Positions 1-64,000 of a stretch of 64,000 bases of DNA are shown piece by piece. A program made the position numbers and the translations under genes. Location: the NCBI RefSeq assembly GCF_006345805.1, contig NC_042999.1, forward strand, positions 62,992,001-63,056,000. Reading direction: 5' to 3'. This DNA comes from Octopus sinensis. Its lineage: Eukaryota. The notes under the pieces were generated by a model that had not been told where the DNA came from, searched no databases, and worked only from the letters and a program-made list of their open reading frames with translations. Within the stretch, counting starts at the first letter, position 1. Each line of letters opens with the position of its first letter.

Positions 1-128
1 GTAGAATAAGAACTAGGCTTGAAAAGAGAAAAAGTAATGGGGTCAATTCAATCGACTAAAATTTCTTCAAGGCAGTGCCCCATCATGGCCGCAGTCTAAT
101 AACTGAAAAAAGATAAAAGATACATATA

Positions 129-509
129 GGCACAGGAGTGGCTATGTGGTAAGTAGCTTGCTTACCAACCACATGGTTCCCAGTTCAGTCCCACTGCGTA
201 GCACCTTGGGCAAGTGTCTTCTACTATAGCCTCGGGCCGACCAAAGCCTTGTGAGTGGATTTGGTAGACGGAAACTGAAAGGAACCCGTCGTATATATGT
301 ACATGTATATATATATGCGTTTGTCCCCCCAACATCGCTTGACAACCGATGCTGGTGTGTTTACGTCCCCGTAACTTAGCGGTTTAGCAAAAGAAACCGA
401 TAGAATAAGTACTAGGCTGACAAAGAATAAGTCCTGGGGCTGATTTGCTCAACTAAAGGCGGTGCTCCAGCATGGCCACAGTCAAATGACTGAAACAAGT
501 AAAAGAGTT
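129..509 (+). mobile_element. tRNA-headed SINE, family A, full length
   Basis: A-box-like tggctatgtggtaag and B-box-like agttcagtccc, central (TA)n, tail gaaacaagtaaaagag. Flanked by direct repeat aagatacatataggcacagg at 117-136 and 510-529. About 20 related copies in the window. Confidence 0.9.
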
Positions 510-1876
510 AAGATACATATAGGCACAGGCATGGCTGTGTGGTTAAGAAGCTCACTTTGCAACCATGAGGTTTTGGGTTCAGTCACACTGTACAGCATGT
601 GCCTCACACAGGGCCAACTAATGCCTTGTGAGTGAATCAGGTTGACTGTGTATTGAAACTCATCATGTATGTGTTTGTGTGTCTGCCCTTGTGAACGTCT
701 GTCCCACCACTTGACAATAGGTGATGGTTTGTTTACATCTTCATAATTTAATGGTTCAGTAAAAGAAACCAAGAGACCAATAGAAAAAGGACCAAACCCA
801 TACTTGAAGCATTGTTGCTTGTTTGTGTTCTCTTTTATTCTGATTTCTATTTGTATTATATCTTTTTTTTTTTTTAGTTTTTTTAGTTTACAGTTATAAA
901 GGATCATCACTGTTATTTAGTTAGTATTCAGAGTCAAAACAAACAAAATATTTTGTTAGTAACCAAAATGTTTCCAAACAAAATAAAGGGTAATAAGTAG
1001 TTAACAAAAGCAAATAAAAAACAGAGTTAGAAAAACAAACAAACAAACAAAAAAATGCAAATAACCAAAGTAAATTAAAATAAAATAAAATGGTAGAAGA
1101 CGCCAAGCAGGAGGAGACGGGAGAAGGGTAGTGGAAAGTGAGAGTATGAGAAGCAGCTAAATAAGTGTAAAGTTTTAACAGAAGATACTCACATATTGAA
1201 AGAATCATTGGGTGCGATTTAGGTTAAACCTGGCACCCAGTAAATACACAGAGATAATAAAAGAGAGAAAGACAGCTTCAAGTGACAAGAATCTCTTCCC
1301 AGAATTGATGTACACCAGCTAGCCAGTAAGGCAGAGATAAATCAGAGATTGTTGACCAACAGCACCACATGGTAGCAGAGTAGCTGGACATTGTACACCT
1401 GTGGAGTTACAATGTGAGGGGAACAAGACATCAACAAGGTGTGGTTACTGTTATAAATATATTTGTAAATATGGTGTACTACGTAAGTTGTTTCAGTGAG
1501 CAATCGTAGTTAATTCATCATTGATGCATTATACACACACACACACATACACATGCATGCATACACAAACTCATATAATACACAGTGGGGGATTAAGAGG
1601 AGAAAAGAAGGAAAGAGGAATAGTGTGTGTATGTAAGTTGGAGGGTGGGGGGAATCCAACAATAAATAACATAATTAACGGAAAATACTCTGAAAATTTT
1701 TTTTAATATTCTGATGAAATATAGACATAAATATTTGTTAGTTGGGTGTGTGGATGCTTAGTATTTGATACAAAAACAACAAAAACATTAAAACAAACAA
1801 ATCACATAGTTCATAAAAGATAAGCCAGTTTTCATAGTGTGTGTGTATGTGTATGCATATATACGCATACATACAT

Positions 1877-1909
<33 letters not shown>

Positions 1910-2689
1910 AAGAGAGCATTTACACAAAACCTCTGGATAGTGTAAACAAACATTAATATTCTACTGTCCTGATAACCCTAATAGATATTTAACAATCGTT
2001 CCAAGATAAAACCAGAAGTAATAATCAATCATCATCTTCAATACTCATCACTTGCTTTTTTTCGTGGTGGAATAGGGTTAGAAAAAGTGGTGAGCTGGCA
2101 GAATCGTTAGTGCATCAGACAAAATGCTTAGTAGCATATCTCCTGACCCTTTACATTCTGAGTTCAAATCCCATCAATGCCTGCTTTGCCTTTCATCTCT
2201 TGGAGACTGATGAAATAAAGTGCCAGTCAAATACTGGAATCAGTGTCCCCTGCTGTCGTGATTATTGGATTTGGACCCTACAACAGACCAGCGTTTCATT
2301 CAGGGCAATGTTGTGGTCTCAGTCACTCAATCATGACAGAAACTGAGTAACCAGCTTTATGAGTCCTAGGGATCAAAGGGTAAAGAATAGGGTTGGAAAG
2401 GCATGTATCAACACTTGTCTTGATTCTGTATCATCTCAATCTTGAGATCCAACATCTTTAGCTCTGACCTCAACACACCGTCCCAGGTTTCCAGTCAGTC
2501 ATCCTCTGTTGTGTTTTCACCCTTGTATTTACCTTCAATTGCCAGCACACAATACTCTCTTATCCAGCACTCATTACCCATTCATAACAAATGTTCATAA
2601 GTCTCTGCATATACCTCAGCTGATACCTGTAACAAGCAGTTACACTCACAGTTACCCTGTATGCTGCATTACATACCAATTAATATTCT

Positions 2690-3340
2690 TTTCTACTCTA
2701 AGCACAAGGACCGAAATTTGGGGGGAGGTGGTGGGGCCAGTCAATTAGAGCGACCCCAGTACACAACTGGTACTTAATTCGTCAACCCTGAAAGTATGAA
2801 AGGTAAAGTTGACCTCAGTGAAATTTGAACTCAGAACATAAAGACAGATGAAATATCTATTTCTTTACTACCCATAAGGGACTAAACACAGAGGGGACAA
2901 ACAAGGACAGACAAATGGAGTAAGTTGATTACATCGACCCCAGCATAACTGGTGCTTTAATTTATCGACCCCGAAAGGATGAAAGCAAAGTCGACCTCGG
3001 CAGAATTTGAACTCAGAACGTAACGGCAGACGAAATACCACTAAGCATTTTGCCCGGTGCACTAATGTCTCTGCCAGCTCGCCACCTTGACAGATGAAAT
3101 ATCGCTAAGCTTTTCACCCGGCATACTAACGATTCTTATTTCTTTATTGCCCACAAGGGGCTAAACATAGAGGGGACAGACGAAGGAATTAAGTCGATTA
3201 CATCAACCCTAGTATATAACTGGTACTTTAATTTATCGACCCCGAAAGGATGAAAAGCAAAGTCAACCTCGGCTGAATTTGAACTCAAAATGTAAAGACA
3301 GACGAAATACCGCTAAGCATTTCGCCCAGCTCGCCACCTT
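2690..3340 (-). mobile_element. Nested cluster of three family-B SINEs
   Basis: Copy 2858-3088 is flanked by 15-bp TSD gacagatgaaatatc (2843-2857, 3089-3103) inside an older copy; a further copy lies at about 3136-3340. All match the aaggtggcgagctggcagaa...aaagaaata family. Confidence 0.85.
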
Positions 3341-3603
3341 CATACAATTAATATTATACACACAACAGACTATATCTGACCCATTTCTCTTTCAAATGAA
3401 CTTTATGAAACATACTTTATGACCAACAGAAGTTATTGGATTTAAACTCTTAACTACTGACTATTGTTATTCATCTTATCTCATCAAACTGTTACACCAT
3501 ATGTAATCGAGTTAATTTCACAGATGTCTTATATCAATATGTATAAATAAACAGGAAGCAGATTTTCCCAATATTTATGTTTAAATCATAGCTAAACTAA
3601 GTG

Positions 3604-3742
3604 AAGGCATGGCTTTGTGGTAAGAAGTTGGCTTCCCAACCAAATGGCATCTTGGGCAAGTATCTTCTGCTATAACCCCAGGTTGACCAAAACCTCATGA
3701 GCAGATTTGGTAGACAGAAACCGAAGGAAGCCTGTCATGTGC

Positions 3743-3791
<49 letters not shown>

Positions 3792-3990
3792 TTCATGTAT
3801 GTGTGTATGAGTCTTTGTGCTTGTCCCCCACCACTGTTTGGCAAGTGTTGGTTTGTTTACATTCCTTTAACTTAGCAATTTGGAAGAAGAGTAAGAATAA
3901 GTATTGGGTTGATCTGCTCCACTAAACTCTTCAAGGCAGTGCCCCAGCATGGCTATAGTACAATGACTGAAGCAAGTAAAAGATAAATTA
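3604..3990 (+). mobile_element. Family-A SINE, diverged
   Basis: Colinear similarity to 129-509 including the central (TA)n and the tail. Confidence 0.8.
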
Positions 3991-4378
3991 CAGCCAGTAT
4001 ACCAAGTTGGTGGGAACAGTGATAACACAAGACTAAATACTTTTTATTATTTAGTTTCATCAAAGTGACTGAGCTGGCCAAATTGTTAGCATCACACCAG
4101 ACAAAATGCATGGCAGCATTTCACGTGTTTTTACGTTCTGAGTTCAAATACCATTTAGGTTGACTTTGCCTTTCATCCTTTCAGGGTCGATAAAATAAGT
4201 ACCAGTTGAACAAGAGTCGAGGTAATAAACTAAACCCCTCGCCCAAAATTTCAGACTTTGTGCCTATAATGGAAAGGATTGTTTAGTTTCATTACTGGAC
4301 GTTCTGAGTTTAAAGTAAATCTTTCTTAACTTTGCCTTTCAACTCTCTGGATTTGATATCTATTATATTAAAGTGTTA

Positions 4379-4684
4379 TGTGGAGGCACATGGCCTAGTG
4401 GTTAGAGCAGCGGACTCACGGTCGAGGGATTGCAGGTTCAAATCTCAGACCGGACGATGTGTGTGTTTATGAGTGAAACACCTAAGCTCCATGCGGCTCC
4501 GGCAGAAGGGGTGAACTTCTGCTGACTCTTTCACCACAACTTTCTCTCACTCTTTCCTCCTGCATCTTGCAGCTCACCTGTGATGGACTGGCATTCTATC
4601 CAGGTGGGGAACCTATACACCAATGAAACCGGGAAACCGGCCCTACGAGCCAGGCGTGGCTCGAGAAGGAACAAAAGAGAGAGA
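4379..4684 (+). mobile_element. tRNA-headed SINE, family C
   Basis: Head ggaggcacatggcctagtggttagagcagcggactc; 14-bp TSD atattaaagtgtta at 4365-4378 and 4685-4698. Relatives at about 35055-35350 and 54690-54930. Confidence 0.9.
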
Positions 4685-5374
4685 ATATTAAAGTGTTAAT
4701 GATAAATTCCTATGTTGTAAAAATCTGTCATGCTGTGAAAAGGGAATGGTACATGTGTGTGAGTGAGAGAGAGATCCAAATGAATGTTACTAGCCTGCGC
4801 ACATACACATAAACACACAGTGATGCTAGTTAGCTGTGTGCATGTCTGTGAGAGAGAAAGGGTATATGCATATGTGTCCATGCCATTAACATTTATTTGA
4901 GAGGTAACTAAAAGAGGACTTTTATTAAAAATATAGTTTATCCTCAAGTTAATTATTCAAGTTATTTGTTGTATATATGTAGTTTGTATATATTATGTGT
5001 GTAAGTGTGTGTGTGTATATATAGTTTATGAATATAACATTTAAAATGTCATATAGATCTATAATACTTGGTGGTTGTTTCTAATTAAACTTTAGGATAT
5101 CCATGGGGGTCAATTAGTATCATATAATCTTCGACACACCTTTGTAAATAGTTACAAGAAATCATTTTATAGATAAACTTAGTCATATATCTGCACAATA
5201 TTACTAAAACAAGGATGAACATGAATTTTTTAATGAATAGAACCTTATCAGCAATAGTTTAAGATTTTGACCTCTTCACAAAAAAAAACAATAAAATAAA
5301 AGAATTCACTATTATAAAAGTTAAGCTTGTGATATGAGTAACATCTACCAATGCCTAGTACCAGAAGTCAAAGT

Positions 5375-5735
5375 AAAGTACTCAGTCCTACTGAGTGGCA
5401 CTTTGGGCAAGTGTCTTCTACAACAGCCCTGGGCTGAGCAAAACCTCATGAGTGGATCTGGTAGACAGAAACTGGAAGAAGCCTGTCATATATTTGTATA
5501 TGAGTGTGTGTGTCTGACTGTCTGTATTTTTGTGTTTGTTACACACCACAACTTGACAACTGGTGCTAGTTTGTTTATATCCCCTTAACTTAGTGGTCCA
5601 GCAAAAGGGATCGCTAAAACAATGTCAGGCTTCAAAAAAAATAGTACTAGGGTCAATTTATTTGACTAAGCCCTTTGAGGTGGTGCCCAAGTATGGCTGC
5701 AGTTCAACAACTGAAACAAGTAAAATATAAAAAAA
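5375..5735 (+). mobile_element. Family-A SINE, diverged
   Basis: Similarity to 129-509. Confidence 0.75.
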
Positions 5736-5839
5736 GATCTGCAATATACCATGAAATATTTTTCCTAAGCTCTAATGTTTCTCCTAATAATAATAATTTT
5801 TTAGTCATAAAGATGATAATAGTAATAATAAAAATTACT

Positions 5840-6110
5840 AGCAATCTCCATGGCATAAGTCCAGGCAAGGTTGTTTATGGAAGACCAGCAGTCACCCATG
5901 CATACCAGCCTCCCCTCTTGATGCCAATGATGTTATCCAAGGGAAAGGCAAAGACCAATACAGCTTGGCACCAGTGACGTTGCAACTCATTTCTACAGCT
6001 GAGTGAACTGAAGCAATGTGAAATAAAATGTGTTGCTCAAGAACACAACACAGCCTGGTCTGGGAATCAAACTCACTACCTCATGATTGTGAGACCGACA
6101 CTCTAACCAC
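5840..6110 (-). mobile_element. Family-D SINE (tRNA head plus central conserved domain)
   Basis: Reverse complement matches the plus-strand copy at about 37205-37540. Confidence 0.75.
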
Positions 6111-8925
6111 CAGTAAATAAAACAAACTGGGGTCAAAACAGAAGTACCCTGGCATGACTGCAATCCAAGAAACCAGTACAAAATAAAATATTTATCAGTG
6201 GGGAAAAATTTCAAGGCAAATATGTATTAAGTATTAATAGCTCACCCAAACACTATTTTTAGCTTAAGGGAAGACAGATCTTAGCAAACACAGTTTAATA
6301 CTAAGATTTGATTCCTAGTTGAAAGCCTTTACTTAAAACACAAATGCCCTCCTAAAAAAAGGACTCCGGATCCCTCAAGCTTGAAATTTGAAGATTGTCT
6401 CCCCTGCCCATCTTTTATTTATTTTACCAGAACTAGGCATTTAAATAATGGATGTGTGTATAACTGATTAAATTTTTTTTGTTTATTATATCAAATATAT
6501 AGCACTCACTTTACTATTATGGTAAAATACTTCTCCAAACTGCCTAAGTAAGATTGAAACCAAAACTGAATGACTGAAGTTAACTTAACTACAAGAGCAC
6601 ATTTCCTCAAAGTTCTTTTACTTGCTTTATCTTATCACTACCATTTCATAAGAGATCAGAATGCAGGCTCACAAGATTGGAGTCAGCAACAATCAACCTA
6701 TGATACTTAAAATAGGACTGTATAATTACAAGACTTTTTCAGCTTCAAAAGAATTAAAAATCAAATACCAGAAATATCAGATGGAAAAATTTAAATATAC
6801 ATCCATTAAATAGAGAGTAACTTAAGCTAATATTTGTCTATGTATAATTGTGTGTTTTTTGTTTAAAACACGAATACAAAGTATATTAGTGAATATATAC
6901 TCATATATCAAGTCATCACAAGACATTTTAAAATTTTTGGCTTTAAATTAGAAATGTTAAAAGGAAAGGATAAAACACACACACACACAAAGTAAAAACA
7001 AAAAAATTTCAGGAATTTCATTCATGTACACAAAACCAGAGAATTGGAACACAGTTTATTAAAAGACTGCAAAGGAAAATTAGAAAAGAGAGAAGGATGA
7101 GAAGCAAAATTATAGTAGCCTAGTAGATAAGGGAAAAATTAAAATTTTAGTTTGCTATTATAGAGTAACTTGCTATAGAAACCTTGCCAAAAATGGAACA
7201 GACAAGCATAACATGGCCCTCGAACCTATCTAGGAGGGCAGTAACTCCAAATAAGAATTGACTTAGATTATTATGACCCATCCAGCCTATGTCAGTATGG
7301 AAAGTAGATATAATGATGATGACATATACACACATGTAAATACACAGACATAATACACATATGCAATACACAAACACACTCGCCTTCTAAGACAAGTGCT
7401 TTCCACATCAAAGTACTCACATATCTAGAACAATGCCTTTATACAAGGCCACCTACTGAAAGAAAAACCATAAATCACTGCCACCACCACCTGTTACAGC
7501 CAAGTGTCCACAACACTTTATACTATTATGAAATAAGAAGCTCTGTACCATTCTTACCAAAGCCAACTTGATACACTTCAACCTCCTTTCTCATTTCTAT
7601 AATCCTAGCTAAATACACCTGAGTTTAGCAATGAATTTAGCAACAATGCAGGTAAGAGTCCTCAGGGACAATTCCATAAATCCCACCCCTCATGTCAATG
7701 GTACTCTTACAGACCATAACATGGGGCTTTAAGATCTTGTACTAAACACAATAGGCAATCCTACCTCAGCAGAACAGCAGTCCATGAGTTTTCCCTCTCA
7801 GCCTAACTTGAAGCTCAATTCCAAAGACCCTTAATCAAAGATCTTGTAGGGTCATGGGAGGCAAGACACAACAGGTACAATGAAATGAGTGTGTGGGGTG
7901 AGCCTACTTGAAGTGAATAGGTACAAGCTAATTCAGAGGAATCAATGCCATAACAATAGTGATAGAAGAGGCAAAACAATATCTGTTGTGAATGTAGCAT
8001 ATGAGTCAGTGAGCCTTTTTTTTTTAACCTTTTTGCCAATCAGCGAGATAGCTTTCTTTTAAATGTAATGGTTGAAACAAGAGATTGAAAACAAGTTGTA
8101 GTTTTTAAATAATAATAAAACTGACATGTATAATATCCATTTAGCAGTTGATCTAATGACTAAGGTTCACAGAATAGGTTTGTAACTAATGTATATAAAT
8201 CTATAGAGAAACACCCAAATTTGTACTATTAATAATCATAAATGGGTTCTAGTTGTTAGAATATAACCAAGAGGTCTAGCATGAAAAAACAAGAAATGAC
8301 TAACCAACCAAACTTTGAACATTCAAGGGGGAATGAAACAAATTCATAGTTAACTGATAAAGAACAAAGGGCAAACAGTCATTAAATGTACTTAATGTCT
8401 ATGCCATATCTTTAAATATTGAAAATGTAAACATATGATGTCAAATATGAATAAAAAAAATAAACAACATAACTCTACACTTGAAATGTTTAAGAGATAA
8501 CAAAACAACAAAAACAGTAATGGCAACAACCAACAACAACAACAACCATCCTTGACAGAAGTCAGTAAAATGATTTTATGTCATCACTTTCTCAGTTAAA
8601 GCTGTGATTGAAACTTATAATTTCAAATTATGATTGAAATTACTTTTTGCTAATTATATTAAATAGAAACATTCAATGTTATACATGAGGATAAAAGACA
8701 TCTACAAAGAGTAACAAAAAAAATCAATATTGTTCATAAATTAATGTCCCTATGCCGACAACAGTCTCTCACGGTGTCTAAGCTAATAATCTTTCATGCA
8801 CTTAGTCTTAACTCCCCACCACCACCACCATATAAATATATCGCCACAAATTGAAAACCAAATCACTAACTGTAACACCAAAATCAAAGCCTTAACATTA
8901 AATCAAAGTTCTGCATTTATACAAA

Positions 8926-9330
8926 ACTAGCAGAGGTACCTAGCATTACTCGGGGTTAAAACGGCATAGTTTGTATGTATATTACAGTTACGTTGAAACA
9001 GGTGATGACAAAACATTTGTGAAGTAAATGATGGACTAATTCGACTAGGTGGCATGTCATGTGTCCATTTGGAGTATTCCAGGCCCTAACTTGTCATGGA
9101 AAATTGGCGGTTGGGGGTATGTGCATACCTTTGCTGATCTTGAGAAAGTCTCATCTCGCTTCTGTATTGAAACTCCATTTGACATGCTGTGTTATGCCTT
9201 TGCTGATCTTGGGAAAGTCTCATCTCCTTTCTCTCTTGAGACTCCATTTGACATGCTGCAGCATGGATTTGCTGATCATGGGAAAGTCTCAATCTCCCTT
9301 CTCTATTGAAACTCCATTAATTTAAAGGTA
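8926..9330 (+). mobile_element. Non-autonomous Helentron/HINE-like element containing a 69-bp tandem repeat
   Basis: Starts actagcag...cctagcattactcgggg, a subterminal hairpin-like motif; a related end lies reverse-oriented near 60280-60309. About 2.7 copies of a 69-bp unit at 9129-9318. Family assignment is inference. Confidence 0.5.
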
Positions 9331-11239
9331 AATATATAATTGTAAATACCTTTTGAGAATACATATATGGTGAGTAAAAATTACTCCCCTAAAATCCAAA
9401 TTATTTTCCTTAACTAACAAATTGTTGCTCTTTTCTGCTTCAAACTAGTACTTATAATATTTTACATATACACACACACACTCATTATACATAAGTGTGT
9501 TTCACCACTTTACTGGTGGTACATAGCCTATTCAAATATAAGAGTGGATATCATTAAATATTACAACAACAGATGTGTGTTGGTTATATATGGTTAATAA
9601 TCCCTAAGTAGACATGAAAGTAGATACGGATGTACATAGAGCTCACTGCTACAAACAGTAGTTGGAATAATGTATTCCGTCAAGAAACCATGAAATACCT
9701 GCAGTGATTTGAACTTGCAGGCTTAAAGTAAGCAGTCCCAACTTTACTGTCTATCTGTCCTCTACAGAACAACTAATTGGAGTGTAAAAGTTCAACAGAA
9801 AAATCTCGCAATAAGAAACAGCCAATAGAATAAAATCGTTTTACTTGGCTAAGATGCTCAACTTCAAGAGCAAATGCATTTGTTTTGTTTTTTTTGTTTT
9901 TGTTTTTTTTTGCAAATTGCTTCCAACCAGAGTAAACCATGATGCACTGGAACAAGAAGTTGCAATGATGATTACATGGCATTTCTCAGTGCTTTGAAAA
10001 TCTAATCCAGGGATTCCAGTACCCATGAGGGCATAAGTGCAACCATCTTATTGTGGGTGCTGGAAGGAAGGAGGCAACAAGGAGGACATTGGAAGACAAG
10101 TTGAGGCAGATGAAAAGAATACAAATTAGTAGTTTAACCACAGGCTGACAGGGTCGCGGGACTGGCCAGTTTGGAGGGTAGTAGGGGTTCGCTCCCCCTG
10201 CTAGCAATGTATTGTACATAAAGGGTGCAGAGCTTGCACCGAAAAACCAGCTGGTGGAGAATCTGCCTGGGGTTAAACTAGTAGTAACATTCATTTGTCA
10301 CTTTGCTTTATTATATAGTATATGTTACTACTCTATCTCTTCTTGAGATTTTATAACTAGCTGTAGACATATTTATTTCAACCTTTGCAGGTAGTTGTAA
10401 TTAGTTTCAATTACTTGTTGCAACAGGAATTATAGTTTATATAATCTATATATTAATCCAATAGTACTTTCCTACCTACCTACCTTTTGTGTATTGCTAA
10501 GGGAAATAACTCAAAGTAAAATTCAAAAAGATGGTAATTATGGAAATGATGGTGGTGACGGCAACAATGGTAACAGTCATGTTAATAGAAAGACAGGGGG
10601 AGAGAGGGAAGAGAGAAGAGATGAGATGAGGTAAGCCTTCACATAAGATAGAGAAAATGTAAGAGAAAAAAGTAATACAGAAAAACTAGAGAAAAAACAA
10701 AAGAAAATAAGAGATGATGATGGTAAATAGTAGTAGCGGTAGTGATGATGCTTTTTGCTGTTTGTGATGGCTTGCTTGTTGTTGGTAGTCATAGGAATGG
10801 TGGTGACAATGTTGCTCAATGACAATTGCTTGCATTAAAGCACATGCATTTAATCACATTTTAAAAAAAATATATAACTTGTTGCAATCAACTCTTCACT
10901 ACTTACAATCACCATCTCCATTAACTAATGCACTCGCCATCATCACCACAGCAAGCCATTATAATTTCCAGTATATAAGTATGCTTATATGCCTGAAGTT
11001 TATTCCTCAGTGCTGCCTTTTTTCCTCCTATCTACAGTTCTCAGTTTTCACCAGTGGAATTTTCATGGAATTTTCACAGGTTTCATTAGTTTATAATAAT
11101 AATTGTGAAGAGACAGCTTTAATTGTTACTGCATTTATATGATAAAGGTTCTGGACCTGTACTATAACTCATTACATTTGCAATATGTCAGCCTTCAATG
11201 CTTAGAAAAAAATATTAATATATACTATATACAGGAATA

Positions 11240-11990
11240 TTTGAAATTTGATTTTCGTTTTTCGATCACTAATGAGACAATACTTATGTGTGTAACATGA
11301 AAAGACACAAGATGTTGCATTGAAGCTTTTGAAGATAAAAGATCACAATAAGAAGACACTAACACATACTGACATTGCAGAGAGGGAATGAAGGCCTATT
11401 ACAATATTTAAACACACCAAAAGAAAAGCAATGTCACATACAATTAGATAAGATATTATAAAAGAAACCATAGAAACTACTACAAAGAATAACTCTGATG
11501 TTATTCTTAAGGTTATTCTTTCAGTAGCAATACTTTATGACACATTGATGAAATGGCAAAAGATTTTGAAAGAACCTCAACAGTGTAAATTTTGTATCCA
11601 CTGGATAAACCAAAGTATGGAAGTTCTAATACTTTCATAGTCTATGTAATGTACTTTAGTCCTAGTAAATGAATTTTGCTTTGCTAAATATCTTAAGGCA
11701 CTCAAAAAGTCAAAATGAGGAAAATATAACCATATCATAGCATTTGCTTCTGATGGCACCCCAGCTCTGATGAGTAGGTAAAGTTTTTCATTTTTCCTAA
11801 AGAAAACAGTTTCTATTGTATGCAAATGTGAATCTTGTGAAAGAGAGAAAAAAAACCTGAGAACATCACAATGCTTTGAAACAAATATCACGTTTATAAA
11901 CATGATAAAAAAAAACTGACTTAGTTCAGACATTTTGTATTTGTTCTGATACCAATGACGTATCAATACTTTATACCTAATGGTATTAAC
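11240..11990 (+). pseudogene. Decayed hAT (Buster/Charlie-type) transposase
   Basis: Manual translation gives FSSNTL*HIDEMAKDFE (about 11519-11570) and HIIAFASDGTPALM (11731-11775), matching the LSNNTVxRRIDEM and catalytic DGAxxM motifs. Many stops and frameshifts. Confidence 0.65.
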
Positions 11991-12059
11991 ATATTCAGTG
12001 AGAGAGTTGGGAATATTCTGCAAAATGAACTTGATATGATGAGGGCTGCTGCTTGGTTG

Positions 12060-12540
12060 AGTCATTTCTTCTGACACCTTATCAAAAGTGCACTAGGATA
12101 TTATTTGAGGCAGATCCAGCTGGTTACCATGAACATTTCCTAACCTAGATGTGTTGAGTTCATCACTTTGAGCCAGAGATAAAAATACGATCCATGAAGT
12201 GGAAACACCTATCCTTACCTGCTCCAAAGAAGGCCAAAGTCATTTCATCTTCAAAGAAAGTGAAGGTCTGTCTTTTGGAATGTAAAAGGCATTTATTGAT
12301 TATCTTCAAAAGGGCCACACCATCAATGTAGAGTACCATGCCAACTTGCTGAGGCAGTTATGAAAGGATATCAAAACCAAATGCCCAGAAAAACTGACAA
12401 AAGGGGTCTTGTTTCATCAGGACAATGCTCCAGCACACAAACCTTTCATTTCAATGGCTGCTGATTTGATTCCATGAAAAAAACCCACTTGGCTGAGAAC
12501 CATTATCACAGTGCTGATGACTTTGTTGATCAACAGGATG
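12060..12540 (+). pseudogene. Decayed mariner transposase fragment
   Basis: Translation HHFEPEIKIRSMKWKH...IDYLQKGHTINVEYHANLL...GVLFHQDNAPAH, which includes the second catalytic Asp motif HQDNA. Confidence 0.85.
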
Positions 12541-14086
12541 CAGCAATGAGGATGAATGAAGCCAGCTCAACCCACTCCGGGTGAATGCTGTCTCAAGACA
12601 AGAGAAGATTCTAGGGCCTTAGCCTGGCTAGTTACAAGGTGATCATCACAAGTGCTGGTGCCATGATAAAAGCACTCAGTACACTATGTAAAGTGGTTGG
12701 TATCAGGAAGGGCATCCAGCAGTAGGAACCAGCTAGAAACATTGGCGCATGATGCAATCCTCTAGCTGGTTAGATGCTGTGTTGCCATCAAGCCCATGCT
12801 AGTATAAAAGCTGAATGTCAGATGATCATGCTTACCTATTTTCAGGCAAACTGTAAAATAAATTAACTCCCTTTGATTTCTAATGTCGCAAGGTATGAAC
12901 ATTTAAAATATTCATAATCACTGGGGAAAATAGGTCACCATTGATAACAAAGAGATTAAATGAGTATAAATATTGTGTAAACACTATTTCTGAATTCACT
13001 CTACCTAACTCCAGTATTACCATATGATTTTACTGAGTGTGTGACTGGGGGCAGTGACAATAAAGATTCTTAAAGTATGTGAAGGGAGTGACAGATTCGA
13101 AAAATCAGACAAGTGTACTCTACATACTCCATGCTACTTTATAGGCTATATAGTCTTACAATCAATTTTTTTAAATCACAAGTACATTGTTTATCGGACT
13201 CAATTTCTTAAATCCCATGACTGCACTGTTTGTTGCTGCAACTAGAAATAATTGAAAACTGTAATTACAATTTACAATATAGATTTTTCAGTGTCATCAT
13301 AAGTAGGATGGTCCATTTGCTAGGGTAGTTTTAAACAGCTGAATACAAGTATGTTCTGAACTGCGATGTTGATCGGGAGGGGGGGGGGTGAAATCTGTTT
13401 TCTTTATATGTCAGTCAAGCACAGTGGGAGAAGTGCAGTTAGCTTACAAGCTTATTTATAATGAATAGTGCAATGACAGCAGTAAGATCTGACCATCCAG
13501 TCACTAAAACAGTTCAGAACTTCAACTACACAGCCATTTGAAAACAACAACAATGACAAGGGAAAAAAAATTATTCTGTACAAATGTTGATAAATCGAAA
13601 TCAGCCTGGATTGAGCAGACCTTTGATCCAACTGTTTTCCAGCCATAGCCATCATATTTCTGCATATCAGATCCCACAACTGTCATTGCCAAATGTATAT
13701 TTAATTTCTGACAAATGGTTGTAACTTAAATTTGGTTGCTATTTCTAGCAGGTCAGGCAATAGCACAGAGGATCACTTGTTGGCTTGTACAGATCACATT
13801 TATTATATGCTGGTACTGAATATTGTTGCTAGGTAATCACATATGTTCAATTTTCTAGGTATTAGCGATCTATAATATATACCGCTGTGCTGAGATTTTC
13901 ATCAGATAATCTTTTGTTACTATTTTTAGCAATCTTTCATTTTGTTGCTATTTTCAGCAAGCTTTCATGTTAGGCATAGAACACTATTCATTTATTAAAA
14001 ATAACGTATTGATGCATTAGGCAACATTTTAAAGTACGTTGCCTCACAAAATGACCCAGTTAACTACATGTGCAATGTAGCAGATA

Positions 14087-14396
14087 ACTGGCATTCTCTT
14101 GGTTACAATGACAGGAGTTCTGCTTGATGTGATCAACAGAAAAGCCCAGTCATGAAACTAATGCCTGCTGAGCAGGCAAGAAACACGTAGGCCCTTGATG
14201 TAGTTCTTAGGGAGACTCAGCATGACACAAAATGTTACAAGGCTGACCCTTTGAAATACAAGTATCACTCATTTTTGCCAGCTGAGTGAGCTGAAGCAAG
14301 ATTTAATAAAGTGTCTTGTTCAAGGACGCAATGCACATCCAGGAGTCGAACCCATGACCTTACAATCATGAGCCAAATACATTAACCACCAAGCCA
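14087..14396 (-). mobile_element. SINE with family-D-like head and a different 3' tail
   Basis: tRNA-like head at the 14396 end (reverse complement gtggcttggtggttaatg...ggttcgactcc). Confidence 0.65.
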
Positions 14397-14812
14397 CAGG
14401 ACTTTGCTAACAAAGCAGATATCTCTCTTACTTGTTTCAGTCATTTGACAGTGGCCACGCTGGAGCACCGCCTTTAGTCGAACAAATCAACCCCAGGACT
14501 TATTCTTCATAAGCCTAGTACTTATTCTATCGATCTCTTTGGCGAACTGCTAAGTTACAGGGATGTAAACACACCAGCATCAGTTGTCAAGCGATGTTGG
14601 GGGGACAAAACACAGACACACAAACATACACACACACATATATATATATTATACATATATATACATATATAAGATGGACTTCTTTCAGTTTCCATCCACC
14701 AAATCCACTCACAAGGCTTTGGTCAGCCCGAGGCTATAATAGAAGACACTTGCCCAAGGTGCCACGCAGTGGGACTGAACCCGGAACCATGTGGTTCGTA
14801 AGCAAGCTACTT

Positions 14813-16805
14813 TATTTTATATAATTTGCCACTAGAGCAGCACACAGAGTAGTAGCTACGGGCTGGACAAGGACATTAATGGATGATGGTGGTGGTGGAT
14901 GAAGATGGTGATGGGAGAAGTCGAAAGTGCCCGCCGACTTTCGCTTCTCTAAAACAATGTTTCAATAAATACATTTAATAAAATGTTCACAATGATTCAA
15001 ATTACATAAAAAATGTTCAACAATTCTCCTCGTCAGGTCCCCGAAAAATTGTCTTGCCGCCTGCAGACAACTCTGCGACGACAAGTCGGGGCCTGCAAAG
15101 AGAAAAGTAAAATCATTCCTTTCAAAGGTCTCTGCGACCCTTGACAAAGTATCTTCCGTTACTTTTTCCGCAGCTACCCGCGGAGGCCATAACGGACTCC
15201 TTGAGCCAACCGTGCCCTTACGTTCTCGGTCACCCAAGCCATTCAAAAATCTTTCCACCTCCTCTCCCTTGTGGTAAAGGAAGAGAAGCATCTCCTCTTC
15301 ACAGGAAGGGACCTCTCACTGCTCCGTCAGTGGCACACTTCCTACTGGCGGATCCTTGTCCGCGGGTGACATACATCCCACCGCGGCTCCGTCGGCGACA
15401 CAGAAACGTCAGTCGTCCGACCTCTCTTTTTTCTCCTCCTTCTTTTGGGGGAGACTGCTGACCCAGGGGACTCCGTCACCAGACACGGGGGATTGCTATC
15501 CCCCTCCACCCCCTGAGCGTTCTTTGGCGGGCAACCATTGTTGCTCGCCTGTCTCTTTCTTTTCGTGGAGGCAACCTCCTCCACGACTTCCTCCGTCTCC
15601 CCCTCCAATGAGGGGGCGGCGGGCGCCTTTTCCCTTTCTGCTCCGGGGCACCACCACGGCCCCCGGGACAATTCTTCCTGATATGTCCGGGCTTCAGGCA
15701 CAGGTGACACTTGGGGGGGGGCAGCCCTCGAGTATCACCGGGTACCTGTGCCCAGCCATTCTCAGGAAGTCCGGGAATTTCATTTCTCCCATGGCCACCG
15801 GTGTCCACAGGGTCAAAGTTGCCTTTGACCCCTCCCAGGCGACCGCGGGAGCCATTTTCACACTCAGTAGTCTGGGTCCGCTATCCCCCAGGCCTCGCCG
15901 GATGGTCTTCTCAATCCATTCCGCCTCCGTGCCCGGGGGCAGCCCACACACCCAGGCTCTTTTTACTTTTCTGCCACAATACGAGGGGAGGAACAAAATT
16001 TCCTCTCCCTCCAGTGGCTCGCTAGCAAATCTGCTAGCTTCCTCGGGGGTACCAAACAGCAACCACACCGTTGCAAATTTAGTCCCCCGATAAATAAATT
16101 TTATAGTTGGCAGGTGGTCCCCCAACTCTTTCTCTATAGTATTCCTGTCGAAGAGGGCAATGGCTCCACGCGACCTAGAATAGGTTCGTAGGACCACCGT
16201 CTTCTTCTCAAGACTTTCAATCCACTGCTTGGGTGGGGCGACCTCCCATTCCAAAGCGGTGGTTTCTTTTGTTGCCATGTTTTTTTTTTTTTTAAATAAA
16301 TGTATTCAGAATAAAACTAAAAAACGAGAAGAAAAGGAAATCCGAAGAAAGTCACAATGAAAAAAGGAGAGAGTCAAATAAAGTTAAAAAGAAAGTCAAA
16401 TAAAGTTAAAAAGAAAGTCAATAACACAGCAAAATCCTTTTGGCCATTTGGTACTCCCGGCCTAAATCAAACCAGGATCGCACAACTTCCACAAAAATTG
16501 GTGTAAAATTGGTAGTTCTTCACAGCACAATACAATTCTCACAATTACGTGAGAAAAATATTTACTCACTTTATCGAAGACGGATACGCCCCAAAAAATT
16601 TTCTCAGCGAGAAAAATATATTTGCCACATGTCGGCAGAATCAGAATTCTGAATCCAGTAGGACTTCCTGCATGTAAAAAATAATTCTCAACAAAAACTC
16701 CCACTGGACCCAGAAAACAGAATCTTACCTTACATGGGGCTTCCAAAGTTTTCAATTCAAGACGGCTTCAAAAGCACATCTTCACCGCTGACTCGCACAT
16801 GCGCA
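14813..16805 (-). mobile_element. ORF1-only non-autonomous non-LTR retroelement (HAL1/half-LINE-like, L1/Tx1-type ORF1)
   Basis: Perfect 15-bp TSD gtaagcaagctactt at 14798-14812 and 16806-16820; short A-rich 3' end; 527-bp 5' leader; one frameshifted ORF with a CCHC knuckle; no room for RT or endonuclease. Confidence 0.85.
14962..16278 (-). CDS. Frameshifted ORF1p/gag-like nucleic-acid-binding protein (RRM-like region, CX2CX4HX4C knuckle, acidic/basic C-terminal half)
   Basis: ORF 15694-16278 (MATKETT...FPDFLRMAGHRYPVILEGCPP) shifts at a G9 run (15713-15721) into KCHLCLKPGHIRKNC, then near a G/C run at about 15660 into EREKAPAAPSLEGETEEVVEEV...PKRRRRKKR, then probably into ORF 14962-15291. 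The LPxxLxIxGxxxxVxYEGxPxxCxxC layout is typical of L1/Tx1 ORF1p. Confidence 0.75.
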
Positions 16806-17891
16806 GTAAGCAAGCTACTTACCACACAGCCACTCCTACACCAACAGTAAAAAAAAAAAATCAGTGCTGTTTACATGTCTTCTATTATAGCCTCAGGCTA
16901 ATCAAAGCCTTGTGAGTGGATTTGGTAGATGGAAACTAAAAGAAGCCCGTCTTATATATGTATATATATAATATATATATATGCGTGTGTGTGTGTTTGT
17001 GTGTCTGTGTTTGTCCCCCCAACATCGTTTGACAACTGATGCTGGTGTGTAACTTATGGTGGCTGTTCTTTAGGTTCAGCTCAACTTTGGTCAAGCAGAC
17101 GTAGTCGAAAGTATCTTGTCAGTAACTACACAATCGTATTTTCAGGTAGTATAGCTACATTCTTCAATGAGTTTTTTCTTTTTTTTTTAAGCAACAGAAT
17201 AGACAGGAGGATATTAGTGTCTCAAGTCCTAGGATTCATAAGGCTGGTTACCTGATTTCCATGGAGTAAAAGTGACCAAAATCACAACATTACCCCTGAG
17301 CAGGACATCAGTCCAATGCAGAGTAACTCAATTATAGCGAACTGAAGTAACATGCAATGAAGTATATTGCTCAAGAACACAATGCTCTGCCCTGTCCATG
17401 AACAGAAACCACAATCTTGAGACCATGAGTGCAACCAGCTAACCACTAAGCCTTCACTGACAGGATGTAACTTGAGAAATATTTGGCTCTTGTCTCAAGC
17501 AACTTTTCTTTCATTGAATCATTTTCTATTTGGTGTTCTTGCTACATTATAAATTAAGACAAGAGCAAGTTAAAAATTCTGTGGACTGCCCACTACTTTG
17601 ATTCTATGTCAGTCTAATTACTTTCAGCAAAATACTTTTAGGACCAGCAGAGTGGATAGAATTTAGAGTGCGATTAACAAAAATGATTCTGTAATTGCTT
17701 GTAAGTTTTCCTGCCACCGGTAATAATTCTCATTTCTGCCAATATATTTTGCTGGACTAAGAAAAGGAGATTATATAGCAACAGACAGATCAGGTAAAAG
17801 GGGTAAAAAGATAATTTCTAATACTTTGCTCCATCAAAAATTCTGTTAAATCATTCTAATATATGATGACAGTTTTTCTTGTAGAAATTAA

Positions 17892-18112
17892 CCCATTTGT
17901 TACCATATTTCTGTTGAGATGCTCTCTGTTTCCTTCAGTTACTTTAAATATAACAAAGAATTTAGTAAAATAACTTAGTTATCATTCAGCTAGCATTAGG
18001 AACATAAATTGTGACTAAGGTTTGGTGGAAGATTTTCATTCAGAACTTATGAAAACAAGACATTTGTACTACAGAGCCAGAGGCGGTTTCAGCCAGGTTG
18101 GTAACGAAAGAG
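17892..18112. mobile_element. piggyBac-type MITE
   Basis: TTAA on both sides (17888-17891, 18113-18116) with ccc...gag termini; same family at 35775-35995 and 63000-63205. Confidence 0.8.
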
Positions 18113-18574
18113 TTAACATGCAAAGGTTTGTTAGTGTGTGTGTGTGCGTGCGTGCATACACATGCGTATGCTTCTGTAACAAATGTTTAATAAAAATTGC
18201 TTTGGACTATTTACCCAGAGAAATCAGATAACAAAAACATTCTAAGGAATAAAACTGTTGTAAAATAGTACAGTAAGAATGAAAGAAAAAAGTGAAATAA
18301 AAAGAATATAAAGAAGGCGAAAATGAAAAGATGATGATGTCTGAGGAATTATATGCTTTGTCGCACACATCAGAGAGTTAGTATCATAATTATTTGAACA
18401 TCCATTTTCTGTGCTTGCATGGAATTTATTGAGATTGATCTTCTATGGCCAGAAAGCCTTCTCACGAGTTTCCAAGCAAAGTAAGATTCCATGAACAGAG
18501 GTCTTGAAGATATCTTTGAATGGGAACAAACTAGTTATCCATCCACATTTCAAGGATATAACACCATACATATA

Positions 18575-19387
18575 TATGGTACGATCAATAAGTATCCGGA
18601 CTATAACAATAGTCCGGATAATGAGCACTAAGTTTTCATGTTCTAGCTCACATCCGCTGTTTACAGCAGTGCTTAGAAGGAAGGTGAGTAGTGTGTGATC
18701 ATCACATTGACCATGACAGAGAAAGTTGAGCAGAGAATCTACATCAAATTTTGCCAAAAGCTTGGCAATACCTGCTTAGAGGCCTATACAAAGTTTTCAT
18801 CATTCTCAACACAATCAAGGAGATCTTGTGCAACTGAAACCCCGAGTATCATTTTGGTCAGCTGAAAGCAGTTTCCGCACAATCTTGGCAGATATGCGTC
18901 TCATATCCAAATCTTCAGTGATAATGGACTGAACCATAACTAATCTACACATCTGATAACTCACAGATGGTGACTATTTCCCTTCACAGCTGCATGCACA
19001 TCTGGGATGCTTTTCTCAGTTCTGCTCGTTGCAGGTCTCCCAAAGCGTTCGTCAATATTGACGTTTTTCCGGCCAACTTGAAAATGTCTGAACCACTTGC
19101 ACACTTATGTGTGGCTCATATACTCCTCTGCATACACTTTCTGCAACTTTGCGGAGGCCTCTGAGTGAGTATCGCCATGACAACTTTCTGTCATGATCAA
19201 TGCGACGATCACACACTACACACTTCCTTCAAAGCACTGCTGTAAACAGCAGAAGTGAGATAAACCGTTAAAACTTAATGCGCATGCACAACAGAGTTCA
19301 AAGTCAACATTTCCCAAGTGGCTTCACTCTGCGTGCTTTACCTTCGTTACTATGGCAACAGTCCGGATACTTATTGATCAGACCTCG
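18575..19387. mobile_element. Foldback mariner derivative with two inverted 5' ends
   Basis: TIR gatcaataagtatccggact at both ends and TA flanks. The left arm encodes MTEKVEQRIYIKFCQKLG; the right part is the reverse complement of a longer 5' segment. Confidence 0.85.
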
Positions 19388-19683
19388 TATTAACAAAATA
19401 GATAAACATATACCTCACCTGCTCTTCTCCAGAACAACAGCCAATCAAAATTCCCACTCACTATAACTGTTAGGTCTCACAATCTTTCGTGATCTCTCAT
19501 AGTTACCACACATAATCAAAACTATTTCACATTACTTCAGTTCACCTATTGGGCAAAAAGCTATTACGTTATATAGAATATTACTTTTGATAAACTGGTG
19601 TTCTATCCCGTGGAGATTTATTTCCCATCCACTTTGGGCTACAAAACAGCAATTAAGCACCAGCCTGAAACTTTCGTCTGGAG

Positions 19684-19881
19684 CAGTGGTTCCCAAACTA
19701 TGAGTCGCGACCCACAGATGGGTCGCGAACGGAATCTTAGTGGGTCGCAAAAAGTTATAAAATTACGCATTAGCTTTGATTAACTGCTGTCTATCGAGAT
19801 AGTTCAGTAGAGTTAAGTGGGTCGTCATAAACTGGTGTTATAAATAGTGGGTCGCTACTCTAAAAATTTTGGGAAAAACAG
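19684..19881. mobile_element. hAT (Charlie-like) MITE
   Basis: TIR cagtggttcccaaac (11/15 match at the right end); 8-bp TSD gtctggag at 19676-19683 and 19882-19889. Confidence 0.9.
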
Positions 19882-21666
19882 GTCTGGAGAATTAGCAGGC
19901 ATTTTCATTTTACTTTACAAAATCACATTCGAGTCACTTGATTCACCCCACCCTATTTCAACATCCTCCCCACGATGACAACCAGATCATCTATTTAGAT
20001 GCAATGCAATAAACATCTAGTCCCAAGAACAATATTTTAATTATTAAGCAAGGACATACTATCATTAGATGGGTAGAACCCCAGTCTATTGTTCACACCT
20101 ACAGTGGGACATAGCAAAGATTCATTGAAAAATTATCCATGAAAATTAAATCCATGTTGAGCGTACGTTGTTGATAACTTCTACATTCTTTTATGCAAAC
20201 CATTTCGTTTTGAGTAGTTATTTCTATTGCAAAATGTAATAAAAACAACATGAGGAAATACTAGAATCCTGCGTTGGTGAACGATGGCCAACTCGGACCA
20301 AACATTGTTGTCATATAACTAAAGCGAGATAAACTTCATATTTATAGTTAAGATTCCTATCATACACTGGTAAAGAGAAAGATAAAACTTTATTCCATTA
20401 TGCGCTTTAAAAATTAGTTTATGAAAATATTTAAGAAAAGAATCAAAAGACACAAGCTGTCGCTATGTGTAATTGTCACAACAAATTCCAATAATCACAT
20501 GCTACATGTTTTACATGAAGACGAAAAAAAAAAAAACAACTAACATAAACACAGTCGTGTTATGTCTTTCAGTCGCAGTTCGACCCGTTTTTATTTTATC
20601 AGTCACGCACATTTTTAGGAGACGAAAGCGAATAATAAAATGAGAGAAAAAAGAAAAGAATAAGATTATAGTCCATAAAATGACGCTTATCTGTAACTTT
20701 GGGTGGTGAGTATAACGAAAACATGCCGTTAAATGTTTTGGGTTGTTATTTTTGTCCTAGTATTTTTCACAGACACAGATTATTTACTACGGTATCTTGA
20801 AATAAACAACTTGCGTGCGACCGCATTCTACCAAGTTGGGATATACTAGAGGAAACCAAAAATAAACACACGCAATAAACTTGCGATATTCACGAAACAA
20901 CTACCTGCTAGAAATATCAGTCTAATTAATCGCCCTCAAACCTCACCCTAACATCTTAAAAAAAAAAAGGACATAAATAATGGCCTAGATACACTAGATA
21001 AAAAGTCGAGACGGTTACGGTTGCAGTGTGCTTGATCAAAGGTCTGGCCAAAAGATAAACAATAACAACAAGGACACAATGGATAATGTATTCCTTGATA
21101 CACTATGCCAAAAGAAAAAAATTATTAAGACTGGAACACCTGTGATTATCTCTGCTTGATGGGGAGGGTCTACTCAAATATATATATAAGTTCAGCAAAA
21201 TTTAGATTCAGATGAATATGGTACTTAAGTTAAAGGCACCAGAATTTTGTATGGTATTATCCATATAAATCAAATGGGGTGATTATAATCAAAATAAGCA
21301 ACAAGTGTGTGTGTGCATGTATGTATGTATGCAATGCAATAACCTCAACGCGGTCGGTCGACTTGCTCGTAATAGAAGTCAAATTTCCTCAAACCACACC
21401 CACACGTATTAAAACTGAGAGGGACGCTTTGGACAACGTCGTAGATAAACAAAATAACGAGGGGGTAACGCCTGGTTACAGCTTCCACTCATAGACCTAC
21501 TCATTTAGTTTCTGGACATGCCATAATAATTTACACCTATACACGCGCAGATACGGACATATAAGAATATATTTTAATTATTATACACCCTGATTTTACA
21601 TGGATGAACGAATGAGTATTAAATGGCAAGAACACGATGATATATTAATAATTCTGCAACCCGATA

Positions 21667-21720
<54 letters not shown>

Positions 21721-23194
21721 GGACAATCTCAATGATAAAGTAGATTTTCCATTGAATTATTCCGAAGGTCATTATTTCACATGTACATAACACGACACAA
21801 TAATTGAAAACAAAAGAAAGAAGTTGACGAATAAATTGAGAGAGAACGTGTCAAAAACAGAGAAAATGATAAAAGGAAAAGGCAACAAAAGAACAAAGGT
21901 TTCTTCAACCTGTTAGCACCAAAATCTCCTTGAAATCATTTCCGGTCGTCATAAAAACTAACATGTATCATTAAGAGATGGCCACGGTTGAAATATTTCT
22001 GAACATAGGTATATACTTAATCAGAGTTGACCTAGGAATAAACAACATTTTTCTTTTCCCTAATTGTGTGAATTTTTTAGTAATGTTTCTTTTTTTTTTC
22101 TTTTAAGACATGATAAGGTAAACTATCAAGACACTCAGCTGATGTCTAGCATCTGGGCAATCTTGAAGACCTGTTATCACAGGCGTTCCATACCGCCTTC
22201 GATGAAAGAAGCGGCCTTCTTTTCACACAAAGTACACCTGGGACTAAGCTATACAATGTGCTATTCACCCATTTTTTAATATAGCTACGTTATAATTTAA
22301 GGGAGATTTTATTGTTATTCTTAGCTGGTCGGACGACAAGCACTTTCGTTGATTCCATACTATACTAACGGACAGAAAGACAATGTCGACCTAGGTGAGC
22401 TTTGAATTCAGGACCGAGAGGTATCAAACAAGAGAATTACTGGTTTGTCTGGGAAATGATGGGGTGGGGCATTCGTGTTTCTTGTAAAAGCGGTAACGCT
22501 GTAAAAGGAAACGGTTTAGAAAGGAATCGAAACAGAGTCGATTCAATTCAATAAGAACTACACCACGATATTAAACAGTAGTAATAGAAGGATTCTTTCG
22601 ATTAATGCGTGGCTTCATTAATAAGTTCGAGCAAGTGGCATGTTATTTTCATACCTACCCCCAAAGCATTAGCAAACGGCATAAGGTGAGTGAATTGTTT
22701 GCAGACAGGAACAGAAACCGTATCGACCGTCGCTTACTCACAACAGCAATTCTATATTAATAGCCTCCTATGAAGGCACAAGGCTAGAAATTTTTAAAAA
22801 ACCGAAATACTTCACAACTATTTATTTTATGGAACCCCAAAAGGTGGAGAGGTAAATTTGACCTCGACGGGATGCGAACTCGGAACTAAAGCGCTGTAAC
22901 TAAAAACTGCAAGGCATTTTAGTCTGACGCTCCAAGCGATATTTCCAAAGTCAACATATTTTGTAGGGAGAGGTGCACAGTCAATGAAATCGACCCAATA
23001 GGGGTGAAAGCTAAGTCAACAACCCTCAACGGGATCTTCACTCAGAACGTAACTGAATACAATTAAAAAGCTTTGTCTGCTGTCCTTAATCAGCCATCCG
23101 TAATAAACAAAACAAAACAAAAAAAGCATCTGCTTTGGGTATGAGTGTCGGAGAGTATGGCCAATGCGGTAGATACAAAGTATCAAGGATATTA

Positions 23195-23279
23195 AGCGGA
23201 GGTAAAGAATACGCACACCACCCGTTTTCGGTGTAACCCTAACCCTAAACACCAAACGTGCGTATTCTTTACCTTCGCT
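23195..23279. mobile_element. 85-bp palindromic MITE with telomere-like core
   Basis: 22-bp IR agcggaggtaaagaatacgcac with one mismatch; 9-bp TSD aggatatta at 23186-23194 and 23280-23288; core taaccctaaccctaa. Confidence 0.85.
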
Positions 23280-23844
23280 AGGATATTATTTAATCTTTGA
23301 TGGACAAATTGAGGTTTTCCCTTTTCCCGTCGATATATCTAGTTTTTTTTATGAAATTGTAAATTATAAATAAAATTCTGAGATAAGTGTCAGGTTTTAA
23401 ACACATTTCAACTTTAAAACAAAAACGTGTCAAGTATTGTAATTCCGAGAATTAATGAGGTTGGCTTCATAGCAAGTAGCTGGACCTTAGTAGCGCGTTG
23501 GATATATACCAATATTCATATAAAATTACTACAAGTTATAATGAGAACAAAGGAGGGGGGATAATTTAAACAACAAAAATTAATTTGTACTTTTGCAGAA
23601 CATTATTGCACTGTATTTACAACTGACCAAGCTATTGTCGATGTATTTTGGTCATTCGACCCTGGGTAGAGTGAAAGGTAAAGTTGACTCCATCGAGAGT
23701 TGAACTCACAACGTAAAGGGACGTAACTAAATACAAAACATTCTATCCACCGCTCTAACAAATCTGCAAACCACCACTCTTATATAACATATAACAATAC
23801 AATAACAACAAAATATATATTGAATGACTTACTGTTTGCCTGTG

Positions 23845-23889
<45 letters not shown>

Positions 23890-25171
23890 CTATTGGAGGC
23901 TGGTTGGTTGATCGGCTGATTGGTTGGTATAAAAATCACACGTTTAATAATGCGAGGTGGCGATAGTACTGAGGACAATTTTAGGTAAGCAAAAAAGGTA
24001 ATGCCAATCACGGTGACCGTGCAAAAAATGTACTTTGTTCATGTGATGAGATCTTCGCACAGCAATGTAGTACTTAGGTTTGCACATCATGCCTAAGCAC
24101 GATAATCCTCGTTTTTAATTATTAACAATAATGATGGTTAATAAATAAACATATTCCGGAATAACAGGTGAGGAGGGCGGATTTTATAAATCAAACAACA
24201 AAACAAATAACAGGTCAAGAAATAGTCTGATGTTGATACAGTTCTTCCAATGACGTCCGTATCAGTGTTGTGGGTAAATTTTGAAGTATGAAGTAGGGTA
24301 TAATGAAAATATCGCTAACAGTTTTCATAACTATCTATCAACATTAATTCTTAATCCAAGTTTGAATCCAGCCTTCCTAGTTTGAATCCAAATTAGACTG
24401 ATTATTTTTCTGCTCTTCTGACAAGTTTGCTTTGGTGTTTAGTTTCATTTATTAAACATGAATGGGTGTATGTTTTTTCTCTTTCAAACAAAAGTTTATT
24501 TCCGGTAATAAGTCTTTTTTCTATCACGTTTGAGTCAAAATCTACAACATAGTGTGTACATAAAGAGCTAGCGTACACGCACACACACAAAGATATTTTT
24601 AATAAGATAAATGAAAATTAAAAAAACTAAGCTATTGAATTGCATAACATACCAATACAGGTTTGTTGTTGCCTTTTTCTTTTTTTTAAGAACACAGAAG
24701 CAGACAAAAATCCACACTTTTCTTTAAATCATTACAAGACCTTTTCTCGTTATACTTGGAAGACATTCATCGCAGAACACGGTCAACACACTTGTAACAC
24801 TGGCTTTAGTAAATAACAGATAAATAAAGGGGGAGAGCTTTACGAAATCGATACAAGGAAACAAAATCAAAGATGAAAGTATTTTGTTCATTGAAACTGT
24901 AAAGTTTCTCTTTGTTTTTCCACTTTTTGATTGAAACAAACGCTTGCCTTAATCAGCCTCCGTTATTCTCGGCCCGCTACTTAAGAGCCATTTATCCTCA
25001 GATTCGTCCAAGTGGCGACACTGAACGGCAAAACTCTAGAGTAATCAAGGGAGGTTATGCGAACGCCTAGTTTTTTTTTTATCATTAATATTAATTGGCT
25101 TTACCTCCCTTTATTTCCGTGGCGATCTTACTTATCTTTACTCAACGTTCACTGCTCGTGAATGTTTACAC

Positions 25172-25459
25172 CAGTGGGTCTCAACCTTTTTTTTCTCTAT
25201 TTTTTTGCCTGTGGACCTCCTTCGTTTCATTTTTCAATCGGATGGATCGCCGTAACCATTTGATGTTTAAAAATTCTATTATATGTTTAGAATTTAATAT
25301 TATTAGAAGGAAGTTGTTTTACACCTATTACACTACTTTTTGCTTTTGTGCCCGGATCAAACGCTTTAGTTTAACCCCAATTTTATTCCGCATAAATTTT
25401 AAAAACAAAATCTTACATGGACCTCCAAGGGCTATATGGACTCCGTTTGAGAACCACTG
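25172..25459. mobile_element. hAT MITE, same family as 47669-47996
   Basis: Termini cagtgggtctcaacc and gtttgagaaccactg; internal similarity to the 47.7-kb copy. TSD not preserved. Confidence 0.7.
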
Positions 25460-25688
25460 CACACGGTCTTTTGACTTGCTAGAAACAAAAGTCAAATGTC
25501 TTTCAATTAGGAATTATGGATACATTGGATATTCTGATCCAGATAGCACAGAAGGTAGTTGATGAAAGAATCGTTAGAATCTTTCGGTTTTTCTTATGGC
25601 TCTTTACTTTCTGTGTTAAATTCTGCCTGGGTCAACTTGGTCTTTCGTCCTTCCTGGGTCAATAAAAAAAGTATTAATACCAATCAAG

Positions 25689-26324
25689 GGATCTTTACCT
25701 TTTGACCGACAGATTTAAAAAAATAATTTTTTGTAACTAATTACTTTCAAACTTCGGACACTGGTAGAATGTGTCATATAAAACTTAGCATTTTTGAGGA
25801 AAACTTATATTTATGAAGTTATTTCACGTTAAAGTTGTCCTATTTCGGTAATTTCAACCAATCAATGACGTATTCAGCTGAATAAAATTACTGCTGTTTG
25901 TCAATAAGAACTTCCGGCAGTGTATGTTTCGTTTGTCACTGTTATTTATGACAACCCTAACCCTAAAACCTTAACCCTGACTCTAAAACCCTACACTAAC
26001 CCTAAAACCCAAACCCTAACACCTTAAAACTAGTACAAACACACGAACGACGTCGTAAATAACAGTGACAAACGAAAAATACACCTCCGATAGTTGTTGA
26101 CAAACAACAGCAGTAATTTTATTCAGCTAAATACACATTGATTGGTTGAAATTACTGAAATAGGACAACTTTAACATGAAGTAACTTCGTAAATATAAGT
26201 TTTTCTCAAAAATGCTAAGAGTAAAAGATGTTTTATAAGACACATTCTACCAGTGTCCGAAGTTTGAACGTGTTTAGTAACAAACAATTATTTTTTAAAT
26301 CTGTAGGTCAAAAGGTAAAGATCC
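25689..26324. mobile_element. Foldback MITE with about 260-bp TIRs and degenerate (CCCTAA)n spacer
   Basis: ggatctttacc... and ...ggtaaagatcc arms are colinear inverted copies; 8-bp TSD (c/t)aatcaag at 25681-25688 and 26325-26332. Confidence 0.85.
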
Positions 26325-26874
26325 TAATCAAGTCTTGGGACCAATTTCTTCGACTCCAAATCAGGAGCTGGGGCCCTTAAATCTTCAAGTTCGTTCTGGC
26401 ACCTCCTGCCACAACACTGATACCAAGATGTATCAATTCTTCATTTGAATGACATTGGTGGTATGGAGAAAAGAGATTTGATGCATGGGTCACTGCTGGT
26501 CTTTCATACAATCTTGGCATGGACCACACCCCAGAATGGTACATTATTGATGCTTTACCGTGCTCCTGCAACACAAACTGAAGCAAGACTGTCCAGGTGC
26601 AGAACCATGTGCTCATGAAACTTACAATTATGAAGAAGAAAAAAAGAGTGGAGGTGCTCAGCCAGGGCTGACCTGGGGCTAAATAATAACAGCAACATTT
26701 ACGGTACACACCAACGGAGGAGCCTCTACACTGTCAGGACACCAGCTAGAAACAGTAGTCAAATGGTCCATAAATTACACTCTGCTATCTTAAAAGGGAA
26801 GGGTGCATCAGGTAATCTAGTTCGAGATATAGCATGCTAGTCAAGACAAAAATGGCGGGACAGTCACATCTCTT

Positions 26875-27097
26875 TTACTCTTTTTACATGTTTCAGTCAT
26901 TTGACTGTGGCCATGTAGGAGTACCGCCTTTAGTCGAGCAAATTGACCCCAGGGATTATTCTTTGTAAGCCTAATACTTATTCTATCGGTCTCTTTTGCC
27001 TAAGTTACTGGGACGTAAACACACCAGCATCGGTTGTCAAGCGATGTTGGAGGACAAACACAGACACACAAACGTATACACACACACACACACATAC

Positions 27098-27150
<53 letters not shown>

Positions 27151-27325
27151 ATATATACATACATATATACGACGGGCTTCTTTCAGTTTCCGTCTACCAA
27201 ATCTACTCACAAGGCTTTGGTCAGCCCGAGGTTATAGTAGAAGACACTTACCCAAAGTGCCACGCAGTAGGACTGAACCCAGGACCATGTGGTTGGTAAG
27301 CAAGCTACTTACCACGCAGCCACTT
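26875..27325 (-). mobile_element. Family-A SINE
   Basis: Full-length reverse match to 129-509. Confidence 0.9.
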
Positions 27326-28029
27326 CTACATCTGGAAAACTTATGGTCATAATTCTACAGCACTTCAAGGTTTATCTTGGTCTAGACAAAATATTCACAG
27401 CATTCATGGTTAAGAAAGCAAAGCGATACACAAACACACTTAGAGTGCCATGCGTTCTCTTGAGTCACATCTTCACTTCAGTCAGACGAGATGCTGAAAA
27501 GAAAAACAAGAAAAAAAAAGGGACATTAATAGGTTCAGCTCTTTCAAATATTTCAAATGCCATAAGTTGAAAGAATGCAATTTGCCTGCACTTGGCGATA
27601 TTTCTACAGTGTACTTTATTCAGCCGCAGACTTAGTAGCCCCTAGCTATACTGAAGCATTTTGGATATGTGAGTGAGAGAAAAACATTACTTTCTTTAGA
27701 GTCTGGTATAAGGTATCCTCCACTGGTCCAAGAACAAAGAATAAACCTATTGGGCTTCTTCATACCATCTACAGACAATCCCGCTCTGGTTCTGAGGGAT
27801 GTGTGTGTGTATAATGAATAACTTCCTAGATTCCAAGGCAGGATTTGAAACCAAATCTACACTGTTCTGCAAATTCCTTTCCTATTGTTCTCGGTTTTTA
27901 TACTTACAAATTTATGAGAGTCAACTGTCACACTTGGGTTCTATTGTTTAAGTGAATATTTTTCAGTTAAATACTGTTCAAGAGAGATAAACTCGTTATG
28001 TGTGTGTGTGTGTGTAACTAATTGGACTT

Positions 28030-29160
28030 TGGGTATATGTCTATTAGTATAACGATCAAAGCACATTCACCATTTGGACTGCTTGATGTCATCCATGGCT
28101 ACTCTATAATTTTCACTGGATCTACGTCTGGAAATTTGCAATGTTTGTTAAGTTTATAATTGATGAAGGAAACGGAAGAAAGATTTAGTATGAGTCTTTA
28201 TTCAGCATGACTATCGTTTCTACCCATTCTGCATCTGTCCCATAGGTGTAGGATATTGTGCATCTAGTTGTGTCGCATCAATCAGTGCAGGCTGTGTCTC
28301 TTCAGGTGCTTAGATGTAAAAAAAGCACCCATCCTGCATCTGTCCCCTATTGGGGGGGGGGGGGGCAAATGCAAGATGGGTGGAACCGATTGTTGTGCTG
28401 AATAAAGATGCATACTAAATCCATTCTCCATTTCCTTCATCAATTTTATATATGTACTAGATGTACCCATTGGGTCACAATCACTCCAAGTTGAAAATGT
28501 TGATGTGCAGCTGGAAAGGAAAATCTACTATGTCAAGCTTCATGCAATAAAATTCTTAAATAACACAGTTCTCCTGCCCTTGGTGTGACAATATAAACGC
28601 GATCAAGTGTTACTTCTTTGAAAACGTTTAAATGGCCTTCAGCATTTTTCCTCGTCTTCTTCTTTGCCATTTTTTGCTGCTACTGTTAGCGTAAAGCAAT
28701 GTTTTTGCAAAGTCATCATTGATGCACAATGAAAAGAATTCTGTCAATGTTGTTCTTATACGTCATTCAATGACAGCCGTATGTATCCTCATTGTTTCTG
28801 AGCAATATTCTTTGTTCATCTGGTAGATGAACTTGCAGTCTTACTATTACAGGTGCTCTTTCATGAAAGGAAAATCCTAAAATGGATGCAACTGCTTCGG
28901 ATGGTCCAATATGCCTACCCATTTGATATTAAGTAATTTCGTTATCATTCTTTATTTGAACAGCAGCTTGGCCATTTCCTTTCAGTGTGTACTTGATGAC
29001 GTACTTAATTGACCTCACTGTTGCAACGATTTCAACGTTGCTGTGGCATTTGAATGCTGTTAAAAGAGTTTCATTATAAGGTACAACCCATTTATTGTTT
29101 GTTTTTCCGTTCTTATGAGATTCAATTTCTCTCATTGCAACTGATCTTCGTCTATAAAGA
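28030..29160 (-). pseudogene. Decayed Helitron Rep/helicase fragment
   Basis: NKWVVPYNETLLTAFKCHSNVEI...SIKYVIKYTLKG, then GRHIGPSEAVASILGFSFHERAPVIVRLQVHLP and DRVYIVTPRAGELCYLRILL; these are Helitron RepHel motifs. Confidence 0.9.
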
Positions 29161-29959
29161 GATAGTCTCTCTGTCTGCTTTTCTGCCTTTTGATTAAGAT
29201 GATAAAGATTAATATTTTATTTAAAATTATAGTAATTTTCCCCTTTAAGAAAAAAACAAACAAGTACCCATGATTAAAAAAATATCTCATAAAAATATAG
29301 GGAGAATTTCTCTTTCAGTCCAATGACTAAGGGAAGAAAAAAGAAAATAAGAAAAGGACAGATGGTTCTAGCTTTTTGAAGTGTTGACATTTTCAACTTG
29401 GAGGAAATAACTATTTTATCTGTAATCTTTATCATCTTAATCAAATGGCAGGTAAACAGACAGAAAAAAATGAAGGCCGACATGGTACAGTGAACATGTT
29501 TAGTTACAAGTGCCTTGAATGTAAGTAAACATGTTCACTCAACCATGTCGGCCTTCATTTTGGGTGCAAAATATACTACTACATGACACTAACACACAGG
29601 GAAGCATTCATTCTCCACAAACACTTTACAGAAAATATTCAAAGCATTGTTTAGTACTACCACACGACTTGATCAGTCGACCATGTCAACTTTAACTTAC
29701 ACTAAACATTGTCACTTGATACTAACACACTGAGTAAAACTTTACCTATCATCATCATCATCATCATTTAATGTCTGCTTTCCGTGCTGGCATGGGTTAG
29801 ATGGTTTGACTGGAACTCATAAGCCAGAGAGCGGCACCAAGTACCAGTTTGATTTGGCATGGTTTCTACTACTGGATGCCCTTCCTAACGCGAATGACTC
29901 CGAGATTGTAATGAATCCTTTTTACATGACACCCGTAACGGCCATGACTAAAAGCCGAT

Positions 29960-30497
29960 TTATAGTAGCTTACCTTTCGACATATTTTAGAACATGGTTG
30001 AGTCCATAAAATAGGATTTGACTACACCTCCATTTAGAGCACAGTTTAAGCTATCTTTTCATGGAAGAAGGTTTATGTTCCTATAACTTGTGTTAATTTT
30101 GTAACCCTATAAAATGGAAGATAAGAAAGTTCATTTTCGGCACTTGATGCTTTGGAAACCAGACAAAAATTGCTGCAGCTCAGCTGGGATGTGTTACCCC
30201 ACCCTCCATATTCACCAGATATTGCTTCTTCGGATTTCCACTTATTCAGGTCTCTGCAGAATAGTCTTAATGGTAAAAATTTAAATTCCTTGGATGATGT
30301 AAAAAGATACCTTGATGAATTATTTGCCATGAAACCCCCTCAATTCTAGGAAGAGGGTATTTTCAAGTTAAAGGAAAGATGGAAACGCATTGTGCAACAA
30401 AATGGTTCATATTTGGTTGATTAAAAATGTAATGGCAAGTATTTATTGGCTTTTTTCTTTCCTTTAAAAATTTGTATGAACTTTTCGGACAACCCAA
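29960..30497 (+). mobile_element. Internally deleted mariner (mellifera-like), left TIR missing
   Basis: MEDKKVHFRHLML joined directly to ETRQKLLQLSWDVLPHPPYSPDIASSDFHLF; right TIR followed by TA at 30498-30499. Confidence 0.9.
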
Positions 30498-30789
30498 TAT
30501 TTTCTCACTCAAAATGTAAAGTGATGTCATCAAATACAAGGAAGCAGTTTGACATGTTTTTACTGATTCTGTTGTCCATCAATTCTGTCTCTCATCTGCT
30601 TAGTGTCTCAGAAAACAAAGATACACACAAGAGAACCTTACATTTTGGATCAGCTACACAGACATAGCAGGAGTAAATAGGCACCTCTATAATCATTAAA
30701 ATTTGTTTAAATCTGAAATTATACATTCAAATTATTTATTAATAGTTATAAAGTGAATATTTAATATTTAGTAGAAATGACTTTTGCCT

Positions 30790-31420
30790 ATTTCAATACA
30801 AGGACCCTACTGGGCATGTTACTGATCGAATGAATATTCTTTTGCGGAATTTCTTGCCAAGTTTCATGCAATAATCTCAAAAGATCTGGCTTTGAAGATG
30901 CTCTCTCCTTTTTATGAAGTGCCCTATCCATTTATGTCCCAGAAGTGTTCAATAAGGTTCACATCTGGTCACTGGCTTGGCCATGGAAGCTTTTTAATGC
31001 CATTCTCATCCAACAAATCTTGGGTCATTTTAGCTATATGACAAGGAGCCCCATCTTTCATAAATAAAGAGTCTTCTTTAATCAAATATGCTGTGATTAA
31101 TTTTGCTTTTCATCCTTCCAGACGAGATCAATATAGTTGATTTAACTAAAATTATCACTGATCCGAATTGAGAGTAACCTGAGAATCTAGATGCCTACAT
31201 CAGCATTGAAAAAAATCCTGCGAAAAGGTATCAGAAACAAACCAAAACCAAAATGGTTATACAAAAGCAATAGCAGGAGAACACAGTTTATAGTAATGGT
31301 TTACTTATTGTCCATTAATCTCAAACATTTTGTCGTCTCAATACGAACTCCCAGATATTTGTGTTTTTATCTGGGATCACTTTTTCTTTTTCTTTTCTCA
31401 ATGGTTTTCTTCTGCAAGAT
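30790..31420 (-). pseudogene. Decayed Tc1 (DD34E) transposase
   Basis: MKDGAPCHIAKMTQDLLDENGIKKLPWPSQ*PDVNLIEHFWD at about 30930-31060. Confidence 0.85.
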
Positions 31421-31559
31421 CGAATTATTCCACATAATCCCAAGATAGGTGGTATTTGTTTACATTAGTATTATCACCACTTCAGTGAAGGCGTGTGGCT
31501 TAGCAGTTAGGATATTCACCTCACAATTGTAAGGTGGTGAGTTTGATTTCTACAAATGC

Positions 31560-32900
31560 CCAGATATTTGTGTTTTGAAACTTTTCAATGTGGTACCTAT
31601 TGTCGCCTCACCTTTTCATAATTTTTATGAACTGGATTGACATGGATAGCTGTTGTGGAAGTGGTATCACAATCAGTCGGTGTCTTCTTTCTTCTTCTTC
31701 CAATCAGGATTCACGCCATTAGCCACAAAGAATAATCTCTAATTCGAGCCTACTCTAAACTACTAAGAATGTGTGTGGCAACTTGAAGATCCACCCACCA
31801 CACACGATAGACTGGCAGTTGCACGGGCGCGAAAGCTACGTTGTTATCTTCATTCCATAAATGGTGGCTTTTAATGGGTGGAGAGCTGAACCATCCTGGG
31901 GTACAGAGTATTGGCAATCTCACCTAGGGTCTGAAAGTTTACCACACCATAGTGGGTTACACCATGGTTCCTCTGCTTTGTGGCAGAAGTAGGAAGAAAG
32001 AGTGAGAGAAAGTTGTGGTGAAAGAGTACAGTGGGGTGTCCCCTCCACCCCAGGCCAGAGTCTCGTGGAGCTTAGGTGTTTTTGCTCAATAAACACTCAC
32101 AATGCCTGGTCTGGGAATCAAAACCACATTCTTACAACCGCGAGTCCACTGCCCTAACCACTGGGCCATTGCGCCTCCACATCAGTCGGTGTTGGCTCGG
32201 TTGGCTGATATTTTCAGACAATATGGTGCTAGAAGGTTCATCTGAAGGAGATTTCCTGTATACACTGAATATATTTGCTGCTGAGTGCTGCAAGGCAGGG
32301 CTGAGAATTGGTGTTGCAAAGATTGAAACATTGGTCCTCTTAAGAAAGTCTTTCCAGTCCACTCTGCATGCTAGTGAAACATCACTGAGACAAATGAAAT
32401 TAAAGCAACTCCGGGCTGAATTGCTGGCATGGCAATGTGCCAGTTCCCGTATTCGATCTTCTGATAAGAAAGCCAAACTTGTTATCCACAATTCGGTCTT
32501 TGTTCCCAACCTCAACTATAGTCATGAATGTTGATTAATAATTGAAAGGGTGCAATTATGAATACAAGTGGTCGAAATGAAGTTCCTCTGAAAGATCTCC
32601 GGAGTAACATTACTTGATAAGATGCATGCATGTCTTGGAGATGAGGGACTCTCCCCTGGTTGAGCCACTACTTCTCTGTATTGAGAGGTTACAGGAAAAA
32701 GTCACAAGATAGATTCTTCAAGCCGAACCAACTGGCAGGAAGTTTTGGAATAGACGAAGACCAAGATGGTTGGATAATGTCCTTAGTCTCAGAGGTCACA
32801 CTTGGGAATCCAGCCGGTAAGTCTAATGTCAGATGCTTCTGATAAGACCCAATGGAGGAGATGCCAGAGGACTCCACCCCAACAACCTTCCCAGGAGTAT
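31560..32900 (+). pseudogene. RTE-clade (Rex3/Expander-like) LINE RT relic, split by a SINE
   Basis: LSPHLFIIFMNWID before the insert and WLIFSDNMVLEGSSE (FADD-like) after it, then FVPNLNYSHEC and RRPRWLDNV. Confidence 0.8.
31684..32180 (-). mobile_element. Family-C-headed SINE with an alternative tail ending in (GAA)n
   Basis: 12-bp TSD atcagtcggtgt at 31672-31683 and 32181-32192. Confidence 0.85.
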
Positions 32901-35699
32901 TTGATGGTGGAGATAGATGAATGGATAGATGGAGTATATTGTCAGAAGTATGACTTTAAACTGTATCCAGTAGTGAAGCCCTAATTTAAGAGTTCCAAGG
33001 AATTTAGGACTGTAGAACCACTTCTTCACCTCTATTCTTCCCAGGTCTTCTCTGAAATGGAGTGGTATTATCTGTTAGGCTCCCAGCTATGGTTTAATTA
33101 GCATATCACGGGATTGTCTTTAAAAGAAGGTCACTCACAGAACCCTGCTGACGAACCTAGGGAAGATGAGGACCTTCAGCTCTTTAATTGATCGTCTAAG
33201 AAAAGCTAACTCCATATAAATCCTGCATCCTGATAATTAATGGCCTCAAGGTACTTGTTGCACCAAAGAGATCTATAGTGTTATTAGTATGTATGTCAAC
33301 GAGTAAATCTGCTATCTAATAAAATTTGAAATGTTCCACATCAAATCATGTGACAAGTCAGAACACCATGCGACCCTCTTGTCTCCTCTGTCTCGCCCCA
33401 CTTCTGTTCTTCACCCTGCTCCCCAATTTTGGAAGTGACATCTCCTGCTCGCTTTCTCTCTTTGCTACCAGGTTTTCACGTTTTTAGTTGAATTCACTTT
33501 TGTCTGGGTTGTTCAGTCAATATGACAGCCCCAGAGTTTAGTACCTCAGGCAATGGCCTAATTTATCTAGAACGCAACTGACCATTAATGTTATCTAGAA
33601 CACTCTGGTCATTAATATGTTAACCACGCTAGATTTCCTGTTTTGTACCTCTATACTAATATAAGACATCCTTAACAGAATATTGTACAACAGTGAGTAT
33701 TGGACAAAATACCTTTCATTTTTTATTTATAACTTTCTACGGTCCTGCGTTCAAGTTCAAAGAAGGCTGAGATTGACTTCAACTTTTGTCCTCATGTTCA
33801 TAAAATATCGAGAAAAAAAATCAAGTACGGGAGTAAATCGAAATGAATATAACACTCCCTGTGAATATGTTGCCTTGTCCCAATGTCAAAAAGTATCTTT
33901 TATATATTCAAAAATATAAAATATAAAATAAAAACAAATATTACTTAAAATATCTCCATTAAAAGTATATCGCTCAGTCCCCCGTTGATTAACAATTAAA
34001 TACTAATCTGGTATATTCATACATTAACTTGTTCCCTTTTTACAAAAATTTCCCGATTCAGAAGATGGTCACACGGGTTAATGTCAAGACGCAACGAAAA
34101 TTTTAGGAAAATAAAAATAATAAGTGGAAATTTTACCGGTGAGTGTGTTACATTATAAGGCACAAAAAGAAAATGACTCTCCCCAGACACAACAGAATAT
34201 GCTTCAACACACGAACTCATATAAAGAATCTTGCAAACCAAATCCAAAAACGAAATGTTGTACAAAGTTAAATGCAAATTTGTTATTTAGGGACATCACT
34301 CTACCATTAGTTTTGCTAGAGTTATCGCCCATAAAATATTACTATCTATTAAGAGTTTTCAATTAACGTTCCCAAAATAGTTTTGATTAATAAACAACGT
34401 TCGAAGACAAAATTATGCTGCATACCAGATAACTCACAAAATCCACTTCCTGTTTCTGCTACCCGCCCACTTAAACGATGACATTGTGATAATTCACCAC
34501 ATTACTGACTTGAAACATCAGCATGTTTAATCCATTTTCCAATTGCTATGTTGTTTAATGCCGTAACAAATATGATCAGTTTACCGCAATTAAACAAAGT
34601 TTTATATATTCAAAAATATAAAATAAAAACAAATTTTAGTGATTTTGTTTAGAAAAGACACATTTTTTAAAAATCTAAATCTTTCATGACAGAATCGTAA
34701 GAGCGTCGGATAAAATGCTTTGCGAGTTCAAATCTCGCAGAAGTCAATTTTGCATTTCATCCTTAAAGTGTCGCTGAAATAAAGTAATAGGCAAGTACTG
34801 GGATTGCTTTAATTGACTAAATCTCTTCTCAAAAATTCTAGCTTTAACATTCAAAAATTTTTAAAGTGTAACTCAGCTATAAAGAAGTTTTCCAGAACAT
34901 TCTGTAGAGCATCTCAGTCTGTGTTACGAACATCCAAACTGGTTTTATGCGACTCATAGCTAACTAATATACCCCAATGTGGACGCACAGTACCCACGTA
35001 AATAAAATGAATGTGACTGATGTTCGTTACTATTAAATCGACATCTTTGTCCTGGCTGGAGATGCAATGGCCCAGTGGTTAGGGCAGCGGACTCGCAGTT
35101 GGAGGATCGCGGTTTCAATTCCCAGACCGGGCGTTGTGTGTGTTTATTGAGCGGAAGCACCTTAAAGTCCCACGAGGATCTAGCAGCGGGTGGTGGTGAC
35201 TCCTGTTGTACTCTTTCGCTGCAACTTTCTCTCACTTCCTGTTTCTTGAGTAACACTGCAATGGACTGGTGTCCCGTCCAGCTGGGGGGAACACATATGC
35301 CTCAAAAACCGGGAAACCAGGCCCATGAGCCTGGCTAGGCTTGAAAAGGCGACGTTTATCGGTTTTTTTTTTTTTTGTTCTGGCTACCAATAATAAGTAT
35401 GATTGCTCCACCTCTCTTCTACAGAGAAATAACCACTCAAAAGCAATACCACCGTATCAGAAAAATAATTATTGTCACACATTAAAAACAAATAACCAAC
35501 ACAACACTCATCGTCTCAAAATTAAATCAACATATTTGTACAAATTTGTAAAAGAAAACTTTGACATTAACAAAGCCAGAAGAGATGAACAAAAGATGAC
35601 TCCAGAGGTTTGCCTGATTTCCATTCAATACGGAAGTAATGAATTGTAGGTAATGGTGTAGTTGTGACAGGCATAGATGTGACTGTGTTATAGGAAATA

Positions 35700-36090
35700 G
35701 TGTGGATGTGTGCTTAATAAGTTTGCTTCCAAACCATGTTGTTTGGGGTTCACTCCCACTGTACCACACTTTAACCCTTTCATTACTGTATTTACTTTGA
35801 GATGCTCTGCGTTTCTTTCAGTTAATTTTAAATATAACAAAGAATTTAGTAAAATAACTTAGTTATCATTAAGCTAGAGTTAGGAACATAAATTGTGACT
35901 ATGGTTTGGTGAAAGATTTTAATTCAAAACTTATGAAAACAAAACATTTGTACTCAGAGCCAAAGCCGGTTTCAGCCAAGTTGATATCAAAAGGGTTAAG
36001 CAAGTGTCTTCTACTATAATCCCAGGGACAACCAAAGCTTTTGAGTGGATTTGGTTGACAGCTACTGAAAGAAGCTTGTCATGTAGTGAA
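35700..36090 (+). mobile_element. Family-A SINE carrying a nested piggyBac-type MITE (35775-35995)
   Basis: TTAA duplicated at 35771-35774 and 35996-35999; the SINE sequence resumes with gcaagtgtcttc. Confidence 0.8.
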
Positions 36091-36708
36091 GCATGATTTT
36101 CAAATGCTAGGCCTCATGGAGGCAATGACTAGCAACTGAGACATTTAGTGATATGTTGTGCTTGCAAAGACCCATCAAGCCAAATGAAATCATAATTGTG
36201 GCCACTGTCAGTGTCATATAACAGGCACCTGTGCCAGTGGCATGTAAAAAGCACCTTCCAAGAGGTGGGCCTTACAGAGGCAATATCACCAATGCTGGTG
36301 TCGCGGACTAGCAACCGTACTGGTGGCACATAAAAAGCACCTCTCAAGCGCTGGACCTCATGGAGGTAATGACAAATGACTGAGACCTTTGGCAACATAC
36401 TGTGCTTAGAAGGAAGATCCATCAAGCCAAGTGCAATCATAGTCATCACTCAACTGGCATCTGAGATGGTGGCATGTAAAAGCTCCCATTACACTCTGAG
36501 TGTTCGGCATTAGGAAGGACATCCAGCTGTAGAAACCATGCCAAATCAGACTGGAATCTAGCACCGCCCATCAGCTTACCAGCCTGGTCAAATGGTCCAA
36601 CCTATGCCAGCATGGACAACAGATGTTAAATGATGATGATAATGATGATGGTGATGGTGGTGGTGGTGGTGATGATGATATATGTGTGTGTGTGTGTGTG
36701 TGTGTTTG

Positions 36709-36750
<42 letters not shown>

Positions 36751-39489
36751 CATACATATATACATATATATGCATATATATACACGAGAAAGAAGCAACA
36801 AGAATGGATTAGTTTTTAGTACAATTGTTTCATACAAAGACAGGCTTTATTAAAAGTTGCAAATATTGCAGCAGATAAAAGTGTCCCGTACTCATCAGCT
36901 AAAACACATATCTAGTTCTCCAAACATCTTAGTGGGTGAGGCTACACTCATGAAGTATTGGAGATAATTTCATTAAAAGCAGATTTAGGTTGTAAACAGA
37001 CTTCCGAAGTTCTTTAATGATGATGCACAGTCTTATCCATTCTTGTTGCTTCTTTCTCGTTTATAATCACCCCACATTACTGTATGGTTAACACCATATA
37101 GTTTTCTGGTGCATCTAAGTTAAGTACCGCATTCAAGTAAATTCATTAGAATTGACTTGAATCTTAATTGCTTTTATTGCATATATATACATATATTACT
37201 CAAAGTGAAGGCACATGGCTCAGTGGTTAGAGCATCAAGCTTACGATCCTGAGGTTGTGAGTTCAAATCCCAGACCGGGCTGTGTGTTGTGTTCTTGAGC
37301 ATGACACTTTATTTCACATTGCTCCAGATCACTCAGCTGTAGAAATGAGTTGTTATGTCGCTGGTGCCAAGCTGTATTGGCCTTTGCGTTTCCTTTGGAT
37401 AACACTGGTGGCATGAAGAGGGGAAGCTGGTATGCATGGGCAACTGCTGGTCTTCCATAAACAACCTTGCCCGGACTTGTGCCTGAGAGGGTAACTTTCT
37501 AGATGCAATCCCATGGTCAGTCATGACCGAAGGGGGTCTCAGAATTACTCAAAGAAATTCCAACTTTGTCAGATTTTCACATTTTATTTACAATCTTAAA
37601 ATAATATAATATAAGATAAATACTGAATAGTATATATAAAGGATAAAATCCTTTTAAGAGCAAATCTAGGACTCAACTAAACTGATTTGTCCAGTTTGCA
37701 TAATAGCATACAGGCTGGCAACATGAAGAATTAATTAATTGAAGACCAGAAAGTGGTTAGATTGATAAAACCTGCACTGTATCTGCTTGGTTTACTTGAT
37801 TTAATTTTTGCAGTGAGGTTAAAATTATATGATTTTCTCCATTGGCCATATGTCCTTCCCTGTTTGCCGTTCACTACATCGGCTATATTCCTATATTCAC
37901 TACATCAGCTATATTCCTATATTCACTATGATGGGCTTCTTTCCGTTTCCAACTACCAAATCCACTCACAAGGCTTTGGTCAGCCTGCGGCTATAGTAGA
38001 AGACACTCGCCCAAGGTGCCACACAGTGGGACTGAACCCAGAACCATGTGGTTGGTAAGCAAACTACTTACCACACAGCCACTCCTGACGATGTTTAATT
38101 AAGACAAGTATACTCAACATTTTAAAGTATCCAAAAACACTGTGTTCTATGAACTAAAGAATTTATTATTAATCTGTGTTACTATCACCTACACTGTTAT
38201 GTGAATTAAAGAGACCTGTTTAACAGAGTCCCAGTTTGTATATACAATATAAGTAATTATAAGTTATTAATCTCAAAATTTGCAACGTCTTACCACCCTG
38301 CAGCAGTAGCTTACAACCAGGTGGTGTGAGCTCAACCATTGAGAGTGAAGTGAATTAGTTATAGACAGAACTCTAAGTGGTGGAGGCGGGATACAAAGTG
38401 CTGGCCTCTCAGCTGGATACACTATCCTATTGATTCAGTCACTAGCTCTGTCTTATCTAGATGAACTGTCGTTACCATGATCACTATCATTAACCCATGT
38501 TTGTTTGGGTTGGATAGTTTGTCTGTTCAAGACATCACCGTTAACGACTTTATGTTCAACTAACAGAAAAATCTGTTGAGTATACAGGATGTAGAAAATG
38601 AATAAAAGCTAGTTCATTCCAAGTCACTTTGTTCAGATCACTGGCATACATAAAAAAAATACATGAATATTGCACAATCTATTGTTAAATTGAGACGCTC
38701 CCTATGTAGGGAGTCAAGGTACCATAATGAAAAGACATGATATTAAAGCTGTGACTGTTTCTGATATTTAGGTTAAGGTCAAGTTATTAAATAGCACCAG
38801 GGTCATATAAACACACACATGCATACAACCCTCACACATGCACACACATGCATGCACATGCACATGGACGTGTGTACACATGCACACACACCCATACATT
38901 TGTATATGCAGTTTAATAATTAATCAGTTTATAGTTAGAAAAGTATGTATTAAATACAGTAAAATCATTCAGGATTTATCTTGAAATCATTGACTTAAAA
39001 CTGATATTTACAAGCCTCTAAGTGCATACAGTAGCAGCCGAATCTCCCTTCCATCACATTCTTAAAAAGGAAAAAGACATTGGATTGTCTTGAAAACATC
39101 CTGGAGGTAGACTGCATGACAAAAGAAAAGAGAGAGAGAAAAAGAACAAGATAGAACAACCAAAGTTTGAATCACTTTGATCAAGGACTGTTCAAAAAAG
39201 CTCTTCTGACACCAGGCATACATTGCTTCTGTGGCAAATTACCTTGAGAATATAATTTAACTTGGACATGATTACCTGGTTTCTTTCAACCTTACAAATA
39301 TACAGTCACTATACATACCAAGAAACTGGGCTTGTATATCACTTTACTAGTCATGAACAACACAACTAAATACTCAAAGCTATTGTATATTCTCTCTCTG
39401 TTTGGCAATAGGCAGGACAGATTTGGTTGAAACCCTTTTCATCTATTCATGAATCCGTTCTCAGAACAAACTTTACAAGAACCTGGATC

Positions 39490-40080
39490 CATGGCTGTGT
39501 AAGGGAGAAGTTTGCTTCCCAACCACATAATTCTGGGTTCAGTCCCACTGCATGGCACCTTGGGCAAATGTTTTCTTCTATAGCCTCAGGCTGACTAAAA
39601 CCTTAAGTGGATTTAGTAGACAGAAGGCATTGAGCTGGCAGAATAGTTAGCATGCCGGGCAAAATGCTTAGGAGTATTTCGTCTGTTTTTACATTCTGAG
39701 TTCAAATTCCACCGAGGTTGACTTTTCCTTTCATCCTTTCGGGGTCAATAAATTAAGTACCAGTTGCAAACTAGGGTCAATCTAATCGACTAGCCCACTC
39801 CCCCAAAATTTCTGGCCTTGTGCCTAGAATAAAAAAGGATTTGATAGACAGAAACTGAAGGTAGCTCATCATGTGTGTGTGTGTGACCACCACTTGACAA
39901 CCGATGTTGGTTTGTTTATGTTCCCATAATTAGCAGTTCAGTGAAAGTGACCAATAAAATAAGTACCAGGCTTATAAGAAAAGTACTGGGGCCAATACAT
40001 TCAACTAAAAATTTTTCAAGGTGGTGCCCCAGCATGGCTGCAGTCTAATGACTGAGACAAGTAAAAGATAAAAGATATAT
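39490..40080 (+). mobile_element. Family-A SINE carrying a nested family-B SINE (39626-39836)
   Basis: 17-bp direct repeat ggatt(tag/tga)tagacagaa-like at 39609-39625 and 39837-39853, two mismatches. Confidence 0.8.
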
Positions 40081-40374
40081 GAATAACCAAATTGTTCCTG
40101 CAAACATTGACAATAGATGCTAGTTCACCTTAGAAAGTCGGCAAAAATTATACACACTGCTTTTCATCACCTAACAAACTTCAGTAATATCATAATTTCA
40201 CGCCCACTTTTCCATGCTCATATGAAGCCAGACAGAATTTGCTGAAGCAAATTTTTCTATACCCAGATATCCTTCCTCTTTCCACTCTTCAGCTATTTCC
40301 AAGCAAGGTAAATATTTCTCATGGCCAGATATGTTTTCCATAGAAAACTGGAAATGAAAAATATTGCTTATATA

Positions 40375-40780
40375 CTTTTTTACTCTTTTACTTGCTTCAG
40401 TCATTTGACTGTGGCCATGCCGGAGCACCGCCTTTAGTTGAGCAAATCAAGCCCAGGACTTATTCTTTGTAAGCCTAGTACTTATTCTATTGGTCTCTTT
40501 TGCCGAACCGCTAAGTTACGGAGACGCAAACACACCAGCATCGGTTGTCAAGCGATGTTAGGGGGACAAACACAGACACACAAACATACACACACACACA
40601 CACACACATATATACATATATACGACGGGCTTCTTTCAGTTTCCGCCTACCAAATCCACTCACAAGGCTTCGGTTGGCCCGAGGCTATAGTAGAAGACAC
40701 TTGCCCAAGGTGCCACGCAGTGGGACTGAACCCGGAACCATGTGGTTGGTAAGCAAGCTACTTACCACACAGCCATACCT
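40375..40780 (-). mobile_element. Family-A SINE, young
   Basis: Near-consensus reverse copy. Confidence 0.9.
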
Positions 40781-41325
40781 ACACCTATATAATAGTGATG
40801 CTCATTTACAACTATCATGTGATGTCAAGACAAGGGTACACACACACACAATAATGTATATATGATGAGCTTCTTTCAGTTTCTAGCTACCATATCCATT
40901 CACAAGAATGTTATTTACTTAGGGACCACAATGAAGTTAACTGAACTCTGTCAAGGGGTTTTAAAGAGCTTCAAACTGTAGTAAGATTTATATCTGTGTT
41001 GTGCTATAGAGAAAACGAGATACATTTTCTGATTTACATTCCACAGTTAAGCTATATGTATTAAAATGTGCAAATACATTTTCACATACCAAATTTTAAA
41101 TGTCTTTGAGATCATGAAGTACGTTTTTAAAATTCATATATAATTAATATGCTAATTATCATTATTCTACTTGCATTTCTTTCTCTTTTATTATTTTGGC
41201 ATGTATTTTATTTAATGTATTTTTAATTAAAAACTAATTACAAAAATATGCAAATTTACTTACCTACACATGCAAATACTAAACACACACACACATTTAC
41301 ACATACACATTCACACACACACATT

Positions 41326-41368
<43 letters not shown>

Positions 41369-41574
41369 ATATATAGGTATGGGCATGGTAAATTGTAGGC
41401 ATGGCCTATTGTGGATACAGTTATTTGTTACCACGTAGTCTTGAGTTCTGTATTTCTTTGTTGCACATTGGGCAAAGGTCATCCACTTGTAGCCTCTGAC
41501 CAACCACTGCCATGGGAATGGATTTAGTAGGCAGAAACTGTATGGAAACTCATCAAAGTGTGTATATTTATGTA

Positions 41575-41691
41575 TACATTGTCATCATCATTATCATCAT
41601 CATCGTCATCAACATCACCACCACCACTACCACCACCACTACCACCAAAACTACCACCACCAACAACACCACCATCACCAACACCACCACC

Positions 41692-41725
<34 letters not shown>

Positions 41726-41728
41726 TTC
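41575..41728. repeat. (CAT)/(CAC) trinucleotide microsatellite
   Basis: Directly visible; explains the low-complexity ORFs here. Confidence 0.95.
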
Positions 41729-41787
41729 GCTGATTGCATATGTCAGACAGAATTTGTTCAGGTACATACACACACACACATTATATA

Positions 41788-42074
41788 TTAGGTTGTCAAG
41801 AAAGTTCTTGTGGAATTTTTGATTTTGGTTTTAAATGAAGTATTTTCAAATTAATTGTCGTTAAATTACTTTGACTTTAGATATAATTTTAAAGCCCATT
41901 TTTCGCTCTATCATGTTACTCTTTTTCTTTTTGAATAATTAGGCCATTTCTTCCGGAACGTTGAATACATGGACAAAAAGCAAATTTGCACAATTTTCTT
42001 ATTTCAGTTCAAGCTAGGCAGAAAAGCTGCTGAAACAGCTTGTAATATCAACGATGTTTGGCCCAGGAACCACT
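41788..42074 (+). pseudogene. Mariner (Hsmar1/cecropia-like) 5' fragment
   Basis: TA then TIR-like ttaggttgtcaagaaagtt; MDKKQICTIFLFQFKLGRKAAETACNIN. Confidence 0.85.
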
Positions 42075-42835
42075 GGGCAAAAACAACACCAAGATGCAAT
42101 TCACTCTACCAGAAATTTGGAAACAACATGCTATACAGCTTGGCATTCATGCCAGAAGCTCTCAGTATGAACATTTCAGAGTGTTTGGGTGTGAATCTGA
42201 GGATAGTGCAGTCTGAAGACATGTACTGAGAGTGAGAAAAATCAAACATCAAGGCAACATCATGGTGCTTGGAGTGATCACTAATGATGGTGATGTTATG
42301 CCTCCATTCATCTTCCCACATGGCCTCAGACTCAACAAAGAGGCCTACATCAAGTGTCTGGAGGAGGTAGTGCTGCCCTGGATCAAGAAGGTGGATGCTG
42401 GTAGACCCTATGTCTAGCAACAGGACTCTGCACCATGCCACTCAAGCAAGAGAACCTAGTTATGGCTGTCAGACAATTTCTGTGGCCACATCACTCCTAA
42501 CATCTGGCCACCTAACTCCCCAGACTGCAACCTCCTTGATTATTATGTGTATAGTTGAGCAAGAGACCAACAAAATTCTTTGTAACACCTAAGATAAACT
42601 GAAGACAAGGATTATGGCAGCATTCACCAACTTAAACAAAGAGATCATTCAGAAGAGTTGCAGGAGATTTCAAAGTCATCTGGAGGCCATGGTTGAAGCC
42701 AATGGCAATTTCATTGAATAAAATTGCTCTTTAGTATTTCAAGATATTTTTATGTAATTTTGGTAAATATATCTGTTAAAATGAGAAGTCAGTGTTATTT
42801 TCATTTTTGTGTAATTTAGATGACAATTTATTCAC
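42075..42835 (+). pseudogene. Internally deleted maT/DD37D-type transposase relic
   Basis: MVLGVITNDGDVMPPFIFPHGLRLN...PYV*QQDSAPCH...WPPNSPDCNLLDYY...VEANGNFIE. Confidence 0.8.
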
Positions 42836-43379
42836 TACACTTGACCACTAAATCTACAAATATTTTTCTTCTCTCCGCTTGTTTCTTCATGTTCATTTCT
42901 GTTGAAGAGTGTAAGTTTGAAACATAAAGACTTTCTCACCTACCCGAGCATCAAACTAATAAACCTGCTTGTTGTTTATACACTTATCTTCGTCTTTTGT
43001 TTTTCTGTAAATTTCAACTATACACACACACATACACACAGATATATATATATATATATATATATAAATATATATATGTAGACAATGGGCTTGCTTCCAC
43101 ACAGGTTTTGTTTACCAAATCCACTCATAAGACACTGGGTCAGCCCAGGGTTATAGTAGACACTTACACAAGGTGCCATGCAATGGGATTGAGCCCTAAA
43201 CCTCACAGTTGCAAAGCAAGCTTCTTAATTATGCAGCCATATCATCACCCTATCTGTTACCCTTCTTGATTCCTGTCACCTTTAGCTCATCACTAAGCAC
43301 TATACCCAGTGCTTTCTTCCCAGAACATTGCCCCTCTGGAAGCTTTCCTTGCTCATGTGTTGCCTGCAGGTGTTGACCT

Positions 43380-43565
43380 GTCACAGCAGAACTGGAACAA
43401 TAGCAGTATCAGTCTCAGAAGGTACATGATTCATCAGGAATGTTTTTCCTATGTCACCAGGAGCATCAACAATGAACAATTCCCTTTTGTCAATTTCAAT
43501 AATTTACTTGATGCCATGATAGGCCTGCTTTTGCTCGCTCACCAATGAAGAATTGAATGACCAAG
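43380..43565 (-). pseudogene. Helitron/PIF1 helicase fragment (Walker A)
   Basis: EQKQAYHGIK*IIEIDKRELFIVDAPGDIGKTFLMN, compare consensus FxDAPGGTGKTFL. Confidence 0.75.
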
Positions 43566-43574
43566 ATTTGATAT

Positions 43575-44030
43575 CAATCATCATCATCATCATCATCGTT
43601 TAACGTCTGCTTTCCATGCTAGCATGGGTTGGACGATTTTGACTGAGGGCTGGTGAACCAGACGGCTGCACCAGGCTCCAATCTTGATTTGGCAGAGTTT
43701 CTACAGCTGGATGTCCTTCCTAATGCGAACCACTCCGAGAGTGTAGTGGGTGCTTTTTACGTGCCACCGGCACAGGGGCCAGTCAGGCGGTACTGGCAAT
43801 GACCTTGCTCGAATCCTTTTACACATGCCACCAGCACAGGTGCCAGTAAGGCGACGTTGGTAACGATCACACTCGAATGGTGCCACTGGCACGGAAGCCA
43901 GTTGGCTGTTCTGGCAACGATCACGCTCGGATGGTGCTCTTGGCACCCTACTAGCACGAGCACATGTGCCAGTAAGGCGACGCTGGTAACGATCACGCTC
44001 GAATGGTGCCCTTTAAGTGCCACTGGCATC
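43575..44030 (-). mobile_element. SINE-like element with internal tandem subrepeats and (GAT)n tail
   Basis: Repeated gccagtaaggcgacg(t/c)tggtaacgatcac units; relatives at about 36100-36640, 29755-29950 and 12650-12830. Confidence 0.7.
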
Positions 44031-44209
44031 AATGGTATCAAAAAGTCCCCAGACTAGTTCTGGTAGTCCATGGTTGCTTGCATGCATGGTGAGAGCAAGC
44101 AGTGACCTTCATGAGGCAGTGTGCCAAATGGCATTGCTGTGTTTACTTCACAAGTTGTGAAATTTGTGTTTTTGTGATCACAGATATGCTGTAGTCTGTG
44201 ATTTTTGTC

Positions 44210-44390
44210 ATGGATAGGAAGTTGGAAAAAGAGCCAATGTAAAATTTTGTGTAAAACTTGGGAAATCTGCTACAGAGACAGTGAGCATGCTTCAACAAGC
44301 TTACGGCAATGAGGCAATCGGTCTTACACAATGTTTCGGTGGCATGGGTGCTTCAAAAGCAGAAGAATGTCCCTAGAAGACCATGAGCCT
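44210..44390 (+). pseudogene. Mariner N-terminal HTH fragment
   Basis: Frameshifted MDRKLE..ANVKFCVKLGKSATETVSMLQQAYGNEA. Confidence 0.8.
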
Positions 44391-45769
44391 TAGATTTGTA
44401 CCAAGTGTCTGGATTTTAATAGTGTTTTTTGTTCATGTGTAAGGCAAATATGGTACCCAAAATCTTTATCTTTTACTTGTGTCAGTCATTTGACTGTAGC
44501 CATGCAGGGGCACCACCTTGAAAGATTTAGCCAAACAAATTGACCCCAGTACTATTTTTCTAAAGTCTGGTACTTATTCTATCAGTCTCTTTCACCAAAC
44601 CACTAAGTTACATGGATATTAACACACCGACACCAGTTGTCAAGTGTTGGCAGAGAAGAAGCACAAATTCAAAGATACACATGCACACACACACACATGC
44701 ACACACACACATGCACGCACACATGCACGCACACACACACGCACACACACACACATGCACACACACACACACACACACACGCACACACACACACACACAT
44801 GCACACACACACACACACACACAACACACACACACACAATGGTCTCTATCTACAAAATCTGCTCACAAAGCTTTGGTCAGTCTGAAGGTCAAGTAGAAAG
44901 CACTTGGCCAAGGTGCCACTTAGTGGGATTGAAACTAGAATCATGTTATTAAGAAGCAATCTTTTTACCACACAGCCAGTCTGCACCAAAAAAAATCAAC
45001 AAAATTAAATCAATAAATATATAAATGGTTGTGAATACTATTGAATAAATAGTAAACCCAAGACTGCAGACTGGGTTCAATTACTATTCAAGTCACTTCT
45101 CTTCAATTATATATCAATTACATGTTTATAATGAAACAAAGTAAGAGTTCAGATGTAAAAAAAAAAAGAACAACAATCCTTTGTTTAAATTCAAACAAAT
45201 TTGTTGTTTTTGAGTTTCCTATCTACAAATTAAAATGTAATAAGTTGCAATTGTCCTTTGTTACAATCATGAATAACATTAAGCACACATAAAAATAATT
45301 TTTTAAATTGGTGCCTAAATAGGAAGCAAATAAGTATTCTGATTTGAACAAAGGTCAAGGAAGGGTTTAGAGAAAGGATTTTTGGAAATAATAGAAAACA
45401 ATCAATTTGGGGAGGGTGAGAGAAGAATGTTACAGATTTGAAATTTGAGGGTATGATGAAGGAATGGTGAACATTTAAAATTTGGCAGGGATGAGAAAAC
45501 GCTAACGAACTCTTGAAACTGGAGGGGAGGAGGAAGGAATAAAGAACACTCAAAACTTTGGGAGTAGGAGGCAATAACTTTTACCTACTTGAGATTTGGA
45601 GATAGGAATGAAAGAATGGTGCACAATTGAACTTTATGGACATATGGCATTGTTTCTTAAATAAATACAACAAATAAATGATTGAAACAATGGTTTTTAA
45701 ACAAACAGACGTTTGGAAATGTTGCACTTCTTTCCTCACCCCCACCCCACCCCACCCATTTCTCTTCCT

Positions 45770-45867
45770 CTCTCTCTCTCTCATAGATACACAGACACAA
45801 ACCTGCCCCCACATGCACACAGACACACACAAACATACATACATATATTTATATGCTCATATAAACA

Positions 45868-45912
<45 letters not shown>

Positions 45913-46166
45913 TATATATATATTATATATATATATATATATTATATATATACATGCATACATACATACATATATACATACATACATACATACATACATG
46001 CACACATACACTACACAATTACACACAGACATATACACACACACACACATACATATACATCACTCTCTCTCTCTCTCTCTCATAGATACACAGACACAAA
46101 CCTGCCCCCACATGCACACAGACACACACAAACATACATACATATATTTATATGCTCATATAAACA

Positions 46167-46234
<68 letters not shown>

Positions 46235-46360
46235 ATATACATGCATACATACATACATACATACATACATACATGCACACATACACTACACAATTACACA
46301 CAGACATATACACACACACACACATACATATACATCACTCTCTCTCTCTCTCTCTCTTAC
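45770..46360. repeat. Tandem duplication of an about 299-bp microsatellite-rich unit
   Basis: catagatacacagacacaaacctgcccccacatg occurs at about 45782 and 46081. Confidence 0.9.
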
Positions 46361-46921
46361 TCTTTCACTATACATATATATATATATTCTCTTTTATGAG
46401 CCAAGTGTTGTATTTCTCTCTTGGGAAGGTAAATGTTTCCTCTGATTAGCTTAGCATACCTGAGATGCTAGCTGCTCAGCAAGGCACAGGCAAGTTCATC
46501 ATCACCATAATCAGCATTATTAGCAACTACAGTAACACTACTGCTTCCATCACCACCACTGTGACTATCCAGCCTCCTGTATCTTCCCATTCTGCTATGC
46601 TCTGAAACTCCCCCTAAATTTGATTACATGAGGAATAGCTGCTAGAAGAATGCACATAAATTTGCACACATCAAATTGTCATCCACACATATGTGGACAT
46701 TGTTGTTGTTTAGCTTCAGGTTAACCCTAAGTAAGCAGATCTATGATCAAAAGGGATCCATCTATGACTAAAATCCCTTCAAATTTTTTTTTTCCAGTAA
46801 TAATGTACACTATACAACATAATCCAATGTGACCTTTGTTTAGACAATAGTGTGTGGCTTGAGGGAAATTTGGCTGATATTTTTATCATACTGGTTTCTT
46901 TGTATGCATGGTTTATGGGTA

Positions 46922-47439
46922 CCGTAAATCCTTGAGTATAGTCTGCCCATGGCCCTTGAGTATAATATGCAGGGGAGTTTTAGGGGGCTGTACCTGTGAA
47001 AAACCTAAACCTTGTGTATAATACGCACCCTTTCTCTAACTTGAGTCAAGGAGGCCTATATAACGTCCTCGGTTTGTAAAAATGTATACGGTAACGTCCT
47101 TTATTAGTATTGTATATATAACATAATGCAAACGTGTAGCTTTTTTGTGCATTTTGTTTGCAGAAAATAAAGAAATAACAGTAATAATGTGTAATAAATG
47201 TTGCTTACTGCAAGTTATGGATGATTCTTTTATGACTTCATTGCTTTCAACCTTAGCTTAAGGTATTTTCGCATCCGACATCACAAAATGCATCTGAATA
47301 AACATTGCCGGACAGCAAATAGAGTCTTGGACATTGCTTAGAAAGTAATTTTCATTTTAACTTCGTATATAGTACACACTAGGGATTTTGACCTTTAAAG
47401 TTTGGGAAAAAAATGCGGATTATACTCGAGGATTTACGG
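46922..47439. mobile_element. Tc2/pogo-type MITE
   Basis: TIR ccgtaaatcct(c/t)gagtata with TA flanks; an opposite-orientation copy lies at 62121-62597. Confidence 0.9.
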
Positions 47440-47668
47440 TATTTTAGTCAAGCATTACGACACAATATATAGTTATCTTGAAGGAATTCTATATTCTGCC
47501 ATTTATTAAGTTTATCTTTTTTTGTTTTGTTTTTAAATCTTTCTTTTAATGGGATGATGAGTAGCTACATTGATGGATCATACTGTACCAACATACCAAC
47601 TTAAGCTCTTCACTCTCCATGATGTATAGGCCATCAGCAACTTTTCCCCGCTTCTCTTGACTCTAGAT

Positions 47669-47996
47669 CAGGGGTTCTCAACCATTTTTTATCTATGGAC
47701 CCCTTTGATTACTATTTTATTCCGGTCGACTTGCATAGCCATTTGATGTTTAAGAACTAGTTTTATAGAAACTTCTTTCAAAATTCCTATTTTGTTTATC
47801 ACACATTAACTTGTGTAGGTTGAACTTGCAATACATACCCATACATACATCTAAAGAAAAATATTTTCAGGGGCCCTTAAAATACTATTATGAATCCCTA
47901 GTTTACTATTTTGCTTGCGTGGGCACCCCAAAATCTTATATGGATCCCTGGGGGGGGGGGGCGAAGGGCTATATGAATCTCAGTTGGGAACCACTG
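47669..47996. mobile_element. hAT MITE
   Basis: Termini caggggttctcaacc and gttgggaaccactg; 8-bp TSD ctctagat at 47661-47668 and 47997-48004. Confidence 0.9.
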
Positions 47997-48339
47997 CTCT
48001 AGATTGTCTTTTTCTCTCCCAAGTCTCCTTGATTTCAAATTGTCATTGATGCTTCTATAACTTTACTCTGTCTTTGTAGAGGTATTACCCTACACAAATC
48101 CATTTTTACCTCTGCAAAGAAGTGGTCCATATTAGTTTCACTTTTATCCTTTGACCTGTCCAACATGGGAGGCCCTACATGGAGCTTGCACTCTACTGGC
48201 ATAACTCTCAGAGTCATTTTAATACCCCATGCACCACACTGCAACAAGGACTGGCCCTTGTGATGCATACTGCACCAACACATGCATGAAAAAAGCTCAT
48301 TCTTTTATTTAGTCACAAAGACATACAAAGAACATACAT

Positions 48340-48950
48340 ACATACACACACACATACATACATACATACATACATACATACATACATACATACATACATA
48401 CATACATACATACATACATACATACACACACATGGACATACATATGTACATACATTTGTACTTGCATAAATACATACTACATACATACATACTTACATGC
48501 ATATATGTACAGATGTATATATACATACATATGTAGATATGTATGATCATACATATATACATATATATGTTTGCACATATGTATATTCATTCATACATAT
48601 GAGCATATATTCATGCATATGTTCATAGATAGATAGATAGATAGATACATACATACATACATACATACATACATACATACACACACATGGACATACATAT
48701 GTACATACATTTGTACTTGCATAAATACATACTACATACATACATACATACTACATACATACATACTTACATGCATATATGTACAGATGTATATATACAT
48801 ACATATGTAGATATGTATGATCATACATATATACATATATATGTTTGCACATATGTATATTCATTCATACATATGAGCATATATTCATGCATATGTTCAT
48901 AGATAGATAGATAGATAGATACATACATACATACATACATACATACACTA
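48340..48950. repeat. (CATA)n-rich region with an about 270-bp tandem duplication
   Basis: catggacatacatatgtacatacatttgtacttgc is repeated. Confidence 0.85.
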
Positions 48951-49902
48951 CATGACCTTAAAGCTGTTTCAACATACCCTTTCGATGGCAGACCTATTCT
49001 GCATGGTCTCATGTGCCATGCTCAATAATACAACAGCAAAAAAAAAAAGTACAAACTACCGTAACAACCATATGTAGCAACAACAGTGATGCTCCAACAA
49101 TCAAAGCTATTCTGCAATTATTTCGTTTTGGGATTTGGCTTGCAAGACTCTCTATATGAGTTCGTGTGTTGAAGCATATTGTATTGTGCCTGGGGAGAGT
49201 CATTTTCTTTTTGTGCCTTATTATTGCAAGACACAACGAAAATTTTGGGACAATAAAAATAAGAAAAATGTGGAAATTTTACTGGTGAGTGTGTTACATA
49301 ATAAGGCACAAAAAGAAAATGACTCTCCCCAGACACAATAGAATATTCTGCAATTATATTATGTATTTGTCAGAGAGGTGTCCTCATTTTGGTTGTTGCT
49401 CTCACCACCTTCAGGTGTCTTGTGATTCACCTTAGTGCCTTGCCTGGGACTGAACTCAGAAACTTTAGGTGACTGCACTGCATTAACTAGCACCTTTATC
49501 CATTATGCTATTCCCGTAATAAAAGCAACAACCAAGATGAGGACACTACTCCACTAATGCATGATATAAAATTTCTCATCTAGGAAAATACGGAACTGTT
49601 TCCCACAATTAAAATTTTTTTCCCACTACACTCAATGTTAATATCTTTCCAAAATAACCTTGTACCATGTTTCAAGAACGTCATGATGATGATAACACAA
49701 TTTTCTCAAATTACATCTAAAATACTTAAGCTACAAAAGTTCAACTATGGGCACAGGCATTATTGTGTGGGAAGAAGCTTGCTTCCCAACCACATGGATT
49801 TTGGGGTTCAGTTCCACTGCATGACACTCTGAGTAAGTGTCTTCTTCTAATATCCCTGAGCTGACCAATGCTCTCTGAGTGAATTTGATAGATGAAAAAT
49901 TA

Positions 49903-50065
49903 GGCATAGGAGTGGCTGTGTGGAAAGTAGTTTGCTTACCAACCAGATAGTTCAAGGTTCAGCCCCACTGCGTGGCACTTTTGGCAAGTGTCTTCTACTA
50001 TAGCCTCGGGCCAGCCAAAGCCTTGTGAGTGGATTTGGTAGACAGAAACTGAAAGAAGCCTGTCG

Positions 50066-50096
<31 letters not shown>

Positions 50097-50292
50097 ATGT
50101 GTTTGTGTGTCTGTGTTTGTCCTTTGATAACCGATGGTGGTGTGTTTACGTCCCCGTAACTTAGCGGTTCGGCAAAAGAGACCAATAGAATAAGTACTAG
50201 GCTTACAAAGAATAAGTCCTGGGGGTCAATTTGCTCGACTAAAGGCAGTGCTCCAGCATGGTTACAGTCACATGACTGAAACAAGTAAAAGA
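49903..50292 (+). mobile_element. Family-A SINE, young
   Basis: Near-consensus copy. Confidence 0.9.
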
Positions 50293-50654
50293 GCCCATCA
50301 TATGTGCATGCATGTGTATATGTGTGTGTGTGTTTGTGCGTGTGTGTGTGTGTGTTTGTGTGTTTATGCATGTGTGTCTTTGTGTTTGTGTTAATCCTTC
50401 ACTACTGGTTAGCCACTGGTGATGGTTCCATTACATCCCTATAACTTAGTAGTTTGACAAAAGAGACTGATAGAATAAGTACTAGGCTTAAAGATAAGTA
50501 CTGGAGTTGATTTGACTAAACACTTCAAGGTGATGCCCCAGTATGGCCACAGTCTAATGACTGAAACAGGTGAAAGAAAAGGAAATGATTTTCAGTGCAA
50601 TATAAGTCAAACCAGATTCCTGTACAGGTATTCAATATGAATGTTGTATCCTGC

Positions 50655-51090
50655 CAGATTGTGTGGAAGATGGCAGAATCCCCAAGGACATACTCTACAG
50701 AAGGCTTGCTCGGAGCACTAGGTCTGTTGGAAGGATGTTTGCAAAAGGGACATGAAGGCCTGCGACATCAATATTAGCAACTGGGAAGCAGTTGCCAGCA
50801 ACCGTGGAGATTGGCGACGTACCGTAAAAGAGGGAACACAAAGGAGTGACATAGAGGGAGAGGAGAAATGGAAAGACAAGAAAAGACGTCAACAAGAAAG
50901 TATGACATTACAACCAGCCAGGCAAAGTCTTTGCTACATTTGCGGCACCTGCCAGAGGAAGTGTTTGTCCAGGATAGGACTACACAGCTACAGCAGGAGA
51001 TGTATTAGGACATGAAATGTAAAAGCCAGACTAGATTATTTTATGTGCAACTCCATTGTCTCCCAAGACAAAAAGGATGCCAACAACAAT
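50655..51090 (+). pseudogene. RTE-BovB-like LINE 3' end
   Basis: IPKDILY...DMKACDINISNWEAVASNRGDWR...CGTCQRKCLSRIGLHSYSRRC* followed by ...aggatgccaacaacaa tail. Confidence 0.85.
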
Positions 51091-51485
51091 AATCCTACCA
51101 GATATACATACATATAATGATAGAAGTGTAAGCAATCTAGTACATGCATGTATATGTAATTGTACATAGAGAAACATCAATGTAATTACAATCATAACCA
51201 CATCTTATCTATGATATTAAAAAAATGAGGCTTCTCCTGAACCAGTGGGAAAATGCTTATATATTTTTTCTATGTCAATGGTTATTCCACTCCAATGTTT
51301 CAAATACCAGTTTCCTGTTTGCTTTTTTTATTTAAAATAAAATGTATATTTTGATTATTTACTCTTACCATTTTTTTTCTTCTTTCAACATTTCACAATC
51401 AACTAATATTTTAAACTAGGCCATATGCTAAAGAACTATTTAGATTTTGTCTCAATTTGAAGCTTTCCTCCTCCTCCTCCTTATC

Positions 51486-51711
51486 ATGAAATTGATAAAA
51501 AAAACTGATAAAGATGAAATTGATTAAAAAACTGATTAAAATGAAATTGATAAAAAAAACTGATTAAAATGAAATTGATAAAAAAACTGATTAAAATGAA
51601 ATTGATAAAAAACTGATTAAAATTAAATTAATAAAAAAACTGATAAAAATGAAATTGATAAAAAACTGATTAAGATGAAATTGATTAAAAAAAACTGATT
51701 AAAATGAAATC
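51486..51711. repeat. Minisatellite, about 8 copies of a 27-28-bp unit
   Basis: Unit atgaaattgataaaaaaactgattaaa; variation is mostly in A-run length. Confidence 0.95.
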
Positions 51712-52448
51712 TATATAGGTTCAGAAAGTTATATGTAACCTTTTATTTGTTTCTGTCATTGGACTGCAGTCCATGCTGGGGTACCACCTTGACGGGTTTA
51801 GTTAAACAACTCATTTCCAGTTTTTCAAGTCTGATACTAATTCTATTGGTCTCTAACACTGAACCACTAAGTTATGAGTACATAACAAAGCAACACCAGA
51901 TGTGAAGCAGTGAGAGAAGGCAAACACAAAAACACACACACATATATATATATATATATGATAGGCTTTCACAGTCTCCATCAATCAAATTCACTCACAA
52001 AGTATGGATCAGCCCAGGGCAAAAAAAGAAGACACTTGCCCAAGGTTCCACACAATGGGACTGAACCTAAAACCACAGGGTTGTAAAACAAGCTTCTTAA
52101 TCACACGGCTATACTGGCACCATAAAATTTAAATATTCACATTACAAAATCATTAGTGTCTTTCAGTAAGGTATATTGCACACACAATAATTAACTGAGG
52201 TTGACTCCTTAAATATTGGTTTTAAATTCTGGCAGAAGGCCAGCAATTTGTGGGGAGAGCATAAGTCAATAACATCAACTCCGGTTCTTGACTGGTACAT
52301 ATTTTATTAACCCCAAAAGGGATGAAAAGGAAAAGTTGATCTCAGCAGAATTTGAACTCAGAACATAAAGACAGATGAAATTCCAACTGCTTAAATGCTA
52401 ATTAAATACAAGTATCCCTTGAATTGTTCTAGTTATATGCCTATATTA

Positions 52449-53014
52449 TTGGGTTGTTCAGAAAGTTCATGCCAGTTTTTAAAGGAAAGAAAAAGGTCAA
52501 TAAATACTTGCCATTACATTTTTAATCAACCAAATATGAACCATTTTGTTGCACAAGGCATCTCCATCTTTCCTTTAACTTAAAAATACCCTCTTCCCAG
52601 AATTGAGGTGGTTTCATGGTAAATAATTCATCAAGGTATCTTTTTACATCATCCAAGGAATTTAAATTTTTACCATTAAGACTATTCTGCAGAGAACTGA
52701 ATAAATGGAAATCCGAAGGAGCAATATCTGGTGAATATGGAGGGTGGGATAACACATTCCAGCTGAGCTGCAGCAATTTTTGTCTGGTTCCCAAAGCATC
52801 AAGTGCCGAAAATGAGCTTTCTTATCTTCCATTTTAAAAGGTTACAAAATTAACACAGGTTATAGGAACATAAACCTTCTTCCACGAAAAGCTAGCTTAA
52901 ACTGTGCTCTAAATGGAGGTGTAGTCAAATCCTATTTTATGGACTCAACCATGTTCTAAAATATGTCGAAAGGTAAGCTATTATAAATTGGCATGAACTT
53001 TAAGAACAGCCCAA
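52449..53014 (-). mobile_element. Internally deleted mariner MITE with both TIRs
   Basis: TA-ttgggttgttc...gaacagcccaa-TA; same deletion junction as 29960-30497. Confidence 0.9.
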
Positions 53015-53409
53015 TAGAATTAATTATCCATTTCCCATGCTGGCATGAGTTGGACAGTTTTATAGGAGCTGGCAAGCTAGAGACTTCACCAAACTCCAAT
53101 GTTTACTTTGGCACAGTTTCTATGACTGGATTCCCTTCCTAATACTAACAACTTTACAGAGTGTACAAGGTGCTTTTTTTCATGGTACCAGCATCAGTGA
53201 AGTCACCAATTAACTTGCAAGAAAAGACACGCCTCAACTGAGTGGGGGTGTAGCATTGACTGAAGTAGTTTTATGCCAAATGATGAGAGGCTACAATAAA
53301 GGGGCAGAGACAGGCTATCTTACTGTAGAGAAGATATATAGCTAACCCAGTTAGACAAAAGAGAAGGTGGTGGTAAAGAGGTGTAAGGGCAATTTAAATT
53401 AAGCTGACA

Positions 53410-53850
53410 GAAGGTGGCAAGCTGGCAGAAACGTTAGCACGCCGAACGAAATGCTTAGTAGTATTTCGTCTGCCGTTATGTTCTGAGTTCAAATTCCGCC
53501 GAGGTCCACTTAGCCTTTCATCCTATCGGGGTCGATAAATTAAGTACCAGTTATGCACTGGGGTCAATGTAATCGACTTAATCCCTTTGTCTGTCCTTGT
53601 TTGTCCCTTCTGTGTTTAGCCCCTTGTGGGCAATAAAAAAATAAGAATCATTAGAACACCAGACAGAATGCTTAGCAGCACTTTGTCCATCTTTAAATTC
53701 TGAGTTCAAGTTTTTACCAAGGTCAACTTTGCCTCTCATCCTGCCAGGGTCAATAAAATAAGTACCAGTTACGCCTGGGGGGGGGTTGATGTAATCAACT
53801 TCTCCCCTTCCCCAAGATTGTTGGCCTTGTGCCAAAATTTGAAACCAAAT
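53410..53850 (+). mobile_element. Young family-B SINE abutting or inside an older family-B SINE
   Basis: Young copy at about 53410-53643; the older copy resumes at agaatcattagaacacc. Confidence 0.8.
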
Positions 53851-54103
53851 TAAATTAAGCTTCAATTGTTTGCTTAATAATTCAATCTTTTCTTATACAA
53901 TTCACTACATCAGTGAAAAATGAATGCTTTTAGCAATGAGCCATATCTAAGCATTAGCATCTGTAAAGGGAAGCTGAACCAAAAATGAGATGATTCTGAG
54001 ACTGGATTCCCTGCTACTTGCTGCCAACATTACGACAATACATCACTTGTTGTTGTTTATCGTGTTTCACAAATAATTTGTTTTCTTTGTGTGTGTATGT
54101 GCC

Positions 54104-54146
<43 letters not shown>

Positions 54147-54384
54147 ATGTTTTGGCACCAAATCTAAAAACAAGGGAAACACTATATTCTGAATTAAGTA
54201 ATTATTCCAAAAGCAACATAGCAAAACACGATTAAAACTAGAGAATATGGTTAAGTAGGATATGTTATATACTAATTTACTCTGAGTATGAGCACCATCA
54301 ATTAGTTGGCATTAAATTCTCTTTAATATGCAACTTTATTCCTCTCTATTTGTTAGTGAGAATATCAATAGAATACCAGACAAC

Positions 54385-54640
54385 CAGCCAGCCAATAAAC
54401 CAACCAACCAACCAACCAACCAACCAACCAGCCAGCTAACCAACCAACCAACCAACCGACTGACCGACTGACTGATCAAACGACTAACCAATCAACCAAC
54501 CGACTGACCAACCAACCAACCAACCAACCAGCCGACTAACCAACCAACTGACCGACCAACCAACCAACCAACCAACCAACCAACCAACCAGCCAACCAAC
54601 CAACCAACAAACCAACCAACCAACCAGCTAACCAGCCAAT
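54385..54640. repeat. (CCAA)n/(CCGA)n tetranucleotide array
   Basis: Directly visible. Confidence 0.95.
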
Positions 54641-55057
54641 TAAGATGTCCTGTGTCTTGTCACTGTAAGTATAAATGTGGCAAACATATCTAACATTTAG
54701 TGTTCAGGGTGTTAGACTCATGATCGTAAGATTGCGGTTTCAATTCCTGGGCCAGGCGATGCATTGTGCTCTTGGGCAAAACATTTCATTTCTTGTTGCT
54801 CCTGTCCACTCAGCTTGTAAAAATGAGTTATCCTGTGATGGACTGGTGTCCTGTCCAGGTGGGCAATATGTACACCACAGAAACTGGGAAAATGGTCCTA
54901 TGGGTCTAAATGACCCAGGAAGAATCTTATCCTTCATTATCCTTATGTACTCAATAGAGAACTCTGCTTAATGTAGGAACGAATATCTTAATACTGAAAG
55001 CAGCAGCTGCACTGAAATTGACAAGGACTGGTTTTAACTTCATCTATGTGTCTTGTC

Positions 55058-55129
<72 letters not shown>

Positions 55130-55249
55130 GGGAAAGGTTTAATCAGTTGTCAACACTTTATTGAAGCAGAATAAAACAGCCTAGGGTGGTATATAAAAAA
55201 ATGCCGTGGAGCCACTGTTGAAACACACAAAGAGGGCCAGCATCATCAA

Positions 55250-56150
55250 CACTGAAAATTGTGTAACTAAAAAAAATTTAAACAAGAAATGAACAAAAAG
55301 AAAAAATAAAAAGCATGGAAGGAAAAGTAAATGCACAGTCTGTTTGCAAGAGATGTGAATGCCAAGACAGATATAGAGGGCTGGTGATTATGGATGAGGA
55401 GGAATGACCTGAAGATAGAGACAGAAGCACTCATATGCGCAGCTCAGGAACAAGCATTAAGGACCAACTATATGAAGTACAGAATAGGCAACACTACCAA
55501 TAGTGACAAATGCAGAATGTGTGGTGAGAGGGGTGAAATGGTTTGGCACATCGTTAGCAAATGCCCGAAATTGGCACAACGCAAATACAAAAGATGCTAT
55601 GACAATGTGGCAATAATGATCCATTGGGAGCTTTGTGGAAATCCTGGCTTGCAAAGAGCAAAGATGTGGTAAGAGTAAACTCCAGAATGAGTCACTGTAA
55701 ATGAGAATTGTAAAATCCTGTGTTATCACCTGACTAAACATTGGAAACCAGACATTGTTGTGGTGAATAAAAAAGAAAGAACATGTACGATTATCGACAT
55801 AGCATGCCCCGGTGACAACAGGATCAATGTGAAAGAAGAAAAAATAAACAATGATGATTTGAAGTGGGAAATATGAAGGGTGTGGTCAATGAAGATAGTA
55901 GACGGGATACCAATAGTAATTGGTGCGCTTGGAAGCATCAGCACTCAACTACCAACATAGCTGAAAAAGATTGGTGTAAGTGTGAAGGCAGAATGCCTAC
56001 AAAAATCAGTATTGCTTGTAACTGCAAGAATTCTTCACAAGGTTCTTGAAGCATGACCAGCAGACTAAGTGCCATCTTAGTCTGCTGGCTGTAGACAGCT
56101 GATACTTTCCATCATGCCCAGCAAAATAAGTTGTGAGTTTCCATATAATA
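55250..56150 (+). pseudogene. 5'-truncated R4/Dong-like RLE retrotransposon 3' end
   Basis: CRMCGERGEMVWHIVSKC (CCHC), WKPDIVVVNKKERTCTIIDIACPGD (PD..D restriction-like endonuclease), PIVIGALG; ends in a (TAA)/(TGA) repeat. Confidence 0.85.
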
Positions 56151-57619
56151 ATAATGATGATGATGATGATGATGATGATGCTTTGTAAAATAGACGCAAG
56201 GTACAAATTTTAAGTGAGAGTACAGTTGACCTTAGTACTTGATGGCTACTTTATTCACTGCCTAACAAGCTTTTCTAATTTTGGCAAAAGGCCAGCAGCT
56301 TCGAAGGAAGAAGGAAGTCAATTGTGCTGACCCAGCTGCTCAAGTGGTACTTATTTTATCAGGAAGAAAGACAAAGTCAACTTTGGCTGCATTAGAACTC
56401 AGAATGTAAAGAGCTGGAAGAAATGCTGCTAATCATTTTGTCTGGTGCAGTAATGACTCTGCCAGCACGACACCTTCTTCCTCCTCCTAATAATATATTA
56501 AACATAAAAAGCAAATAACAAAATACTTTATTAAAATATTTTTCTTTATTAAGAGTAATGAAATAATTAATTAAAAACCATACAAACAGTCACAGTTTTG
56601 TGATTACGCACACATAACATATACATATATTATTTCATGAACCACATTTATGAAATGCTAGAAGTTTGGTTCAATCTTTGCCAGAGCTATGCACTAAAAT
56701 ACTCATATATTTTATGGGCAGGGTTGGTGGTGTTTCTGATTATGTTTAACCATACTTCATTATCTCAGATTACGAGCTCTTAGCAATTAATAACAATTTT
56801 GTTGATTCTTGTCTTGAGAACTCAAGTAGTTTTTAGAAAAATATCTCAAAATTCCTATCGCTTCAAATTAGCTTTTGAAAAATCAGAGAAGAGATTTAGA
56901 CATTGGAATCCAGGGAATTTTAAATACTTCCTTCTCAAATAACAACAATGGCCTGGTTTTCATTAGGAGTAGAAGAAATAAATCTATATTAAAAAAAAAA
57001 AGGTAGGGTTGATTTCTTCCTGCCAACAGTGTTGATGCTGTTGTATGTATAGATATTTTGGAATGAAATGATTAAAAAGTAAGCATATCCTCTATAAACA
57101 GCAAAAAAACAAAACAAAATTGTATGAACAAATAATAATAATAATAATAATAATAATGTTTCTGATAAATGCACAAAGCCTGAAATTTAGGACTAGCAGG
57201 GGAGCATTATGATGCCATGTGTTGAGAGGAATTCTTTGGGCTTTGAATAATTCATCTTTGGAAATATGGGTGTTTCATTCAACATCCTTAAACAACCCTT
57301 ATTCAGGAACCTTTTGAGTGGGATGAACTACTCAACCTGAAGAAAATTCTAACTGGATTCCACCTGCAAGGTCATGTGCTGTCTATCTTGATATGAAATC
57401 ACCATGTCGTTCACATATGGATGTGATGCATGTGTCTAGTGTACTCTTATCAGACAGGTAATCATGATGGTATATAGGGCTTCATATATTTGTACCCTAG
57501 TGTCACTTTGATGGCAAGTGTCTCTCTTCAAGCATTTTAATCTTGCCCCCCATACTGATCTTTTTGCTAAAGTTATGAAATAAAGAAAAACTAGTTGAAG
57601 CAAAAATGTAGGGCAATCC

Positions 57620-58960
57620 TCATTATGGACTCAGTTGATAGTTTTATCTCTGTTATACAATACAACAGTTGCTTGAATACACTTCATAAGTCAGAAATGC
57701 TTGAATTGTGTGCAGAATGGTTTCATTGTCCAGCACATATCCCGGACAAGTTCAATTCTGCTGTATCTACTGAGTTCATCTAGAGCCAGCAATGCCCTTT
57801 GTTACCACTGTCCAAGCAAGAAGTTTTTTGATGTCCATAGTTCCTGGTATAATGGTCATCCACCAAAGACTGTTCAGCTGATTCTTGTCAATGCCCCTGA
57901 GTTTCATTACCACTGGTGTTGTGCACAAACACCACTGATATTACAGGATGCAGAGACTGATGTCCAAGTGGAACTTGTTTGACCAATGATAGCGGTTCTT
58001 TCAAAGAGACCACTTCTTGATATCGCTACAAATGCTGCAACATCAGCATATTATCAATCACTGCAAGCTGAGCTCTCCATCAGCTGTTAGCAAAATGGAC
58101 CATTTGGCCAGAGAAACATTTCTCAGCAAGTCTGGCCATCATGTTCAATAACCCCATCCCAGGTCCTCTCTGTTTAGAGGTATGGCTTGAACCAGAGAGC
58201 AAAGATCTCAGCAGAACTAGAGGTTCGTAATGCTGACTAACATGGACTTGCCTCTCCATGTGCTAAGATGCAAACTACTGACATGTGGTACTTAATGCAT
58301 GCACCTATCACCAACTTGCGTATTCCTTCAGTAGAATGCTGATCACCTCATTTTGAATGATGGTAACATCCTCTATGCAGCTGACATGGCTTTCCTTCAT
58401 CTTAGTTTGAGCAGAAAGCTTCTCAACATCTCTATCTTTTGCAACAAGGGTTCAAGAACTGGGGCAATGATAAGAGGGCATCCTTGCCAAACCAAGCATA
58501 TGATTCAAGCTTCCATAGGTAGAAATTCAGTCCCACTATGAAGCAAATGCCATTGTACAGTGGACTGTTGACTAGTAATTATAATCAGCTCTATCAAAAA
58601 TTTTGGAACAATCCCAATGGATTAGAGCTCCATTAAAGTGAGGTTTGTTACCAGCCCTCCTCACTATTTATCATGAGGTTAAGGTTGTAGATAAACCTGC
58701 TGGAAATGCAGGCATGTGCTTATATCTACATTCCCAACTACACTACCAGCACCTTGGCTAAGATTTTAAACTCTGCATTCAGCAGTTATGGGTCAGAAAT
58801 TGCAGATGATATCTCCTTTGTTTATGTTATGTCCTTCTTCAGCAGGGAAAGTCTCAAATCTGTGACCAGTTGTGATAAACATCTGTCAAGAGAGGACAAT
58901 TAGTGTGGCATGTCCATAAAGCACATACCATCCAAATCAAGCAATGTCTCTCACAAAACC
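57620..58960 (-). pseudogene. Decayed Tx1/L1-clade reverse transcriptase (ORF2) relic
   Basis: F*PIT/LNAEFKILAKVL, HWDCSKIFDRAD and VWQGCPL...LEPLL correspond to L1/Tx1 RT domains. Confidence 0.8.
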
Positions 58961-60760
58961 ACTCACTGCTAATCATATGTTAGCTGCTGTTATTAATTTT
59001 ATGCAACATTCAACCTTTTTTGCTGAGAGCCATCAAGGTAGGTATTAAAGCCCACTGCACTTGGTTTACTAGTATTGCAGTAAACTATGGAATTTTCCTA
59101 ATAATTTCAATTCAAGTGACAATGAATAGGGTGTAAAACTTAAATATTTTGGTTGTATTACTTACGTTTCTTTGTTCTGAGTTCAACTTCTGAGAGGTTG
59201 ACTTTGCATTTCATGATTGATAAAAAAAAAAAAAGAAAGAAAAACCTATCATACACAGTAGTTAATTTAATTAAGCTATAACCTGCTCTACCCTCAAATT
59301 GATTTCTGGCCTTGTATCATCTTGAAATCATTATTGTTTCAATGTTATTTAATTCAAGATAAGCTGTGATTGACCAGACTTATAATAAAAGATACCCAGT
59401 CTTATTGTCAGTAACTACATTGACTGATATGTCCTCTCTTTTTAAGGTGTGTGTGTGTGTGTGTGGGGGGGGGGGTGTAATTGGAAGAAGATTTGGTTGC
59501 TATTTCTAAAATGTCACATGACTGTATAGATTTCATATTGATTAGTAGTTTCAATGGTATCATAGCTCACAGTATAAATGAATCACTGCATGATTTTGTG
59601 AGTGTGGGTTTGAATATACCATATATTTTCTCATATATCTTTCTCTGACAAAGGTTGCCTTCCACTGCCAGCTTATAGCTTGTGTTGAGTGCTTTTCTCA
59701 TTTCCAATCTTCACCTGTTTCTAAGCAAAGTAATATTTCCCCTAGTTCTTCAAACATGAACAACATTAAAGCTGGACATGTTTTCAGGGAAGACTGCAAA
59801 TGAATGACATATGATGGCAGTGTTTATCTGTATATATAAAAGGAAGGATGTGTGTGTGTGTGTGAGTGTGTACGTGAATGTAATTTATGCACGTCCACAA
59901 ATTCGCACGCATGTCGCTCCTATTTTAGGAGGACATTCGTCATTACCCTAGCCATAGTTTTGTCAAATTATTTTTGCTAGAGGCACCAGCGAATAGCAGT
60001 CAAAATAAATTTTCAACCAAAGCTTTGAACAATTTTCAAGTTGGAGAAATCACCATTGTTTGCAAACATGAGTTAAGTCCCTTTCTAGTGACGAGTAAGT
60101 TTTTTTCCTATCGAAGAAAAAAAGTGTTTTGTTGATATATGGCATGTATGCAATAGGTTACGTACGTACGTGTGTGTTGCCCATATATATGTATAAACCA
60201 ATTTCAACGGATTTCACGTCGTTGTTACTTAGTTTGGTTTGAAATAAAGAACTTGATGAGCTTAATAATCCTAACTTAATCCCGGGCAAAGCTGGGTTAT
60301 ACTGCTAGTTTACAATAAGCACACAATGTCCAGACAAAGAGACAGTTTTGCACACACATATGATGGGTTTCTGTCTACCAAATTCATTCACAGAGATATG
60401 GTCAGCTTAAATTTATAGCAGAAGATATTTACCCAAAGTGCTTTGTAGTATAAGTAAACTTGATTGTGAAGCAAATTTCTTAACCACACAACCATGGATT
60501 TATACATGCACACACACACACGTATATAAAAACTCTAAACAGAACATACAAGCGTGACAACTAAAGCTTACAATTCAGGCAAGCTAGATGAATTAATACT
60601 CATTGTGTATTTTGTGATTTTTCTAAATAGTAGATTGTGAATTTTGTGCAGCTCATTATGATCTACTGAAATTTAAAATTTAGTCAAAAGGTTATTGTTA
60701 AAATGCATCCACAATATCAAAATTTGGTGACTCTCAAAAAATAGAAACACTTCTGAAATA

Positions 60761-61678
60761 CACTCGACTTCAGATAGAATGGATACGAATATAACAGACA
60801 AAATTGTCTGGTCTGGATTTTCGTAATGTAAATTTCATATAGATTTTGGCTCCTATAACAGACCAGGTGCTCATTATTTGGTTCAGACAAGATTACTCCA
60901 AACTGGATTTACATATTGATGGGGAAATATTGATACAGAAAGCAGCATATTTGCAAAGGAATTCAGCCATAAAACCATGCCAAATACTGCAGGGATTGAA
61001 AGGTGGAAGAAACACTGGAATGTAGGATCCTGAAGTCAGGTGAATCCGGAGGTGTGGACCTGGATGTGGTTAAGGAGTGGAGAGAAGTTGTGATGAATGA
61101 CATTCTGACATGCTATCAAGAACATGACATGTTCAATTGTGACGAAACTGGTCTATATTGGCAAATGTTACCAGAGAGAAGCCGCGGGTTTTGAAGGTGG
61201 CGAGCTGGCAGAAACGTTAGCATGTCGGGTGAAATGCTTAGCGGTATTTCGTCTGCTGTTACGTTCTGAGTTCAAATTCTGCTGAGATTGACTTTGCCTT
61301 TCATCCTTTCGGTTCAATAAATAAAGTACCAGTTATGCACTGGGGTTGATGTAATTGACTTAATCCCTTTGTCTGTTCCCTTGTGGGCAATAAAGTAATA
61401 AGAAGCCGCGGGTTTATTGGTGAAGAAAATAAAGTGAACTAATGAAATTGTCACAGAATTGAGAAGCTCCACAGTCGACACATTCTTTCTTTTATTTATT
61501 TGTTATTTGACTGCAGCCATGCTGGAGCACCACCTTTAGTTGAGCAAATCAACCCCAGGACTTATTCTTTGTAAGCTTAGTACTTATCCTATCGGTCTTT
61601 CTTGCTGAACCGCTATGTGATGGGGATGTAAACACACCAGCATCGGTTGTCAAGTGATGTTGGGGGGACAGACACACA

Positions 61679-61716
<38 letters not shown>

Positions 61717-62887
61717 CAACGGGCTTCTTTCAGTTTCTGTTTACCAAATCCACTCACAAGGCTATAGTAGAAGACACTTGCCCAAGGTGCCACACAGTGG
61801 GACTGAATCCAGAACCATCTGGTTGATAAGCAAGCTACTTACCACACAGCCACTCCTGCCTGTGTTGATATAGACGACAAAGCTGGTGATGATGATGGGA
61901 ATAAAGAAGGTGGTGAATTCAGTACACCTCTCACAAGTGGTGATGCATATTCTACCTTGAATATTTTGTGATCGTTTGTACTCTCAGTAGAATGGCCAGA
62001 GGCGGAAGACATTTTCGATTGTACAGTGAAAATAGAGAAACTGATTCACAAGAATACACATACAATTCTGAAACAAAAGAAAATGACCAACTTTTTTGAA
62101 CCGAAACCAAAATAAATGTACCATAAATCCTCGAGTATAATCCGCATTTTCCTGCCAAAATCCTTAGTGCATACTATATACGAGGTTAAAAATGAAAATT
62201 ATTTTCTAAGCAATGTCCGAATCTATTTGCTGTCCGGCAATGTTTATTCAGACGCATTTTGTGATGTTGGGTGTGAAAATACCTTAAGCTAAGCTTGAAA
62301 GCAATGAAGTCATAAAAGAATCATCCATAACTTGCAGTAAGCAACATTTATTAAACGTTATTAGTTATTTCTTTATTTTCTGCAAACAAAATGCACAAAA
62401 AAACTACAAGTTTGCATTATGTTATATATACAATAATAATAAAGGACATTACCATATACATTTTTACAAACCAAGGACGTTATATAGACCTCTTTGATTC
62501 AAGTTAGAGAAGGGGTGCGTATTATATACAAGGTTTAGGTTTTTCAGAGTAACAGCCCCCTAAAAATCCCCTGTGTATTATACTCAAGGATTTACGGTAT
62601 TTGTATGTGAAAATGAACATCTTTGTATGTACCTAATCTCAAATCTGTCGATTTTATAACAGTAGATTAGCAACAGTACAGTAATTCAATGTGTTGATTC
62701 TTATTTAGTACTCATGGATCCTGAGATTGTGACATGATACCTTATCCTGATGAATCTCATTGTGTACAGTATACTTCATAGAATGGTGTGCAGTACAAAT
62801 GGGTTTCACTTCGTTTTTGGTTATAATGGTTAAGTGGATATGATGGACAAATTTTCCTGAGGTGTCCATTATATCCAAAGTCTACTG
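60761..62887 (+). mobile_element. Tigger/pogo relic with three nested insertions
   Basis: 26-bp TIRs (20/26 match) with TA flanks; GESGGVDLDVVKEW...MFNCDETGLYWQMLPERS. Nested SINE B 61192-61400 (15-bp TSD agaagccgcgggttt), SINE A about 61490-61860, MITE 62121-62597. Confidence 0.85.
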
Positions 62888-64000
62888 TAATGCTTTTCTT
62901 GAACCTTCTACAAAGAATTCAAACTAGAAATGTGAAGAACCTCATTGACTCTCAGTGAAACCAAAGTTATGCTTTTATGTTTTTGAAACTACGCCTTAAC
63001 CCTTTCATTACCGTATTTATTTTGAGATGCTCAGTGTTTTTTTTTCAATTACTTTAAATATAACAAAGAATTTAGTAAAATAACCTAGTTATCATTCAGC
63101 TAGTGTTAGGAACATAAATTGTGACTAAAGTTTGGTGGAAGATTTTAATTCAAAACTTATGAAAATAAGACATCTGTACTCAGAGCCAGAGCTGGGTTGG
63201 TAATGTTTTTAAGGTTTTTCAAATTTTTCACATCTTTGTTGGAAGCAGTGAAAATGAATAGAAATTCATCTTCTCTTTGCAGCAACAATAATGATCTTTA
63301 TCATTTTATCCTAAATTAAGATACTTTGCACTGCTAAAGCAACCAAAGTTTGTAGTGGCAGGAGCCAGTTAGTTGTGCATTGATATTGTTGTTGGGTTAG
63401 ATAGAGTTTATTGAGGCAAACTTTGTTTGGCCAGATGCCTTTCTTGTCACCAACCATTACCGTTTTCCAAGCAAGGTAATATTTCCCTATGTCCAGACAT
63501 ATTTTCACAGAACATTGGAAATAATCGACATTGCTTGTATGTCAGTGACACTCACACATATATGTACATGCACACACACACACACACACGTAGCTGACCT
63601 AGAGCTATAGTAGAAGACACTTGTCCAATGTGCCACACAGTGGTACTGAACCTGGAACCATGTGAATGGGAAGCAAACTTCTTACCACACAGCCACAACT
63701 GCACATATGTTGCAGTTATTTTCATATGCACTAAGTATCTGCATCTATTTTACTACAGTTTTTTTGTATTTCTTGCTGCTGCTGCTCAACAACAACAACA
63801 GCAGCAGCAACAGCAACAAAAAAAAACATCTGTTTTCCATGCTGCATGGGTTGGATTGTTTGTTAAGAGCTGACAAACCAGAAGGCTTCACTGTCTGTTT
63901 TGGCATGGCTTTTATGGCTAGCTGCCCTTCCTAATACCAAGCACCTTACAGAATACTAACCAGTGATTCCGTAATCCTTAGTAACTGAGCCAGCAATCTA

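What the first reader, a model, noticed from the sequence alone, without database searches (positions are those of the whole stretch)
14798..16820. Complete ORF1-only (half-LINE/HAL1-like) retroelement with perfect 15-bp TSD
Seen: a 1,993-bp insert with exact TSD gtaagcaagctactt, a short A-rich 3' end, a 527-bp leader and a single frameshifted coding region of about 440 codons with an RRM-like block and CHLCLKPGHIRKNC. No RT or endonuclease motif lies inside the TSDs. Established: L1/Tx1 ORF1p has this architecture, and ORF1-only HAL1 elements are known from a few animal lineages. Inference: this is a non-autonomous family that supplies its own RNA chaperone and borrows ORF2 in trans. I know of no description in cephalopods but cannot check.
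Basis: partly seen in the sequence, partly recalled or inferred. Interest (0 to 1): 0.85.

Follow-up and report, generated by a model that had tools for sequence, protein, structure and literature searches.

The report
ORF1-only LINE derivative inside octopus SINE
A 2-kb retrotransposed element sits inside a common octopus short repeat; it encodes only the RNA-binding protein of an L1/Tx1-type jumping gene and no copying enzyme, so it belongs to a small, old lineage that must borrow that enzyme from related full-length elements.

Summary
The insertion is real. The insert is 1,993 bp (window 14813-16805, reading on the minus strand) and is flanked by a perfect 15-bp duplication. Six uninterrupted copies of the host SINE-like repeat carry the 15-mer once, which serves as empty-site evidence.

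The coding claim needs correcting. ORF1 is about 311 codons with two frameshifts, the first at a C9 run, not about 440 codons. The downstream 109-codon ORF is an orphan.

An AlphaFold model (pLDDT 81) and Foldseek show two tandem RRMs followed by a CCHC knuckle, which is the Type I ORF1p architecture. Distant homologues (E about 1e-15) in Octopus vulgaris, O. sinensis and a marine metagenome lie directly upstream of APE-RT-zf-RVT ORF2s, whose best PDB match is human L1 ORF2p.

The insert itself has no ORF2 trace. Two further copies in O. sinensis, on different chromosomes, share the leader, the ORF1 and, in one case, the tail. Neither is followed by an ORF2. ORF1 evolved under purifying selection (dN/dS at most 0.12, synonymous sites saturated). 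This supports an old ORF1-only, trans-mobilised lineage that is analogous to HAL1 and HeT-A but is not a member of either.

New point: all three copies abut the same base of the SINE head. This is either target preference or a co-transcribed head, and I could not resolve which. Copy number and catalogue status could not be checked.

The parts
14813..16805 (-). The inserted element, 1,993 bp. Its 5' end is at 16805 and its 3' end (...TATAAAATA) at 14813.
   Evidence: Bracketed by an exact 15-bp repeat. Single copy within the window. Collinear with L013 15741 onward and with L001 9490-10975.
16806..16820 (.). Target-site duplication, the copy on the element's 5' side (AAGTAGCTTGCTTAC in element orientation).
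   Evidence: Uninterrupted repeat copies carry it once (A1; A6).
14798..14812 (.). Target-site duplication, the copy on the element's 3' side.
14676..14812 (-). Host SINE-like repeat, positions 20-156 of a 156-bp consensus, followed by a (TA)n/(TG)n tail further left.
   Evidence: blastn to the consensus: 95.6% over 137 bp.
16806..16839 (-). Host SINE-like repeat, positions 1-34 (the 'head'). A few more SINE bases extend to about 16848.
   Evidence: blastn: 100% over 34 bp. Junction alignment A6.
16279..16805 (-). 5' leader, 527 nt, with a run of about 14 A just before the ATG (T-run on the + strand from 16280).
   Evidence: 84.8% identical to the L013 leader and about 60-74% to the L001 leader.
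16711..16767 (-). Most conserved block of the leader (element positions 39-95); candidate internal promoter or regulatory block.
   Evidence: 77% identical to L001 9545-9604, although synonymous sites in ORF1 are saturated. Visible in A6. The function is inferred.
15342..16278 (-). ORF1, about 311 codons, read through two -1 frame changes; the stop is at 15344-15342.
   Evidence: tblastn of P0001 gives three HSPs in frames +3, +2 and +1. Translations. 64% amino-acid identity to O. sinensis LOC115225585.
15733..16200 (-). Two tandem RRM-like domains, approximately residues 27-98 and 104-182.
   Evidence: AF2 model of P0001 with a 64-sequence alignment: pLDDT mostly above 90 in the core and two beta-alpha-beta-beta-alpha-beta modules. 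Foldseek top hits are tandem-RRM proteins, probability 1.0. Coordinates were transferred from P0001 numbering and are approximate.
15713..15721 (-). C9 homopolymer at the first frame change. This is either a mutational hot spot or an assembly error.
   Evidence: The tract is C7 and in frame in L001. It is shifted +1 at the same place in L013.
15668..15709 (-). CCHC zinc knuckle CHLCLKPGHIRKNC.
   Evidence: The family profile matches CCHC knuckles in the PDB. The column is conserved in A3.
15611..15646 (-). Region containing the second -1 frame change (short A/G runs).
   Evidence: Overlap of the frame +2 and frame +1 HSPs. Sequence.
14813..15341 (-). 3' tail, 529 nt, with no ORF2-derived sequence.
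   Evidence: blastn, tblastx and tblastn against related LINE loci find nothing. Its first ~200 nt are homologous to the L013 tail (tblastn E 6e-7).
14962..15291 (-). Orphan 109-codon ORF inside the tail; probably not a conserved gene.
   Evidence: No Pfam hit. No homologue in the 5.8-billion-protein database. The homologous stretch in L013 has an in-frame stop.
14829..14835 (-). CTAGTGG, a 3'-terminal motif shared with full-length relatives (CT[AT]GTG[GC] 12-25 nt from the end).
   Evidence: A5. It occurs once in the element, 23 nt from the end; chance is about 0.004. A role in RT recognition is inferred.

Best explanation
This is a retrotransposed copy of a non-autonomous, ORF1-only derivative of an octopod L1/Tx1-type LINE lineage.

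The element consists of a ~530-nt leader, one gene for a Type I ORF1 protein (two RRMs plus a CCHC knuckle, an RNA-binding/chaperone protein), and a ~530-nt non-coding tail ending in a short A-rich terminus. It has no endonuclease or reverse transcriptase.

Shown:
- It inserted into a SINE-like repeat with a 15-bp target-site duplication.
- Its protein is homologous to the first ORFs of full-length APE-RT LINEs in Octopus.
- At least two further copies with the same 5' end and the same ORF1-then-tail organisation exist in O. sinensis.
- ORF1 was kept under purifying selection while the copies diverged.

Inferred:
- Its RNA is bound by its own ORF1p and is reverse-transcribed at a nicked target by ORF2p supplied in trans by a related autonomous L1/Tx1-like LINE. 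Recognition would probably be through the shared 3'-terminal CT(T/A)GTGG...A-rich motif.
- All three copies abut the same base of the SINE head. The lineage therefore probably prefers that site, as Tx1-clade elements prefer specific repeats. Alternatively it carries the SINE head as co-transcribed 5' sequence.

The window copy is young: the TSD is perfect and the host SINE is 96-100% identical to its consensus. Its ORF1 is interrupted only by two homopolymer-type frameshifts, which could even be assembly errors.
For: - Insertion and TSD.
- Empty-site evidence from six paralogous SINE copies.
- Reading path and closest homologue: P0001, 64% identity, 281 aa.
- Fold: AF2 pLDDT 81 with two RRM-topology modules. 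Foldseek hits are tandem-RRM proteins, probability 1.0. The CCHC knuckle appears.
- LINE context of homologues found by exhaustive HMMER (66 hits, best 1e-15; the named ones are all octopods):
  - L010: ORF1 plus an intact 1132-aa ORF2 with Exo_endo_phos, RVT_1 and zf-RVT. Its best PDB match is human L1 ORF2p at 2e-71, against R2 at 1e-24.
  - L002: ORF1 plus ORF2.
  - L011: ORF1-like gene followed 11 bp later by an APE-RT ORF.
  - L003: the start of an ORF2 follows ORF1.
- No ORF2 in the insert.
- Further copies:
  - L001: leader, ORF1 and about 130 bp beyond.
  - L013: collinear through leader, ORF1 and tail. Tail homology is E 6e-7, with no ORF2 downstream.
- Selection: pS 0.72 (saturated), dN 0.275, dN/dS at most 0.12.
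- Shared 3' motif.
- Same SINE-head junction in all three copies.
- Non-orthology: the flanks are unrelated. The host SINE and TSD are almost undiverged, while the copies differ by 30-40%.
- Literature: Tx1-clade target preference for other TEs and microsatellites (PMC4494074). ORF1-only LINE derivatives: HAL1 (PMC5753468) and Drosophila telomeric families (bioRxiv 10.1101/2025.06.09.658640).
Against: - Only three copies could be reached, and the source genome could not be searched.
- Only the window copy has a defined 3' end and a TSD.
- L001 breaks off about 130 bp after ORF1. The 3' terminus of L013 cannot be located with significance (232 of 500 shuffles score as well).
- L001 and L013 have the SINE head 5' of the element, but no SINE remainder and no TSD 3' of it. 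Simple site-specific insertion does not predict this.
- No autonomous element with the same leader, ORF1 or tail was found. The nearest ORF2-bearing relatives share only about 20-27% ORF1 identity and no detectable leader or tail similarity beyond a 7-nt motif.
- All three ORF1s carry defects: the window has 2 frameshifts, L013 has 2 stops plus a frameshift, and P0001 has Phe in place of the first knuckle Cys.
- RNA folding of the 3' ends is not better than shuffled sequence.
- Trans-mobilisation is an inference.
Confidence: 0.7

Rival explanations
1. The SINE head is not the target but part of the element's transcript, through co-transcription or 5' transduction from a master copy lying in a SINE. 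This is how snRNA-derived heads of SINEU arose from Tx1 targets. The window's seamless SINE and 15-bp 'TSD' would then reflect first-strand nicking inside a resident SINE, with the 5' junction resolved by homology between the head-bearing cDNA and that SINE.
For: All three copies carry the SINE from its 5' end to position 34 directly upstream of the element. Two of the three have no SINE remainder downstream and no detectable TSD. There is precedent for target-derived heads and co-transcription in Tx1 and R2 elements (PMC4494074).
Against: In the window, both flanks rebuild one complete SINE in exact register, with a perfect 15-bp duplication. If the site were not targeted, that would require the nick to fall by chance within the first 34 nt of a same-orientation SINE, which I estimate at roughly 1%. 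The head alone lacks the B-box-like part of the repeat, and the leader contains T4-T5 runs, so Pol III transcription from the head is unlikely (inference). No TSD flanking head plus element was found in L013 either.
Confidence: 0.25
2. ORF1-only copies are sporadic internal-deletion products of an unsampled autonomous LINE with the same leader, ORF1 and tail, arising either during reverse transcription or after insertion. On this view there is no self-propagating ORF1-only lineage.
For: The source genome could not be searched. Full-length L1/Tx1-like LINEs with this ORF1 type are present and nearly intact in Octopus. The family is poorly sampled in protein databases.
Against: The window and L013 copies differ by 15-31% in DNA, yet both go from ORF1 directly into a homologous tail. 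The ORF2-less organisation therefore predates their divergence. ORF1 stayed under purifying selection over that time. No ORF2 remnant is detectable in the tail.
Confidence: 0.12
3. It is a processed pseudogene (retrocopy) of a cellular RRM-CCHC gene, or a domesticated ORF1-derived host gene, rather than a transposable element.
For: O. sinensis annotates the closest relative as a protein-coding gene, LOC115225585. The insert has retrocopy hallmarks (TSD, no introns).
Against: Homologues sit immediately upstream of APE-RT ORF2s in four loci. The three copies share a conserved 5' leader and the same junction with a SINE. All three have damaging mutations. There is no poly(A) tail, and no intron-containing parent was seen. 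LOC115225585 lies inside another gene's span.
Confidence: 0.03

Closest known systems
HAL1 ('half-L1') of mammals
   Same: A non-autonomous LINE derivative that keeps the 5' region and ORF1, lacks ORF2, and is presumed to be mobilised in trans by the ORF2p of related LINEs (PMC5753468, citing Smit 1999 and Bao & Jurka 2010).
   Different: HAL1 derives from mammalian L1, whose typical ORF1p is Type II (coiled coil-RRM-CTD, Pfam Transposase_22; PMC4120745, PMC5203782). This protein has two RRMs plus a CCHC knuckle (Type I) and gives no Transposase_22 hit. The host is an octopod, there is no long poly(A) tail, and the element is associated with one site in a SINE-like repeat.
HeT-A and other ORF1-only telomeric LINEs of Drosophila (Jockey clade)
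   Same: ORF1-only elements with a gag-like CCHC-containing ORF1 that depend on the ORF2 of related elements. ORF2 loss recurs specifically in target-specialised lineages (bioRxiv 10.1101/2025.06.09.658640). Here, too, the ORF1-only state goes together with an apparent target association.
   Different: Different clade: the relatives' ORF2 is L1-like with zf-RVT. Insertions are interspersed, not telomeric head-to-tail arrays. No host function is suggested.
Tx1-clade (L1 superfamily) target-preferring LINEs: Tx1L, Keno, Kibi, Koshi, Tx1-Mar
   Same: Type I-like ORF1 (RRM/CCHC combinations are reported for Tx1; PMC5203782). ORF2 carries APE plus RT. They insert preferentially into other transposons, small-RNA genes or microsatellites (PMC4494074). 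Here relatives are flanked by (ATT)n (L002) or (TA)n (L012), and this lineage abuts one position of a SINE-like repeat.
   Different: Those are autonomous elements, and this one has no ORF2. Placement of the octopus relatives in the Tx1 clade by RT phylogeny was not done. In the papers I read, I did not find a SINE head listed among Tx1 targets.
Octopus L1-Tx1 families in published repeat annotations
   Same: L1-Tx1 LINEs are reported as part of the coleoid repeat complement (PMC8967140). They are also reported as 13 recently active families with 421 insertions in O. vulgaris (PMC13282606). The full-length relatives found here (L010, L002) presumably belong to them.
   Different: Those papers, as far as I read them, do not mention ORF1, ORF1-only derivatives or SINE-head insertion sites. 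Their libraries could not be searched here.

Membership tests
TPRT-type retrotransposon insertion | Target-site duplication flanking the insert, with an intact 'empty' version of the site | tested here: met
   Exact 15-bp repeat. Six paralogous SINE copies carry the 15-mer once, continuous with both flanks. The evidence is paralogous, not an allelic or orthologous empty site.
TPRT-type retrotransposon insertion | A-rich or poly(A) 3' terminus abutting the TSD, with the coding strand in the same orientation | tested here: met
   The element ends ...AAATTATATAAAATA, followed by the AA of the TSD. There is no long poly(A).
Type I ORF1p (Khazina & Weichenrieder classification) | [quoted passage not shown] | tested here: met
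   The AF2 model shows two RRM-topology modules ending about 5 residues before CX2CX4HX4C. Foldseek hits are tandem-RRM proteins. The knuckle is seen. The model is of the O. sinensis homologue (64% identical), not of the window protein itself.
Type I ORF1p (Khazina & Weichenrieder classification) | Encoded as the first ORF of a non-LTR retrotransposon, upstream of an EN/RT ORF2 | tested here: inconclusive
   Met for the homologues in L010, L002, L011 and L003. Not met for this element or its two close copies, which have no ORF2.
HAL1 (half-L1) | Keeps ORF1 and lacks ORF2 | tested here: met
HAL1 (half-L1) | Derived from mammalian L1, whose typical ORF1p is Type II (Transposase_22: coiled coil, RRM, CTD) | tested here: not met
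   No Transposase_22 hit. The architecture is two RRMs plus CCHC. All named relatives are octopod.
HAL1 (half-L1) | Multi-copy family with shared termini and copy-specific TSDs | tested here: inconclusive
   Three copies share the 5' end. Only one has a defined 3' end and a TSD. The source genome was not searchable.
L1/Tx1-type LINE superfamily | ORF2 with an N-terminal APE endonuclease, RT and a C-terminal zinc-binding domain | tested here: inconclusive
   Met by the relatives: L010 ORF2 has Exo_endo_phos, RVT_1 and zf-RVT, and its best PDB match is L1 ORF2p. The element itself has no ORF2. Its link to the superfamily is ORF1 homology at E about 1e-15 and a 7-nt 3' motif.
L1/Tx1-type LINE superfamily | RT phylogeny places the element in the Tx1 clade | not tested
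   No reference RT set or RTclass tool was available. L1 against R2 was discriminated only by PDB E-values.
Target-specific LINE | Independent insertions at the same nucleotide position of the same target sequence, with both target halves flanking each copy | tested here: inconclusive
   The 5' junction is identical in all 3 copies. The 3' target half is present only in the window copy.
Processed pseudogene of a host gene | Intron-containing parent gene and a poly(A) tail | tested here: not met
   There is no poly(A). Homologues are LINE ORF1s. No parent gene appeared among the hits.

The most novel reading that the evidence does not exclude
An ancient, self-perpetuating ORF1-only branch of Tx1-type LINEs in octopods that homes to one nucleotide position in the head of the genome's most abundant SINE-like repeat. 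It would depend on a related autonomous element's ORF2p, making it a parasite of a LINE that nests in a SINE. It would parallel the repeated ORF2 loss seen only in target-specialised (telomeric) LINEs of Drosophila. If the head is co-transcribed, it would also be a possible route by which new head-bearing retroposons arise.
Probability: 0.35. Interest if true: 0.62.

Novelty: new member of a known kind. Interest (0 to 1): 0.48.

Why it matters
ORF1-only LINE derivatives are documented in mammals (HAL1) and Drosophila telomeres (HeT-A and its relatives). An independent case in a Tx1-type lineage of a mollusc would show that loss of ORF2 with retention of a selected ORF1 recurs across LINE clades. 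It would suggest that this goes together with target specialisation.

It would also give a natural system for asking what ORF1p contributes in cis when ORF2p comes in trans.

For octopus genomics, LINE and SINE activity has been linked to genome expansion and brain expression. Here the finding flags an uncatalogued class of LINE-derived units that annotation pipelines call as 'uncharacterized protein' genes (LOC115225585, part of XP_029639579.1). It also points to a possible specific LINE-SINE interaction.

Tried and rejected
- **Structure prediction with a two-sequence alignment:** unusable (pLDDT 33). It was repeated with 64 sequences.
- **Indexed profile search with the 19-sequence alignment:** swamped by low-complexity words; only 2 proteins returned.
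- **Exact-product look-ups:** the look-up of the window's 194-aa ORF found nothing on record. The look-up of P0037 also found nothing.
- **The 109-aa tail ORF:** no Pfam hit, no homologue in 5.8 billion proteins, and no similarity to ORF2 or the 3' UTR of related LINEs. I rejected it as an ORF2 remnant.
- **PDB sequence search with the family profile:** only CCHC knuckles matched, with no L1 ORF1p match.
- **Orthology of the window and O. sinensis copies:** rejected. The flanks are unrelated, and the host SINE and TSD are nearly undiverged while the copies are 30-40% diverged.
- **Programmed -1 frameshifting at the poly-C tract:** rejected. L013 is shifted +1 at the same tract and L001 is in frame.
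- **TSD search around L013, with or without the SINE head:** nothing of 7 nt or more exact, or 11 nt or more with one mismatch.
- **Proposed 3' terminus of L013 beyond the (TG)n tract:** not significant.
- **3'-end RNA hairpins:** z-scores between -1.4 and +0.4, so not evidence.
- **tRNA origin of the host repeat:** not detected by Rfam or ARAGORN, so I do not claim it.
- **Metagenome scan for a 28-nt leader block:** 0 hits.
- **Bao & Jurka 2010 (PMC2923044):** not held in the library.


Full report

The 15-mer GTAAGCAAGCTACTT lies at 14798-14812 and 16806-16820 and brackets exactly 1,993 bp. It occurs 8 times in the window (0 expected). The reason is not chance: the site lies inside an abundant ~156-bp SINE-like repeat, which gives 24 hits in the 64 kb.

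This is useful. Six other copies of the repeat carry the 15-mer once, flanked on one side by ...ATGTGGTTG and on the other by ACCACACAGCC... (alignment A1). In the finding, the left flank plus one 15-mer plus the right flank rebuild one complete repeat in exact register. The left part covers repeat positions 20-156 at 95.6% identity and the right part covers positions 1-34 at 100%. The duplication is therefore a true target-site duplication, with paralogous empty-site evidence.

The insert is single-copy in the window and reads on the minus strand. Its 5' end is at 16805. A 527-nt leader precedes the ATG at 16278. The 3' end is ...GGCAAATTATATAAAATA at 14813, directly followed by the AA that starts the repeat. 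There is no long poly(A).

**2. The coding region**

The closest protein in 5.8 billion is Octopus sinensis LOC115225585 (P0001: 281 aa, 64% identity, full coverage). Using tblastn of P0001 on the element, the reading path has three segments:
- element 528-1087 in one frame;
- 1088 to about 1177 in the -1 frame, which contains the knuckle CHLCLKPGHIRKNC;
- from about 1174 in the next -1 frame, with an acidic/basic tail homologous to the P0001 C-terminus, ending at the stop at window 15344-15342.

That gives about 311 codons, two frameshifts and no internal stops. The first shift is in a C9 run (window 15713-15721). The same tract is C7 and in frame in P0001's gene, and it is shifted in the opposite direction in a third copy. 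It is therefore an indel hot spot or an assembly error, not a programmed frameshift.

It also has no homologue in the protein database.

**3. What the protein is**

Pfam sees only a weak zf-CCHC (E 0.007). An exhaustive HMMER search with a two-sequence profile found 66 relatives (best E about 1e-15). Every named one is from an octopod: O. bimaculoides, O. vulgaris, O. sinensis or Argonauta hians.

Their alignment shows three conserved blocks:
- an RNP1-like block, RGKxYGTVxVxF;
- a second module beginning RVxxIPP;
- VEGRxPxCxxCGxxGHxxxxC.

With 64 sequences, AlphaFold gives a confident model of P0001: mean pLDDT 81, with the core mostly above 90. It has two consecutive beta-alpha-beta-beta-alpha-beta modules (residues 27-98 and 104-182) immediately before the knuckle. 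Foldseek against the PDB returns tandem-RRM proteins (SFPQ/NONO/PSPC1 and hnRNP A1 UP1) with probability 1.0 over about 170-240 columns. TM-scores are low, as expected when the relative orientation of the two domains differs.

This is the architecture that defines Type I ORF1p: at least one RRM immediately upstream of a CCHC knuckle (PMC4120745, PMC5203782).

**4. Genomic context of the relatives**

Four loci show an ORF2 next to the ORF1 homologue.
- **L010 (O. vulgaris).** The ORF1 homologue P0003 is part of a head-to-tail array of full-length LINEs with a period of 5,273 bp and 99% identity. An assembly gap cuts the array. The first unit has an intact 1,132-aa ORF2 with Exo_endo_phos, RVT_1 and zf-RVT domains. 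Its best solved-structure match is human L1 ORF2p at E 2e-71, against 1e-24 for R2.
- **L002 (O. sinensis).** P0004 is followed by a homologous ORF2, and the whole LINE is flanked on both sides by (ATT)n.
- **L011 (marine metagenome contig).** An 861-aa relative is followed 11 bp later by an APE-RT ORF and is preceded by the zf-RVT end of another ORF2.
- **L003.** The contig ends in an ORF2 start that is 73% identical to that of L010.

The family is therefore the first ORF of L1/Tx1-type LINEs. L1-Tx1 LINEs are already catalogued in octopus repeat annotations (PMC8967140). One annotation lists 13 recently active families in O. vulgaris (PMC13282606). Tx1-clade elements are known for target preference towards other transposons, snRNA genes and microsatellites (PMC4494074).

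**5. No ORF2 in the finding, and two more ORF1-only copies**

tblastn with the L011 and L010 ORF2s finds nothing in the insert. The only trace in the whole window is a weak fragment at 57.6-58.6 kb. The 3' 620 nt has no similarity to the ORF2 or 3' UTR of the related LINEs.

Two close copies exist in O. sinensis on different chromosomes.
- **L001 (P0001's gene).** It shares the leader (element 18-476, about 60-74% identity), ORF1 (68-70%) and about 130 bp beyond the stop. It then breaks off at a CA-rich tract.
- **L013.** It was found because a gene model (P0011, XP_029639579.1) fused the first 45 ORF1 codons to an integrase-like exon. It is collinear with the window element: leader 84.8% identical, ORF1 about 69%, and a homologous tail (tblastn of the tail ORF E 6e-7 over 67 residues, with a stop in L013). 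No ORF2 lies downstream on that strand in the following ~29 kb. Its ORF1 is decayed, with 2 stops and a frameshift. Its exact 3' end could not be established.

Two copies that differ by 15-31% in DNA both run from ORF1 straight into the same tail. The ORF2-less organisation is therefore ancestral to them and is not a one-off deletion.

Between the window copy and P0001, synonymous sites are saturated (pS 0.72) while dN is 0.275. That gives dN/dS of at most 0.12 over 275 codons, so ORF1 was functional during the divergence. This is what one expects of a replicating ORF1-only lineage.

Other sub-families may have done the same:
- L012 (O. vulgaris, P0010) is a ~2.1-kb ORF1 unit between two (TA)n tracts with no ORF2.
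- The 1.7-kb contigs L004-L007 carry an intact 294-aa ORF1 with no ORF2 start in the 566 nt that follow.

**6. How it most likely moves**

The element shares a short terminal motif with the full-length relatives, CT(T/A)GTG(G/C), lying 12-25 nt before an A-rich end (A5). The motif occurs once in the element, 23 nt from its end, with a chance of about 0.004. The most economical mechanism has two parts:
- ORF1p made from the element's own RNA coats that RNA.
- ORF2p from a related autonomous L1/Tx1-like LINE recognises the 3' end, nicks the target and reverse-transcribes the RNA. That produces the 15-bp TSD.

Only the insertion signature and the homologies are shown. Trans-complementation and 3'-end recognition are inferred, and RNA folding of the 3' ends is unremarkable.

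**7. The SINE-head junction**

All three copies are preceded by the SINE-like repeat, from its own 5' end up to ...GTGTGGTAAG(T/A)AG(C/T)TTGCTT(A/C)C. They then switch to TG(C/T)GCATG...; L013 has two extra bases at the switch. Uninterrupted repeats instead continue CAACCACATGG (A6).

The copies are not orthologous. Their flanks are unrelated. The window's host SINE and TSD are almost undiverged, while the elements differ by 30-40%.

Two readings remain.
- **(i) Target preference.** The lineage, meaning its ORF2 donor, prefers this site, as Tx1-clade elements prefer specific repeats. The window copy fits this perfectly.
- **(ii) Head in the transcript.** The head travels with the RNA, as with the target-derived heads discussed for Tx1 and SINEU in PMC4494074. 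This reading is favoured by the absence of the SINE remainder and of any TSD 3' of L001 and L013.

The two can also be combined: a targeted element co-transcribed with its target, with occasional off-target copies. I could not resolve this with three copies. I lean to (i) or the combination, at roughly 0.5-0.6, because chance nicking inside the first 34 nt of a same-orientation SINE should be rare. My estimate of about 1% uses the 11.6% SINE content reported in PMC13282606.

The repeat is not recognised as a tRNA by Rfam or ARAGORN, so I do not call it tRNA-derived.

**8. Comparison and novelty**

Functionally the element works like HAL1 (an ORF1-only L1 derivative, PMC5753468). It works even more like HeT-A and the many ORF1-only telomeric LINEs of Drosophila. 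There, ORF2 loss recurs in target-specialised lineages (bioRxiv 10.1101/2025.06.09.658640).

It is a member of neither family:
- its ORF1p is Type I, whereas mammalian L1, the source of HAL1, typically has Type II;
- its relatives' ORF2 is L1-like, not Jockey-like;
- its host is an octopod.

My full-text searches did not turn up a description of ORF1-only LINE derivatives, or of SINE-head insertion, in cephalopods. Repbase and Dfam could not be queried. I rate it a new member of a known kind, of moderate interest to transposon specialists.

**9. Caveats**

- Three copies is a small sample.
- The structural model is of the 64%-identical homologue.
- Global-alignment identities are somewhat inflated by gap placement.
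- The segment identities are mosaic: the leader groups the window with L013, while the ORF1 core groups L013 with L001. This hints at recombination between lineages and complicates dating.

Noticed in passing
window 57615-58634 (minus strand): A weak, degenerate fragment similar to the C-terminal half of the L1/Tx1-like ORF2 of L010 (tblastn E 4e-4). It is the only ORF2-like trace in the window.
   Followed up: no
window 16849-16948: About 36 bp beyond the host SINE's 5' end lie an A12 run and then a partial SINE (positions 84-156) in the opposite orientation. The insertion therefore sits within an inverted pair of SINE pieces.
   Followed up: no
whole window: The SINE-like repeat gives 24 blastn hits in 64 kb. 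Most copies end in (TA)n/(TG)n microsatellite. Neither Rfam nor ARAGORN recognises it as a tRNA.
   Followed up: partly
L010 4438-19184 (O. vulgaris OX597840.1): A head-to-tail array of at least 2.8 full-length L1/Tx1-like LINEs with a 5,273-bp period and 99% identity. The units are joined by 10 bp (cactgataag), unit 1 has an intact 1,132-aa ORF2, and an assembly gap cuts the array. It may be a real tandem array or an assembly artefact.
   Followed up: partly
L002 9722-9778 and 15345-15375 (O. sinensis CM016872.1): A full-length ORF1+ORF2 LINE of the same superfamily is flanked on both sides by (ATT)n, which suggests microsatellite-targeted insertion.
   Followed up: partly
L012 about 9640-11720 (O. 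vulgaris OX597833.1); L004-L007: There are other apparently ORF1-only units of 1.7-2.1 kb from different sub-families. L012 lies between two (TA)n tracts. L004-L007 are identical contigs assembled from several sequencing runs, each with an intact 294-aa ORF1.
   Followed up: partly
window 15713-15721; L013 about 16990; L001 10555-10563: The poly-C tract just before the zinc knuckle is C9 with a -1 shift in the window, has a +1 shift in L013, and is C7 and in frame in L001. It is an indel hot spot or a recurrent long-read homopolymer error.
   Followed up: partly
window 16279-16805 and ORF1, compared with L013 and L001: The relationships are mosaic. The leader is 85% identical between the window and L013 but 74% to L001. 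The ORF1 core is 79% identical between L013 and L001 but 70% to the window. This suggests module exchange between lineages.
   Followed up: partly
window about 16280-16293; L010 4672-4693 and 9945-9971: A long A-run (about 14-27 nt) lies just upstream of the ORF1 start, both in the ORF1-only element and in the full-length O. vulgaris LINE.
   Followed up: no
L013 10001-36638 (O. sinensis XP_029639579.1) and L001 (LOC115225585): Public gene models treat pieces of this element as host genes. One fuses the leader and the first 45 ORF1 codons to an integrase-like (rve) exon about 20 kb away. The other calls ORF1 an 'uncharacterized protein' inside another gene's span.
   Followed up: partly
window 15356-16093 (plus strand): A 245-codon ORF lies antisense to ORF1 in the GC-rich part. 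It has no Pfam hit and is probably a by-product of composition.
   Followed up: partly
L013 15746-15753 against SINE positions about 60-67: The first bases after the SINE head in L013 (CCACTGCG) match an 8-mer further inside the SINE. This may be chance or a trace of an internally deleted SINE at the element's 5' end.
   Followed up: no
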